Source of the DNA: Klebsormidium nitens
Lineage: Eukaryota; Plantae; Klebsormidiophyceae
Assembly: GCA_000708835.1 (NCBI GenBank)
Contig: DF236999.1
Location: 186,001 to 250,000, forward strand
DNA length: 64,000 nt
Direction: 5' to 3'
The notes beneath the pieces are model-generated. The model was not told the DNA's origin. It searched no databases and saw only the letters and a list, made by a program, of their open reading frames with translations. Below, piece by piece: positions 1 through 64,000 of this stretch. How positions within the stretch are numbered: the stretch's first letter is position 1; the number at the start of each line of letters is the position of its first letter. The position numbers and the translations under genes are program-made.

Positions 1-90
1 TAGACAACGGAAACTTGGACAAACTTTTGCTCCCTACAATCGAAGGGTCGAGCTTTATGAAAGCCGCAAACCGTATGGTGACCGGCTCAC

Positions 91-3000
91 CTCGGTTGGC
101 AGATCGAGCAGCTCCGATAGCCGCTTCAGCGTAACGCGCGCGTAATACTTTGAAATTACCAGTATGTTCTGCAAGGCCACGTCGAACCGAGCAGAAGTGA
201 GCACGCAACAACAGAAACGCACGTTCCAGACTTTCCCAACGACCCGCATGCATCGAGCATATATTGGCACAGCTTGAACAGATTCACGACATCCCCAAGG
301 TTTTCTAACCAGGCGTTTGAAATCGCAAATGCAATCCTGGGGGACTGGGCGCATACAATCGGGCAACTCTTGTGACGTCAGCCGTTCTCCTAGCGCCCAA
401 CTCACATGCTCGACTATTCTCTGCTTCAAGTCTTCCAGCGACTTCTTGCCCCACTCGCCGCCAAAGATGTCGGGCTCGCTCTCCATCGCCGGGCGGTACA
501 AGTCGCTCAAGCTCTTCCACCGGACCACCTCCAGCGTGATAAACTGCTTCAGCAGGGCCCTGCAAGCGGGACCCGTACCGAGGTGGGAACCAGGACAAGC
601 CCTTTCCGAGGAACATGGTAGTCGTGAAAAGAGAACAGAACCCAACAGCAAAGGCCCGAAAGGAATGCAACGGAATGCAGCTTTTCTTGGAGGTATTTGG
701 CTTTGCAAGACCGAGATTGTCTGATCACCCCAGCTTTAGAAGGCAAATCAAGTGTGTCAAACAGCTTCAGAAGTCCCTCCACGATGGTCGGAGCTGTCGA
801 CGACGGAGTCCCTCTTCCCTCTGCGCAAGTTCCAGGCAACAGGCAAAGGAGTAGAGTGGCAGACCTGATCCGCAGAGAATCAGAGGCGGGGCTTACTTGT
901 ATTTGGGCAGCTCGAGCAGCTTCTTATCGTCGTGCGTGGCCTGCATCAGGCTGCGCTGCATGGGGTCGTGGGGCGCGAGGCACAGATACCACACAATCTT
1001 CTTCATGACCTGGAAACGAGAACACAGAAACCTAAGGGTCAGCTCCGGCTTGCACTGCGCAAACCTCGGAAACTACAAGGTTTCATTGATGGTGCACAAT
1101 CTCGATTATCAAAAATCGGAGCTCGAGATTCGACATCGAATCTGCGGCTTGCTGCTCACCGGTTGCCACTTGAGAGGGTCGTCCCTGACCGACGGCGTGT
1201 CGTAGATGTTTTGGTACGCCCGACAGATCTCCAGATACTCCCGCCCGTGCCGATAGTACCTGAAGGCGTGTTTACGAGCGTATCTAAGAGACGTTCAAGA
1301 TAAACGGGTGTGAATGAAAGATGGATGTTGTCCTTCCTGGTGCCTCGAAGGATGCGTGCAGTGCTATCCAACCGTTCGTTGGTTTCTACGACCCTCGAAG
1401 GTTTCCCGACGGTTGCCAACGAATCAAATCTCTACCCCGTGCAGTGTAAACTCTGCTCTCCGCCAAAGACAGAAAGCCACACTAACTTCTTGGACGTTCT
1501 CGTACCTGATCATAAGTTCGTAGAAGAGAACCTTGAGGTCTAGGAGGGAGGGGATATCCGCTGGCGCCGCCTCCATAACCTGCTCTGGATCCATGGGCTT
1601 CTCCTTCTTCTCCTTGGCAGGGTCTGCGGTGAACACGCGGGGGTTGATCTTCTTTGCGAGGATCTGGGCGCGCACGAAGTCCTTCCGATCCAGACACAAC
1701 CGGACCTGTCACGTGTGAAACGAAAGGTCACATGAGAGGGAGTTGCGGACAAGAACAGTATGACAATTCTGTGATGATTTGGACGACAATGGAAACGAAT
1801 AGAACTCAATTCTGGTATATGGAAAAGTGACAAGACGATGTCAAGAGTCTACTTGACTGACTTCCAGAGCACAACTCTGCAACAGCAAACGGTTGCCACT
1901 GAACTTTGATTTGTTGGTCACCGCAGGCCCTCACCTGCTCCAAGATGAAGGCTAGCTTCTCAGTCCGTGCCATGGCTCCGAACGTCTCCACCTGTACCAG
2001 GAGGGGAAGATTGTTGCTCTTAGAGATCTTTTACAGGCGTCAAGCCATACGAAGCCATACCAACGAACAGAACATGCCAGGCAGTACCTTGGCTCTCTTA
2101 GAGAAGCTCCCAAGAGATTTGACTTTAACGACCCGGTCTGCTTGGTCGTGCATCTGTGCATCTGTGCAGGATTCGTGAGCATTTTCTGCTGTCACGATTC
2201 GTATGATAGTGTCCAGAAACGCACGTCTGGATATCTATACCAGATCCAATGTAGGAGGTTCTCAAACGTGCTAGCCAGGGGTTCAGGTGGTGACGAACAG
2301 CGATCTCACGCAGGGCAGAGGGAATAAGGCCAAGACTGAAGACAGAATGCCTCACGACTCAATCAGCTTTGCCTCTGGTACCAGCATGAACTTACCGCCA
2401 CCTCCTGCATGATCTCTGCAGCCTCATCTATCTTCCCTTGCAGTTCTTTGATCTTGGCAAGCCTCTTGGTCAACCGGGCACGCTGGATCTCCACGTATAT
2501 CTGCACCAAGACCCACGCCAATCGGTCACTCCAGAACTTGGTTTCCTCCCAGAACCAAAGGCTCCAATAGGATAGACCTTTGATTGTATCGCAACAACGT
2601 CCCTGTTAATTGAGTAGAGTTGCTGTACCACAAGTGGTCGTGCTAGGGTATGAGTGGAAAGCGCCACGACACTTACCTTGCCTGCCGTGACCGTGTTCAA
2701 GGTCTTTATCAGCTCAATCTGCGTCTCCACATCTGGTGCCTTGTCGATGTACGCCATCGCCTTTTGCACCATCTCTACGACGGCCTGGATCAAGGCAGAA
2801 TGCCAGCTCAGGGTCTTTGTTGTTACGACGCTGATGAATAAGCTTGCAAGTTGCAGGGGCATACGTCAAAGCTACAACAACCTTAGAAATAGCCAGAAGC
2901 AACATGCTTGGATCCAGTGGTGTGGAAAGACCTGCTACAGGTGATGTCAATCGCGTCACGGACGGTACTCAGTGCAAAGAAGAGACAGACGCACCTGCTT

Positions 3001-3808
3001 CAACTGAGCCCGTCTCTTTGACAGTAGCACGATCTGCTCATTCAAACCCTTCCAATCCCCAGCTTCAAAACACGCTTCAAGGATTCCCGCAACGACCTTC
3101 TTCGTCCCTGTGATGTCCGCAGCCTGCACAGATTGCAAGAAGGTAACAAACCTTTTCATTATTTCAACCGCTCGAATCTGGTACTTAGCAAGCACACTTC
3201 TGCACGATGGAATCGTGCAATTATCAAAGTAAGGGTGGTCCTTTGAGAGGGAATGAAACTACTAGAATATAGAAAAGGACAAGGTGCAAGCCAAGGAGCG
3301 CGCGCATGTGCCCAGGATATGAGCAACAAGCAGGCCAAGGTTTTGTGGTTGGACCCTCACCAAACGCATCTGCTTTTCAATGTTGAGGAGGCTCTCCACA
3401 GCATCGGAAAGCTTATTGTGCTGCAAGACAAGAGAGCACAGATGAGTGCAAGCTCAGCCCTAAAGTAAACAGGTCCTAACAACAGAATATGAGGGCAGTT
3501 GGAATTCAAACTGCAGGGAAGAATTGCAATATCGAATGCAACCACGGTCCTACCACTGATCCACAATTCTGACTCGCATGACAATTTCAGCGACCGCTCG
3601 CAACTCTGCTCATGTCCATAAAGCAGCGCCTTTGAACATGTGGTTGATCCAGGTTTGGAAGGCTTTTGAAATATGGCGGCACAAACTTTCAGCCAGCAAT
3701 TACCTTCAAAGCCTGCGTCTTGTGCGTCTGAATGTTCTCGTCCAGCTCGTCATAGTTGATGGCCTTGGCCTTTCCTGATCCCTCCTTTTTTGAAGCATCG
3801 TCCTCCAT
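91..3808 (-). CDS. RPN5: 26S proteasome non-ATPase regulatory subunit 12 (lid subunit RPN5/PSMD12); 3' end lies beyond the window start
   Basis: Eleven GT-AG exons stay in phase: 3808-3704, 3420-3361, 3123-2995, 2784-2677, 2500-2396, 1991-1935, 1705-1506, 1259-1160, 1009-897, 559-406, 168-91. The spliced product has RPN5 signatures: [65 protein letters not shown], and the PCI-domain stretch [28 protein letters not shown]. Confidence 0.95.
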
Positions 3809-4749
3809 CTTGTCCGCTTTTCAGGTGCTTAGGCTCTCGACAACCTAATCCTGCAATTCAAACAGGATCAAGCCGTGGCGCAGGAGGGTGGCAGCCTGCA
3901 GCAGTCCTAGTGGCGCTCCTATACGCCTCTCCGTTGCAACCAACACAGACAATTTGAATGGGCCTTGGCCGCCAAGTTGGCGCAAACTTGTGGCTTCCAC
4001 TCCAGCTTACGAGCTAGCGGAGCGGGGATTTTTCCTGAGTCCCAGCAAAGGTCTGCCCTTTCCTTCCTAAACTAAGCTCGACGACCGTTCGATGATAGAG
4101 ATTTTGAACGGCTTAAAGTGCATGGAATTTGGGCTCTGCGGTGGGCCTGAGTGACCGAATATGTCCGTCACCATTCTAGTTACTCCCTTCCCTGAAGTTG
4201 GAGTTGCAGGGGGGGTGTCGCGATCCCGGAAATCTAGCAAAGAAGGCGCGCAACCGGAGTGCCTCAAATATACAATGATTGGTCTAATTTCCAAAGGAGA
4301 GATGTTTGACACTGGACTTCGTTCGAGGTTTCATTGTGGACTGGCTTTAGTAATAGTGATACCTGCGAAGGGTTGATCGGGGGTAAAATTTGTGCGCCGG
4401 TATATCCTCGTATATCTTGCGTATCAAAACAGAACCGATAGCAATAAACGGGTAACTTCACGTCCGGACATCTAGGCTTTTCTGCATTCTAAACCCTCGA
4501 TCAGAAAGCTGGTAAGCATCTGACCGCCACAATACCTTCGTCTTAGGAACTCTCTGTCCATGGATGAAGCTTGTAATCCATTTTGTCTCATATGATGGGG
4601 GAATAAGGATTGAGAGGCCGCGCTTTTGTCGTTTAGCAATTTTATACCGTTGAAATTTTGTCTCTTCCTTGTTCATATAGGTACCAATGGATATGAACGG
4701 TACCCACCGAGGTAGCTATGGTAGCCCATGGTCTCCGCCAATTAACAAG

Positions 4750-5004
4750 TACCGGTAGGTAGGTACCTGACTTGAAGGACGGTAATGTAGGTAGGTTTGA
4801 GTCAAACTTGCCATCGGGTTCCAATCTTCTCGAGCATGATTCCTAGACTTTAATGCCGTTCGATGCATGCCTCTCGATTGATCGGACGGTTCACAATTAG
4901 GAATTCAGAATTCTGCTCCGAGCAATTTATAAACCCAATGGCAAACTTGGTCACTGTTCAAAGAGCAGTACCATTTCAGGGTACGGCACGGCTACCTACC
5001 GGTA
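4750..5004. repeat. 13-bp perfect inverted repeat inside a GGTAC/TACC-rich patch of the divergent RPN5/EamA spacer
   Basis: TACCGGTAGGTAG at 4750-4762 is the exact reverse complement of CTACCTACCGGTA at 4992-5004. Confidence 0.55.
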
Positions 5005-5479
5005 CGGTATACCATATACTGGCCTACCGGGCTCACTCTGAGTCTTGTGGAAGGTGGGCTAGCGACTCGCGAGACTCGAGTCACCATCATCTGATTCGTC
5101 ATGGCCTGACTCGCGCGCAATGGTGCAAAATATCTCCTGTTCCAACTTCAATGCCTTCTGCAAAACCTGGCAAAAGCCTAAAGGGGAAGCAAAAGGAGCG
5201 CACTTTTGCTATCAGTGTCACGCAGATCTTGAGAAGGCAAGACCCAGAGACAAGATCTGCGTGTGTTGTAGTACGCCTCCTAGACAGTTTTGCCTTGGAC
5301 GGCTGTAGAACGCAAGGTTAGTTTCATCACTAGAGAGTCTAGTTTTCAGAGCGGCGTTTGCTCAAAGTAAGCACTTGTTCTCTTTTAAGCTGAAGGGCCG
5401 TGCTATTAAAACCAGGGGGACAGTTGAACTACGGTATAATAAAACATCCTGATGGTGACAGGACATACCTCTGTTTGCC

Positions 5480-8400
5480 ATGGTTCAACAAAGTGCTGCA
5501 GTGCTGGGCAACCGCAAGTGTCAAAGTCTTAGTTACTCCAGACCCAATAGGCGGCCTTTCCTGAGCCAAAGATCAACCGCATGTGTCGCTCTGGTCTCAA
5601 AGGAAACGCTTGGATGGTTTAGACATCCACGACATGGGCTCAGGCAAGCACTGAGCAGGGGAGAACCAATACTGTGTCAAAGAAGGCAGTCTGAGGCGTC
5701 AAGTCCCAGGTTGAATAAGAACCGGTACACTGGAAAAGCCTCTGAGCGGAGAGGGAATCTTTTGAAAGAAGAAAAGGCCCCTTATTCTGTGCCAGACGCC
5801 ATTAGAAAGCAGTTCAGAAGCAATCATCGCTTGCAGGCAGTTGGTTCAGACTCTCCTAGGCGGAGTGGGCCAGATAAGCAGCGGCTAGGGGGTGTCGGCA
5901 AGTCTGGTGGACGAAAGGGATGGGCCAGCGGTTTCAGGGGTCTCACCAAGTTGGAGGAGAGGGAGGTTTCTCTTGTGGATCGGTCGGGCCCTGAGGAGAG
6001 CAGGGAGAACACACAGGGAGGGAAGGACGCCGGGGGTTTGTCAGATTGGCTTGTGCAGTTGCTGAGTGGGCAGGAGAGATCAGAGAAGTGGGATCAGGCA
6101 AAGCATGCAAGTGACGCAGAAGGGGACGGTTCAACTCGCCGGCCCGGCCGGTTTGCTAGTCTTCTGAACTCTTTCCAGGCCAAGGTTGGCTCTCAGGGGG
6201 GGCAGGGAGGAGAGAGCGATGCGCAAGCAAGGGAAAAGGATGCGGAAGATGATGGGCCTGCTCCTACAGCTTTCTCATCATGGACAAGTCTGGACGAACC
6301 CTGGGCTAGCATTGTCCTTTTGAATCTGCTAGCGGCTCTGTATGGGTCCAATGCTGTCGCCGCAAAGTTTGTCGAAGAGGCCGCCGTGGTGCCCCCTGCA
6401 AGGTAAGGGGTGTGCCATCAATCTTACATTGCACCCTTCAGGTTGATAGATTTCGATCCTACTGCCCTTATAGCATTCTGGGGTAGGTTGCTGGGTTTGT
6501 TTGGTTCACTGGCAATATAAGCATCTTACATCTCTTTCGTCTCATGTCGGGTTCTGAAGCCCAATATCAATCTTGCCCAAGGGTTTCATGTGGTACACGA
6601 TGCAGCTCTTCTAGTTTGAAGGGGCTTCTGTCATGTTTCAGAAGTCTGCTCATGGGCTCAGCTTCTCTGCTGTGATACTCTCTTGGGGTGCGACAAGCTT
6701 CTTTTGCATGCACAGCTTTTTTATGGTTTTATGATCCTAGGAACCAAGCATGTCCCAATCTACTTTTCTGCAGCCTTGCCTGCGCCGTCAAGTTCAGCTT
6801 TGCTGCCCTGGCCTTCTCCCCTGTTCTCTGGAGCGTTCTCACGTCGGAGAAGTCTAAGGACAAGAAGACGGTCTTGGCGGGGATTGAGCTTGGGATGTGG
6901 CTGATGGCCGGGATTGTGAGCCAGACGGTTGGCATGAAGACTGGCAGCAGCAGCATTAGCCTGCTGTTTACGTTCACCATCATCCTGGTGCCCCTCCTCG
7001 AGGTGTCAATCGGAAGGCGCTCCATCAGCCAGTACACATGGCTCGCCTCCCTTGCCGCCCTCACAGGTGCGTTCCTTGTTTGATGGTGTCCCCTTCAGGA
7101 GCTTGTATCTGCATTGGCGCGCTTGTAAACCGTTGCTACCCAGTAGGAGGGATTGTACTGTTTGTTGTGCTCTCTTGTTTGCTGTCTGGATAGGTCTGTT
7201 GTACTTCTATCCTCACGTTGATTCGTTTGGTTATGTTCTTTCAGACCAATCACTTTCTTCAAAAAGAGACAGCTTTATTTGATCCACGGTGTCTTCCAAC
7301 TTTTCTGTCTCCTCCCCACTTCCTCACACCTTTTTGTCCTCCTCCACCTCCCCAGGCATGGGCCTGCTCAAGGACCACGGCGGCCTCACCCTTGACCTGG
7401 TTGCCCCCCCTGTGGAGGACCTGTGGGGCCTGTTCAGCTCCGCCATGTTCGCCATCCAGATTTTTCGGGCCGAGATGCTCTGCCAGAAGTTTGACCCGCT
7501 GCGCCTAGTTGCCACCCTCCTGGGAGTGTTGGCCGTCCTGTCGATTGGTTGGGAGGGGTGGTCCCTGGTGCATGGAGGCAATGGGATTGAGCCCCTGGAG
7601 CGTCAGCTGAGGGGACTGCCTGTGTGGCCTCTCATGTATGGCGGTTTGGTTGCTGGAGGTGAGTGACAGCCTCGATGTGCGGTGCCTACAATTGCTTTGT
7701 TGGGAAGATGAAAGGGGAAGGGTCCCCCTCAGGTGGAAACAGAAACATTGAGCATCTTTTGTGGTGATGTTTTTGCGATGCATCGGAATAATGTGACACC
7801 CTTCTGGTTTAGGAGCGAAGTCATCTCTGGTTTAGGCTGCGTCGCTTTAACACACCACATGCCTGCTGAAAAAGAAGCCTTTTTGAGGGACTGCCCTTTC
7901 AAGCTGTTGCTGGTTGTATAAATGTGGAACGAAGCTACAATCGCTGGACAGGTGAAGGCGGTTGGAATTGATCATCACTGCCGTGTATCTCAGTTGCCCT
8001 TCTCTTGCTGTCCAGGTTTGGGGGGTCTTCTGGAGTTGACGGGCCTGCAGAACATACACGCTTCTACGGCCACCCTGATCTACACCACTATTCCCATCTG
8101 GGGCGGCTTCTTCTCCTTCCTGGTCCGGGGGGAGAGCATCGGCGAGCCGGCCACCCTAGTGGGGGGCAGCCTCATGTTCGCCTGCAGTCTTGTTGCTGGG
8201 GTGCTTCAACCGAAGAAGGAGCAGGAGCCCCCCCCAGAAACAGAGGCCAAGAAAAAGGAGAAGCAAGCGGCACTGAAGGAGGAGAAGAAGGAGGAGGTTC
8301 AGCAGAACGTGATCATGGCTGCGGTGCGGGACTTGGTGCGCGGAAAGAGCGGAGACGTCGGGGAGCAAGTAGAGGAAAAGAAGGGGCGGAAGGTGCTGGG

Positions 8401-11400
8401 CCTGAAGCCCCACCAAGAGGCGCTGGCGCTGAAGCGCCAGGTGGCGCTGAGCAAGGAACTAAAGGGGGAGAGCAAAGGCATGGTGGGGAGAGCGATGGGG
8501 GCTTTGGCCGCTTTCCGGAGAGAGGAGCCTGAACCTGAGCCTGAACCTGAGCCTGAAACCCTGATGGAAAAGGCGATTGATGCGCTGACGGCACCGTTCC
8601 ACAAGGAAGAAGAGACTGTCTGCCCGCCAGAGGAGAAGATTGAACGGTCCAGTTCGCTTGGGAAAGCTGCGGCGCGGTTAGGGGAGGCGATCATGGCCTC
8701 TGGCGAAAACTTCTTCGAGGGTGCGGGGGAGGAGAAAGCAAAGAAAGCGGACGAGTCGGGTGCGGAGACGGACGATGAAGGAGAGGAGCCGTCCGTTAAC
8801 TCAGACACGCTCCCAGCTGCTTATCTCACGACGCAACTCAAGATGCCGTTTTACGCAACTCAGGCACAGGGCATGATGGCGGGGGCGAGCGGGGTGGGGG
8901 CGACAGCTGGCGCGGGCGCTTCGGGTGCTGCTGCGGGGTCTGCAGCAGCGGGGGGCGCAGCGGCAACCACTGCCGCGGGGGGGGCTGGAGCAGCTGCGGC
9001 AGGGGCAGCAGCAACGGGTGGCGCTGCCGCAGGCACGGCTGCTGCCGGTACGTTGTTGTCCTTTGCTGGTTCTAAACAAAACTTGACATCATGCTGAAAG
9101 AAGCTGGGTGGTTCTGAACCATGGGTAGAAGCCTGTGAAAACAGTGGGTTTTCGGTTTTCGCTTGTGAAGCTGGACACAACGTACCAACTAGTTCAGAGC
9201 TGATGCACGGCTACTGCAGTTCTCAGTTAAACTTGCTCGATCTGGGCGGACGGGACCTAATCAAGCTTGAATGTGAGGCCTTGACACAATTTCTGGTGAT
9301 TACGTTTTTGCGAAGATGCTTCTAGGCCAGTCCAGTTTGTCCCGCACAAACAAGTCCTGCAGCTAAACACCTCTTTACTTGCAGGAGCTGGTGCAGCAGC
9401 CGGCACGAGCACCGCCGCGTCAGCCGGCGCAGCCCTCACGGCTGCCGCCGCCCCTGCCACGACAAGCGCCCTTGCAGGGGCAGCGGCCTCTACTGGTGCT
9501 GCCGCGACGGGTGCAGCAGCTACGGGGGCTACTGCCGCAGCCACAGGGGCTGCCGCAACTGGTGCGGTGGGTGCAGCGGCATCTGGCGTGACGGCAGCAG
9601 CAACCGGGGCAGCGGCAACGGGAGGAGCAATAGCAACAGGGGGGGCAGCCGCGACTGGCGCAGCAACAGCAGGGGCGGCGGCAGCAACTGGGGCGGTAGC
9701 CACTGGAGCTGCTGCAACGGGTGCAGCTGTGACGGGGGCGGCGGCAACTGGCGGAGCATTTGTAGGGGCTGCCGCTACTGGGGGAGCAACAGGGGCGGCT
9801 GTGGGTGGGGCAGCCGCGACTGGAGCTCTGGCGGCTACAGGGGCGGCGGGGACAGGGGTCGCGGCTGCTGGGGCGGGCGCAGCTGTGGCGGGGAGCACAG
9901 CAGCGGGGGCCCTCACAGGGGCTGCTGCAAGTGCGGGTAAGTAGTGTTGGCGTTTTGGGGCAATCTATTAGTTTGTTGAATGTTGCATTGTCTGATGTGT
10001 TCGTACGAATCTATTTCGGTCCAACGAGTACTCCTAATGAGAATGCTCCTAGAGCGTTTTTGCACTTTCTCAAGGATCCTGATGTTCCAGGCCCCATATT
10101 CGGTCGTAGGACCTCCAACTTACTGAATCGTCCAGAACGTTCTGCTGCGATCTCAAATAGATAGCACCTGCCAGACTACCGAACCAACCCCTTCTCAATT
10201 TCTGCAGGCGGTGCTCTGACAACGGCTGCAACTAGCGCAGCCACGGCAGCCACTGGGGCCGCAGTCACGGGCAGCGCCACGACCGCTGCTGCCGCCGGGG
10301 CCGCAGGCGCTTTCGTGGGGGCTGCCGCAGGCACCGCCGCCACGGGAGCGACCGCCACAACCGTAGCTACAACGGGAGCAGCTGCAGCAGCCGCAGGGGC
10401 GATTGGAACGGCGGCTGCTGTCGCCGGGGGGGGGAGCCATCAGTGGAGCAACTGGAGGGGCTGCCGCGGCTGGGGGTGCGGCAGTGGGCGCCGCGTGCGG
10501 GGTCGTGCCGAGCGCAGCAACGGCAGTTGCTACGGGGGCTGCGACAACGGCGGCTGCCGGGGGGGGTGCTGCTGCTGCGGGGGGTGCGGCAGCCGGGGGG
10601 CTTTTGTCGATATCGGTGGTGGCTAACGAGGCCGTGAATGTGATTGTGGGGGGGATTGCGAGCCCATCGGGGGCAGGCGCGGTGATTACCGAGGTAGCCA
10701 AGGCGGCAGGAAAGACAATTGCGCAGGCGGCATCGCCAGTTTCGGGGGCGGGGGCGAATCTGTTGGCAGACGTGGCGGGCCTGGCGGCGGACACGCCATT
10801 GGCGGCGTTTGTAAGTGAGGTGGCGGCCACTACGCAGGCAGCGGCAGGTGAGCGACCCACAAAAGTGGACAGGATCTGCAATGGCAACGCGGATCCACCT
10901 TTGTCATTCAGTTACGCTTTCAATGCGACGAAAAGGGACCATGTTTGTCTTTGAAGGAACGTGTGAATAGAACTCTGCTTACCTCGCTTGCCCTGAAGTG
11001 TCAGAAGGCAAAGCACGAATATGGAACTTGTTGGTTCGAGTCGAGAGTAAGGGACTTTCTAATTATGCAAGCCCCAAGCTTATCAAAACGTTCACAAACA
11101 GCCAAGGAACTGCCTTTGAAACGTCGCTTCACAGTGCTTCATGATGCCTGCACTGAACACGTCTACAATCTCATGCCAAGTACGAAGTACTTACTTCTCT
11201 TCGGTCCTTCCCTCCAGGTTTCGTCGCTGGCGCAGGCACCGAAGCCGGAGTGGCGATCGAAACCGCCGCCCAAGCCGGGTCGGCCGCAGTCAATGCTGCC
11301 GTCACCAGCGTCGAAGCCATCGAGGCTCTAGCGGCATCACAGATCACAGAAGCTGCCACGGCCGTGGCCCAGAGCGCGGCCGTCGCGCAGTCCGCCAGCG

Positions 11401-12314
11401 AGGTGACGTCAGCCGCCGGGATGCTGAGCGCCGTCATAGAAAACGCGGCCGCAGTCGAAGCTGCTTCCGGGGCGGCCTCCGAACTGGTGGTCGGGGCAGA
11501 CCCCCTAGCGCAGGGCCTCTCGGCCGCTGTACAGTCGGCAGGCACTGTCCTGGAAAAGGCTGTGGAACTCTCGGGCCCTGTTTCGAGCCAGGCGGTGAGC
11601 GCCTCGGAGCCCCTTGTAAATAATGTCCCAGCGGCAGTCCAAGCAGTGGTCGCCGCCATAGAAAAGGCGGCTGAGACGGCACTCCCCGTGGCCTCCGAGT
11701 CGGCCGCAGGTTCGGCCGCTAGCGCCGCGGGGGATCCCCTTGCGTCAGCCATTGCGTCAGGTGCCGCTGACATCGGAGCTGCCACGTCGGAGGCGTGGGT
11801 CTCGGCCGCGCAGGCCGTGGGGTCGGCTATCGAGGGCGCATTGCCCGCCTCTCAAGGTGCTGAGGTGGCAGCCTCCGCTGCGAGTGGCTCGTCAGTGGTG
11901 GATCCCCTGGCGAGTGAGATGGTCAGTAAAGGGGCGGAGTTTGCGGCGGCCGTGACGCATGCGGCCGGGCCGGCGGTCCAAGCTGCGGTGCACGCCGCCA
12001 CAACGGCGGCAGCTGTCGCGGGAGCCAGTGGAGCGGTGACAGCTGTCACTCACGCGGCGTCCGATATTTTGGCGAATGCGGGGGACCAGTTCACGTGGCT
12101 GGACAGCTCGCAGTCTGGGCTGGGGGATGCGGTCCCTGAGGAAGGGCACCGAGCAGCGGCGACGGTGCTGGGGATGATGGGACCGCTAAACATGCATGCG
12201 CTAGAGCAACTGTATCATGTAGGCCCGCCATTGATAGGTGGCGGACTGGCGCTCTGCTGGCTGCTGCAGGCTACGGTGTCGAGGCAGAGGAGTCCGGGGA
12301 AGGTGCCAAGGTAG
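5480..12314 (+). CDS. EamA/DMT-family transporter with a transit-peptide-like N-terminus, fused to a charged linker and a very long Ala/Gly/Thr-rich C-terminal region (~1612 aa if one extra G is removed)
   Basis: Exons 5480-6402, 6774-7066, 7356-7658, 8016-9047, 9385-9936, 10208-10847, 11218-12314, all GT-AG and phase-consistent except one extra base in the G9 run at 10426-10434. DMT-like helices: LLNLLAALYGSNAVAAK, AGIELGMWLMAG..SQTVG, LLFTFTIILVPLLE, DLWGLFSSAMFAIQIFR, LELTGLQNIHASTATLIYTTIPIWGGFFSFLVRGE. Confidence 0.8.
8525..8557 (+). repeat. Coding 12-bp tandem repeat encoding (Glu-Pro)n
   Basis: GAGCCTGAACCT x2.75 translates to EPEPEPEPEPE in exon 4 of the EamA gene. Confidence 0.85.
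8872..10847 (+). repeat. Low-complexity coding region of ~450 aa built from GAAATG/AATG/GAAA-type motifs, spread over three exons
   Basis: Translation includes GVTAAATGAAATGGAIATGGAAATGAATAGAAAATGAVATGAAATG. Codons are synonymously varied GCN/GGN/ACN, which fits protein-level constraint rather than a DNA microsatellite. Confidence 0.9.
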
Positions 12315-13058
12315 CCAGGGGGTTAGATAGACCATTCTTTGTACGAGTAGGCAAATAAACCGTTCATCTGAGTTGCCGCTAACCGTTGAGCACCCATTCT
12401 TTGCGTGTTTGAAGCCCGATTGATCCATAAACTGTACCAAATGCAAGTGGCCATAGTTTGCAGGTACGTGAAAAAACATACGTCGTGTGTATAATCTGGT
12501 GAGATAGAGGAGCAGGTCACATGGCCTGACTAAAGTTTTGGGAGTCCTGCGTTGAAAGAAAGAGAATCAGGAATAAGCTATAACCAAGACCTTGTTTCTT
12601 TGTTGTAACATGCAAAGGCTGTAGGAAGGTGGGTGGTTCCAAGTATAATCTGCAGTGGTCGGGGACTTAAGCTGTTGATCCTTTGGCTGCTGATATAATC
12701 GACTCAACCTGGTTTCTAGTTCCATCTCTGTCAACCTCCCTAGCTCAGTCCAGTTTGCCTCCATCACTGTATGTATGCGTGTGCACATGGTGGGAACACC
12801 TATACGTCATGTTTTTGCATGGTGTATACATTACTTGGCTGCGCGGTAACGCTGGGCTTATACATGCTGTCTTTGCGCACCATCGATCATTAGTGTATAT
12901 ATAAGTTGCAACATGTCGATCTTGAAGGCTGGCATGCGCTATAGCTGTATATTCAATTTAACTCGTAGTGCAGTATTTGCATTGCCACCATCATGATCCC
13001 TGAGCTATAGCGGCCGCGCCGCGCTGCTTGTTGTATTCCGATATTAGTCCACAAGCTT

Positions 13059-13839
13059 CATAGCGTTGTTGAAGAGGCTTGCAACCCCGCCCCTAACTCC
13101 GCCCGGTTGCTTGATGGAGAAGTGGTCGGGGCATTTTGGCAAGATTCGTTTGCAGGATAAGGTCACTCAGAGACCGCCACCTGTCTGAGGTCGGAACCTT
13201 CGTGTTAGGGGCGGCTCGGCCCTCAAGTTTGGAGGCCGAGAGCTAATGTAGCTACCGGCCGGCATTTTTGCGAGACTAAATGTGACTTGCCCGGTCCAAG
13301 CCACCGCGCTGTTTCGACCGGCCCGACTGTGTTGCCCAAGTTCGGAACATTCGACTGGAGTAGGTGATACCTAGGTACCGGTAGTTGACATCAACGCCGA
13401 GTTTGAAATGGTGTATCCTCTTCAGGCAGGCGCGCAAATATTAGCCGAGTCGCGTGCAACCGAAACTGAATCGAGAGTGACCGTAGAGGCTTGTACGCAA
13501 AATTCGGTCGACCGTACGAGCATGTCGAATTTTCTGACATGGATGTACAAGTGGGCAAGTTCACCGCGCGCCGCGTGTCCAATATTTAACATATACCTAT
13601 TGCGTGCGGCGGTTCGATTCGGTACGTTGGAGTTGAGTTTCCGGAATCCGTACACATGGGGCCCGATTGACACCATCGGAACTCCACCATTTGGCTGAGG
13701 TTCTGCGCACCGTCGATACGAATATCCACGGTCAAAACCACCTTATCCTGCAAACGAATCGACTTTCCAATCTGACAGTGATAGCTTCTGCGGCCTCCGA
13801 GTTAGGGGCGGGGTCGCGACCTTCTTCAACAACGCTATG
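13059..13839. mobile_element. Putative non-autonomous DNA transposon (MITE-like) with bipartite terminal inverted repeats
   Basis: Left CATAGCGTTGTTGAAGAGGCTTGCAACCCCGCCCCTAACTC from 13059 matches, with a few mismatches, the reverse complement of the right end finishing at 13839. An inner perfect 21-bp IR, GATTCGTTTGCAGGATAAGGT, lies at 13143-13163 and 13740-13760. No credible coding capacity inside. Confidence 0.6.
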
Positions 13840-14178
13840 TTAGCCGTACGTTTAAGGGCGTATAGCCGTACGTACGTTTAAGGGACAATTGATGATCGAT
13901 AAGATGTTAATCGATCTCTTTATGCATTGACCTTGGCCACGCGCTCGCCAAGCAGGTTGAGGCTGATAGCGCGCGCGCTACATGTTTATTTGGCCGATAA
14001 TGCATGCACACGCAATGATGTGCATAGTAATGTCAATGATACATTTGCATCATGACGAGTCCTCCTTGGGGCATCTGCAGTGCCCGGGCCCACCTTGGCC
14101 TAGATCCTCCATGAATAGGAAGCGCTTTGGGGATGCACTTGATGACTGCGAAGCAGCTCCTCGTATCTACTATTCGTA

Positions 14179-17100
14179 TCAGAGCGGCAAAATAGCACGC
14201 GGCGTCCCACGCCCCCTCGAGTACGTCCGTCGTCTCCACCAGAGCCACACCGAGCTCCGCCTAAGTACAAGAGAAGCAAACACGAGCCCAAACACCACGA
14301 TCGGTAGAATCTCATACCACGTTTGCCCGAAGGCGCTATACATCCCTCGGCTATCCTCGAGCTCTTCGAGGCTCCCTCGCTTCTTTATCTGTTCTGCTAG
14401 CCCCTTGATCGAGCCAGCGGAATGCTCTTCCCAAGGCAGGTCATCCCGCCTTATTCCGTGCATGCTCCCGTCAACGCTAACATTGACTTGCCCCAGTGCC
14501 GAGCTCGTGTTTCGGACGAGCCACCTGTCGTCCGTGTAAGGCGCCGGCAGCTTGTCTAGAGTTAGCGACAAATCCGAAAGGACGGTGATGAACGCGGACG
14601 TCCAGTTGCTCACAACTTCCTGCAGTTTAGCACGGAAAGGCTCTGGTTGGTGGTAAATCCAAGTGCTTACGTACTGCTTTGCACCTGAGCAAAGCACCTA
14701 AGATTGGACGGCGGGGCCTCAGCTTGACCATCTACTTATGGCTGTGAGTGCAAAAGTCTAAAGATAGACTAACAACAAGGCTGCAAGCTTATGACGGGAG
14801 AAGCGAAAGACCGGACCCATCATCTGTTCCGGCCTGCATTCTCGCCCGTCCCTAAGTCCCACCAGGGCTGCAGAAAATGTCGTAATCAAGACGCCCCCCT
14901 CGTTGCATTCACTTTCAGCGCAATAACTCCGCGCTTCTAGGTCCCATCCATGTCATCTGAGTCCAATATGGACCGCCGTCCCACTATTCTCTATAGACTC
15001 ACTTCGAACACCGCTCTGCTGACGGGGTTGAACATGCGGAAGCAGTCGTCGTTGTTAGCCTTCTCATCGCCGTAGATCTCCCACGTGAACGGCAGCGGGA
15101 TGTGGAGCACGTCGAACATGTAGTCGGTTGCGGTGCCGTGCGCCAGATACCTGGGCCGAAACTTACGTCATGGGGTGCCTTCTCATTACACTCACAGGTC
15201 GTTTCGTTCAACTGAACATTACGTGGGGTGTTTACGTGAACGTTATGCGGAGAAGCTTTCGGGGCTTGGTTTGGCACTTCATCACTTCAGCTCACACAGT
15301 TGGCTCCTCGGTTACAGAGCTGTCAGGCGAAAGTGCTTTTAATCCGTCTGGAGAAAGAACAACGCTATTCAGCCGATTGGAGGGATCACTCTATCTCCGA
15401 CCTTTGGATAACGAGACCGTAGGGCCTTCGAGGAATGCGTTTTGCGCCCGCAGTTTCGGGGCGCTTTCAGCGGAATGCTGAGCCTCACCCCACAGAGCCG
15501 CCCCCCGACCCGACAACGCACCGCCCGCCGCAGTGCAGGCGATTCACTTTCTGCAGCAGCTCCAGCATTGGGCCCGCCACGGTGTCGGGGGGAGTGGACG
15601 ACAAATGGTCGTACGGCAGAAACAGGGCCTGGACAAGGAGCGAACGCGCGGTGTACATGTGCGGTGATTCATGGTGGACTTCAAGTTCGCAATCTGGGGT
15701 TTTACTTCCGTGAGTGAGACTCTACCGACAATGAAAAGGTTGCGACGTGTGAAACTTTGTAAGAGAAAAGCGGCCTCAAAGACGACCGCAAACCCGCCTT
15801 CCAGTTGTGTGATTGGCAGCCAAGGGCCAAAGAAATCAATCTGTTGAGCAAGGACCCCGGTAGGAACGGAGCCGCAAGCTTGCATCCTCTTAAAGAATAT
15901 ACTTCCCAGAAACCGAGGCTTGCTTCCGGAGGGTGGCGGACAGGGTGGGAGCAACTTGCACGGGGTCTTCTAGCGTCGACCACGTACCCTTTGCCCCTAT
16001 TCTGGGAGAGAATGAATGGGCGCTTTATCGCTTTTGCACCACCGAGATGAGCCAGACGATCCAGCCACCATTTGATGGAAAGCACTGCATTACGTCCCGT
16101 TACTGGTAGCCGCAAAAACAGGAAGCACGTTCCCACCTCCATGCCCGAGTGGACGTTGACCCAGAGATGCGGCCGGAACCCGGCGGCCAGCTTTTGCAAG
16201 AGTTCCGCTTCCGGCTCGCTGAACGGGCCCGTTCCGGGGAACTCTTCCGCCGGATCGTAGTCCTGGACGGAACACACAACCCAGGGTAGCTCAGTAGTCA
16301 ATCAATCTGCTGCCTCCAGGGTTGTGAGTTCAGGGGTTCTGGAGGCACTAGATGTTTGCAAGTTGAGAAATGAGAGGGATGCTATTCAGAATGGCTCATC
16401 AGATGGCTATGCTTAATAAAGTGTGGTACCGGAGTACCTGGTCGCATCTGTGTGGACAGTAATGTCAGCGCAAGATAGACAATTATACCAGATGCAACCA
16501 CACCAACGAGGCGAGGGATGCCTCACCGGTTCTTTTACGCCCCAGTCGATGCTCCAATTTCTGTTGGGATCGACGCCCCTTCCTGGAGGGAATACATTCT
16601 TATTAATCCGTGCAGTCCGGTTGAAACCATCGAACGACTTCGCCTCCATTTTTGCAATATCAAAGTTGTTTCCTGACTCGATAGAAAGCGAATCTCCTGT
16701 TGATGGGGAATGTTATTGCCCGTTCAGAAGAGTAACTGACTACTGAATGTGCGAAGACATCAAGTGAAGGCGCAAACGATTTGCCCGAAGTCAAAATGTG
16801 AATCGACAAACTTGTTCACGCCTCGAGATTGTCGACGAGTCAACTTTAAGAATGTCCATCCAATAAAACCCAAGTACTACACATCGAAAGACCTCACACT
16901 CAGTCCTTTATGGCAGCTCACCGTTTTTCCGTTCGCAAAGCTCGCCAGCCTCCACCTTCCTTTTGCCGTTGATATTCTCTGCAGGAACGATCTGCGAGGC
17001 AAGCGCCAGCGTTGCGGCAAACGAACTACTCCGAGACCCTATCCAGGGGATTAAGTACACGACCAACACATGTCGCTTCTAAATAGAAACGCGAACAGGC

Positions 17101-18954
17101 TGTGAACACTACAATGGGTCCTTCGACAGCTCTTGTTTCGACAGCCTACGCGAGCAGATGGAGAAGCTTCCTCGTCAGCTAAGCCTAAGCTCGACCAGCC
17201 CTTGTAACCAGCCTTCAGGCGACTTCCAAAGCCTGAAGTCATCTTTCCTACCTTGATAACCAACTGCTTGAGTAGGCCTGTGAGTTGAAGTTGGTCAACC
17301 CCGGGGGGCAGCTCCGCCTCCCCCGCCAACACCCGCAGCAGCCGCAGCGCCACCTCGCACGTGATCGGCTCTCGCCCGTGCTGGCCAAAGTCCTGCAGGC
17401 AACGGGGCCTTGATTGTCGACATGGCACCTTATTCACAGAGCCGCTCGGATGGTTCGTTTTACTAGATCAACACCGTCAACACCAACGTTAGATATTCAA
17501 GCAGGGACTGCGAGTGTATGAGCCGGGACAGATCGGATCGTGAATGATAGTCGGCAACGCGCGGATTTTGCAGTAGAGCCCGAAACCCCGCTGATGTCAC
17601 TGATCATAAACAGGCTACTGCCTCAGCTTCTATCTGATACCAATTCCAGGCGTCCCGAAGAGACATTGCACAAGGCGCTCTGAACAAGGCCGTCCTGTTG
17701 CCGGATGCTGTGATGGACAAAGTGCAAATTGCAAGAAAACTCCTGAGACTCGGTGACATCAAAGCTTTCAAACAGGCCCGAGCCTCAGCTTCTTTCTGGT
17801 GTTCTCATTCTCCTCATCCCACTCAATTTGTTGATACATCCAGCAGTTTGAGGCTGGGGAAACATCAAAACTGGTCTCACCAGCAAAGCTCGCAGCGTCC
17901 GAGGCGCTTCTCCCGGCGTTGCATAAGGCCGCACCGTGACCACCTCCATGTTGGCTGAGTACTCCTCGTTCTGATGGCTCAAGGTTTCAGTTTCCATGAT
18001 GTCAGGGTGGCGCTCAACTAGGAGCCGTACTTCTCGGAGCAGCTCATCACTGCAATGTATGTAAACTATCATCAACACATGGTGCAGATCAATCGGGTCG
18101 GGGTTTCTATTTGGGAGGGTGGTCGTCTTTCAAGTGTCCAATGCGTCGAGAGTGCAAGCACTTGTTTGCCAGTGATGAGGAGAGCCATCTTTGTGTCGTA
18201 GCTTGTCTTAAGCGGTTGCGCAAGTTGAAAAGGACATTTCATTGCAGAAACTTCTAGCTCCACTTGGCTGTCCTACATGATGCAGGAAGTCGAATGGCGT
18301 GTTCAAATGGCTGGGCGCAGCAGTAGTGCCCCTTCTCTGCTACTCTGTCAGCTCACTTACCTCTTATGGTAGTATGAGTAGTCCGGCTTTGCGAAGCCTG
18401 CTGTGTTGACTTGTAGGGCCCTCGAGTGTTCCTACACTCAAGGACAGGGGTTGGATCAAACTGAAAATGTAAAGTAGATGAGTGGCCAAAAGTGGACTGA
18501 ACGAGTTGCAAAGATGCCGGGGGTTCGTCTAAGCACATGGGTTCAAAAGGGTGGCTCTATAGAAAGCTGCGCAGTGGCCAAGGGTGGAATACTGCAAGTG
18601 CGCATGCAGTGCAATGATCTCTGCACTGCCATCAAACTTTTGGAATATGGTGACAGCAGAGTGGCTCAGTCCTGGCAGTCTTGTTGGAGACACAGAAGTA
18701 CCACCACCCTTGGAATACTCATACTTTTCAAACATAAGCACAAGTACTTAATCCCCTAAGACTTTCCTACACTTACAATTGTTGTTTCGCTCAACAACAA
18801 AGAAGAAGCAAGGTCTACTCACCAAATGCTGCTGCTCCAAAGAGATAGGCCTTGCCTCACAGTACACCAAATATGCCAACAGAACAAGGACTGTCTTGGC
18901 AACCCTGTCACTGTAGCAGGGAATGCCCCACTGCATCGCTCTGCCACTCGTCAT
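14179..18954 (-). CDS. M14 zinc carboxypeptidase with an N-terminal signal-like segment and a C-terminal transmembrane helix (497 aa)
   Basis: Ten exons: 18954-18823, 18431-18361, 18049-17881, 17392-17252, 16991-16922, 16582-16527, 16262-16137, 15628-15489, 15150-15003, 14619-14179, totalling 1494 nt in frame. M14 motifs: FGQHGRE (HxxE), RKNGRGVDPNRNW, PFSEPE, WVNVHSG, YLAHGTATDY, FTWEIYG. Confidence 0.92.
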
Positions 18955-19776
18955 TTCTTCTTTTTCAACAAATTGTTAAAAGGGCTTGCAGAGTAGTTGA
19001 CCTGATCAACCCATGAGGCACACAGTCGTTCAAAGATCTCAACCCTCCCCCTCGCCTTGAGAAAGCTAATTACAGCATCTCGCCCAAATTGCAATGGCTT
19101 CCACAATCGCACCCTTTGAGCTAGCTGGTTCTTCTCTCGTCATCGCTGGTACCTTTTCTAGTTTTCCCTCAATCCTTGCATCACATCAGCACCACTTTGA
19201 CGGTGATAAAGCAGCCACTGGTCCTGCCACTTCTGTGGAGCGCCATTGTGTGATCAATGGGGGATCAACACCTGATCAACATGTGGTAGGGCGTTCCACA
19301 AGCCTGAGGCTGCGCTGCATTATTGAGCACCCTCGCGCTGCATTCGGACAAACCTCGGAGTCCGGACGGTTTCTGGCACAATTTTCTGCCCGAACAAAAT
19401 TCGGACAGGGCCTGCTTCGAACTTCGGACAGGGTCCGGACAGTCAAAATTGGATCTCCATAGCCGTAGGATTGCAAAAGATGGACGGTGAGGGGATAACC
19501 TATTTGGCGGGGGGGGGACGAAGACGGCTAGTTTGTATCTCAAATTTCTGACACAAAGATTGAATGTTCAGGGTGGGTCTCTGTTCCGGATTGAGCTATA
19601 TTTGAAGAGCTTTGTGCAGAGCTTTTCATGATTCAAATTTCATCCTATTGGAGCTCTGCTTTAAGCATTGGCGGATCCCTGTGTTTGGAGGTGTATCAGT
19701 TTAGCTCTCCCAATCGCAAAGGATTTCCGCAATCCTGCTGCTCAACCGGAAGGCAGCAGTCGGGCAGCAACTAGGC

Positions 19777-20878
19777 ATGGCCGTATGCGAGGAGGATGCA
19801 TGTTCCAGCACTGCGTCTGTTGAGTCTCCTACTGAGGAGCCTCTTTTGCTTCTCTGTCCACGGAAGGGAGACGACAGCGGCGATCAAACAGGATCCACAC
19901 AGTCGCAGGGGTCGGGACTGAGTATGCAAGATGCTGCACAAGTTCAGAGTTATGCGCGCTGCCCGCCCTGGGGGCCTGGCAGCTCGTTCAGAAGGGTCCA
20001 AGAGCTGTGCCAGTGGTTGGGCTGCTTGCTGCTAGTGAAGATTGATCAGTGCAAGTTTGGGGGAAGAAGGGCGTTCAACACAAAAGATTACGAGCCATGC
20101 AAACCTTTTACAGCGAAGCTGCAGATTGGACCAAACGTAGGCGCACACTTTGTCAAGATTCCAAACAAGCACCTCTTTGATATTTTTGCTCGGCAATGCG
20201 ACCTGTGGGAGCACTCGGTAGGGACGGAGAATGAGTACGACAAGTTCCTGTTGTACAGAGGCAAGGCAATGGCCAAGGTAGGCCCCAATTGAGCATGATT
20301 CTCAGTGATGTGTGTGGTCCTTATGCCCTTCTTGAGCACAATCCTCCTACATGCTGATTGTACTGAGCCTCTTTCAAGTTGTGCTGAAATCCACTGCTAC
20401 TTGAAGTCCTACAAATGGCGCTCGAAAAGGAAAACTCCATGATTGTCAAACAATTGTCGTTGTCATTATGGAAATGTTAGTTCCAGGGGTTGCACGTTGC
20501 TGCCTCACATTCCTGTTGATTGTGGATACTTTCGTGTTTACAGGTCCTTGGGATGGATCTCGACGAGCTTCCTCCTGTCACGGTGTCGCAGTACGTTTCG
20601 AAAGAACATTGCAGGGGCGTTGAAGTGCAGAAGCTAGGTGAGAGGGGGCCAGCTGAGCACAAGAACGTTTGGTGCCAATCAGCTCGGAGGCCCTAAGGTG
20701 CAAAGCATGTACTCTTCGCCTCTATTGTACATTTGGAGCAGAAGCAAGGCTTGACAGGAACAAATATGCTGATGCAAATGTATTTTGCCTTGCAGAACTG
20801 ATATACAACCGGAAACGGAAGACCATCAAAATCGAGGTTTTCTGTACTCCGTATTTTGGTGAGAAGCAATGGTGGTAA
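19777..20878 (+). CDS. Hypothetical protein (225 aa), no recognised family
   Basis: Exons 19777-20277, 20544-20637, 20796-20878 with canonical AAG|GTAGGC, TACAG|, TAG|GTGAGA and TGCAG| junctions. 678 nt in frame, ending KIEVFCTPYFGEKQWW*. Confidence 0.7.
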
Positions 20879-21725
20879 TGAGGAGGTTTCACTCCTGGCT
20901 CAAGGACAGTCCGAGGGCACACTGGCTGAATCGTCGGTTTTACAAAAGGGTAAACGATTAGAAAGAAGCAGAGAGATTAGGGCTGCATGTATGAAGGGTT
21001 TTGCAGCTGCTTAAGCATTCAAATAGCTACATTTAGAAGTCTCAACCTCATTGCCCTCACTTGGTGAATCACCTGCTGACCGGTCGAAGATTGGTTTTGA
21101 GGCATACATGTGTTTTTGTTGAAGGAGCAGGAGAGAAGTGATTGCACTGCCAGGATTATAGTACAGTGATGTAGGGAACTTAAACAGACTGTGAAGAACT
21201 GTCAAGACATACGTTGTCATGCAAGGATTACTATGATTGCATCAACCACCGGTTCGATCAACTACCGGTACTGCATTTAGACAAGAGTTCCATCCATACG
21301 ATGCTAAATAGAACGATACATATGTTGTTTGAAGTTGCCAACCAAAATAGCCACGATAGGGTCTGATTGCACATACATGAATTGATGAATGCATTCGTAA
21401 CCCCAGACAATGCTACCATGCCAAGTATAGAACTATATCTATTGCAGTGTAGCACTCATTATATCCTTAACGATACCTGGATATCAATAGTCTATCAATT
21501 ACAGTGGTTGATATCGGAGGCCTCTTATAGCTGTGGAACCCTCCGTTTTCGAAAAGATGTATCTAAAAGTGGCCTAGCTTACCCTGAGGGCTGTCGATAA
21601 TCTACAAACAGTCAACTGCATCTTGCAATCTGCGCTTCAACAAAACTGATTCAACAACCCATCTCAACACTGACTTTCTCCGCACTGGATAAGAAGTGCC
21701 CCATACCCTTTTAAGGCCCCTTTTG

Positions 21726-24700
21726 CTACCACTTTCTAGGCGTGTCCAGCGTGAAGTCGGTGTCGTGGTTGAGAGATCCCCTCAGGATGCTGATCTGCCC
21801 CTCGCGCTCCATGACATCCTCCTCTAGTTGCGCCGCCCTGTTCCGCAGCACTGCTGTTTCCCTCTCCTGTCGCTGCGCCTCCTCCCGCGCCGCATCCACC
21901 TGCTTGCGACACGTGTCCAGCTCATCGACCATGGTCCGCACTTCCTCCTTCAGAACTTTAACCTTCTCGACCAGCTCGCTAACCCGCCGGTCACGCTCCA
22001 CTAACCGCTCCTTGAACTCAGCCAACTGCGAGAGGGCGCTCGCTTCCGCGCACTCGACCTCATTCAAAGCCCCCCGCGCCTCCTCCAAATCCGCCCCCTG
22101 ACTCTGCAGCATCTCCCGTAACCCTTCTTTTTCCTTCGTAACCCTCGCTAACTCCCTCCTAACCTCCGCCAACCGCTCCTCGCTTTCCGCAACCGCCTCC
22201 CCCACGCGCGCCTCCTGACGCCGCACCTCCGCCTCGGTCGCCGTCAGCTTTTTCGCCAGCGCCTCATAGCGTATGCCCTGGGCACGTGCCTCCTCCTGCA
22301 GCCCCGCGATCTGCGCCTCCAACCCCTCGACAATCCCGTGCGCGCCTGCGTCCCGCGTTTGTAGTTGCCGGATGCGCTTCTGCAGGCTTTCCACCTCGCG
22401 CTCCTTGCCCTGTCCGAACGCCAACAGCTCCTCGTTGATCGCCACCAGTTCCTTTACCTGAAAGCAGCACGTGACGTGCGCACCAAGTGGGGCTTTTTGC
22501 TCACGTGGCGGTTCAAAAGATAAGAAGAACCGTTCCTGCCGTTTCTCAATGAAGTGCGTGATTGTCTGATCTCGTCTGCACTCCAGCCGGGCGGTCCGAA
22601 AACCTAGTCTGGCTTCTGACTATGCCCACTCAGATGCTCACTTGCAAACGATTGTATACTCTGTCGAACGTCACCTCCCCCTGAATGGAGAGTCCCTCCG
22701 ACGGCATTCTTAAGCATGTCAGGATGGGGGGAAAAAACTCCGGCAAGGCGCTCCTCTCAGCTTCTTGTAGCAAGCATAAATTGGATGCCTACTCGTGCAT
22801 CGACTAACTACGAGAAATCAGCCCTTCATAGCCATGGACTTCCTGGTCAAGGAACCTGCACCTTGGATTTGCGAACTCGCGAACTCCAATTTGGGCAGAA
22901 AAGGAGTGAGAGGCTTAAAAGAGCGACTCGCAAGAACCAGCAATCTATCTCAACAGTCAGCCTACGGCACCGGAATCTGCGGCGTCTCGCACGCACGTGT
23001 CCTTCACAATTGTATCTTTTCCCCGGCCGGACAACCCACAGCAACCAGTCTGTCACACAGGAAATAAAACGGCACGACAAACAATCAGACGCAGCCGTTA
23101 CTTCCGAGAGCAATCCCCACCTGCGCTTTGTGGTCTCCCAGAGCGCGCCGCAGCTCCGCGCGCTCTCTCTCCGCGCCCGCGTCGCTCGCGTCCCTGGCCT
23201 GCCACGTGTCCCGCGCGGCCTGCAGCTCGTCGCCCAGCGCCTTGAGCGCGCGCTCGCGCTCCGCCAGCGTCGCCTGCAGCGCGTCCGCGCGGCCGCGTGC
23301 CGCCGACGCCTCCTCCAGGCTCGTGGAGAGGCCCCGCTGAAGGTCCGCGATCGCCTGAAGAAATATGTTCGGTTCACGTTCTTAGGGTGTCCGCCTCTTC
23401 GATCGTTTGTGAGCGATCTTGACTATTTTCTGAGGGCGAACAGACGAACGGAAGGGCTAGCATGACGGATAAGTTCGTCGCAGTGGATAAGAAGCAGACC
23501 CTCAGAGCGCGTCGCAGTCCTTCCGTTTGTTCCATGAATAGCTTTCTCTTCGACAGTGTTTGTACGATGCCCCTCTGCTGCGTTTGCGTGAGCCTTACTA
23601 AGAGACTCACGCCCCGATACTTCTTCTAATCACTTTGACAGCTTTTTTCAGACAGACGCCCCTGATCCAAAAGACCAGAGCCAGCCTACTCATCTCCTGG
23701 CATCCTCACCTGCGCACTCTCTTCCGCTTTCCGCTCCGCCACCTCGATCCGCCGCGCCGCCTCCCTCGCCGCGCGCTCGTGCATCTGCGCCTGCTCGCGC
23801 ACCGCCCGTGCGTCCACCAGCGCCGCCGCATTCCGCTCGTCCGCCGAGACCTTCCGCTGGCGGAACCCAGCCGCCTCCGTTTCCGCCGACTCCGCCCGCT
23901 GCTTCAGCGCTTCCGCCCGCTTGTGAGCTTCTTCCAGCGCCCGCTCCTTCTCCTCGACAGACGCTTTCAGGGCTGTGACGTCAGAGCGGAATGTTTTCGC
24001 TTCCTGGGCGAGCTTGTCCGCGTCAGCACGGGCGGCGGACTCCTTGTCACGTGCCTCCTGGAGACTGGCCGCGAGACGCGCCTCCATCTCCTTGTACCTG
24101 CGGGGGTCCGCAAGAAAAGTAAGCGTCAGAAATAGGGAACTTGCGGAATTGCGAAGCTTCTTGCTGGCTATCTAGGATGCATGTTGCAACGAAATCCAGG
24201 ACGACAGGGCAAGCGTGCAAGAGGCGGTATTTGTTTTGGTCTCGAAGCGAACGGCGGAAACCCCAGAGCAAAAACTTTCCGAATTGGATGTAGTACCTCA
24301 CAATCGCTTTTGTGCTCGGCCATTTCAGCGTTGCAGTATTTGCAAGATTTCGGCGTGAAACTCGACGATCGAGGGTTCAATCCACGATGAGCCGGGACCT
24401 CAAGTCACGACTCCTGCCAGGTTCGACGATGCACCACATTCAGGTTGAGAAAATTATTTGATTACCCCATATGCGCCCGAGAACATCGGAGATGTCATCG
24501 CAGACTGAAGTTCGATATTCCACGAGGGCCGCTCTGCCCTCCAAAACCAGTGTCCAATCGTTCCTTCAAAATCCTCTTGCCCCCATGGAGTAACCTTGCT
24601 TACACATGGATGTCTCGTTCCTCAAGCGCAACGTGTAACTTCTAAACTCTGTTACAAATCCATGAGACTGCCTTTGCTCCTTTTCCCAACGTAAGTTACT

Positions 24701-27700
24701 CGCAGAACGACCAACTTTCCGCCCCCCTCACCTGGCTCGCATCTCGCCAAGGGCCTTGTCGGCGTCGCCCATGTCTTTCCGGATGGTCTGGTGCGCCTTC
24801 TGTACCAGCCCCAGCAGGCCGTCCTTCTTCTTGGCCTCCTCCAACAAGGCCTCCAACTCCGCCACGCGCGCCTCAGCGGCAGCCAGCGACCGCCGCAGCT
24901 CAGCCTGGCCCAGCAGGTCGCCGGGCGTAAGCGCGGTGGGGCTGGTGGCCCCGGGCTGCAAAAGTAGTGTAAGGGTTCGCATCGACCGAAACGCTGCAAA
25001 ATGCTTTCCAGATTCTTTCCGAGCTTTGAGGCAATCGAATGGTAGATCCACGTCGTTAGAAAGGTACATACCACAGCGGTAATTGGCTTCGGCCTGAAAA
25101 GGACCGTACCTCCTACTTGGCGGTACTACGAAGGCAACACTGGAGGCCAAATGAGTTTTCGGTCGACGCGCACCCTAACGGACGTAAGACTCTGTCAACG
25201 GATGAAGAAGGTGGATTGTGAACCAGTGGTACAGAACGGAAGCATTGGTTGACTTGAGTATGCCGCTTCCACCTGTGCGCTTTTGATAATCAGTGACAAG
25301 GAATTGGTGCTGGATACTGCAAAAGTTGAACGCTCCGAGCCTCCACACTTCAAAACTTCGCGGGTGTTTCATACTTGGCCCTCCCAAATAGCAGGGTTGC
25401 TGATAGCAACAGAGCGGTTCGCAACCAGACCTCACGAACCAAATTCAGAAGTGCGAAATCTGCACGCACTGCGCACAGGTGCGGCAGTGCATAGTCGCGA
25501 AGAATTGTGAGTCCTTAATCCCCCAGAAACCCTTTGCCCCTCACCTTACGGCCCCCCAGAAGCCGCCCGACTTCCTGCGCCAGGCGGTCCTTCTCGCGCC
25601 GCTCCGCCTCGAGCGCCGCCTCGTGCCCGCGCCGCAGCTCCGCCATGACGTCATCCTGCTCCCGCTTCAGCCCCTCCATGACGTCATCGTTCTCCTGCCG
25701 CAGCGCTTCGATGACGTCCTCCTGCTCCGTGCAGATTCGCCGCAGCTCGCTCGCGGCCTCGGCCAGAGCGGTGACTTCGCTTTCCTTGTCGTCTAACCGG
25801 CGGCGCGCAGTGAGCGCCGCTTGCTGCGCCTCTGTTGCGGCCGCCTCTGCTTTCCGAACCTGGACAAGAAAACGCGGGGGTGGTTTCGGAGAAAAGTTTG
25901 TCCGACAAGAGTACCAGAGGAGCAAGTGTTTGTAGGTGAAGAGAATTTGGGTAAGAGAAAGGGTCCAGATTGGCATAGCTGGGGAGAGGAGAGGCAAAGA
26001 AGCATCTCGAGCAGGCCCTGTGGTAGCGAGATGGCATGCTATAAAAATGTGAAGACAGCCCAAAATTGGAACCGCCGGAAGTAGCGGACGATAATATGTC
26101 GCTGCTGCTCGGCTGTGCTGCTTCCAAAGAAAGCGTAGACAAAGAAGCGTCCACCTTTTCCCCCGCCTCATTTCCACCTGATCACGTACCCCCCCCTCAC
26201 CTGTCGCTGCGCATTCTCCAGCTCCCTCTGTGCTGCGTACCCCCGCGCCTCTTCCTCTCGGAGCCGCCTCTCCCTCTCCCGCCCCTCCGCTTCAAGCGCC
26301 GCCAACCGCTGCGCTTCCGCCTCCCACCTCCCTACTACCGTCTGCAACTCCTCCTCTAACCGCCGGCTCTCGTTCGCCCAATTTCCCACCCTGGTAAGAT
26401 TCCCTTCCGCTTTCTTCGCCTCAGCAAGCTTGAGCATGAGCGCCGCGTTCTGCATCTCTAGTTCCGCCACTCTCGTCGTCAAACCCGCAAGGGCTGCGTC
26501 GGTTTCGGGGGTTTCGGCCGCCGACCCAAAGATCGGGGTGTTCCCTCCCCCCATGTCGCTTCCCGCAACCGCTCGGTCAGTCGCGACTGACCCCCCCGGG
26601 GTGTCGAGATCCGTCTCCAATTCTCCTCTTAACCCCTCCAGGTTTCTCTGGGTTAGCCTTAGCCGAGAGTCGGACTCGCTGACCGCCCGCAGTGCCGCCG
26701 CGAGCTCGGTTTCCAGCCTAACCTTCTCCTTAACCAGCTCGTCCACCTGGGCACGTGCCTCCTCCACCTCGCGCACCTCCGCCTCACGCTCGAAGATCGG
26801 GTTAGCGTACTGGTTAAGGAACGAGTTGTCGCTCTCGTCCAGCTCCCAAGCTTCCCGCGTCGGCGTGACCCCCAGCAACCCGAGCTGCGACAGTGCTGGC
26901 GAAAATGGTCCCAACGGGGGTTTCTTTGCTTGCTCTGCACCCCCCCTTTCCGGTGCGTCTCGTACCAACTCACTGCCCGTCTGCCCCTCCTTTTGCAAAC
27001 CCCGCGTTTCCGTCGACGCTCTTTCTGTGCCCGCCTTTCCGGTCTGTTCCGCCTCACGAGTGGCGGACTCCGTTGTCATCGCTTGCGTTCCCGCCTCCAT
27101 CTTTTTCCCCTGGAGCGCACCCGCCGCCTCCCCTTCCTTTTCCAGCGCAGCGAGCTTCTCCCCCTGCCACGTCAGCAGCTTCACCTGTTCCTCCGCCTCT
27201 TCTTCCAGCTTCCGCAAGTGCTCTCGGAGCGCCGCGACCTCGGGAGACTCTTCGGAAGCCGCTGCTTCCGTTTGGACCCCCACGTCACTAGCCTCTACAC
27301 TTCCACCTTCCGGTTCCCTTTGCGCACCCTCTGATGTTGTCTGCTTACCCTCTCGTTCCCTCTGCAAAGCATCAGGCTTTCCACTTAGCTCTTTAAGCGC
27401 ACCAGTCAAGCCCTCGCGGGACTCTACCACTTGCGACTCACTCTCCTTCCCTAAACTAGATTGACGCACGTCAGCTCCTGCCACTGTCCCCCCCTCCAGA
27501 GTTTCCAGCGTCGACTTCAGCACCCGTGCTAGCTTGGCATTGCGCTCCCGCAACCCATCCGCGTCGCTCCTCCCCTTCCCACCCCACATCTTGCCAAAGC
27601 CCCCGAACCTCCGGCCGTCCGCCGCCTCGCTCGGACTGTCCAACTCGTCGACCACTCCGGACGCCAAAATCTCCCGTACTGCCACGTGGACCGTCTCCTT

Positions 27701-30700
27701 GAGGGCCGCCAATTCCGTCTGCGGTAAGTCCGATGCAGACCCCTCAACTCCCACCCCGCCACTACAGTCACCCGTTTTTCCTGCCACCGTTTCCTTCCCC
27801 TTCTCTTCGCTACTCCCCGCAGATTCGTCTTCTGTTGTCCCACTCTCTTCCACACCAGCACTGCCTGCGGGCCTCTCTCCCTCCTCGTCGATCCTCGCCA
27901 AAGGCCCCACACTCCGCGCCTCTCGCACCCTCCCCTCCAACCGCACCAATTCCTTTTTCACCCCCTCGTTCTCGCTCGCAAGTTCTACATTCTGCTTTTT
28001 GAAACTCTCCGCTGCCGCCTTCGCCCGCGCGCTCTCGTCTCGCGCCTTCGCTAGCCCCGCCTCTAGTTGCCGCACTCTTTGCTTGAGGCCCTGTATTTCG
28101 TCCTCCCGCTCCTGGACCTGCGCCCGCCGCCTGTGGACTTCGGCGGCAAAGTGCCGCCCCTCCTCCACCAGGGCCTCCATGATCGACGCCTGGGCGCGCA
28201 GCTCGTCACGCTCTGACGTCAGCTGACGTACCTGGGCGGTGAGAGACGAAGAATAAGCGGAAAGGCTGGAAGCCTGCATTGGAGGGCTCTGCATGAGCCA
28301 TCTTCGCCCACCCGACCAATGAGAACGAATCAGGAAGGATTAAATATTTAAGGGCTGCCGTTCATGCTCCCCATTCGAAGAACGGGTTCATCTTGGAAAA
28401 TGCACTTTTGCACGGCCCAAGAGAAGACGCACTTTAGAACGAGGCCAGATCGACCGCTCAGATCGAAGGCAGCGGCTCGATCGAGCGGTTCATGCATTCG
28501 GCAGACTGTTCGGACAAGCTTCGGCCCCCTTACTTGGCGCTCCTTTTGCACCCGCTCCACGTCGGCCCAGTTCTTGAGCGCAGACTGCTGGGTCGCCTTC
28601 CGGTTGTACTCCTCCTCTAGTTGGCTCTCCACGGCTGCGCGCTCCGCCTGGGCCGCAGCCAGCGATGACGCCATCACCTGTGGGAATGACGTCACAAGCA
28701 TTGAGGGAGCTGCCAGCTTGTTACAGACCCCTAGTTCCGAGGCACAAGTCTCCAAGCAGACTCGCTGTTTCGGAGATTCGTCCTAGGATCTTGTAAGGTT
28801 CCGCGTTGATCGAGTGCTCATCTGCGGTCATCAGGGCCAATGAGAACGCTAGTACCAATCACGTGGTATGCAAAGTACAGACCCGGTACAGGCTTTATCT
28901 AGACCGGCAATTACAAAGCTGTGCGCGGACTGGAGATGCGAAGCTGGTGTCTCTGGCAGTTTCCAGTCGACACGGAACCTAACGTCCAGCACGATAACCA
29001 TACGGCGTCAATCCACAGGACTTCAGACACATCCTTCCCGCAACACTCTGGAGACGAGTAACCCATTGGAAGCCCACCTTTGCATTCTCCTCTGCCGCCT
29101 GCGCCCGACTCTCGGCCGCCCGCCGTGCCTCCCGTTCTTCTGCCAGCTGGCGCCCCACATCCCGCACCTCCTTCCCCTCTCCCGACAGCCCCACTGCCGA
29201 GCCATTCCCACCGCTCCTTGCATCTACCGAGCCCCTGCTGGGTTTCAACGGGGATGCCGGCACCGCTTCCAAGGGCCCCATGCTCCACTCAGGAGACACC
29301 CCCCGACCCCTTTCCTCCTGCTCAATCAACCCAGTTGACACACCGGTTGATGCGCCAATCGGCCCACTGCTGTTTATGGTCTCTGCCCCGGTTGTTGCAA
29401 GCTGGCTCTCCCCATCCCGGCTGCTCAGAGCCCCCTCCGGAGAGTCGGTCTCCACTTCTCCGCTGAGTTCGATACTGACCATGTCATCCAGGCTTCCGCG
29501 CCGCACCGGCCCTGCGACACTGTCGAACCTCTTCTGCAGGTTTCGAACGGTCGTCTGTTTGGGTCGCCCCGCGCCGCCATCGGTCGCAAACTCGGGCGTC
29601 ACCGGCTCCTCAGGAAGAACAACTGTCAACGGTTCCGTGCCCGGGGCCTTCCCCCGACCGCTCGACAGGTGCTTCAGGGCGCTCATCAGCTGGATGGGCT
29701 TGGCCCGGCTTCGCCTGTTAGAGCCCCCAGGAGACTTCACCGACCTCCGATATGGAGGGGAGTGCACTTGCACAGCTTGCTTCCTGGATTTCGAAGCAGC
29801 TTTCTTGGCGGAGCCTGTGCGTTGCCCCGCCGTTTCAGACGAGTAGTCTAAGTCCTCCCCTTCTAGCTCGGTGATAAGCCCCGGCCTCTGTCCCGTCGTC
29901 CGCGTTTCTTCCCCCGGCTCCATTTTAGCGATAATCCGCGCCGGCAGATCGTCTTCCTTTCCGGCAGGTTGGGCCTGTAAACCGTTGCCCCGAACGAGAG
30001 GCCCTGTTGGGTTTGCCGTCCACAGCGTTTGGGGGAGAACAAGCCCAGAGTCGCTCTTCCGACGAGGCCTCGGATTGGGCGCCCACAAACTTGCCCCGTC
30101 AGCCACTGTTCTCAAGCCTTCAGCCCTTGGCGCAGCCGGCTTCCTCGTCTCGACTCCCTCCGCGTCCCCCCTGTCAGCTCTAGGCTCCCGTTCCGGCTCT
30201 GCCGGCACCGCCACTACTTCTGTTCGTTTCTGTGCTTGCGTAGAGACATCCAAAATGGGGTCTCTACGCTCTGACTGGTCCTCTTCAGTTATCAGTTGGT
30301 TCGCACTACCGGAGGTCGCGACACGCTCCATATTCGGAGCAGTTTCAGCTCTACCCTCGAGGGACGTCCGTTTTAGTGCGGCCAAAGGAGGGCCACTTTG
30401 CGACGGAGTTGGTGGCACCGAGAAGAACTCTTCGTTTCCGGAGCTGGCAACGGGGACCGCTTTCCCCGCATCCCGTAAAACACCTTCCACAAAGTTTTCC
30501 GAGACGACCAACGTCGCCGCACTTGTAACACTGCTCCTCACGACTTGCTCACCCGGGCCCCTTTCTACGTTCGCCTTCGCCGGAGCCTGTGTATTCGACT
30601 CCGTCGCAACGCTCTTCCCCCTTCCAACCCCCTCGAGGCCGCTCGTAAGCGAAGCAGGCAGAATGGTTCGGCCCCAGTACGAGTCCGTTTTGCTCGACCG

Positions 30701-33120
30701 CTGGTTCTGCCGCTGTGCGGCCGCCCTGCTACTAATGGGCAGGCTGCTGATGTCCAGCATCTCCCCAATGCGGCTCAGCCGCCGCTCGATGCTGTCCGGA
30801 TCAACCACCCTTTCAGAGGTGTAGCCGTTCTCTGTCTCAACGGGAGGAACGCCTGACGTGGAGGCAAGCGCAGGACGCCCTTGGCTGACACCAGCCACAT
30901 TGGCATCCGCCTCTCCTTGCCCGGCTTCGGTAACAGAAAGAGCGCCGTCGACTGGCAACCCTGCAACACTAGTTGCGTCCGACTCCCCCACCCTTTTCCG
31001 TTCAAAAGCGTCAGACCCCCGAGAGTCTGCCCCTTCCTCGTTCTCCGCTTTCGCTTCTCCGTAGGTCCCCTCTTCTCTATACCCGTCTCCCTTCGACGCC
31101 ACTGGCCCTTTCGTGAATATTTCAACGCCCCTACGCGCTGCCAGGGGAGCGCTGTCCCCACCGACTGGACTTCCCAGCATGCCGTGCAACTGTTTGCGTT
31201 TCTGGTCGAGCGCGACTTCAAGAGCGGCTTCCGCAGCCAAGGACTCGAGGGCCAGAGACGGCCTGGTGCCAGAGGGGGCGCCAAAACCGGGGGCTGTGCT
31301 GCCGAAAGCGGAGCTGGCGTGTCCGAGGGCCTGGTGAGGAGAGAGAATCATCAAAGGAAGTGCATGCCGCTTGCCACAGGCCAATGACGAAGTGACACGT
31401 CTTGTTACCAGGTAGAAATATTGCGTTACAATCAAGGTTGAATTGCGTCCAGCTTCAGAGAACCTTTGGCTGGGTAGATATGACCTGCGACTGGAGTCAG
31501 CACTGATCCCCCACGAGTTCCAAGAGGGCTGCCTCTGCCCATCAGAACAAGCAAAAAGTGTCAGGGGGGCCATACCTGAGGTGAGGGCTGAGGGGACGGA
31601 ACGTTGCTGTCACTGTGCTCCCAGTACGTCTGTGCAGCAGACTGCAGGCGGGCTTCTAAGCTGATTGTCGAAGCTCCTGCACCCAGAGCAGGACAACTAC
31701 CTGATTGAGCGCGGAAGGATCTGCAAAAAGCTCTTCCCGGCGTAGACGCATTGGTCTATCTCTTGTAAGGAAATGAAAGGAACACGCAGGAGAGCCCCAG
31801 ATGTTGCGGAACCTTGGGAGGTAAAGTAAGGAGACGTACCACGACCTACGTCCGAACTTGGACATCCTTTCACAGCATCAGACTCAGGGTTGTGCCCAAT
31901 TGCGCGCGCGTTTGACAGAAGATTACAGACAGACATGTAATGGACCGGTACTGGTTGGGCAATAGTCGAACATGTGTAGAGAAAACATGGGACACTCACC
32001 TCCGGTGGTTTTCCCTCCTTCTCTGTCGGGATCAGCGAACTCACGGGCAGTGCTCGGAAACCAGTGGCTGCCTCTACTGACTTCCGTTTGAAGTCTTCTG
32101 TCTCCTGGTGCCCCCCTGTAGTGGTTTGCTCTAGCTGTCGCCGAAAGAGGGTCGTTTAACCCAGAAAACGCCCTGCTAGGTTGGTAAGCGGGGTATGCAG
32201 AGGCTGTAGACCCTTCCAGCCAAGATGACTGGCTAGGATAGGAAGGGCTGGAAGTCTGCGATTGCTGTGGCTGGAAGCTGGGCATATAAGAAGCCGGTTG
32301 CGTCCTCTGTGAGTCTACAAACAAGCTGGACGACCCGTTACGAACAGTCGGTGGCTTTTCTTGCCAGGGGTAGCTGCTTGTGTGATCGAAGGGGGTAAAG
32401 ACCCTAGATGGCTTGTGGAAGGTATGTGATGGCAATTGGAGCGGCTCAACCAGTGGTCTTTTTGATGCCTGAGAGCTGCTCGCTACATGATTGGTGGCTT
32501 GTCTCCTTGGACTTCTTTGGTAGCTTGGCTCAGGGTAAAATGCTGACGTCTTTGAGCTCAAGACATCTGCACGAGTGTCCCAATGCCTACCAGGGGCACC
32601 AGACGTCCTACTGGTTGCAGTATCATACTGCAACTGAGTATGCCCTTCAGGAGGATTCAGATCAAACGCTATCGAAATTGGCCTCAAGCCTTGCGGCTGG
32701 GATGAGAGCTGAGCCCATCCGTTTGCACTGCGGAGATCAGCAATGGGTGCCGCAGTCTCGTGCCACGGAGCGCTGCGGCCCAAGACGGGCCGACGTAATT
32801 GCGCCCCCCTTGGTGGCGGTGCCTGTTTGGGCCCTCCTGAACTGTATGCATCTGGGGAAGAAAGTACTTTTAGTCAAGCCATGCAAGATCTGTGCAGTTG
32901 GTCAAGTAAGGTCCAGGTGATGGAAAGGGCAAAATCAAAGGCGTTTCCTGAGCACACCAAGACAATTCAAAGGTAAACCCTGGACTAGCCAGCCTCACAC
33001 AATTCTAGCTGGAAAGCCCCTGGAAAGCAAGCAGTTTTGAGTTTTCAATAGTGAGTCAGCTGACTTACCACGCTCCTTTGCAGCATATCTGCTTGGAGAG
33101 AGGTCCTGATATGGCCCCAT
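21726..33120 (-). CDS. Very large protein (~2440 aa) with a Ser/Pro-rich disordered N-half and long coiled-coil C-half; function unknown
   Basis: Phase-consistent GT-AG exons: 33120-33069, 32851-32000, 31676-31576, 31330-29078, 28677-28534, 28231-26201, 25859-25545, 24955-24732, 24097-23710, 23354-23121, 22457-21726 (7326 nt). E/A/R/K/L heptad-rich segments, e.g. ELRRSLAAAEARVAELEALLEEAKKK. The 5' exons are less certain than the 3' ones. Confidence 0.75.
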
Positions 33121-33899
33121 GGCTGCATTCCCTTTTGCCAGTCCCTTGACTGCCAGCGAGGGCAGTCAGTCCCTTAGTGTTCAGAATGCAGCTGACATTG
33201 GGTGTGGGTATGTTCCTCGTATACAACATAGGCTTCTCGAACCTGGCAGACTATGATTCCAAGAAAGCACCTTTTAAGTTCGAACCTGGAAACCTCCACT
33301 TTTCAAGGCATGCTTTTCAGCACCTGGTTTTGGAACCCTAATTTTGAAGCTCGGCGTACATTGAAGCCCCAGCTTTGGACTTCACGAACAATGTACCTGT
33401 GTGTTCAAATTGCAGAATGGCGCCCGAGAACACCTTCTGATGAGAAGCCTGCTGTTTGGAAACCTCAAAGCCTTTCTCACGAGCTGATGAGGACGCCATC
33501 AGGAGGACGTACACGGTACAGTCCCGAGTACTCTAGATAGTAACAGTATCAGAGTACACTGTGTCAGTGTGTGTACAGTCAGAGACTAGACTCGGAGTCA
33601 GAGTCATTGTCCAACCCGGAGTCGCTTCCTTTGGAAAGTCGAATTGGCGCCACTCGACCGGCCGGTTGGTACTGCCCAAGGGAAAGATGAGAACCAAGGG
33701 GCGAATCGAAGCTGTCCGATCGCTTGGACTTGACTTCGTGTGACAATCTGGCCGTCTAGAGTCTGAGCACATTGTCCTGTGCGGCCGGTCCATGTCTCCG
33801 TGCCGAACTAGGATGTGATCGAATGCTGCGGCAGCCGTGCAGATGACGGATCAAAATTTTGGAGGTGCTGATCGCCAGAGAGCGCTGTCTGACGTCGCA

Positions 33900-34804
33900 A
33901 TGGCGGGGGAAGGTGGGGTTCTGGAAAAGCAGCACTATTTCCAGGCGCAGAAGGCGTTCGTGCACCTGAAGGTAGGAACATCCAAAGACCCCGGCTGGTT
34001 GGATGTGTTCCCTCAATGGGAAGGAATGAAGGAAAGAGGGACGCTTTGCTCTGGTTTCACGTCCAACATAGATTGATCAGGGAACTGTGATGTATCTGCG
34101 AGAGCCTTTTTCTACCCCTTGTGCATGTGAGCTCTTTCACATTGAGCATCCTGGATTATTATGCTCCTCCGGACCTGACTTCCACAGGTTCGCATTGCAA
34201 CAGGGCAAGCATGACCGGATCACAAGCGTAATCATCCCCGTAGCTTTTGTCAGCATCAGCGGCTTCCTTATGGTGAGCTTTTGCAATATGCATAGCTTAA
34301 CAACATAATAGGGAATGTCAGATTTGAAGGGGATGGTTGAGATGCTCAAACATTCTTGTCTTGGTCCCGACTGACACTAGGCTTTTACCGTGAAAGTTGC
34401 ACACTTGAATCCCAACGGCAGAAAGATCAATAAGTGCCAGAATGCCCCACGTTTTTGGCTTGCCCGTTTGCGTGGCCACAATCAAGTACAAAAGCTTCCT
34501 CCTTAACTTTTATTAGGTCCATACTGCCTGAGCCTGTTTTGGAGCAAGACTATGAGAAATTGAAGTTTTTAATCTACTTCTGTACTCTATTCTCGCTTCA
34601 ATTGCATATTCGATCTGGGTGAGTCTGTGGAGTTTGCTAACCTCTTTCGCTCCCTATGACCTCAGTTTTTGAGATCTACCTTTAGAGCTTTCTTCGGCCC
34701 TTTTTCTTCTAATCAAAGCCTGTCCTACAAATGCCGTGAAAACGTTGCAGGTACGAGGTTTGGTACACATGGCACGAGGAACTGGGAAAATTGAAGGTAC
34801 TTGA
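33900..34804 (+). CDS. COX7a: Plant-type cytochrome c oxidase subunit VIIa (64 aa)
   Basis: Exons 33900-33971, 34204-34272, 34751-34804 give MAGEGGVLEKQHYFQAQKAFVHLKGKHDRITSVIIPVAFVSISGFLMVRGLVHMARGTGKIEGT*. This matches the recalled plant COX7a pattern LEKQ..FQ....HTYLKG..DKITSVAIP...GIYNMS.G.GK. An in-frame upstream ATG at 33843 is an alternative start. Confidence 0.85.
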
Positions 34805-35975
34805 GAGCATGAGAAGGATATGCTCAATTGAAGCACCACATATATCAGTTGTTGTAGCTGCAACTTCAAGTTGACAACTTGCGGGGGAAGGCTCTTTGCC
34901 CCATCAGAGTCGACAACTTCCATATGAGCAGAACTATGCGGACTCTCTCATCCTAGTCATCGATTTGATATCATTTTGTGTTTGTTTTTGCGTTGTTTTT
35001 GCTGTACTTGTGCCACCATTTTTGTGATTCTGAATTTAGCAACAAATGCAGCAAGCATATGGGTTGGTCTGATTCATACAATTGCGACGTAGGTTGTTCT
35101 TTCGCATGCTCAAGCACCCAGGCTCATCCTGCAATGATCACTCAAGGGCACAAGGTGATATATACAAGTGCATGTGACTAGCTGTCTCGAAAATTTGTCA
35201 TGTGCTTATTTAGTACGATCCTACTAACAATGGTACTGACTTGTTCTCCCTGCCCGAGATCATGCAGAACTTTCAGACTCGAATGACCATGCAAATGTAT
35301 ATACTGCCGAACTTAGAGGCTTATCCGCACTTGTTGACCATCATTTATTGGCTGTGGCCTCCACGCTCGAGCTGATCGGCCTTTGTTGCGGAGAAAGTGC
35401 GATCTAGATCTTCGACATATATATGTCTTATGTATTGCCTCTTTACGTTTCTTTCCATGCGTTTCTTTCCGTGCCACTTAACCGAATACTTACTATAAAT
35501 TAGGCCAGATCGCGGCGCAGTCGTGCATTCAACTTGCCATGACACATGCACGATCAGTGATCGGCTCAGCCGATCTTAGCACAACATGATGTGCATATAT
35601 GCATTGGAGCTCCGGCACAATCCAATGAGGTCACGAATTGGTTCTCTTTGAAGAGCTTCTGTCGGAAGCTCTCATATCGGATTGCGGCACCTCGAGTCCT
35701 AGCACCTCAAGCGGCCATCATTGCATGCACTCATGTCAGCCTGGTCCCATGGTCAGCCCTGCCATTGAGGATAATCCATGGTGCAGGGGCACCCTAATCC
35801 TATCTTCGTTTTACGCTCCAGATCCATGGAAAATGGAAGGACCGTGCGTAGCGCCTTTTACATCCCATGACTCATGACACTAGCCAGTCTTGCACAGTCT
35901 TCCGGTAATTATGAGGTGTGTTACTACGAGTAATCGTCTGATGAATTCAGAACCAATCAATGAAACCTGAAAGAG

Positions 35976-37337
35976 CTAGTGATTCAGATCTTTCCATACT
36001 TTGTAATCTGTGTCCGGATGCTTGGGATCAAAGAGACCATCAGTACAAGAAACCAGATTAGTAGACAGCTGAGTATCGATGTTTATTACAGCATGAGCAA
36101 TTGAAGCTCTTCCCACCGTGACTACAACATCGTCTCTTTCAAGAACCACCTCGACATAGCCATGTTCGCTCTCAGGATTCTCCACCTGCAATGCAACATC
36201 AGGCCAATCGATGGGTTGTACCGGCTCCTGCCACATGAACAAATCCTGACCCTCAAAAGCGACCTCTCCCCACATCTTCTTATCAAACGCGAATCCAGAC
36301 AGCTCTGTGAAGTTGGCAACTCAGAGCAGCACCAACAAAGCAAAAGCAACATACTATATAGGCTTCACTCTGGAGATCACTCTGGAGATCTGTAAGAGAA
36401 GCTGAGTCTCACCCTCCACTTCGTTCTTGCCCCCCACAGGATGAAAGTTTCATTCTTTGTGTGATGCCGGTGATTCCCCCTGGTCTTGCCAGGTAAGATG
36501 ATGCCTAGGTGCACATCTTCACATACAGCCGCCCCTTGACAAGGAAGTTCAGCTTTTGGTCAATTTTGAGAAAGGCAAGCCTCTGCAGTCGGCTCCCACT
36601 TTCACAACCGTCTCACTGCCCTTTATCGAAACAGATTTCACATTCAAAGCATATAATATCCCCCAGTTCGTCAATTGCCTTTGCTCTTCACATCAAGCGC
36701 CCTCCAGATTCCAGTAAATTTTTAGTGGCACCGGCGAATCTTGCTCCTTATGATCAACTTTGCACTGCCGATTTTGCTGACAGGAAGGGGTGCCTCTGTT
36801 TGGCATCAGAGAAGTGCTTTACACACTTTCTCATAGAGACGGTGGTTGTAAGGTTGAAACAGATACATACAAGAGGCAAGACACGATAACACGCCTAAAA
36901 AGTCAACAATTGTGGTTATAAAGTCACACATCACACGTTCAATTATCACCAAATCAGCTCTGAGCACTGATAACCAGACTCGACTTCCATTCAAGCGAAG
37001 TGTGCTAAGCCCCATTGCCCAGAGGCTTACCTTGCAGACCTGCTTGATGGGCTGCCTCCCTTGGATCGACCATCCAGCCCCGGTCATCAGTTCTTGGATC
37101 TCCAGCCCCAGGTTGAAGATCTAGCCTCGCCAAATCAGCATCCAGATGGAGACCACGATCACTATTCGCAAGATTTTTATACGTCCTAGAAGACGACTTT
37201 GTTTCCGAAGGGACTGCAAGCAAATAGAGACCCAGCAGACCACCCAGCGCAACCAAGGAAACAAGAACAATTCTGACCTGCTTTGTAAAATCTGCCTTTG
37301 GCTGATAGAACTGCTGATACCTGTCCTTGTCGCCCAT
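35976..37337 (-). CDS. Type II membrane-anchored RmlC-like cupin (212 aa)
   Basis: Exons 37337-37031, 36534-36413, 36185-35976 (639 nt in frame). N-terminal TM segment VRIVLVSLVALGGLLGLYLLAV. Cupin motif 1 ILPGKTRGNHRHHTKNETFILWG and motif 2 SIAHAVINID. Confidence 0.85.
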
Positions 37338-37567
37338 GTTTCTCACATGAGCTAGATGCGCTTTGCATGGGCTCTAGGCCACCAATGCCAATTATTTCAA
37401 GCGCGTGTTGCCATCACCCAGCTTTGTTACTCTAACCATTTAACCCTTGTTCTGAACCCCTCTTACACCACCTTCTAATCCAGGCCGTCCACTGACGATT
37501 TTCTGATGCGTTCACCACTCGATCTGCACTTCATTCTCACGTTCCCCCCAACCAACTCCTGGGTTAA

Positions 37568-40132
<2,565 letters not shown>

Positions 40133-41241
40133 CCTGTTCGAGGGGGCGCACGCCATCAGCTTTTTCTGACCGCAAGCTTCGTCGTTTAAAATTTTGGAAT
40201 CATTCCTTTGGGTTTTCCAATCTTTCCGAGGTCTCATGACCGCTGGACTGTCATCACTCCATCCATGCGCGTGCTTGAGGATACATCATTTGGCTTTAGG
40301 TACATGATATACGTCGACTTCGGAGATGTGCAATCAAGGCCTCGATCAGACCAATGACCATGCACATGCAATGACCGTCGGTCCGGTCCGCTCGAATCAA
40401 ATCGTTGCATTGAACCTTCAGTGTTGAAAATGAGAATGCAATGACCGCATACTAATCTTGTGCTTAATGTTGAGCTTTCTGCAACTACCGTATGCCGGTC
40501 ATCATGATTGTCAAATGCACTATGGAGTCTGATGATCTTTGAGTGCATTGTGAAGCTGAGTATATACATGGACGGTGCACCGTGACTGATGCATGGCTGC
40601 AGTCACACCCGGCATGCAGCATGCCGCGCCGGTCCGGGCGCGGCCCCAGCAAGCTCTCGACGTGCATGGCTGCTGAATACCTCGTAGAGATCGCGGCAGC
40701 CTAGAAGCCTTGCATTGGTCTACAAATCAAAAATTCAGATATTGATCGCTTACAAATGTCCTGTCCAGCCCAGCTGCAGTGTCAGTGACTGTACCATACT
40801 GTCTGGCCCTATTTGCATGCATGTCCCAATTATTCGATGACATCCAGCCAATTGAGTCATTTGCCGCCAAAGCATGTGGCAAACTACTTGGCACAACGCC
40901 TGCGCATGTTGCATGGCATGTGTGACCAAATGTTGTTATGGAACATTTTTGGTCGGGTCTGCTCATGTGATAGAAAAGTTGAGGAGTGTTTATGGAATCG
41001 GATCCGGAAAACAAAGATATAATGCACCAACTTGATGGTGATACCCGACTATATCTAAGCCGGTTGTCTGAACGGTACAGGTAGACAACCGTCTTCGAGC
41101 CTCCGCTCTTATACGATTCTGATGCCGCAGCTTATCTAACTCCTAACAAAGAATATCAAAAGAAGCATGACCGCCTCAAAACAAATAGCAAAGAGCTTGC
41201 ATAGACGTAGCTCCAAAGCACCTGGAACAGGCTACAACCAA

Positions 41242-43118
41242 TTACAGCAACTGTACGGCGGCAATTCCTGGAATCTTTTCCCTAAGCTTCTGCGTAACCG
41301 CCACCCTTACGGTCATCACATTCGCTGCGGGCCCATCAATTTGAACTTTCACAACAGGCCCGTCAATCTTAACAAGGGTCAGCTCGCCGCCACCCGTCCC
41401 CACCAGATAAGGCCGAATCTCGGACAAGACCTGCACACCAGGATACACCAGCTTTTACAACAGCTTCAAAGTAGAACATCAAGAAAGGATAGTAAGTCGC
41501 ATTGCAACAGGGGGGGTGCTGAGCATAAGACCGGAAGAACGTTTCAATCGCTCCCGCCAGACTCAGGGCCGTGGAGGGCAATAAAAAAAAACAGTCTTGA
41601 AAACGGAACTTTCTGCAAAGCCCCCTTGCCAAAAGATGGGTCTCACAATCCGCAGCCTTTTTCTGCAAAGCCCCCTTGCCAAAAGATGGGTCTCACGATC
41701 CGCAGGCTTGTTGATGCTGCCTGATGACAAGGCCTGCTCAAACGGTACAATCTGCCACAAAGTAGGCACGCTGTCACCCTCACATTCTCCACGTTCTCGT
41801 CCGTCAGCGGCAGCCCCGTTTCCTCGTCCAAAACTTGCTCCACCGCCTGGATTTCCGGAATCTTCTCCATGAGCCGCCGCTCAATCCCCATCTTCATGGT
41901 CATGGTGGAACTGGGGCAGGAGCCGCAAGCCCCCTGAAGCCGCAGCCTTACGGTCAACCCGTCGATCTCCACTAGCTCAACGTTCCCTCCATCGGCCATG
42001 AGATACGGCCGAATCTCGTCCATTACTTTCTCCACATTTTCTTCGGTCAGCGGGACACCTTCGACATCCATGACAACCTGAGCCCTACCTGCACCAAGCA
42101 TATGCCAGGATGGTTGCCAGAGACCGTCTGACGCAAGCAAGAAAGGTGAAACTAAACTAAGTTCCTGTTGAGGTTTCCAAAGCATGCAGCGATTAAGATA
42201 GCAGTGTCAGATTCTCAAGTCTAAGCAAGTCTGCAGAAATGGCCCGATCTTTCAAACTCAGGCAAAATTTGAATAACCGCTGTCCGGGGTGAGAGAAAAT
42301 GTGGGAGCTTCCCGCAGTCTTTCTAGCAAGCATTTTCCACCCACCAAGGAGAGGGCTGCAATGCCCCAACACTGCAGGATCATGATCTATGACAAAGAAC
42401 TTTCAACAACCCTGGCATTAAGAAATCTCCAACGAATCCTGGCATCAACAGAGACCCACCTTGTTGAGCGGCTCCCCTGATGCCTTTTCTAACAGATGCG
42501 ACTCCTGGGCTCCGCATCCTCGTGCCTGCGAAACTGCTCATCCGGGCACCAATCGACGGTGTTGGGTGCCTTGAAATTTTGAACCCCTGCGCCTGCAATC
42601 AGTCCCGACGATTGTGAAAAAAATTTCAGCTTTTGAGCGACCTTGAGGAGTAGAACCCTAAGTAAGAATTCCGAACCGCTGGTCCCTCATGCAGCCCTGC
42701 CACTTCGACTTCCGGCACATAGTGGGACAGATTGCGGAAGGGTGTCTCTCCAAAGGCGACAATCCACGCAGCTTGAGAACCACCCCAGCGATGCTACTGA
42801 ACCTGGTTCGACTGCGTTTCATGCAAACCATCTTTGGGAAGCATTTGGAAGGACTTTACTTCACTTCTTGTTTGAATGCTGCTAGCCCTGACCACCGGCA
42901 ATGTTGTTCTGCAATCAGAATCAAATATCTCTTTTGATAGGGCATGAACATACCTTATCCATGCGATGCCTAGAACCCCCATAGTGAACTGCACTAAAAC
43001 TTGGGGTCTGACCGCTCGCTTCTGCTCCACAGCTGCAGTTCCTCCCAGAGTCTCCCAGGACAGCTCCAGATAGGCTCGCTCTTGAGGCCAAGGACTGTAA
43101 GCCTATTGCCCCCGACAT
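41242..43118 (-). CDS. NFU2: Plastid NifU-like Fe-S cluster carrier, NFU2/NFU3 type (263 aa)
   Basis: Exons 43118-42954, 42592-42460, 42088-41784, 41430-41242. Ser/Arg-rich transit-like N-terminus. First NifU domain [31 protein letters not shown] carries CxxC; the second, degenerate domain [12 protein letters not shown]...AAVQLL lacks it. Confidence 0.93.
41611..41705. repeat. 50-bp tandem duplication in NFU intron 3
   Basis: TTCTGCAAAGCCCCCTTGCCAAAAGATGGGTCTCAC(A/G)ATCCGCAG starts at 41611 and 41661. Confidence 0.9.
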
Positions 43119-43434
43119 CGCTTTAAAAAAGTTCTGTTGCTGTGGCAATACAGAGAGTGTGTAGATGTGTGCGATTCGCCGTTTCCTCAACCACTTGCCA
43201 CACACGTCGTAGTGGAAGTCAACAACCGTTTTGTTGAAAACTGCCACGAGAAAAAAGTGCAGCAATGAAAGTTTAACCTGGCGTTCACAAAAGAGCGCTC
43301 CGTTCAGACGGCCCCAGGTAGCAGATTCTTCCAGATGATGCTCCACGAAGACAAGGCGCTTCTTGACCTCCCCAAGGTCCAGACAGCAACTGAGTAAGAT
43401 CTGGGCCTTGGCAGAGAGATCTGAGCTGAAGCTT

Positions 43435-43808
43435 NNNNNNNNNNNNNNNNNNNNNNNNNNNNNNNNNNNNNNNNNNNNNNNNNNNNNNNNNNNNNNNNNN
43501 NNNNNNNNNNNNNNNNNNNNNNNNNNNNNNNNNNNNNNNNNNNNNNNNNNNNNNNNNNNNNNNNNNNNNNNNNNNNNNNNNNNNNNNNNNNNNNNNNNNN
43601 NNNNNNNNNNNNNNNNNNNNNNNNNNNNNNNNNNNNNNNNNNNNNNNNNNNNNNNNNNNNNNNNNNNNNNNNNNNNNNNNNNNNNNNNNNNNNNNNNNNN
43701 NNNNNNNNNNNNNNNNNNNNNNNNNNNNNNNNNNNNNNNNNNNNNNNNNNNNNNNNNNNNNNNNNNNNNNNNNNNNNNNNNNNNNNNNNNNNNNNNNNNN
43801 NNNNNNNN
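43435..43808. other. Assembly gap (374 N)
   Basis: Run of N between the divergent NFU and DUF7953-like A genes. Confidence 1.
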
Positions 43809-44118
43809 AAACTGCGACAGGCCGGTTTAAGAATCGGGTTGCAGAGGTACGTTCCTTGGTTCCTGGTGGATCATGCTGGACCCAAGTTTCCAAATGTTGG
43901 TTAACGCTGCATAACGTCGAGGCTAACCCACCTCGCTTCGGACTCGATTCCTTCTCGACCAAATTAGGGTTCGCACTGTGTGATCCAAGCCTTCAACTTC
44001 AAGTTTCTATTACTAAAAGCATGAGTCTGACATCGACATTGACAATGTGCAGAGCTGCATGAGCACCAGATTCGCTCATGCAAGCAGGTTTATAAGAACG
44101 GGTGCAATCAGGGACGCT

Positions 44119-45957
44119 ATGGCACTCCTTTCTGGGTTTGATGGGCTATGCCCTCGTCACAAGGAGATGGCTTTTTGTCTATACGGACAGCTGGCAGGGC
44201 TGGCCGTCTGCCTTTTGCTTCTCTCAATGGTTACCAGGTCTGGTGAGTCACTTTCTCGCCCAGTCTCGACACCAGTAGGATGGGCGTTTGAATGAGGCAA
44301 TATGCCTTTCTTCAAGCAAGTGTTCATCGAATGAATGTTGGCTGAGCGCTGCTGCACATGTGTTGCATAAATCCAGTCATCACAGGAACTCAAAAATGGT
44401 TGGAAGTGTTCAAATTGCTTTCTTAGATTGCTTGCCATGCTTATAACAACGTTTCGCGGGGTGGTAGTGTGACATTGTTTCTAGGCAAGGCGTCGTCTAG
44501 CTCACGGTATATGCTCAGTACAGTGTCGCTCGTGGAGACCAATACTGTGCCCCAACCAAGCTGAGTATCCATGGTTCTGCTATGGTTGTGCAGAAGCGCA
44601 ACCGGACCGGGACGTTTATCTCCGCAATATGACAATCTTCCAAACGCACGAGTGGTTCGGCGCACCCCGCGTCTACTTCCACTGCACCGATAATGAAACA
44701 AAGGTCTATCTACCTGACGTCACGTCGCCGGGGCAGCAGTACACTTTCAGTAGCTATGAGTCCTGGCAACCGCTCACCACGCTGCCGGCTCTGAAGTGCA
44801 AAAGGTGCGGCTTTTATGAGGCTGACACAATCAAGAGCGATGACGTCTTTGGCGAGTGGGAGCTGTGCCCCCTGGACTTTTCAGCGAACGGATCTTTGAG
44901 CAAGTTAGTGGAGGGGGAGTTTGTGGCCAGCTTCTACTGCAAAGACTGTGCAGCGCCGTCGGAGCCAGAGACTCCAGCCGGCGGGTCCCCTTCAGGCGTG
45001 GGCGTACAAGGGAGTCCTCCAAACTCAGGTGAGCAGGACAAGGGGGCATGCACCACCCCAGCGTCGGGTTCAGATTCTTCACTTCGCGCTCTTATTTCTA
45101 TCTTCAAAACACACAAATAGGCGCGTCGTATCAGCTGGTAGGAAAAGGGTGCAGGTTTGAAGGAAATGGTGGAAACGACATTGATTGTGGATTGGGCAGG
45201 GGAAAGGGATCCCCCTGACATCCAGAATTTGAAAAACTGCTTATGCCCCTGCAATCCGTCGTTAACTTCAGGCAAAGATGCCCTGTCATCACTTCTCTCA
45301 CTGGTTTGTCTGAATTCCTCATTGGTGTAGTTGTGCAAAGATGTCAATTGATAAATTTCTGGTCCGCACAAGCTTTGCGCCAGCCTCCAGACTTCCCCTC
45401 CCTTCATTCACCCCACCTCACGCATTTGCAAAATTACCGTCCTGGTGTGCAGAGGGGTCTCATCAGTTTTTAGAGATTAGTTCAACGGGCGTGCTTGTAT
45501 AGGCACACACTTTTTACCGCCTGCGTCTGAGCATTTCGAAACTTCAATAACCATCGCGTTTGGAACAGTGTTCAAGAGTTCGAATTAGCAGCCGTGTACT
45601 CCTTGGTCGATGATGCTGGAGTGCGTGTCACCCAGATCTGATCGAACTGACATGGCCTACCGTACCTTTGCTGCAGGAACAGCAGCCCCCTTCGAGAGCT
45701 CTACAGGAATGGCAACATCAGCAGAGCCTCCCGTGGCCCCATCTCGTACAGAGGGAAGGTCGAAAGGTCTGGGCGCCGGGCTGATTGTGCTTATTGTTTT
45801 TCTGAGCTTGCTGGGGGCGGTTGGAGCTGGGGTGGGGCTGATTTCCTTTCACAAGTTTCTGCGGAGGAAACGAAGAAACGATCATGCCCGCGCTTTCGAT
45901 CTGCTGTTCGACAGTGGGGATGAGCTGGAAGAGGAAATGGAAAGAGGACGACTATGA
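44119..45957 (+). CDS. Plant DUF7953-like Cys-rich type I membrane protein, paralog A (279 aa)
   Basis: Exons 44119-44242, 44594-45028, 45677-45957 (phases 1,1). Signal-like N-terminus. Motifs IFQTHEWFGAPRVYFHC, ESWQPLT, KCKRCGFYEAD..KSDDVFGEWELCPLDF, a C-terminal TM helix and an acidic tail FDLLFDSGDELEEE. These match a recalled uncharacterised land-plant family. Confidence 0.82.
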
Positions 45958-45980
45958 GATGGAAAGAGGACGACTATGAG
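45937..45980. repeat. 22-bp perfect tandem duplication spanning the stop codon of DUF7953-like A
   Basis: ATGGAAAGAGGACGACTATGAG at 45937-45958 and 45959-45980. Confidence 0.9.
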
Positions 45981-47780
45981 AGACTGCATGGAATTTGAAA
46001 TGAGCCAACCAATTTTGCAATGAGTGACCATGCGCCTTTACCTGCGGTTGTAGCGAGAGTTGACAACCTGGGGCTTTGAGACTCACGAGTCCCGTAGCCC
46101 CTCCTCTTCTTGACAGAGGGCTCAACGGGGAGATGTCAGTGTTGCATGCACTCGAGCAACTCGGTTTTCTTTTATGCTAGTGAGCGAAGTGCAAAGTTTG
46201 GTGGAGTCCTCGCAAATCTGGTGAGCTCTCCGAAGGTTTTCACTACCTTGTCAACTTCGTGACTAGGTACATGTTTGCGATCTTAGCTATACAAGTGGGA
46301 TGCACCTAGACGTCTTACGTCACTACAGGCCGCGACGCTGCGGCGCCCTTCCATTTTGGTGGAACGAGTGATGCCAATGTTCAACGGCGATCACATGGCA
46401 TGAGTGCACTCCGATGGCTTCTAGGTTTTGCACTGATGGATATATCTCGATTGCATCAACAAAATATATGGAATGCCTCGAATGCAAATCAATCCGGTCA
46501 TGGTTGTGTAGCTCGACGTGTAGGCCGGTACGTACACATGTTGCATATCGGTTGCACTGCCATATATATACGCAACCAATGCACACCGGTGCATGCAGCC
46601 ATGCGCGACCATCAGCTTGGTCAATTAACCTATATAGTTGTATCTATGTATTGCCCAACTTGGCATGCACACAATCTCTGCGAATGCAGTCATAGAATTC
46701 TAGCAACGTACTATATTATTGGGATTCATTACGCTAACAAACATTGTGTACAAACAAGCGCAAATTCAGCTGCAAGGCTTTGCATCTTGCGTGCCTAAGC
46801 TTGAATTGATGCCTGTAATTTAGAGCATGTCGGGTATCTTGCAGATCTTGCTCTCGTGAAACTTGAGGCCTGGATCGTCCTGTCAAGTTATCTTGCGACC
46901 CATCATCCATTGTAACTGTAACTGGGCCAATGACGATTATCTAAGATCAAGCTCCAACTTACGTTCAAGCACTCCACAATGATTTGCAACTAGTTCCGCT
47001 TGCGTGATGCAGCACAACTATCACACAGCCATCATGATACCAACAGCAATCCAAAATGCGAGGATACTGAGAACAACATACAAAAAGTTGCACGTACGAA
47101 AATCACTCTTAACACTAACACCGCTGCCCCGCTTGGTTCAATCGCCAAGGGTGGTCATAAGAGGGTAATGTTGCGAGATTACTGCTGTCTATGCGCATGC
47201 AGAACTTTTGCAGAATCGAGCATCATTACAAGTGGTCAGACTCTGAGGGTGCCTGCCAGGAAGATGAATGCTTTGCCTATGATTGAACCCAAATGATCGG
47301 ACATACTTGAAACTATTGTTAGATGGACTCTTACAAGGGTCCGACCATGTGCACAACTCTAGAAGCATTAACGAGCTTGTCAAAGTACACCGGCAACGTG
47401 ATCTCTTGCATACTTTCCTGAAGTCGGGATCTGCATTGAGCAATGCTTACTTTGTCACCGTCAAGATAATTGGTAGCTGCAGGCACAGACGCTGAGTCAC
47501 ACCTTGCTGTCGGATTCAGGTCCACAACTCGGATCAGGACGCGAGATACGGACATGCCCACAAGGAACCCAAGAACACAAAACTCTTGCTGGACACGCAC
47601 CTTTCTCTCCGACTGGAGCTCTGGTTGCAAGCTGCCCCATTGGTGTCAAGCTCAACTCCAACAGATTGGTCGGCATAGCGGCCAAGCGAGTCAACCTCAT
47701 ATGGCATGGGGCGCCTGAACGATATAAGACATAGGATGTGGACAGCTGCGCAACTCTAAGAATGTAGCAGAAGCTTGTGC

Positions 47781-47978
47781 CTACTTTCTTGCTACTGATG
47801 CGGGAAGCGGTGGTGGTGCGGGATGTGTCAACTCTGGCGCTGCTGCGTCCACATCCTGAGCGGGCCACCTAAAGTCCCCTGAGCGGGACAGCCGGACAGC
47901 GAAAGTGATCACTGGAATCACCAAGCACACTCCCATCATCATCCGCATGCCTTCTGGGGTCCACCGAATAACCGCCAT
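47781..47978 (-). CDS. Putative 65-aa single-pass membrane microprotein
   Basis: ORF MAVIRWTPEGMRMMMGVCLVIPVITFAVRLSRSGDFRWPAQDVDAAAPELTHPAPPPLPASVARK* has one hydrophobic stretch and sits head-to-head with the calpain gene. No family recognised; upstream exons unresolved. Confidence 0.35.
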   Translation of the reverse strand: MAVIRWTPEGMRMMMGVCLVIPVITFAVRLSRSGDFRWPAQDVDAAAPELTHPAPPPLPASVARK

Positions 47979-48682
47979 TCGGAAAGCTTTCTTGTAATCC
48001 CAGCATGCAAGTATTGTTCCAGCCCTCACGCTATGAATCCGATCTAAACAAACGAACGCTGAGCGCAGTACACCCCAAGGAACCCGTCTCGCCTACGCTC
48101 AGCTTCAATGGCCAACTACAATTTGCGTGGACAAAGTTGGCGGCTCACGACACCTTGCAATCTGCCATAGGAATACGTCTGCATGGGGGCGCTACATTCA
48201 GAATCCTCAGCTGTCGAGTCTTGCCAGGACTCCTGAAGTTCGTTAAAGTTCGAACTGTGAAGTTGAATCAAGGGAATTGTGCTTCTTTTTGCAGAGTTGC
48301 AAACCCTAAAACGCTATTAAACCTGATTAAACCCACAGAATCTGGAATTCGGCGCGCTCGGATTCTGGAATCTCTGCCGCTGCAATCTACCATTAATGGC
48401 GCAAGGGCGGCCTGAGTCAGAAGGTGGAGCCATGGCCATGGCCACCTTGGCGAAAGCAGCTTCGTCTTCCACAACTCGAGACCCTTCTTGCTCATTCCTG
48501 AGGACCATGTCTGCCCAATTCTCGAGTGATCAACAGCACATAGTTTGTTTGGATACAATCTCGCTCAACTCATGCTTCACATTAGTTATGGCGGGTCTCA
48601 TTTAGCATACTATCTAAGTGCCGAACGGGTGAGCGTTAAAGCGCCACCACCACTCAAAAGATACTTCTTTGGAATAGGGAGG

Positions 48683-51600
48683 ATGGGCCGCAGCAAGCAA
48701 CCAGAGGATCATGTGGAGAGTGAGTGACTTGCATCGATTGCTGGTCTTCGCTTTGTCTTTACTGAAATTGCAAAAATGCTCCCTCTCTCGCTATGGATAT
48801 TCTGACGTTAGTGCGATCCTTTAGTGGTGCACGTTGTGTTTCACTTAGGGCAGATTAACGCGGTACATTGAGTCAAATGCCTGTCACCTGCAAGGACCTC
48901 TTTCCGCGTACCTCCTTCCTGTCACAACTTACATTCGTTGGCTGCAGGTGAAGACGAGGACGGGGAAGATCTAGGGCCATGGACCCGCGTGGAGTCTCTC
49001 AAGCCAGCTGGCGACATCTGGGTGGATCCTGAGGCTCCAACCGCCCAGCCGTCGTGGGAGGTTCCTCATGGGGAGACAGGGGAGAGTGCAGAAGACAAGG
49101 ACGCCAGCAGCACAGAGCTGTATGCAGCGGGGGAAGTATGGGAGGAGCTCATTGTGTACAAAAAGTCGATCATCAAGCCGTCCGACATCAATCAGGTGAG
49201 AGGGGTGCAGCGAGGGGGCGACAATTCTGTGGATTTAGTGGTAATCTGCGCTGAAGCAGCAGAATGACAGTGACTCTGATTCCACCTCTCCGTGGCCACC
49301 TCAGACTCATAAAGTTGAACAGATGTCCTAGATAGACTGGAAAGGGAGGTGCAGATTCATTTGCCGCTTGCTAAGAAGCAACCACCACCACAGCGATCAA
49401 CTAAGCTTGGGCTAGCAGGCAGCTCCGGAGAAGCCAGAGGAACTGATGTTTCTTTGTGCCCGCAGGGAGGGCTGGGCGACTGCTGGTTCCTCTCCGCCAT
49501 AGCTGCACTCTCAGAGGAACCGAAGCGAGTCCGGTCCTTGTTTTTGAACAACATGGCACATGATGATGGGGGCCTCCGCATCAAGTTCTACAAAAGTGGC
49601 AGGTAATTCGCCGATAGTTCCTGCCCTGTCCAAATCTGCAAAACGCCATAGGACAGGGGCTCTCATTTCGACAAAGAATCATAAACGGTGTCGCTGAAGG
49701 ACTTTGGCGTTGCAACGACCCACAGAGGTTCAAGTTCTTTGCAGCGCCAGATTGCCCAGTGGCAAATTCCGTATGCTGGTCAGAGCGCGAGGCTGGACTG
49801 TATTTGTCTGCAACCATAGCAGTGTTTGTGCAACGCACTGTCTTGAAAGTGGCTGATGCACTGAAACAATGAAGATTATTCACTCCTCGTGATTACTTAA
49901 TCCTCTTGTCGAGCAGAGAGGTGGTGGTATCCGTGGATGATCAGTTGTACTTCAACGAAGAGGATGATTTGTTCTACGGTGAGCCCCAAACAGCCCCGTC
50001 AACCAAACCTATGGCCAGGAGCTCCATTTTTTGTTACGCTTTGCTCTCGCTGTGAGCAGTTGTCTCTGAGGTCGAGCTGATTTCCTCTCTGCGCAGGCTA
50101 GAACCTAACGCCCAGCACACTTGCTGTCACTTTGATCCCTGCACTCTTGCTCCAAACCCCAGCTGTTCTCAGATTTGACTCGAGTTTTGCAGCGTCCATC
50201 AAGGGGAACGAGATGTGGGTGCCGCTTCTAGAAAAGGCGTATGCCAAGCTGCACGGCAGCTACGCCGCGCTGTCGGGGGGCTGGCCAGAGGAGGCCATGG
50301 AGGATCTCACGGGCTGCCCCGGAAAGTGCTACGAGATCGCAGATTTTGAAGGAGGTGAGATCACCTCTCATCAAGTTGTTCGATCTGAACTCTCATCAAG
50401 TTGGAAGGCTTGTGGGGAAGGGAGCGGAGACCTTTGGTGCGAGCGATAGTTTGACTCTCTGCTTCCTGACTTCGTTGGGCGTTTCCACCATTGGGTGTGA
50501 CCTAGCGGCTGTAAAGCTCTCGACTGCTTCTTGCTTTTAGGGAGTCCGCTCTTGATCGTAGGACCCTGGATGCGGCCGTCACTCTGGACCTGCCCGGTGG
50601 CTTGAATCTTCTGATACGAAGCACAGGGTCGCCCTCTGTATCTTCCCCAACTGTTAGCCCGCACTTGAAAATCAAACCCTTCGACAAACACCCGAAGGCT
50701 GGTGGCGATCAGAAACGCACTCTTGGATCTGCTTCTGGCCCCTACTTGGTATACGCTCGTACTTTGCGTGCTTCCGTATGAGCGATATCGCGCCTGCTGA
50801 CGAGACCACGTGTCCATTCGTGTCAGATTTGTGGGCGTCCATTCTGTCGTGGCACGCCGAGGGCTACCTGCTGTGCTGTAGCACGGGGACCGTCAAGAAG
50901 AAGAAGGCCAAGGGCATTGTCGACATGCACGCATACACCATGCTCACAGTGAGTGCTCCGACTCCTCTCGCCTCCTCGTGGCACATCTTCTGACTCAAGT
51001 GTCGTCACCCCTTTCGATGTAAGACCGTGTACTGTCTGAGGAACGCGCTACGACGACCTTTTGGCAGAGCCGGCACGCAGTAAGGCGCACGACTTGCCTC
51101 AGTCCGGACAGCAGTGCGCCTGCCAGGGGATACAAGAAGAAGCAGTCTTCGGCGGCGGGAGCGAACTTCTGGTCAGAGCGGTCTCTGGTCCTATCTGAAG
51201 AGGCGTAAATGGGGAGCCTTTGTCGATGTCCTGAGCCGTTAATGAGGAGTTATCGTGCTGTCGTCAAGGTGGAGGCCAGAGCCAGGCAAACTCAAAGAGC
51301 TCTCTAAACCCAGCAGGTCAGCCTCCGTAGCTTTTTATCGAGAGTCGGCAGATAGTACTTAAAAGTGTCCGTTCCGAAAAGAGGAGTCGACCGTGACACA
51401 GATTCGTCCGCTGAAAACTCTTCGATAGTGCCGTCGGAGCTCTCTGACCTCATCATATTTAAAGCTCGAAGCCTCGGCTTTGGCAAGCGTCAGCGTCTTG
51501 AAGCATCGCAACCGCACATCTCATCACCTCAATATCCGCTTCAAGAGACGCAAGCGTGCTTGCCTTGCCTACAAACCCAACCGCTTTGGCTCGGTACAGG

Positions 51601-53625
51601 CGCAGGAGGCCCACGGGTTCAAGCTGGTACACATCCGCAACCCGTGGGGCGAGGGCGAGTGGAAAGGCGCATGGTCCGACAACAGCCCGCTGTGGGAGCA
51701 GTACCCGGACATCAAGCGCGAGCTGTACGACGTAAATGCGGACGACGGCGTTTTCTGGATGGCGTTCGAGGACTTTGTCAAGGTGAGCGGAGCGAAGACG
51801 AGACGCAGGGGACTGAAGGCGCGGATTTATTTGAGTTGGTTGGAGAGGTTGGGCCACTCTCTGAGGAAGATGCAGAGGGTTTCTATGATAAGGGATTTAA
51901 TGTCGGTGAACGGTGAACTTTACAGAGTTTCGAAAATCAGAAGTGGGATAGAAGTCGGAAACAGTGGACCCGTTCTCTTGAGCCCGAAGGGAAGGAGCGC
52001 TGAAACGTCTGCGATTCGATGGACACGCATCGATCCGGATGGATGGGACGATCGACGGGAACCCTCCGGAAGAAGCTAGAGGCTGGCGGTGGAAAGAAGG
52101 CAAATGGTCGCACGAGAGTCAGGGGCACAAAATTCCGGAAAGCGGCCTGGCTCGTTTGCAGACTGGCAGGAGGGCAGCTTCGTCGGAACCCGCTGAGCGC
52201 ACCGATTGTCCCCCTTTAGTTGCAGGCTCGAATGGGAGCATCCTAGGGAAGTTTCACATGCAAAAATTCCAGGAGAATCTTTGCGTCAGCTTCGATCGGA
52301 GAACCCCCTACGGCTCATCGACACCTCCAATTCTTGCACCGGGTAAACTTCTGATAGACGCGTCCTCCTTGCTTAGACCCGTCCTCCTCATATAGACCCC
52401 TCTTGGCACATATTTTGAGTCGGCAGTCACAACTACCACGTTCGGCGTTCTGACCGAGCTTCGCCCGTGCAGGTGTATGAGACGGTGCACGTGGGCTTCG
52501 TGACGGAGACTGCGCGCGGCCGGCTCCCCGCGGCCTTCGACGAGGACACCGAGACGCTGAGCTTCTCCTTGACGGTGACGGACGCAGACACAGTCTTCGT
52601 GCAGGCGCACCAAGAAGACCCCCGCATGTGAGCTCTCTCAATCAGCTGCCCGCTTTGGAATAACGTCGTGCCACGTGGCTTTCCGGCGACATTTGATACG
52701 TCGCGCCTTTCCGCGAATGAGACGTCGGTCTCTTCTGTGGCGGCCAGATATTAGGGTACCCTTCGCCAAGGGGAACTAGCTCCTCCACGCCTTGTTTTGG
52801 ATAATCATAGGGTCCGTTTGACGACGGTAGGCTTGCGCTCGTGATACGGACAGCCAACTTACTTTGCACGATCCCCTTGGTCCGTACCTTCATCAGCACT
52901 TTGCGAGTTTGGCCTCGAACGTTCATTTGTCGGGTCTGGCCGTGACGTCTTCCAATCAAAGGAGCGTGTTTGGAGCCGCTTCAAACATTCTGTCCGGCAA
53001 ATGCTGCTCATTTACCTGCTTGCCAACTCGCGTGCTGTTGCGCGTGCAGGGAAGGCAGCCGCGAGGACATGCTGGCGCTGCGGGTGACGATTGAGGACGC
53101 CGCAGAGGAAGAAGTCTTCACGTGAGCGTTTCCGTCCATCTGAGCAACATACTTTCAGTCTAGTTGTCACGTACTGGGTTGCCGAACTCTTTGGCACGGT
53201 GCAAGGTGTCGCTGTTCTAGGGACTCTCGACATTCATCTTACGCAAAGCACAAGATTACGACAGGAGCGATTGTCGGGGGATTTCTGCCGCCCGTTGGCG
53301 TGTCCTTCGCCGCCCAATCTCCTGCTCCGCTGCCGTCGCCCCTTCGCCTTCTCAGATAGACGTAGTTCCAACTATGAGGCGCTCTTACACTTCCACTGAG
53401 ACGTTTTCTGTTGCTTTCAGCAACGAGAGCGAGGCAGGTGACCGGTCCGTATTGGTGATCGCCACCGACTTGCAACCGGGGGAGTACACCGTGTACGTGG
53501 AGGCCGTGGATGGGTGCCCGGAGGACGACCGCCGGTTTGTGTTGACCGCTCACTCGAGCGAAAAGGGGGTCAAGATAGATGGGCCGTTTGAGAACGAGGA
53601 TGAGGAAGACGAAGAAGAGGATTAG
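48683..53625 (+). CDS. Soluble calpain (peptidase C2 CysPc plus a calpain domain III-like region, 460 aa); not DEK1
   Basis: Ten GT-AG exons: 48683-48719, 48948-49195, 49466-49602, 49917-49978, 50193-50354, 50827-50948, 51600-51782, 52473-52627, 53050-53121, 53421-53625 (1383 nt in frame). Triad motifs [15 protein letters not shown] (Cys), GIVDMHAYT (His), [16 protein letters not shown] (Asn). Also [30 protein letters not shown] and HQEDPR. Confidence 0.92.
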
Positions 53626-55170
53626 GACGCGCGCTTAGCGGGGCGTTTTAAGCAACTGATATTGGGTTGTGCGGGATGGGGGCGCATTGTGTGTTGAGTC
53701 GCGGGGTTGAGTTGCTTCTGGTGAAAGTGGGAAGCACTCGAGGTAATTGGTTTATTTGCGGTTGTTGGACTGATGTTGCGATACTGCGGGAAACATACTG
53801 CCAATAAGAGGTGAGTAACTCAGGTTACTATATATTCAAGAGCTGCGGCATGGCACGCATGAAGACTGCGTACTAAGCAGAGCGCCGCCAATCCCTGGTG
53901 CAAACGCGGATAGACATAGCCTTACGTAAGGAAAGCAATCTAAGCCGCCACCATCGCTGGCACCACCGTCAAGGACTGGTACAACCACCGAGGATCAGAA
54001 AAGTAAGTACTGTTTGGAAGCGGGGATAGGTCCAGCCGGCGGCGCTTCAATCAATTGTGGATGTTCAATGAGTTACTGAAATTCCAAGGAACTAGCTGTT
54101 CGATGATTTCGTGATGGCTGAACTTCTGAATGTTTGAATACATGCATGGCTGCAACTACAGTAGTGACAGACGGTCGTGGTCGAAAGCGCATTCGCTTGC
54201 ATGCCTCATTTGATATGGACAATTGATTGGATCGCAACATGCGACTGCCGCGGCGGCTAATTAAGATTGGTGCATATCACATGCACAGTTTAATCGAATG
54301 CATGCCAGGACCTAGCCGAGCAGTATGTGCTGCATATGCCGGTGCTATAGACTGCGCACGTACTGCCATGTTGAGCATGATACTGCATTGAAATCTGAAG
54401 CTGGCTGGAGCCCGGATCCCTGATCTAGTGGTTTAGCAGGCCGAACCGTCGTCATTTTGTGTATCAAACGGCCTGCATGGCGCCGGGGTCCAAGCTGCCG
54501 CCGCGGGATCAGGATTTGTATGCATCAGACCGTCGACTCGAGGATCTGATCGAAGCTCTTCAAACAACTGCGTCTGCAACTTTCGATATCGACAACCTTA
54601 CATGAACCTGCCCTGGAAGTTTGAGATTATCACAAGCGCGCTCAAGTCCGAATTAAACAACCCCCAAGGCAGCAGCCAACGATGCAAGATACGAAGGGAG
54701 CACTGATATGATTCAATGCCTCATCGAGGACAAACGACTGACTGCAGACAAGTCCCGCCGCACGCGTGCCAGCATCTACAGCCCTACTGTGCCCAAATCA
54801 GTGGCAAAATGTCCTCGTCAGATGTTTTCGTTAAGAGTGCATAATCACGGTGCGGGGCAATGACTGCTCTTTTAAGGTTGACCTAACATCATCCTCCAAC
54901 CAGCTACCTAAGCAAATTCCGGCCACGTATGACCAGCAGCACTTACTGCAGCCGTTGCCCGGAGCCACGAACAACCTCTATTGATCTTGACCTATCATAC
55001 AGCGAGCTGTTTAAACTGCTTGCATCACGACGGATACCCAACTACGACGGTACACGTACACGCTCCAAGCTTTCAACCAACAAGAACCGCGTCAAGCGTC
55101 GGCTCCAAAACAACTTCGTTCATAACATACTCTACACCCCCCCGTTACCTTTACCCTCTTCCGTACGGTT

Positions 55171-56907
55171 TCACGGCAGCCCCTTCTCGAGCTGGCCCGC
55201 CTTCAGGTCATCTTCCACGTAAGCCAACTCCTGCACCGCTTTCTCGTGCTCGTGCACCCGCTTGGCCTTCTTCCGGAAATAGAACACGACAAAGACGAGT
55301 AACAATCCCGCCACGCAAAGGCCCACTATGACGAGAATCACAGCGAGCATTGTACTGCTGAGGCCGGAACTTTTGTGAGTCTGGGGCACCGTGAGCGTGG
55401 GCTGCGCAGGAAAGGCGCTCGTGTTGCTGCCCACAAGGCTCGGGCTCGCAACTGCAAGGGGGCGATAGATACAAACGTCAGGTTGAGAAGCACACGAGGT
55501 TCACACTGTGGGGTCTTTACTGTGGCAGTAAACAGGTGGAAAGCTCTTAGGCTTGAAGGCGTGAATATATTTATTATGGCAGTGGACTGGTGGGAAGCTC
55601 TTAGAATCAAGGGCGTGGTAGAATGAGGCTCAACAGTGCTGGATTCGCTCAGAAAGAAATAGGGTCTAGAGTCGAATCAGAGATGGGCTCGCCGAACTTC
55701 AGTGTATCCATGTATTAAGTGACGCCCAATAAAATCTCAACCCTAGCCCTAACGAGGACAATCTGCCTGCGTGACCCAATATAATCTCAACCCTAGCCCT
55801 AACGAGGACAATCTGCCTGCGTGAATGCACTAACACTGAGACAACTTGAGACGTTTAAGGAGCCCTCACCTGTCGAAGGAGCTCCCGCCAATGATGAGGT
55901 AACTGCGGTGGGCGTCAGAACAACTGGCACCTGCGGCGCCGGCGCCGGTGCTTGCACTCCCGAGCATTCTTGGCAGTAGAAGATTGCGTCAAACTCATGT
56001 CCCACATACTTTTCCAAAGTTCCGTTCGGCGCAAAGTCCAACGGGCAAAGCTCCCATTCCGCAAAGGTGGCATCGGGAATGAGCCACCGCTCGTTGTAAA
56101 AACCGCAACGCTTGCACTGCTCGGTGGGAAGAGTGGTGAGGGGCTGAAAGGATTCGTGGCCGTTGAAGGAGAACAGCTGATTCTCGTCATCGATGTCTGA
56201 AAGGTATATTTGGGTGTCGTTATCGGAGCATTGGAAGTAGACGGTGGGGTCACCCAGAAGCTGGTGCGTCTGGAAGATGGTCAAGTTCAGCAAAATGACG
56301 TCGCGGGGGCCTGCGAGGGAATGAGATCGCAGTCAGGAAGGTCTGTATGTAGATGCAGCATTGGCAGTTGCTTTGGCAATGGAGGCTGCCGGTGATTTTG
56401 CACGTTTGCTAACTTGGTTTGGCTAAGTTACTCTGGCCTATAAGAGGGCCCAAGCTTGGAGTTTTGGATACTGGGAAGGAGAGAGCCTGATGCAAATAAA
56501 AAAGAAACCAGGCAGGGAGAGGCAGCGCCAGCCAATGCTCTTAAGGCCCACCAGGCATAAGGAGGTGAATGGGTATCCAATGAGGTGAGGGCAAATGAAG
56601 CGCTTGAGAAATGGCATCCCACAAATAGGCATAGGGTTGCGGTCCACAGGTGAATCTAAATCTGAACATGGGAAAGCAGACTTGCAATGAATGGCGACAA
56701 AGGATAGGTAGATATATTGGAGGGCCGTTGACAAGCCAGTCAGTCGCGACAACCATTAACTGCACTAGCTGCGAGAAGGAATGGGGCATACTTTTTGGAA
56801 ACCCTATTCCTTTAACCATTGGAGACTCGATACTCACAGCTTGAGTCAAAAATCCAACCAATCATGAGTATGACTAATCTCAGGACACTTGAACGTGCAG
56901 CAGTCAT
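55171..56907 (-). CDS. Plant DUF7953-like Cys-rich type I membrane protein, paralog B (263 aa)
   Basis: Exons 56907-56838 (signal-like MTAARSSVLRLVILMIGWIFDSS, donor GTGAGT), 56310-55870 and 55451-55171, with phases 1,1 as in paralog A. Motifs IFQTHQLLGDPTVYFQC, ESFQPLT, QCKRCGFY, FAEWELCPLDF, and TM LAVILVIVGLCVAGLLLVFVVFYF. The first exon is the least certain. Confidence 0.8.
55731..55824. repeat. 50-bp tandem duplication in DUF7953-like B intron 2
   Basis: AATCTCAACCCTAGCCCTAACGAGGACAATCTGCCTGCGTGA is repeated with period 50 (CCCTAGCCCT at 55741 and 55791). Confidence 0.9.
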
Positions 56908-58347
56908 CCGATTCAATAGCACAGCCCCGGGGCAAGTTCCAGGTGAAAGGAGAAGCGGACGTGGGAGGGGGGTCCCAAACAGTGAAATCAAATAGGGCGA
57001 AGCAGATAAGGGGCACAGGCGCACTTAACATGACAACAACTTTGAAAAGAGATCATCTTCTGGTGACTGCAAACTTGTCTAAAGGACGATAATGTCAATG
57101 GCAGAGCAAAGCGGAATCAGGAATGCAACCTGCGCCTACCACCAACAGCCCAGGAGCTTTTAGCTGCTAATTGCACCTATCAAAATGTCTCGATTGACTG
57201 GAGCCATTTGCTGAAGGGAGGACTACATCAATGGTCACGACATGGCTGCCATACCAACTGCGCCAACTCAATCACAGCCTTTTTCAGACCAAGCATGTTT
57301 CAAGGCTTCAGAAAGAATGGTTTGGAAGGGATCCCTTTGCCCCTCACCTGCCTCAACCGCTGGTGCCCAGAAAAGAACGCACGCCAAGAGACACGAAGCG
57401 CATAGTAGGTTCCTGAAGAGGGCCATGGTTGCCACAAAAACTGGTCCGCCGGGAGATTTCTGCTGAAAGCGCCCCTTTCGCCTACCTAGTTAAGGTTGCT
57501 CCACCATTTCACGAACACTGCAAGCCCTTACTCGAGGCTGAGCTGCAACATGTGCTGGGCAGCTTTGCAGCTTCTCACATGATCAGATTTCAGGGCTAGC
57601 AACCCACAGCTTCTAACCCCCTGGCACGCCTGAGTGACGTCAAATATCTTGCAGAAGTGGCACTTTCTGATTCTTGCAATGATTGCAAAGATGTACAACT
57701 TCTTGAATTCTGCCATCTGTCAAGTTTGTTGGGTGCGTGTACAAACAAACCGATCTTCAAGATGCGGTATCCTAGGTCCTAGGTACCATACCGGTAAAAG
57801 GGTGCAGCCCACGCGGCGGGGGATCCCTTTAACCACGACTCTTTCCGAATGTGCCAGCTCTTGATGATATACGATGTTCGCTTGTCCTCTGCAAAATTTT
57901 GGGTCCCACCGTCCATTTTGGGCCCCCTAGTAATGACCGTGGTGGAGATTACCGGTGCCGCTCAGACATGTGCAACTTGCAAGGTGTCCAGAAGCAAGAC
58001 ATGATTGCTGCCAGCAAAACATGTGTAATGCATCGTCAACAAAGTTTGATAAACCTTGCTTGGCAAGTTCAGGTCTGCAGCACTTGCTATCCATGCTTCG
58101 ATATCGCTTCGTTCACCAATGAGGCACGGGGTGAGCAATGGCATGCTGCACAAGCCTCTCCGCTTCATGTCAATAGGATTTAGTAGTTTGCGCATAAAGA
58201 GGCAACTTTTCAGGGCGGCCGGTTAAAATGCTAGCTATACATACAATCAGTAGGTACTGTCAAGTTGCCGACCAACCTTTATGCGTTTACCCAGCTGCTC
58301 ACGTTCCGTTGCATTAGCACGAAGCTTTTTATTCAACAGAAAGTCGG

Positions 58348-61300
58348 CTAGAGCCGCTTCTTCGATTGGGAATTTATGGCTCCTAATCGATCTATCAGAG
58401 GCGGGTGCGAGAAATGGTATGTGGAATACCAGGGGTCCAGGTTCATGGCCGACAGGTTCTCTTCCTGCAAGAAGTAGAAGTTGGCTTTCAACGTGAAGGT
58501 CCTTGTGCTTTTATGAGCACCGCACTGGGTCCGATCCGGACCAGCATCTTAAGAGTTGATTGGGAGGGACTGGTCTAGAAGCTTTTTAGCCTGTTTCAAA
58601 TTGAGGGAAGCAAGGAGGTTGCGACCAGGCTCTGATGTTCGCCAAGCCGGGTGACCGGCACACGGAGAGCTCGCATCTCGACAGAGTCGCAGGGAGACTG
58701 AAGTGAGCCCTCGTACTATAAACTCGGCATCCGCACAACTCTGAGAGGGTTCTAAGGAACAGTTACGTCATTCAAGCAATTAGTTTGAGGAGGCAGAAAT
58801 CCCACCTGCAAGCGGATGAGCCCCACTTTGAGCGGCTCTGCGTACCCCAGGTGGACCGCAAAGGCGTCCGCTTGGTACTCGAATGTCCGGCTGACGATGT
58901 TGAACACGAACGACAGCGTGTGGCTCACGGGGCCAATCACGAACTGCAAAGACAAGGACGTGCATAAGGAAAAGAGAACAAACGAAATCAGCAATCACAG
59001 AGAGGAGGTTTTTTGGGCTATATGAAAGTCGGGGAGATCGTTTTTGCTACCTCAGCACGTTCGGTTGGCGACGTCACTCGCGAACATCAGCGCTGCCTCC
59101 ACCAACACGCTGGGTTCGTCTTGGGACCGCGCACCAGCTAGAGTCAGGAGAATCGAGTTGTTTCCAGATGCTGCTTTTGAAACAGACGTAACGCACGGCT
59201 GTCACTCAAGCAGGACGATTCAGCATCGTTCCTACCACCCGCCCTTCTGTCTGTCAGGAGCGCGCAGACTTTGGCAGTATACTCATAAGTTTCATGACCA
59301 GATACGCAAAGATTGGAGAGCTTACTCCAAACAGCAGCAGGCCGATCAGCACGGCCTCCGAGTCGAAGCCAAAGCTCTGGTAGAGAACCTTGCTGCCCTT
59401 GATCGCTTGGAAGCCGCCCATGTACACCAGCCAGATGACCTGCCAGAAGCGGCGGTGTGAATGCCCGACGTGGTGCACTACGAAAGTTCCGGGGTGAGCA
59501 AATAGGAGCAAGGTCCTGATGCAGTCAGCTGAATGTGTACAGAAGCCGGAAAAGCACGCAGGCAGATGAGCCGAAGCCAAAGTTGCTAGGACCTGCTGAT
59601 GAGACCGAGAGAGTGATCGCACGAGACGAGCCAGGCACATCGAGGCTGAGCGCTGAAAGTAGCGACTGCTCTTTCGCCGATCAGCGCAATCAGTTGCTCC
59701 GCTCACCTGCTGAGCTAAGAACGTGTAGACTGTGTGGTTCAGCTTCCAGTGACCCTGCAGCGACACGCGGACAAGAACCGCTTAGCTTGACGACACGGCT
59801 TAGTGGCAGGATACTAAAATGTGTGCAAAAGCGTCCTAAAGCACTGATTCAGCAGTCACTGTAATTGACACAAGCGTGCGCACGAAGCCAGTCGTTGCAG
59901 CAAATCCTCTTGGGATGTCAATTCTGGTCTGTGCGACATGCTGACATGGGCGTCAAAGGGATCGAGAACGTGACTGTGATGCAATTTGGCGTACCAGCTC
60001 GTGGCCGATGACCGCAACCACCTCCTCGTCCTTCTTGCACTGCACGCAGAGAAAGGCGGCACACATGACGTCCGTAAATTCCTAGACTAAAATCAGAGAG
60101 AAGCACAGTGACTCCGCGACCGGAATTAAACTGTCCAGAACGGGTCGCAAACTCAAGATGGAGTTGACTAAAAAAAAGCCTCGCCTTCCAGCGGCCGTGG
60201 CCTGCAAGGATCTACTTCTAATCGTGCTAATCAAGCTTCCTAGCATACTATTCCTTTTTACTACATTTTAGAAGGGCCTGGCATGTGGTCGTTTCAGACA
60301 AGACTGCAAAGCAACTTTTCGCTCACCTGCTCGAGCAGGGTGTCGTAGAGGACGATCCGCTTGTTCTTGAAAAAGCCGTACAGGTACGCCTGTAACAGCA
60401 AGCAGGACTGATTGCATTTGAGTTGCGAAGTGGGAAACACAAAGCGAACCAGACGTTCGGCCTCAGGAACGGTCGCCGAAGCGGCCTTCGAACATCTTTC
60501 AGCGAGAGGAAGATCCAAACGCCCTGCGTGGAGGTATCCTGATTCAGAGGCTCCGTTGCTCACCCTCTCAAGAGTGCAAAAAAGGACTGCAGTCCAAGCA
60601 GCATCGTGCCGATCGAGAGCTTTCCGTCCGAAGGCTTACGTTGCTGTGGCCCGATCGAATGGATCCGTTGACAACGAAGAGCTTCTTGAGGGGGTAGCTG
60701 AGGGACGCTGCCAGCTTCTCGATCTCGGTGCGCAGGGTGCCTTCAGGCAGCTGCAAATACGGGCATGTACTTCGATAAGAAATAGCAGCAGAATCACGAG
60801 CTACTATGAAGAACGTCCTGCCCTCACTAGCGCTGGCTTGTCCTTTTTGATACTGGGTTGGACACGATCAATTCCAGACAGCTGGCGTTCTTCCAAAAGC
60901 GAGTAGTGGTAAAACTTCGACCACACCAGACAAAGCTTCTGGCCTGTTTGAAGGCTTCGGTAGAGATGTTCTGAAAACGAGCGGTGCCTGAGGTGAGCTC
61001 TCACGGTGCACTCACCGTTGTGTAGGTGTTGAAGAGAGGCGCGATGACAAGCGGGTAGAGGACCATCATGACCAGGGACAGCACCAGCAGGAACGCCCAA
61101 AGGTACACGGCCAGGTACGGCCCGCCGACCTGGGGGAGACAAAATGCAAAACCTTTTTCATGTCGTTGTAACATCGAAGAGAGCTGCGATACGTAAACGG
61201 TGACAGATTGTGCGATGAGTAGGAAAACGTACACTCTGTGCGGCTTGCTCGCAGGAGCGGGGCTTCAGAACGCTCAAGTAATTTCCAGGTTCGGAGTCCA

Positions 61301-63399
61301 GAGCGAAGCAGACTAACTCGAGACTAGTAGAGCAGATATGCATGACGGCTCGGTTGGGCACTTCCTTCATTTGGGAAGGTCGAGAAGCTGCCGTAGAAGC
61401 TGTGGTTTCTCCTGATGGAAGCGCAAGCGAACGAAATGTGGCGCCAGCAATTGCTCACCTTCACAATTGTGATAATTCCGGCAATGATAGGAGGCGCAAT
61501 GATTGCCGTCAGCGCATACCCCTTGACAAGGTCTTTCACAAAGAGAGCCGGAGTTTGCTGCAAAGAATCCCCGCATGTGTTACATCAATCCTCAGTTGTG
61601 GAGTCCTTGTCTAGGATCCTGAACAGATACATTATTGGGACACGAAGCCGTTCCGAAATCACAACTAGCTTGTTTGCATCGTCTTCTTGCCACCTGAAGC
61701 TGAGAAATGCCATCAAGCATGTAAACCGAAGCTGCTTACAACCAATCGCCAATGGAAGTGACCATATGAGGGTGGTGCAAAGCATTCGACGAACCAACAA
61801 GCAGACAAAGTATGAAGTCACCTTGTTGAATCCATGCACTTGCTCGATGACAAACGTCGAGTAAATTGACCATGGAAGGTCGGTGACCTGGAAGGAGAGA
61901 GGCTCAGCTAAAGAATAGAACTGGGCGCTGTGTCGTAAAATCCAGAAGGAAGTGGCAGTGATTACAAAATAGTGAATCAGCCGCATGAGGAAAAAACCTT
62001 CTCTACTTGTAGGTCTCACACACTTTTGAACGGTTTGTGCCTATCGGATTCTGCAGAGTGCCAGTTAGAATGCTCAAAGCCAATCGTATTCCTGCACAAA
62101 TATTTGGGGAATCTCTGGTTGCCACTATCTTAAGGGCTCGTGCATCCAAACCCAAGTGCTGATTCTGCCCTAAACTTACGAACTGCCAGTTTAACTTATA
62201 TGGACAACCTAGTATGATAAAAAAGCATGGATCAAGTTGAAGGCGGTCACAACAACAATCCCGAAATGAGACGGAGCCCCAAAACTCTCAATAAAAACCT
62301 TTATTGAAAAAGGAGTGGGCCCATACCTGTGACCACACAAATTGGATGGCCAGAAACAGAAGAGACTGGAGAATCTCGTGTTCTTCTGGTTTGTAACCGT
62401 ACTCTCTCAGAATGTCTCCAGATCTCTGCAGGATGGATTGAGGGAGTAGTTAATGACCATGTCAGCATTCAATAACAAATCATGTGATTCTCACGAGCTT
62501 CTAGCACTTACTTCTGCAGAGAGTGGTGAGAAGCCCACACAATATAGTCAGCGCCCTCCCAGCGAAAATGAAAGTAACATACCAAAGCCAGAGAGATGGA
62601 AAGACTACTGCTATTGCATGAAAGACATACATTGGGTTACTCTCTATGCGATATTATCACTGTCAAGATTTTGAGAAGGAGCCCCTTACCAGCCACAGCC
62701 ATGGGAGGACACCAAACAGAAGTATTGCCGTCTGCTCAATCTGCCCAACCGCCGAGTGTAGGAGGCCAAAGTAGCTGCATCACGACAGCAGAACCTCAGC
62801 GAGCGTTGATGGATGGACAAGCTGCGAAGAACATAGCAACCACACCTTAAATTCTGGTGGAACTATGTCAAATTTAGAAAGTGACCGCACTGATTGGATC
62901 ATTGAAGGCGCCAGATGGACGTGGCATACCTCTTATCCAGCTGATATGCCTTGGACTTCTCGAACTTTTCTGCTGAAACTATTCCTTTCAATTGTGGCGG
63001 CAGGCTTGGCCTTTTGAGCGCCTGCAACTGTCGAAGGTCGAGATACGTCTCGAAAACGTACACCACCGTCTGGAAGCCTGCAAATTGCAATCGCGCAGAA
63101 AATTATCTTCAGAACACTCAATGTTCAAGACATGGCAAGCTGTTTCATTCCAAAATTTGATGTTCCTCAAACAATCTGAAGGCATGATGCATTACTGGAC
63201 TGATCCATCAAAAACACCATCTAAACAGTATCTTTCAGTCCTTCTAATACCCATTTTACGGCAATTGCATATGGGGGACTTCCAATAACATATCCATTGG
63301 AATTAATGATCACCCGTGAAGCAGAGCAAAGAGGGATGTTCGGAGCATACCAACAACTAGGTACAGCCAAGGCCAGCTTGAAAGCTGCAGCAACTCCAT
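58348..63399 (-). CDS. STE24: CAAX prenyl protease 1 (peptidase M48A, 431 aa)
   Basis: Fourteen GT-AG exons: 63399-63351, 63077-62930, 62774-62690, 62425-62327, 61887-61822, 61557-61459, 61129-61016, 60750-60640, 60389-60327, 60039-59995, 59754-59707, 59439-59326, 58943-58806, 58464-58348 (1296 nt). Motifs [75 protein letters not shown] (HExxH, split by an intron), SRTFEYQAD and YHFSHPPL. The C-terminal KKRL fits a KKxx ER-retrieval motif. Confidence 0.96.
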
Positions 63400-64000
63400 T
63401 CTGTCCACAGACGGTAGCAGCCAAACCGCGGGCCCTTGCAGACACGCAAACTTGCAACTCACAAATCCTTCTGACTGCAACTCAAGCTACTCCATGCGCG
63501 CTGCCTGACAGGACACGCAAGGCTTGAGAGGATGTTCAAGAAGCTGAGACTTTCTCGTGTACCACCACCATCAGCACCTGTGCAAACTTTATCTACGCCA
63601 AATTGCGAGGCGCCAATGGTGCTGCTGCAATGCGTGTGCATGTCGCCCAGTCCTTCAAGTTCTTGATTACTTTTCAAAAAGCAAAGAAAAGTTTGGCAAA
63701 GAATTTCCCAAAATGGCACATTTTGAAACGCTCAAAGTGCGCAAATTTGTCAGTTTGTCAAATTTGCTCCACCGCTACACGAAATACATCGCGTGTCAAG
63801 CTGCATAATGCCACATTACCATACCGTATAAGCAACGTGATTTTGCGACACCGACATGTAAACTTACAACGGAGTTTTCAGCGCCCAAAAAGGTTAAAAC
63901 GCAAAGTTTGGAGGCTGGATACCACTGCCAGGCGCTTTTAATTCAACGTCATTCATCTTGCAGGCCCACCTGGGCGCCCACAATGACATGCAACTTTCTG

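What the first reader, a model, noticed from the sequence alone, without database searches (positions are those of the whole stretch)
5480..12314. EamA/DMT transporter fused to ~800 aa of silk/antifreeze-like Ala-Gly-Thr sequence
Seen: one continuous splice model joins a transit-like N-terminus, an EamA-type multi-TM core, a Glu/Lys-rich linker with (EP)n, ~450 aa of GAAATG/AATG repeats, and a ~365-aa Ala/Ser-rich region ending in a hydrophobic segment (PPLIGGGLALCWLLQ). Established: EamA/DMT proteins usually have a ~300-aa core without long tails; Ala-Ala-Thr and Gly-Ala repeats characterise antifreeze (glyco)proteins, elastin and silks. Inference: a plastid-targeted transporter carrying a structural, self-assembling or stress-protective appendage, possibly relevant to freezing or drying of an aeroterrestrial alga. 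I know of no described architecture like it. This is the best candidate for an undescribed system in this window.
Basis: partly seen in the sequence, partly recalled or inferred. Interest (0 to 1): 0.78.

Follow-up and report, generated by a model that had tools for sequence, protein, structure and literature searches.

The report
Algal EamA transporter with giant conserved tail
A streptophyte alga (probably Klebsormidium) expresses a membrane transporter with a roughly 1,040-residue alanine/glycine/threonine-rich tail; the tail is real, is kept by selection and is an enlarged version of a tail shared by uncharacterised relatives in other streptophyte algae and bryophytes, but nothing supports an antifreeze or silk role.

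Summary
The gene is real and lies at the stated coordinates: 7 exons, ATG 5480 to TAG 12312-12314.

- **Transcripts.** Contigs from 4 studies carry all six GT..AG joints.
- **Frame break.** The window sequence is not literally continuous. A run of 9 G at 10426-10434 breaks the frame in exon 6. Transcripts from 3 studies have 8 G, and the orthologous locus L001 is in frame. The corrected CDS is 4839 nt, or 1612 aa.
- **Core.** It is a divergent 10-TM EamA/DMT transporter.
- **Tail, about 1,040 aa.** It consists of a Glu/Lys linker, a 30-aa conserved motif, about 390 aa of A/G/T sequence with AAATG pentapeptide repeats, about 450 aa of acidic amphipathic-helix sequence, and a short hydrophobic end.
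- **Selection on the tail.** dN/dS against L001 is 0.00-0.14, against 0.33 for the N-terminal extension. One 75-aa A/G/T block is 100% identical although synonymous sites are saturated.
- **Not unique.** The fused layout is shared by a small streptophyte-only family: Mesotaenium, Spirogloea, liverworts, mosses and a second Klebsormidium paralogue. All have core + motif + a 214-747 aa Ala/Ser-rich amphipathic tail. All are annotated only as hypothetical or EamA domain proteins.
The antifreeze, silk and elastin comparisons fail their defining features.
- **Function.** The tail's role is unknown. My best guess is a spacer plus a helical docking or tethering domain.

The parts
5480..6402 (+). Exon 1. 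Start codon, a fast-evolving Ser/Arg/Gly-rich N-terminal extension of about 275 aa, then TM1.
   Evidence: ORF and hydropathy. The start MVQ is conserved in L001. Amino-acid identity to L001 is 36% and dN/dS 0.33 for the extension, against 95% and 0.04 for TM1. The joint 6402/6774 is present in 4 runs.
6774..7066 (+). Exon 2. TM2-TM4 and the start of TM5 of the EamA core.
   Evidence: Pfam EamA E 0.0019, below the cut-off because it is a fragment. 93% aa identity to L001, dN/dS 0.027. Hydrophobic peaks.
7356..7658 (+). Exon 3. TM5 end to TM8 start of the EamA core.
   Evidence: phmmer against 1.84 billion representatives finds only 21 relatives, all of this family. dN/dS 0.084.
8016..8209 (+). 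Exon 4, first part. TM8 end, TM9 and TM10, with the motif HASTATLIYTTIPIWG.
   Evidence: Pfam EamA E 1e-4. 92% identity to L001, dN/dS 0.037. Hydropathy.
8210..8788 (+). Exon 4, Glu/Lys-rich linker of about 190 aa, including (EP)5 at 8525-8557.
   Evidence: Composition. Tandem repeat. dN/dS 0.10 against L001 and 0.07 for L001/L003. The linker is much shorter in relatives.
8789..8878 (+). Conserved 30-aa family motif (..LPAAYLTTQLKMPFYATQAQ..).
   Evidence: This is the only part of the tail that aligns to 10 family members under composition-corrected BLASTP. Q-L-K-x-P-x-Y-A-x-Q is invariant in alignment A2.
8879..9047 (+). Exon 4 end. Start of the Ala/Gly/Thr-rich region, in the same exon as TM9-10.
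   Evidence: Translation. dN/dS 0.034 against L001 and 0 for L001/L003.
9385..9936 (+). Exon 5. 184 aa, 51% Ala, 21% Gly, 16% Thr. About 20-25 AAATG-type pentapeptide units, 12 of them perfect.
   Evidence: Gly/Thr autocorrelation peaks at lag 5. Hydropathy period about 5.4 residues, z 9. All 12 perfect units are encoded by different 15-mers, with third-position identity 0.27. Joints on both sides are present in 4 runs. dN/dS 0.07.
10208..10597 (+). Exon 6, A/G/T-rich part. The first 75 aa are identical in L001.
   Evidence: 75 of 75 aa identical at pS 0.67. 3 aa differences in 130 codons for L001/L003, dN/dS 0.05.
10426..10434 (+). Run of 9 G that breaks the reading frame in the assembly. Transcripts have 8 G.
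   Evidence: Frame 0 before and frame 1 after. One letter left out in contigs of X1, X5 and X9 (table 4). L001 and L003 are in frame..AVAGGGAITG...
10598..10847 (+). Exon 6 end. Start of the Ala/Val/Ser-rich amphipathic region.
   Evidence: Composition. dN/dS 0.085 for the whole of exon 6b (10439-10846) against L001. No aa change in 76 aligned codons of this end part for L001/L003. Joint 10847/11218 with 244-250 letters on each side.
11218..12224 (+). Exon 7, main part. Acidic Ala/Val/Ser/Glu-rich domain with helical amphipathic periodicity. Helix breaks lie at DPLA/GPV sites.
   Evidence: Hydrophobicity period 3.53 residues, z 13.7 against shuffles. AF2 predicts all helix but at pLDDT 41. Across exon 7, 31 D+E against 8 K+R. 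74% identity to L001, dN/dS 0.14.
12225..12278 (+). C-terminal moderately hydrophobic segment PPLIGGGLALCWLLQATV, followed by a basic end.
   Evidence: Maximum Kyte-Doolittle mean is 1.58 over 15 aa. Conserved in L001: APLLVGGLAFCWLLQ. A similar 'PPL' end in the Klebsormidium paralogue and in Spirogloea was seen by eye only.
12312..12314 (+). Stop codon TAG.
   Evidence: The orthologue stops at the equivalent place.

Best explanation
**Shown**
- This is one expressed 7-exon nuclear gene whose corrected product has 1612 aa.
- The core is a divergent 10-TM EamA/DMT (drug/metabolite-exporter type) transporter.
- It belongs to a small subfamily found only in streptophyte algae, bryophytes and one lycophyte.
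- Members of that subfamily share three features:
  - a long, poorly conserved N-terminal extension;
  - an invariant roughly 30-aa motif (..SQLKFPFYAAQA..) shortly after TM10;
  - a C-terminal Ala/Ser/Thr/Val-rich tail with alpha-helical amphipathic periodicity.
- The window gene groups with the long-tailed Mesotaenium paralogue, not with the short-tailed Klebsormidium paralogue.
- In the window's lineage two things were added between the core and the amphipathic domain:
  - a Glu/Lys linker between TM10 and the motif;
  - about 390 aa of Ala/Gly/Thr sequence after the motif, including AAATG pentapeptide repeats.
- The whole tail is translated and under purifying selection at the amino-acid level. 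The repeat is kept as protein, not by recent DNA slippage.

**Inferred, about one chance in three**
- The core moves a small, unknown solute by alternating access.
- With 10 TM helices, both termini lie on the same side of the membrane.
- The conserved motif is a juxtamembrane docking or regulatory element.
- The A/G/T region acts as a long spacer of constrained sequence.
- The acidic amphipathic helices, with the hydrophobic basic C-terminal end, form a distal head. This head binds a partner, self-associates, or touches a neighbouring membrane.
- On this reading the protein is a transporter carrying its own tether or scaffold, not a cryoprotectant.
For: **Gene model and expression**
- Six GT..AG joints are present in contigs of 4 runs from 4 studies, and introns are uncovered.
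- TM9-10, the linker, the motif and the first about 55 aa of A/G/T sequence lie in one uninterrupted exon.
- The 1-nt frame break is corrected by RNA contigs (table 4) and by the orthologues.

**Orthology**
- The syntenic loci L001 and L003 have the same exons and phases.

**Selection, window against L001 (dS 0.9-2.1)**
- dN/dS by region:

| Region | dN/dS |
|---|---|
| Core | 0.03-0.08 |
| Linker | 0.10 |
| A/G/T parts | 0.00-0.07 |
| Exon 6b | 0.085 |
| Exon 7 | 0.14 |
| N-extension | 0.33 |

**Selection, close pair L001 against L003**
- Tail dN/dS is 0-0.30.
- All coding indels are multiples of three: 3, 9, 12 and 30 nt.

**Repeat**
- The 12 perfect AAATG units are all encoded differently.

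**Family**
- Only 21 representatives at E<=1e-3 among 1.84 billion proteins.
- They are named.
- Shared layout and tail composition.
- Motif conservation.
- Relatives pass the Pfam EamA cut-off.
- A model of a relative's core matches DMT structures: 6i1r, 7paf, 5y78, 5i20.
- There is a weak match to the DME model TIGR00950.
- Per-exon identities and trees put the window gene with Mesotaenium ME000373S06351. Support is 86/80 for exon 2 and 99/97 for exon 3.

**Amphipathic helices**
- Period 3.53 residues, z 13.7, in exon 7.
- The top hydrophobicity peak lies at 3.5-3.8 residues in 9 of 10 relatives' tails, with z above 4 in 8 of them.
Against: - No single contig or read spans the core and the whole tail. 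Assemblies break at 8881-8996, 9835-10207 and 10526-10595. An additional internal transcript cannot be excluded.
- Contigs cannot show transcript ends.
- The functional part is pure inference.
  - AF2 gave pLDDT 41 for exon 7 and 36-44 for the motif region of a relative.
  - The homodimer test gave no verdict.
- The C-terminal segment is too short and too weakly hydrophobic for a confident TM helix.
- Localisation is unknown.
- Beyond the motif, the tails of distant members are alike only in composition and periodicity. The 'same tail' is therefore not proven homologous residue by residue.
- dS between the window and L001 is saturated, so those dN/dS values are approximate. The close pair has few substitutions.
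Confidence: 0.72

Rival explanations
1. One reading: the tail is a stress-protective or self-assembling material (antifreeze, silk or elastin-like) that helps an aeroterrestrial alga survive freezing or drying.
For: - The tail has extreme Ala/Gly/Thr content and a regular short repeat.
- Its sequence is strongly conserved.
- Its amphipathic helices have a period of 3.5-3.7 residues, which also occurs in LEA-type and apolipoprotein-like proteins (the comparison is from my own knowledge).
Against: - The repeat period is 5, not 3 (AFGP) or 11 (type I AFP).
- No silk or elastin units are present.
- Pfam finds no LEA, antifreeze or pentapeptide-repeat family, and there is no PDB relative.
- The tail is covalently tied to a polytopic membrane protein at a copy number set by a transporter. 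That is a poor design for a bulk protectant.
- The same kind of tail occurs in aquatic and semi-aquatic Zygnematophyceae and in bryophytes.
Confidence: 0.07
2. The tail is mainly a disordered regulatory region, for example autoinhibitory or controlled by modification, that gates the transporter. It has no structural or tethering role.
For: - AF2 confidence is low throughout the tail.
- A conserved juxtamembrane motif is typical of regulatory elements.
- Tail sequence turns over between distant lineages while composition is kept.
Against: - About 1,040 aa is far more than regulation needs.
- A 75-aa A/G/T block with zero amino-acid change at saturated synonymous divergence argues for defined structure or specific contacts.
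- So does the strong helical amphipathic signal.
- The A/G/T region has few of the charged residues usual in regulatory IDRs. It does contain much Thr and some Ser.
Confidence: 0.18
3. The fusion is an artefact: two adjacent genes or transcripts (transporter and repeat protein) wrongly joined. Alternatively, the tail is decaying, as the frame break in the genome suggests.
For: - The window's own letters contain a frame break at 10426-10434.
- No single contig spans everything.
- Contig word depth is lower over exons 5-6 (table 2), although the tool states that depth cannot rank parts of a gene.
Against: - Exon 4 alone joins TM9-10 to the linker, the motif and the start of the repeat.
- The joints 4/5, 5/6 and 6/7 are present in 4 studies.
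- RNA lacks the extra G.
- The orthologues keep the frame and the intron phases, and their indels are multiples of 3.
- dN/dS is far below 1.
- Relatives have core and tail in one annotated protein or one ORF.
Confidence: 0.04

Closest known systems
Uncharacterised streptophyte 'EamA domain-containing proteins': Mesotaenium ME000373S06351 (1278 aa), Marchantia Mp7g12590 (841 aa), Physcomitrium XP_024384989 (739 aa), Spirogloea SM000090S24300, and the K. nitens paralogue KFL_001770210 (713 aa)
   Same: - They share the layout: long N-extension, 10-TM EamA core, the invariant QLKxPxYAxQA motif after TM10, and an Ala/Ser/Thr/Val-rich tail with amphipathic helical periodicity.
- The window gene groups with the long-tailed Mesotaenium copy.
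   Different: - The window protein's tail is the longest: about 1,040 aa against 214-747 aa.
- It has a roughly 190-aa Glu/Lys linker and about 390 aa of A/G/T sequence with AAATG repeats, which none of the others show.
- It lacks the basic KLKLxALK helix that follows the motif in most members.
DMT superfamily, 10-TMS drug/metabolite exporter type (Pfam PF00892 EamA; YddG, PDB 5i20; TIGR00950)
   Same: - Ten hydrophobic helices.
- EamA hits in exons 2 and 4.
- Relatives pass the Pfam threshold.
- A relative's model superposes on DMT structures with TM-score 0.6-0.7.
   Different: - It is very divergent: only 21 relatives at E<=1e-3 for exon 3, and 25-30 bits against a 230-bit cut-off for TIGR00950.
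- The substrate cannot be inferred.
- Canonical members are about 300 aa and have no such extensions.
Antifreeze glycoproteins (Ala-Ala-Thr)n and type I Ala-rich antifreeze helices
   Same: High Ala and Thr content and short repeats.
   Different: - The repeat period is 5, with an obligatory Gly, not 3 or 11.
- The sequence is not secreted on its own. It is part of a polytopic membrane protein.
- There is no sequence or family match.
Silk fibroins and spidroins, elastin
   Same: Ala/Gly-rich low-complexity repeats.
   Different: - There are no GAGAGS, GGX or VPGVG units.
- The longest Ala run is 6, from direct reading.
- The repeat is not homogenised at the DNA level.
Organellar ion transporters with long soluble, charged extensions (e.g. 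plant KEA1/KEA2). This is an analogy from my own knowledge, not tested here.
   Same: A membrane transport core carries a several-hundred-residue Glu/Lys-rich or helical soluble arm thought to serve positioning or interaction rather than transport.
   Different: - The transporter fold is different.
- The extension there is N-terminal.
- There is no A/G/T repeat.

Membership tests
EamA/DMT superfamily (PF00892) | Significant match to the EamA profile in both halves of the protein | tested here: inconclusive
Tested exon by exon only. Exon 2 scores 18.9 bits and exon 4 scores 23.0 bits against a cut-off of 28.2. The fragments are too short. Relatives 40-56% identical in exon 3 pass with 28.8-63 bits.
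EamA/DMT superfamily (PF00892) | Ten transmembrane helices (5+5) and the DMT fold | tested here: met
   Ten hydrophobic segments lie across exons 1-4. AF2 of the Spirogloea relative gives 10 TM helices, and Foldseek hits CST, LicB, TPT, YddG and Vrg4 at E 1e-5 to 1e-3. The model's pLDDT is only 59.
Streptophyte EamA-with-tail subfamily (unnamed) | Conserved post-TM10 motif ..QLKxP(F/Y)YAxQA.. | tested here: met
   Window exon 4 aa 258-287 aligns to 10 members at E 2e-9 to 8e-4 with composition correction. The residues are invariant in A2.
Streptophyte EamA-with-tail subfamily (unnamed) | Core closest to family members in a whole-database search | tested here: met
   All named hits for exon 3 are this family. 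Trees place the window gene inside it, next to Mesotaenium ME000373S06351.
Streptophyte EamA-with-tail subfamily (unnamed) | Ala/Ser-rich C-terminal tail with helical amphipathic periodicity | tested here: met
   Composition. Period 3.53 residues, z 13.7, in the window. The top peak lies at 3.5-3.8 residues in 9 of 10 relatives, with z above 4 in 8 of them.
Antifreeze glycoprotein (AFGP) | Tandem Ala-Ala-Thr (or Pro-Ala-Thr) tripeptide repeat | tested here: not met
   Thr and Gly autocorrelation peaks at lag 5. It is negative at lag 3 in exon 5.
Type I antifreeze protein | Ala-rich helix with Thr every 11 residues | tested here: not met
   Thr autocorrelation at lag 11 is 0.07 in the window and 0.00 in L001, against 0.18-0.34 at lag 5.
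Pentapeptide-repeat proteins (PF00805) and LEA families | Match to the family profile | tested here: not met
   No Pfam family at E<=0.1 for exons 5, 6a, 6b and 7.
Tail-anchored or extra C-terminal TM helix | Hydrophobic stretch of about 18-22 residues with high mean hydropathy at the C-terminus | tested here: inconclusive
   The best 15-residue window has a Kyte-Doolittle mean of 1.58, contains three Gly, and is followed by a basic end. It is conserved in L001.
Plastid-targeted protein | Cleavable transit peptide or experimental localisation | not testable with these tools
   The first 60 aa have 11 Arg/Lys, 10 Ser/Thr and 1 acidic residue (direct reading). No predictor or proteome data were available.

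The most novel reading that the evidence does not exclude
The Ala/Gly/Thr region is not disordered filler. On this reading it is a new kind of folded, sequence-specific rod, for example a pentapeptide-based helix bundle or solenoid. One 75-aa block is unchanged across saturated synonymous divergence, and the AAATG units are kept purely at the protein level. The rod would hold the acidic helical head and the hydrophobic end at a fixed distance. The transporter would then bridge two organellar membranes or dock to a large assembly, making it a transporter with a built-in molecular ruler or tether. This arrangement would be ancestral to streptophytes and lost in seed plants.
Probability: 0.1. Interest if true: 0.8.

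Novelty: new variant of a known kind. Interest (0 to 1): 0.5.

Why it matters
- **An unstudied transporter subfamily.**
  - It defines an unstudied, streptophyte-specific branch of the DMT transporters with a conserved motif and a selected low-complexity tail.
  - It is present in model bryophytes (Marchantia, Physcomitrium), where it can be knocked out.
  - In this search it appears absent from seed plants.
- **A clean case of selection on low complexity.**
  - A roughly 390-aa Ala/Gly/Thr sequence is under purifying selection about as strong as that on the membrane core.
  - This runs against the usual assumption that such tracts drift.
- **Practical.** It flags a one-base homopolymer error in the assembly that would truncate or distort any automatic gene model here.
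- **Limit.** It does not, at present, reveal a new mechanism. The tail's function and the protein's location are unknown.

Tried and rejected
- **Word search with exon 7.** 8000 low-complexity candidates were scored and none was significant. Uninformative.
- **PDB sequence searches.** Exon 5, exon 7 and the family profile all gave nothing.
- **ESM Atlas look-alikes for exon 7.** No usable hit.
- **AF2 of exon 7 with a 2-sequence alignment.** pLDDT 41, so it was not used for fold search.
- **AF2 of the Spirogloea core plus motif.** The core is usable, but the motif region is at pLDDT 36-44. This gives no evidence that the motif docks on the core.
- **Homodimer test of the exon 7 domain.** No answer, which is neither support nor evidence against.
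- **Two metagenome scans, exon 7 alignment and exon 3.** No confirmed loci. Orthologous loci came from exact protein look-ups instead.
- **Earlier-findings look-ups by place and words near this gene.** Nothing.
- **Literature searches for Klebsormidium+EamA and for the relatives' gene ids.** Nothing relevant.
- **A misreading corrected.** I first took L002/P0002 for a distant orthologue. One search showed it matches the short-tailed K. nitens paralogue KFL_001770210, so it is a paralogue lineage.
- **Neutral slippage rejected.** The repeat is not neutral slippage product, and the fusion is not a two-gene artefact.
- **Joined protein not used.** Every search, scan, tree and rate estimate was done exon by exon by reference. 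The length of 1612 aa is arithmetic on exon lengths.

Full report
**1. What is in the sequence**

- On the + strand, an ORF starts at ATG 5480, the first ATG after an in-frame stop.
- It can be followed through seven exons: 5480-6402, 6774-7066, 7356-7658, 8016-9047, 9385-9936, 10208-10847 and 11218-12314 (TAG). All introns are GT..AG.
So are the (EP)n tract at 8525-8557, the read-through stop at 9095-9097 and the C-terminal PPLIGGGLALCWLLQ.
Read literally it stops at 10624-10626.

**2. Expression and the frame break**

- The look-up of sequencing runs found 20 runs from 8 studies that hold part or all of the stretch. 18 of them hold 56-78% of its sampled words, about the exonic share.
- I laid contigs of four runs from four studies on 6340-12335.
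  - All six joints are present in all four runs, with GT..AG ends.
  - Intron bins are empty apart from a few low-depth unspliced contigs. The runs therefore behave as RNA assemblies.
  - Contigs of X1, X5 and X9 leave out one letter at 10426. The X13 contig ends before the run.
- With 8 G, exon 6 is 639 nt, the phases fit, and the CDS is 4839 nt (1612 aa).
- The orthologous loci read ..AVAGGGAITG.. in frame.
- The break is therefore most likely a homopolymer error of the assembly.
- No single contig spans the mRNA, because assemblies break inside the repeat. However, exon 4 by itself already joins TM9-10, the linker, the conserved motif and the first about 55 residues of A/G/T sequence.

**3. 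Anatomy, exon by exon**

| Region | Content |
|---|---|
| Exon 1 | About 275-aa Ser/Arg/Gly-rich extension, nearly free of acidic residues at the start, then TM1 |
| Exons 2, 3 and start of exon 4 | TM2-TM10 |
| Exon 4, middle | About 190-aa Glu/Lys linker |
| Exon 4, after linker | 30-aa motif (..LPAAYLTTQLKMPFYATQAQ..) |
| End of exon 4, exon 5, first 130 aa of exon 6 | About 390 aa that are 75-90% Ala+Gly+Thr. Exon 5 is a pentapeptide AAATG array: lag-5 autocorrelation, hydropathy period about 5.4 residues, z 9 |
| End of exon 6 and exon 7 | About 450 aa, Ala/Val/Ser/Glu-rich and acidic (in exon 7, 31 D+E against 8 K+R). Very strong hydrophobic periodicity of 3.53 residues (z 13.7), meaning long amphipathic helices, broken at DPLA/GPV sites |
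| C-terminal end | Moderately hydrophobic, Gly-rich 18-mer followed by a basic end |

- Such A/G/T-rich open frames occur nowhere else in the window.

**4. Is the tail functional?**

- The locus L001 has the same exons and phases. It is a JGI metagenome contig, syntenic on both sides.
- Its introns are no longer alignable to the window, and dS is 0.9-2.1.
- dN/dS against L001:

| Region | dN/dS |
|---|---|
| TM core | 0.03-0.08 |
| Linker | 0.10 |
| First A/G/T piece | 0.03 |
| Exon 5 | 0.07 |
| First 75 aa of exon 6 | 0.00 (75/75 identical at pS 0.67) |
| Exon 6b | 0.085 |
| Exon 7 | 0.14 |
| N-terminal extension | 0.33 |

- A second, closer pair confirms this (L001 against L003, introns 7-16% different).
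  - Tail dN/dS is 0-0.30.
  - All coding indels are multiples of three, including 12 and 30 nt in the repeat.
- The twelve perfect AAATG units of exon 5 are encoded by twelve different 15-mers, with third-position identity of 0.27.
- The repeat is therefore old and maintained at the protein level. It was not produced by recent slippage.

**5. What family is it?**

- Pfam sees only weak EamA matches in the exon fragments.
- A full HMMER scan of 1.84 billion representatives with exon 3 found just 21 proteins at E<=1e-3.
- Those that carry names are the following:
  - Mesotaenium endlicherianum, two paralogues of 1278 and 919 aa;
  - Spirogloea muscicola;
  - Marchantia (Mp7g12590);
  - Riccia, Calypogeia, Physcomitrium, Sphagnum and Ceratodon;
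  - Selaginella, which is tail-less.
- A further hit is KFL_001770210 of Klebsormidium nitens (713 aa). It is a short-tailed paralogue, not this gene.
- No seed-plant or named chlorophyte protein appeared.
- All hits are annotated only as hypothetical or EamA domain-containing. No paper in the library mentions their identifiers.
- They pass the Pfam EamA cut-off and have no other domain.
- A model of the Spirogloea core has the DMT fold.
- The nearest NCBIfam model is the generic 10-TMS drug/metabolite exporter TIGR00950, far below its cut-off. The substrate is therefore open.

**6. The tail is a family trait that was enlarged here**

- The relatives share the whole layout:
  - an N-extension of 140-360 aa;
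  - the core;
  - the invariant QLKxPxYAxQA motif;
  - a tail of 214-747 aa rich in Ala, Ser, Thr, Val, Leu and Gly. Its top hydrophobicity peak lies at 3.5-3.8 residues in 9 of 10 members, with z above 4 in 8 of them.
- With composition correction, only the 30-aa motif aligns between lineages.
- Per-exon identities and trees put the window gene and L001 with the long-tailed Mesotaenium protein. They do not group with the Klebsormidium paralogue. Support is 86/80 for exon 2 and 99/97 for exon 3.
- A long-tailed lineage is therefore probably older than the split of these algal classes.
- The Glu/Lys linker and the AAATG array were seen only in the window, L001 and L003.

**7. How it probably works**

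- *Shown:* a DMT-type transporter with a translated, selected, roughly 1,040-aa tail.
- *Inferred:*
  - With ten TM helices, the N-extension and the tail face the same compartment.
  - The motif next to TM10 is a docking or regulatory element.
  - The A/G/T segment is a spacer whose exact sequence matters.
  - The acidic amphipathic helices, with the conserved hydrophobic and basic end, form a distal head. This head binds a partner, self-associates or touches a membrane.
- I give this tether or scaffold reading about one chance in three.
- A purely regulatory disordered tail gets about one in five.
- The antifreeze or silk idea gets well under one in ten:
  - the period is 5, not 3 or 11;
  - there are no silk or elastin units;
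  - there are no family or structure matches;
  - the tail type also occurs in bryophytes and Zygnematophyceae.
- Plastid targeting is plausible from the N-terminal composition but is untested.

**8. Limits and procedure**

- The joined protein was never built or searched. All work was done exon by exon by reference.
- Structure predictions of the tail were of low confidence, and the dimer test gave no answer.
- The organism name comes from other agents' notes. It fits the placement found here, but I did not verify it.

**9. Verdict**

- This is a real, expressed and conserved gene.
- It is an extreme member of an uncharacterised, streptophyte-specific EamA subfamily whose members all carry a C-terminal amphipathic Ala-rich tail.
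- The protective-material interpretation is not supported.
- The novelty lies in the size of the tail and in the strongly selected A/G/T repeat, not in the fusion as such.

Noticed in passing
window 10426-10434: The assembly has 9 G where transcripts of three studies have 8. Any gene model made from the genome alone will be truncated or given a false intron here. Another agent's note (s1-326924) reports a similar one-base frame break elsewhere in this genome.
   Followed up: yes
window 8280 and 11568: In runs X1, X9 and X13, a contig matches the gene from these places onward but carries at least 255 unrelated letters before them. Those letters are not in the window. They may be chimeric assemblies or other loci sharing a short low-complexity word. 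Unexplained.
   Followed up: partly
window 9077-9381, 10820-11244, 11007-11225: Low-depth contigs (3-11 against 30-200) cover introns 4 and 6. These are minor unspliced RNA or DNA carry-over.
   Followed up: no
L002 (Logan SRR23617307 contig), P0046: Klebsormidium has a second, short-tailed paralogue (KFL_001770210, 713 aa). It has the same motif, and its C-terminal end (..PPLSWIGH..WCHLL..) resembles the window protein's end by eye. L002 is its counterpart in a related alga.
   Followed up: partly
P0026/P0018/P0027 (ENA contigs, organism unknown): Another family member has an Ala/Thr-rich insert inside the loop between TM7 and TM8, plus a roughly 660-aa Ser/Ala/Gly/Pro/Thr tail. Low-complexity growth therefore recurs in this family.
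   Followed up: no
P0008 (Mesotaenium ME000072S09377), P0019: A sister subfamily has a KASTATL motif, no QLKFPFY motif and short basic tails. It served as the outgroup in the trees.
   Followed up: no
L001 1518-7693 vs window 3808-5480: Synteny holds on both sides: a PSMD12/CSN4-like gene upstream, and conserved exons at window 14194-16588 downstream. L001 has about 4.5 kb of extra DNA upstream of the gene, with a reverse-transcriptase ORF at 5365-5691.
   Followed up: partly
window 21726-24087, minus strand: Long Glu/Ala/Arg-rich ORFs typical of a coiled-coil protein. Not examined.
   Followed up: no
P0004 (Mesotaenium long paralogue), tail: Its tail contains a strongly hydrophobic stretch (..LPVVLALLLVLQAATAAS..). 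This could be an extra membrane segment or a gene-model artefact.
   Followed up: no
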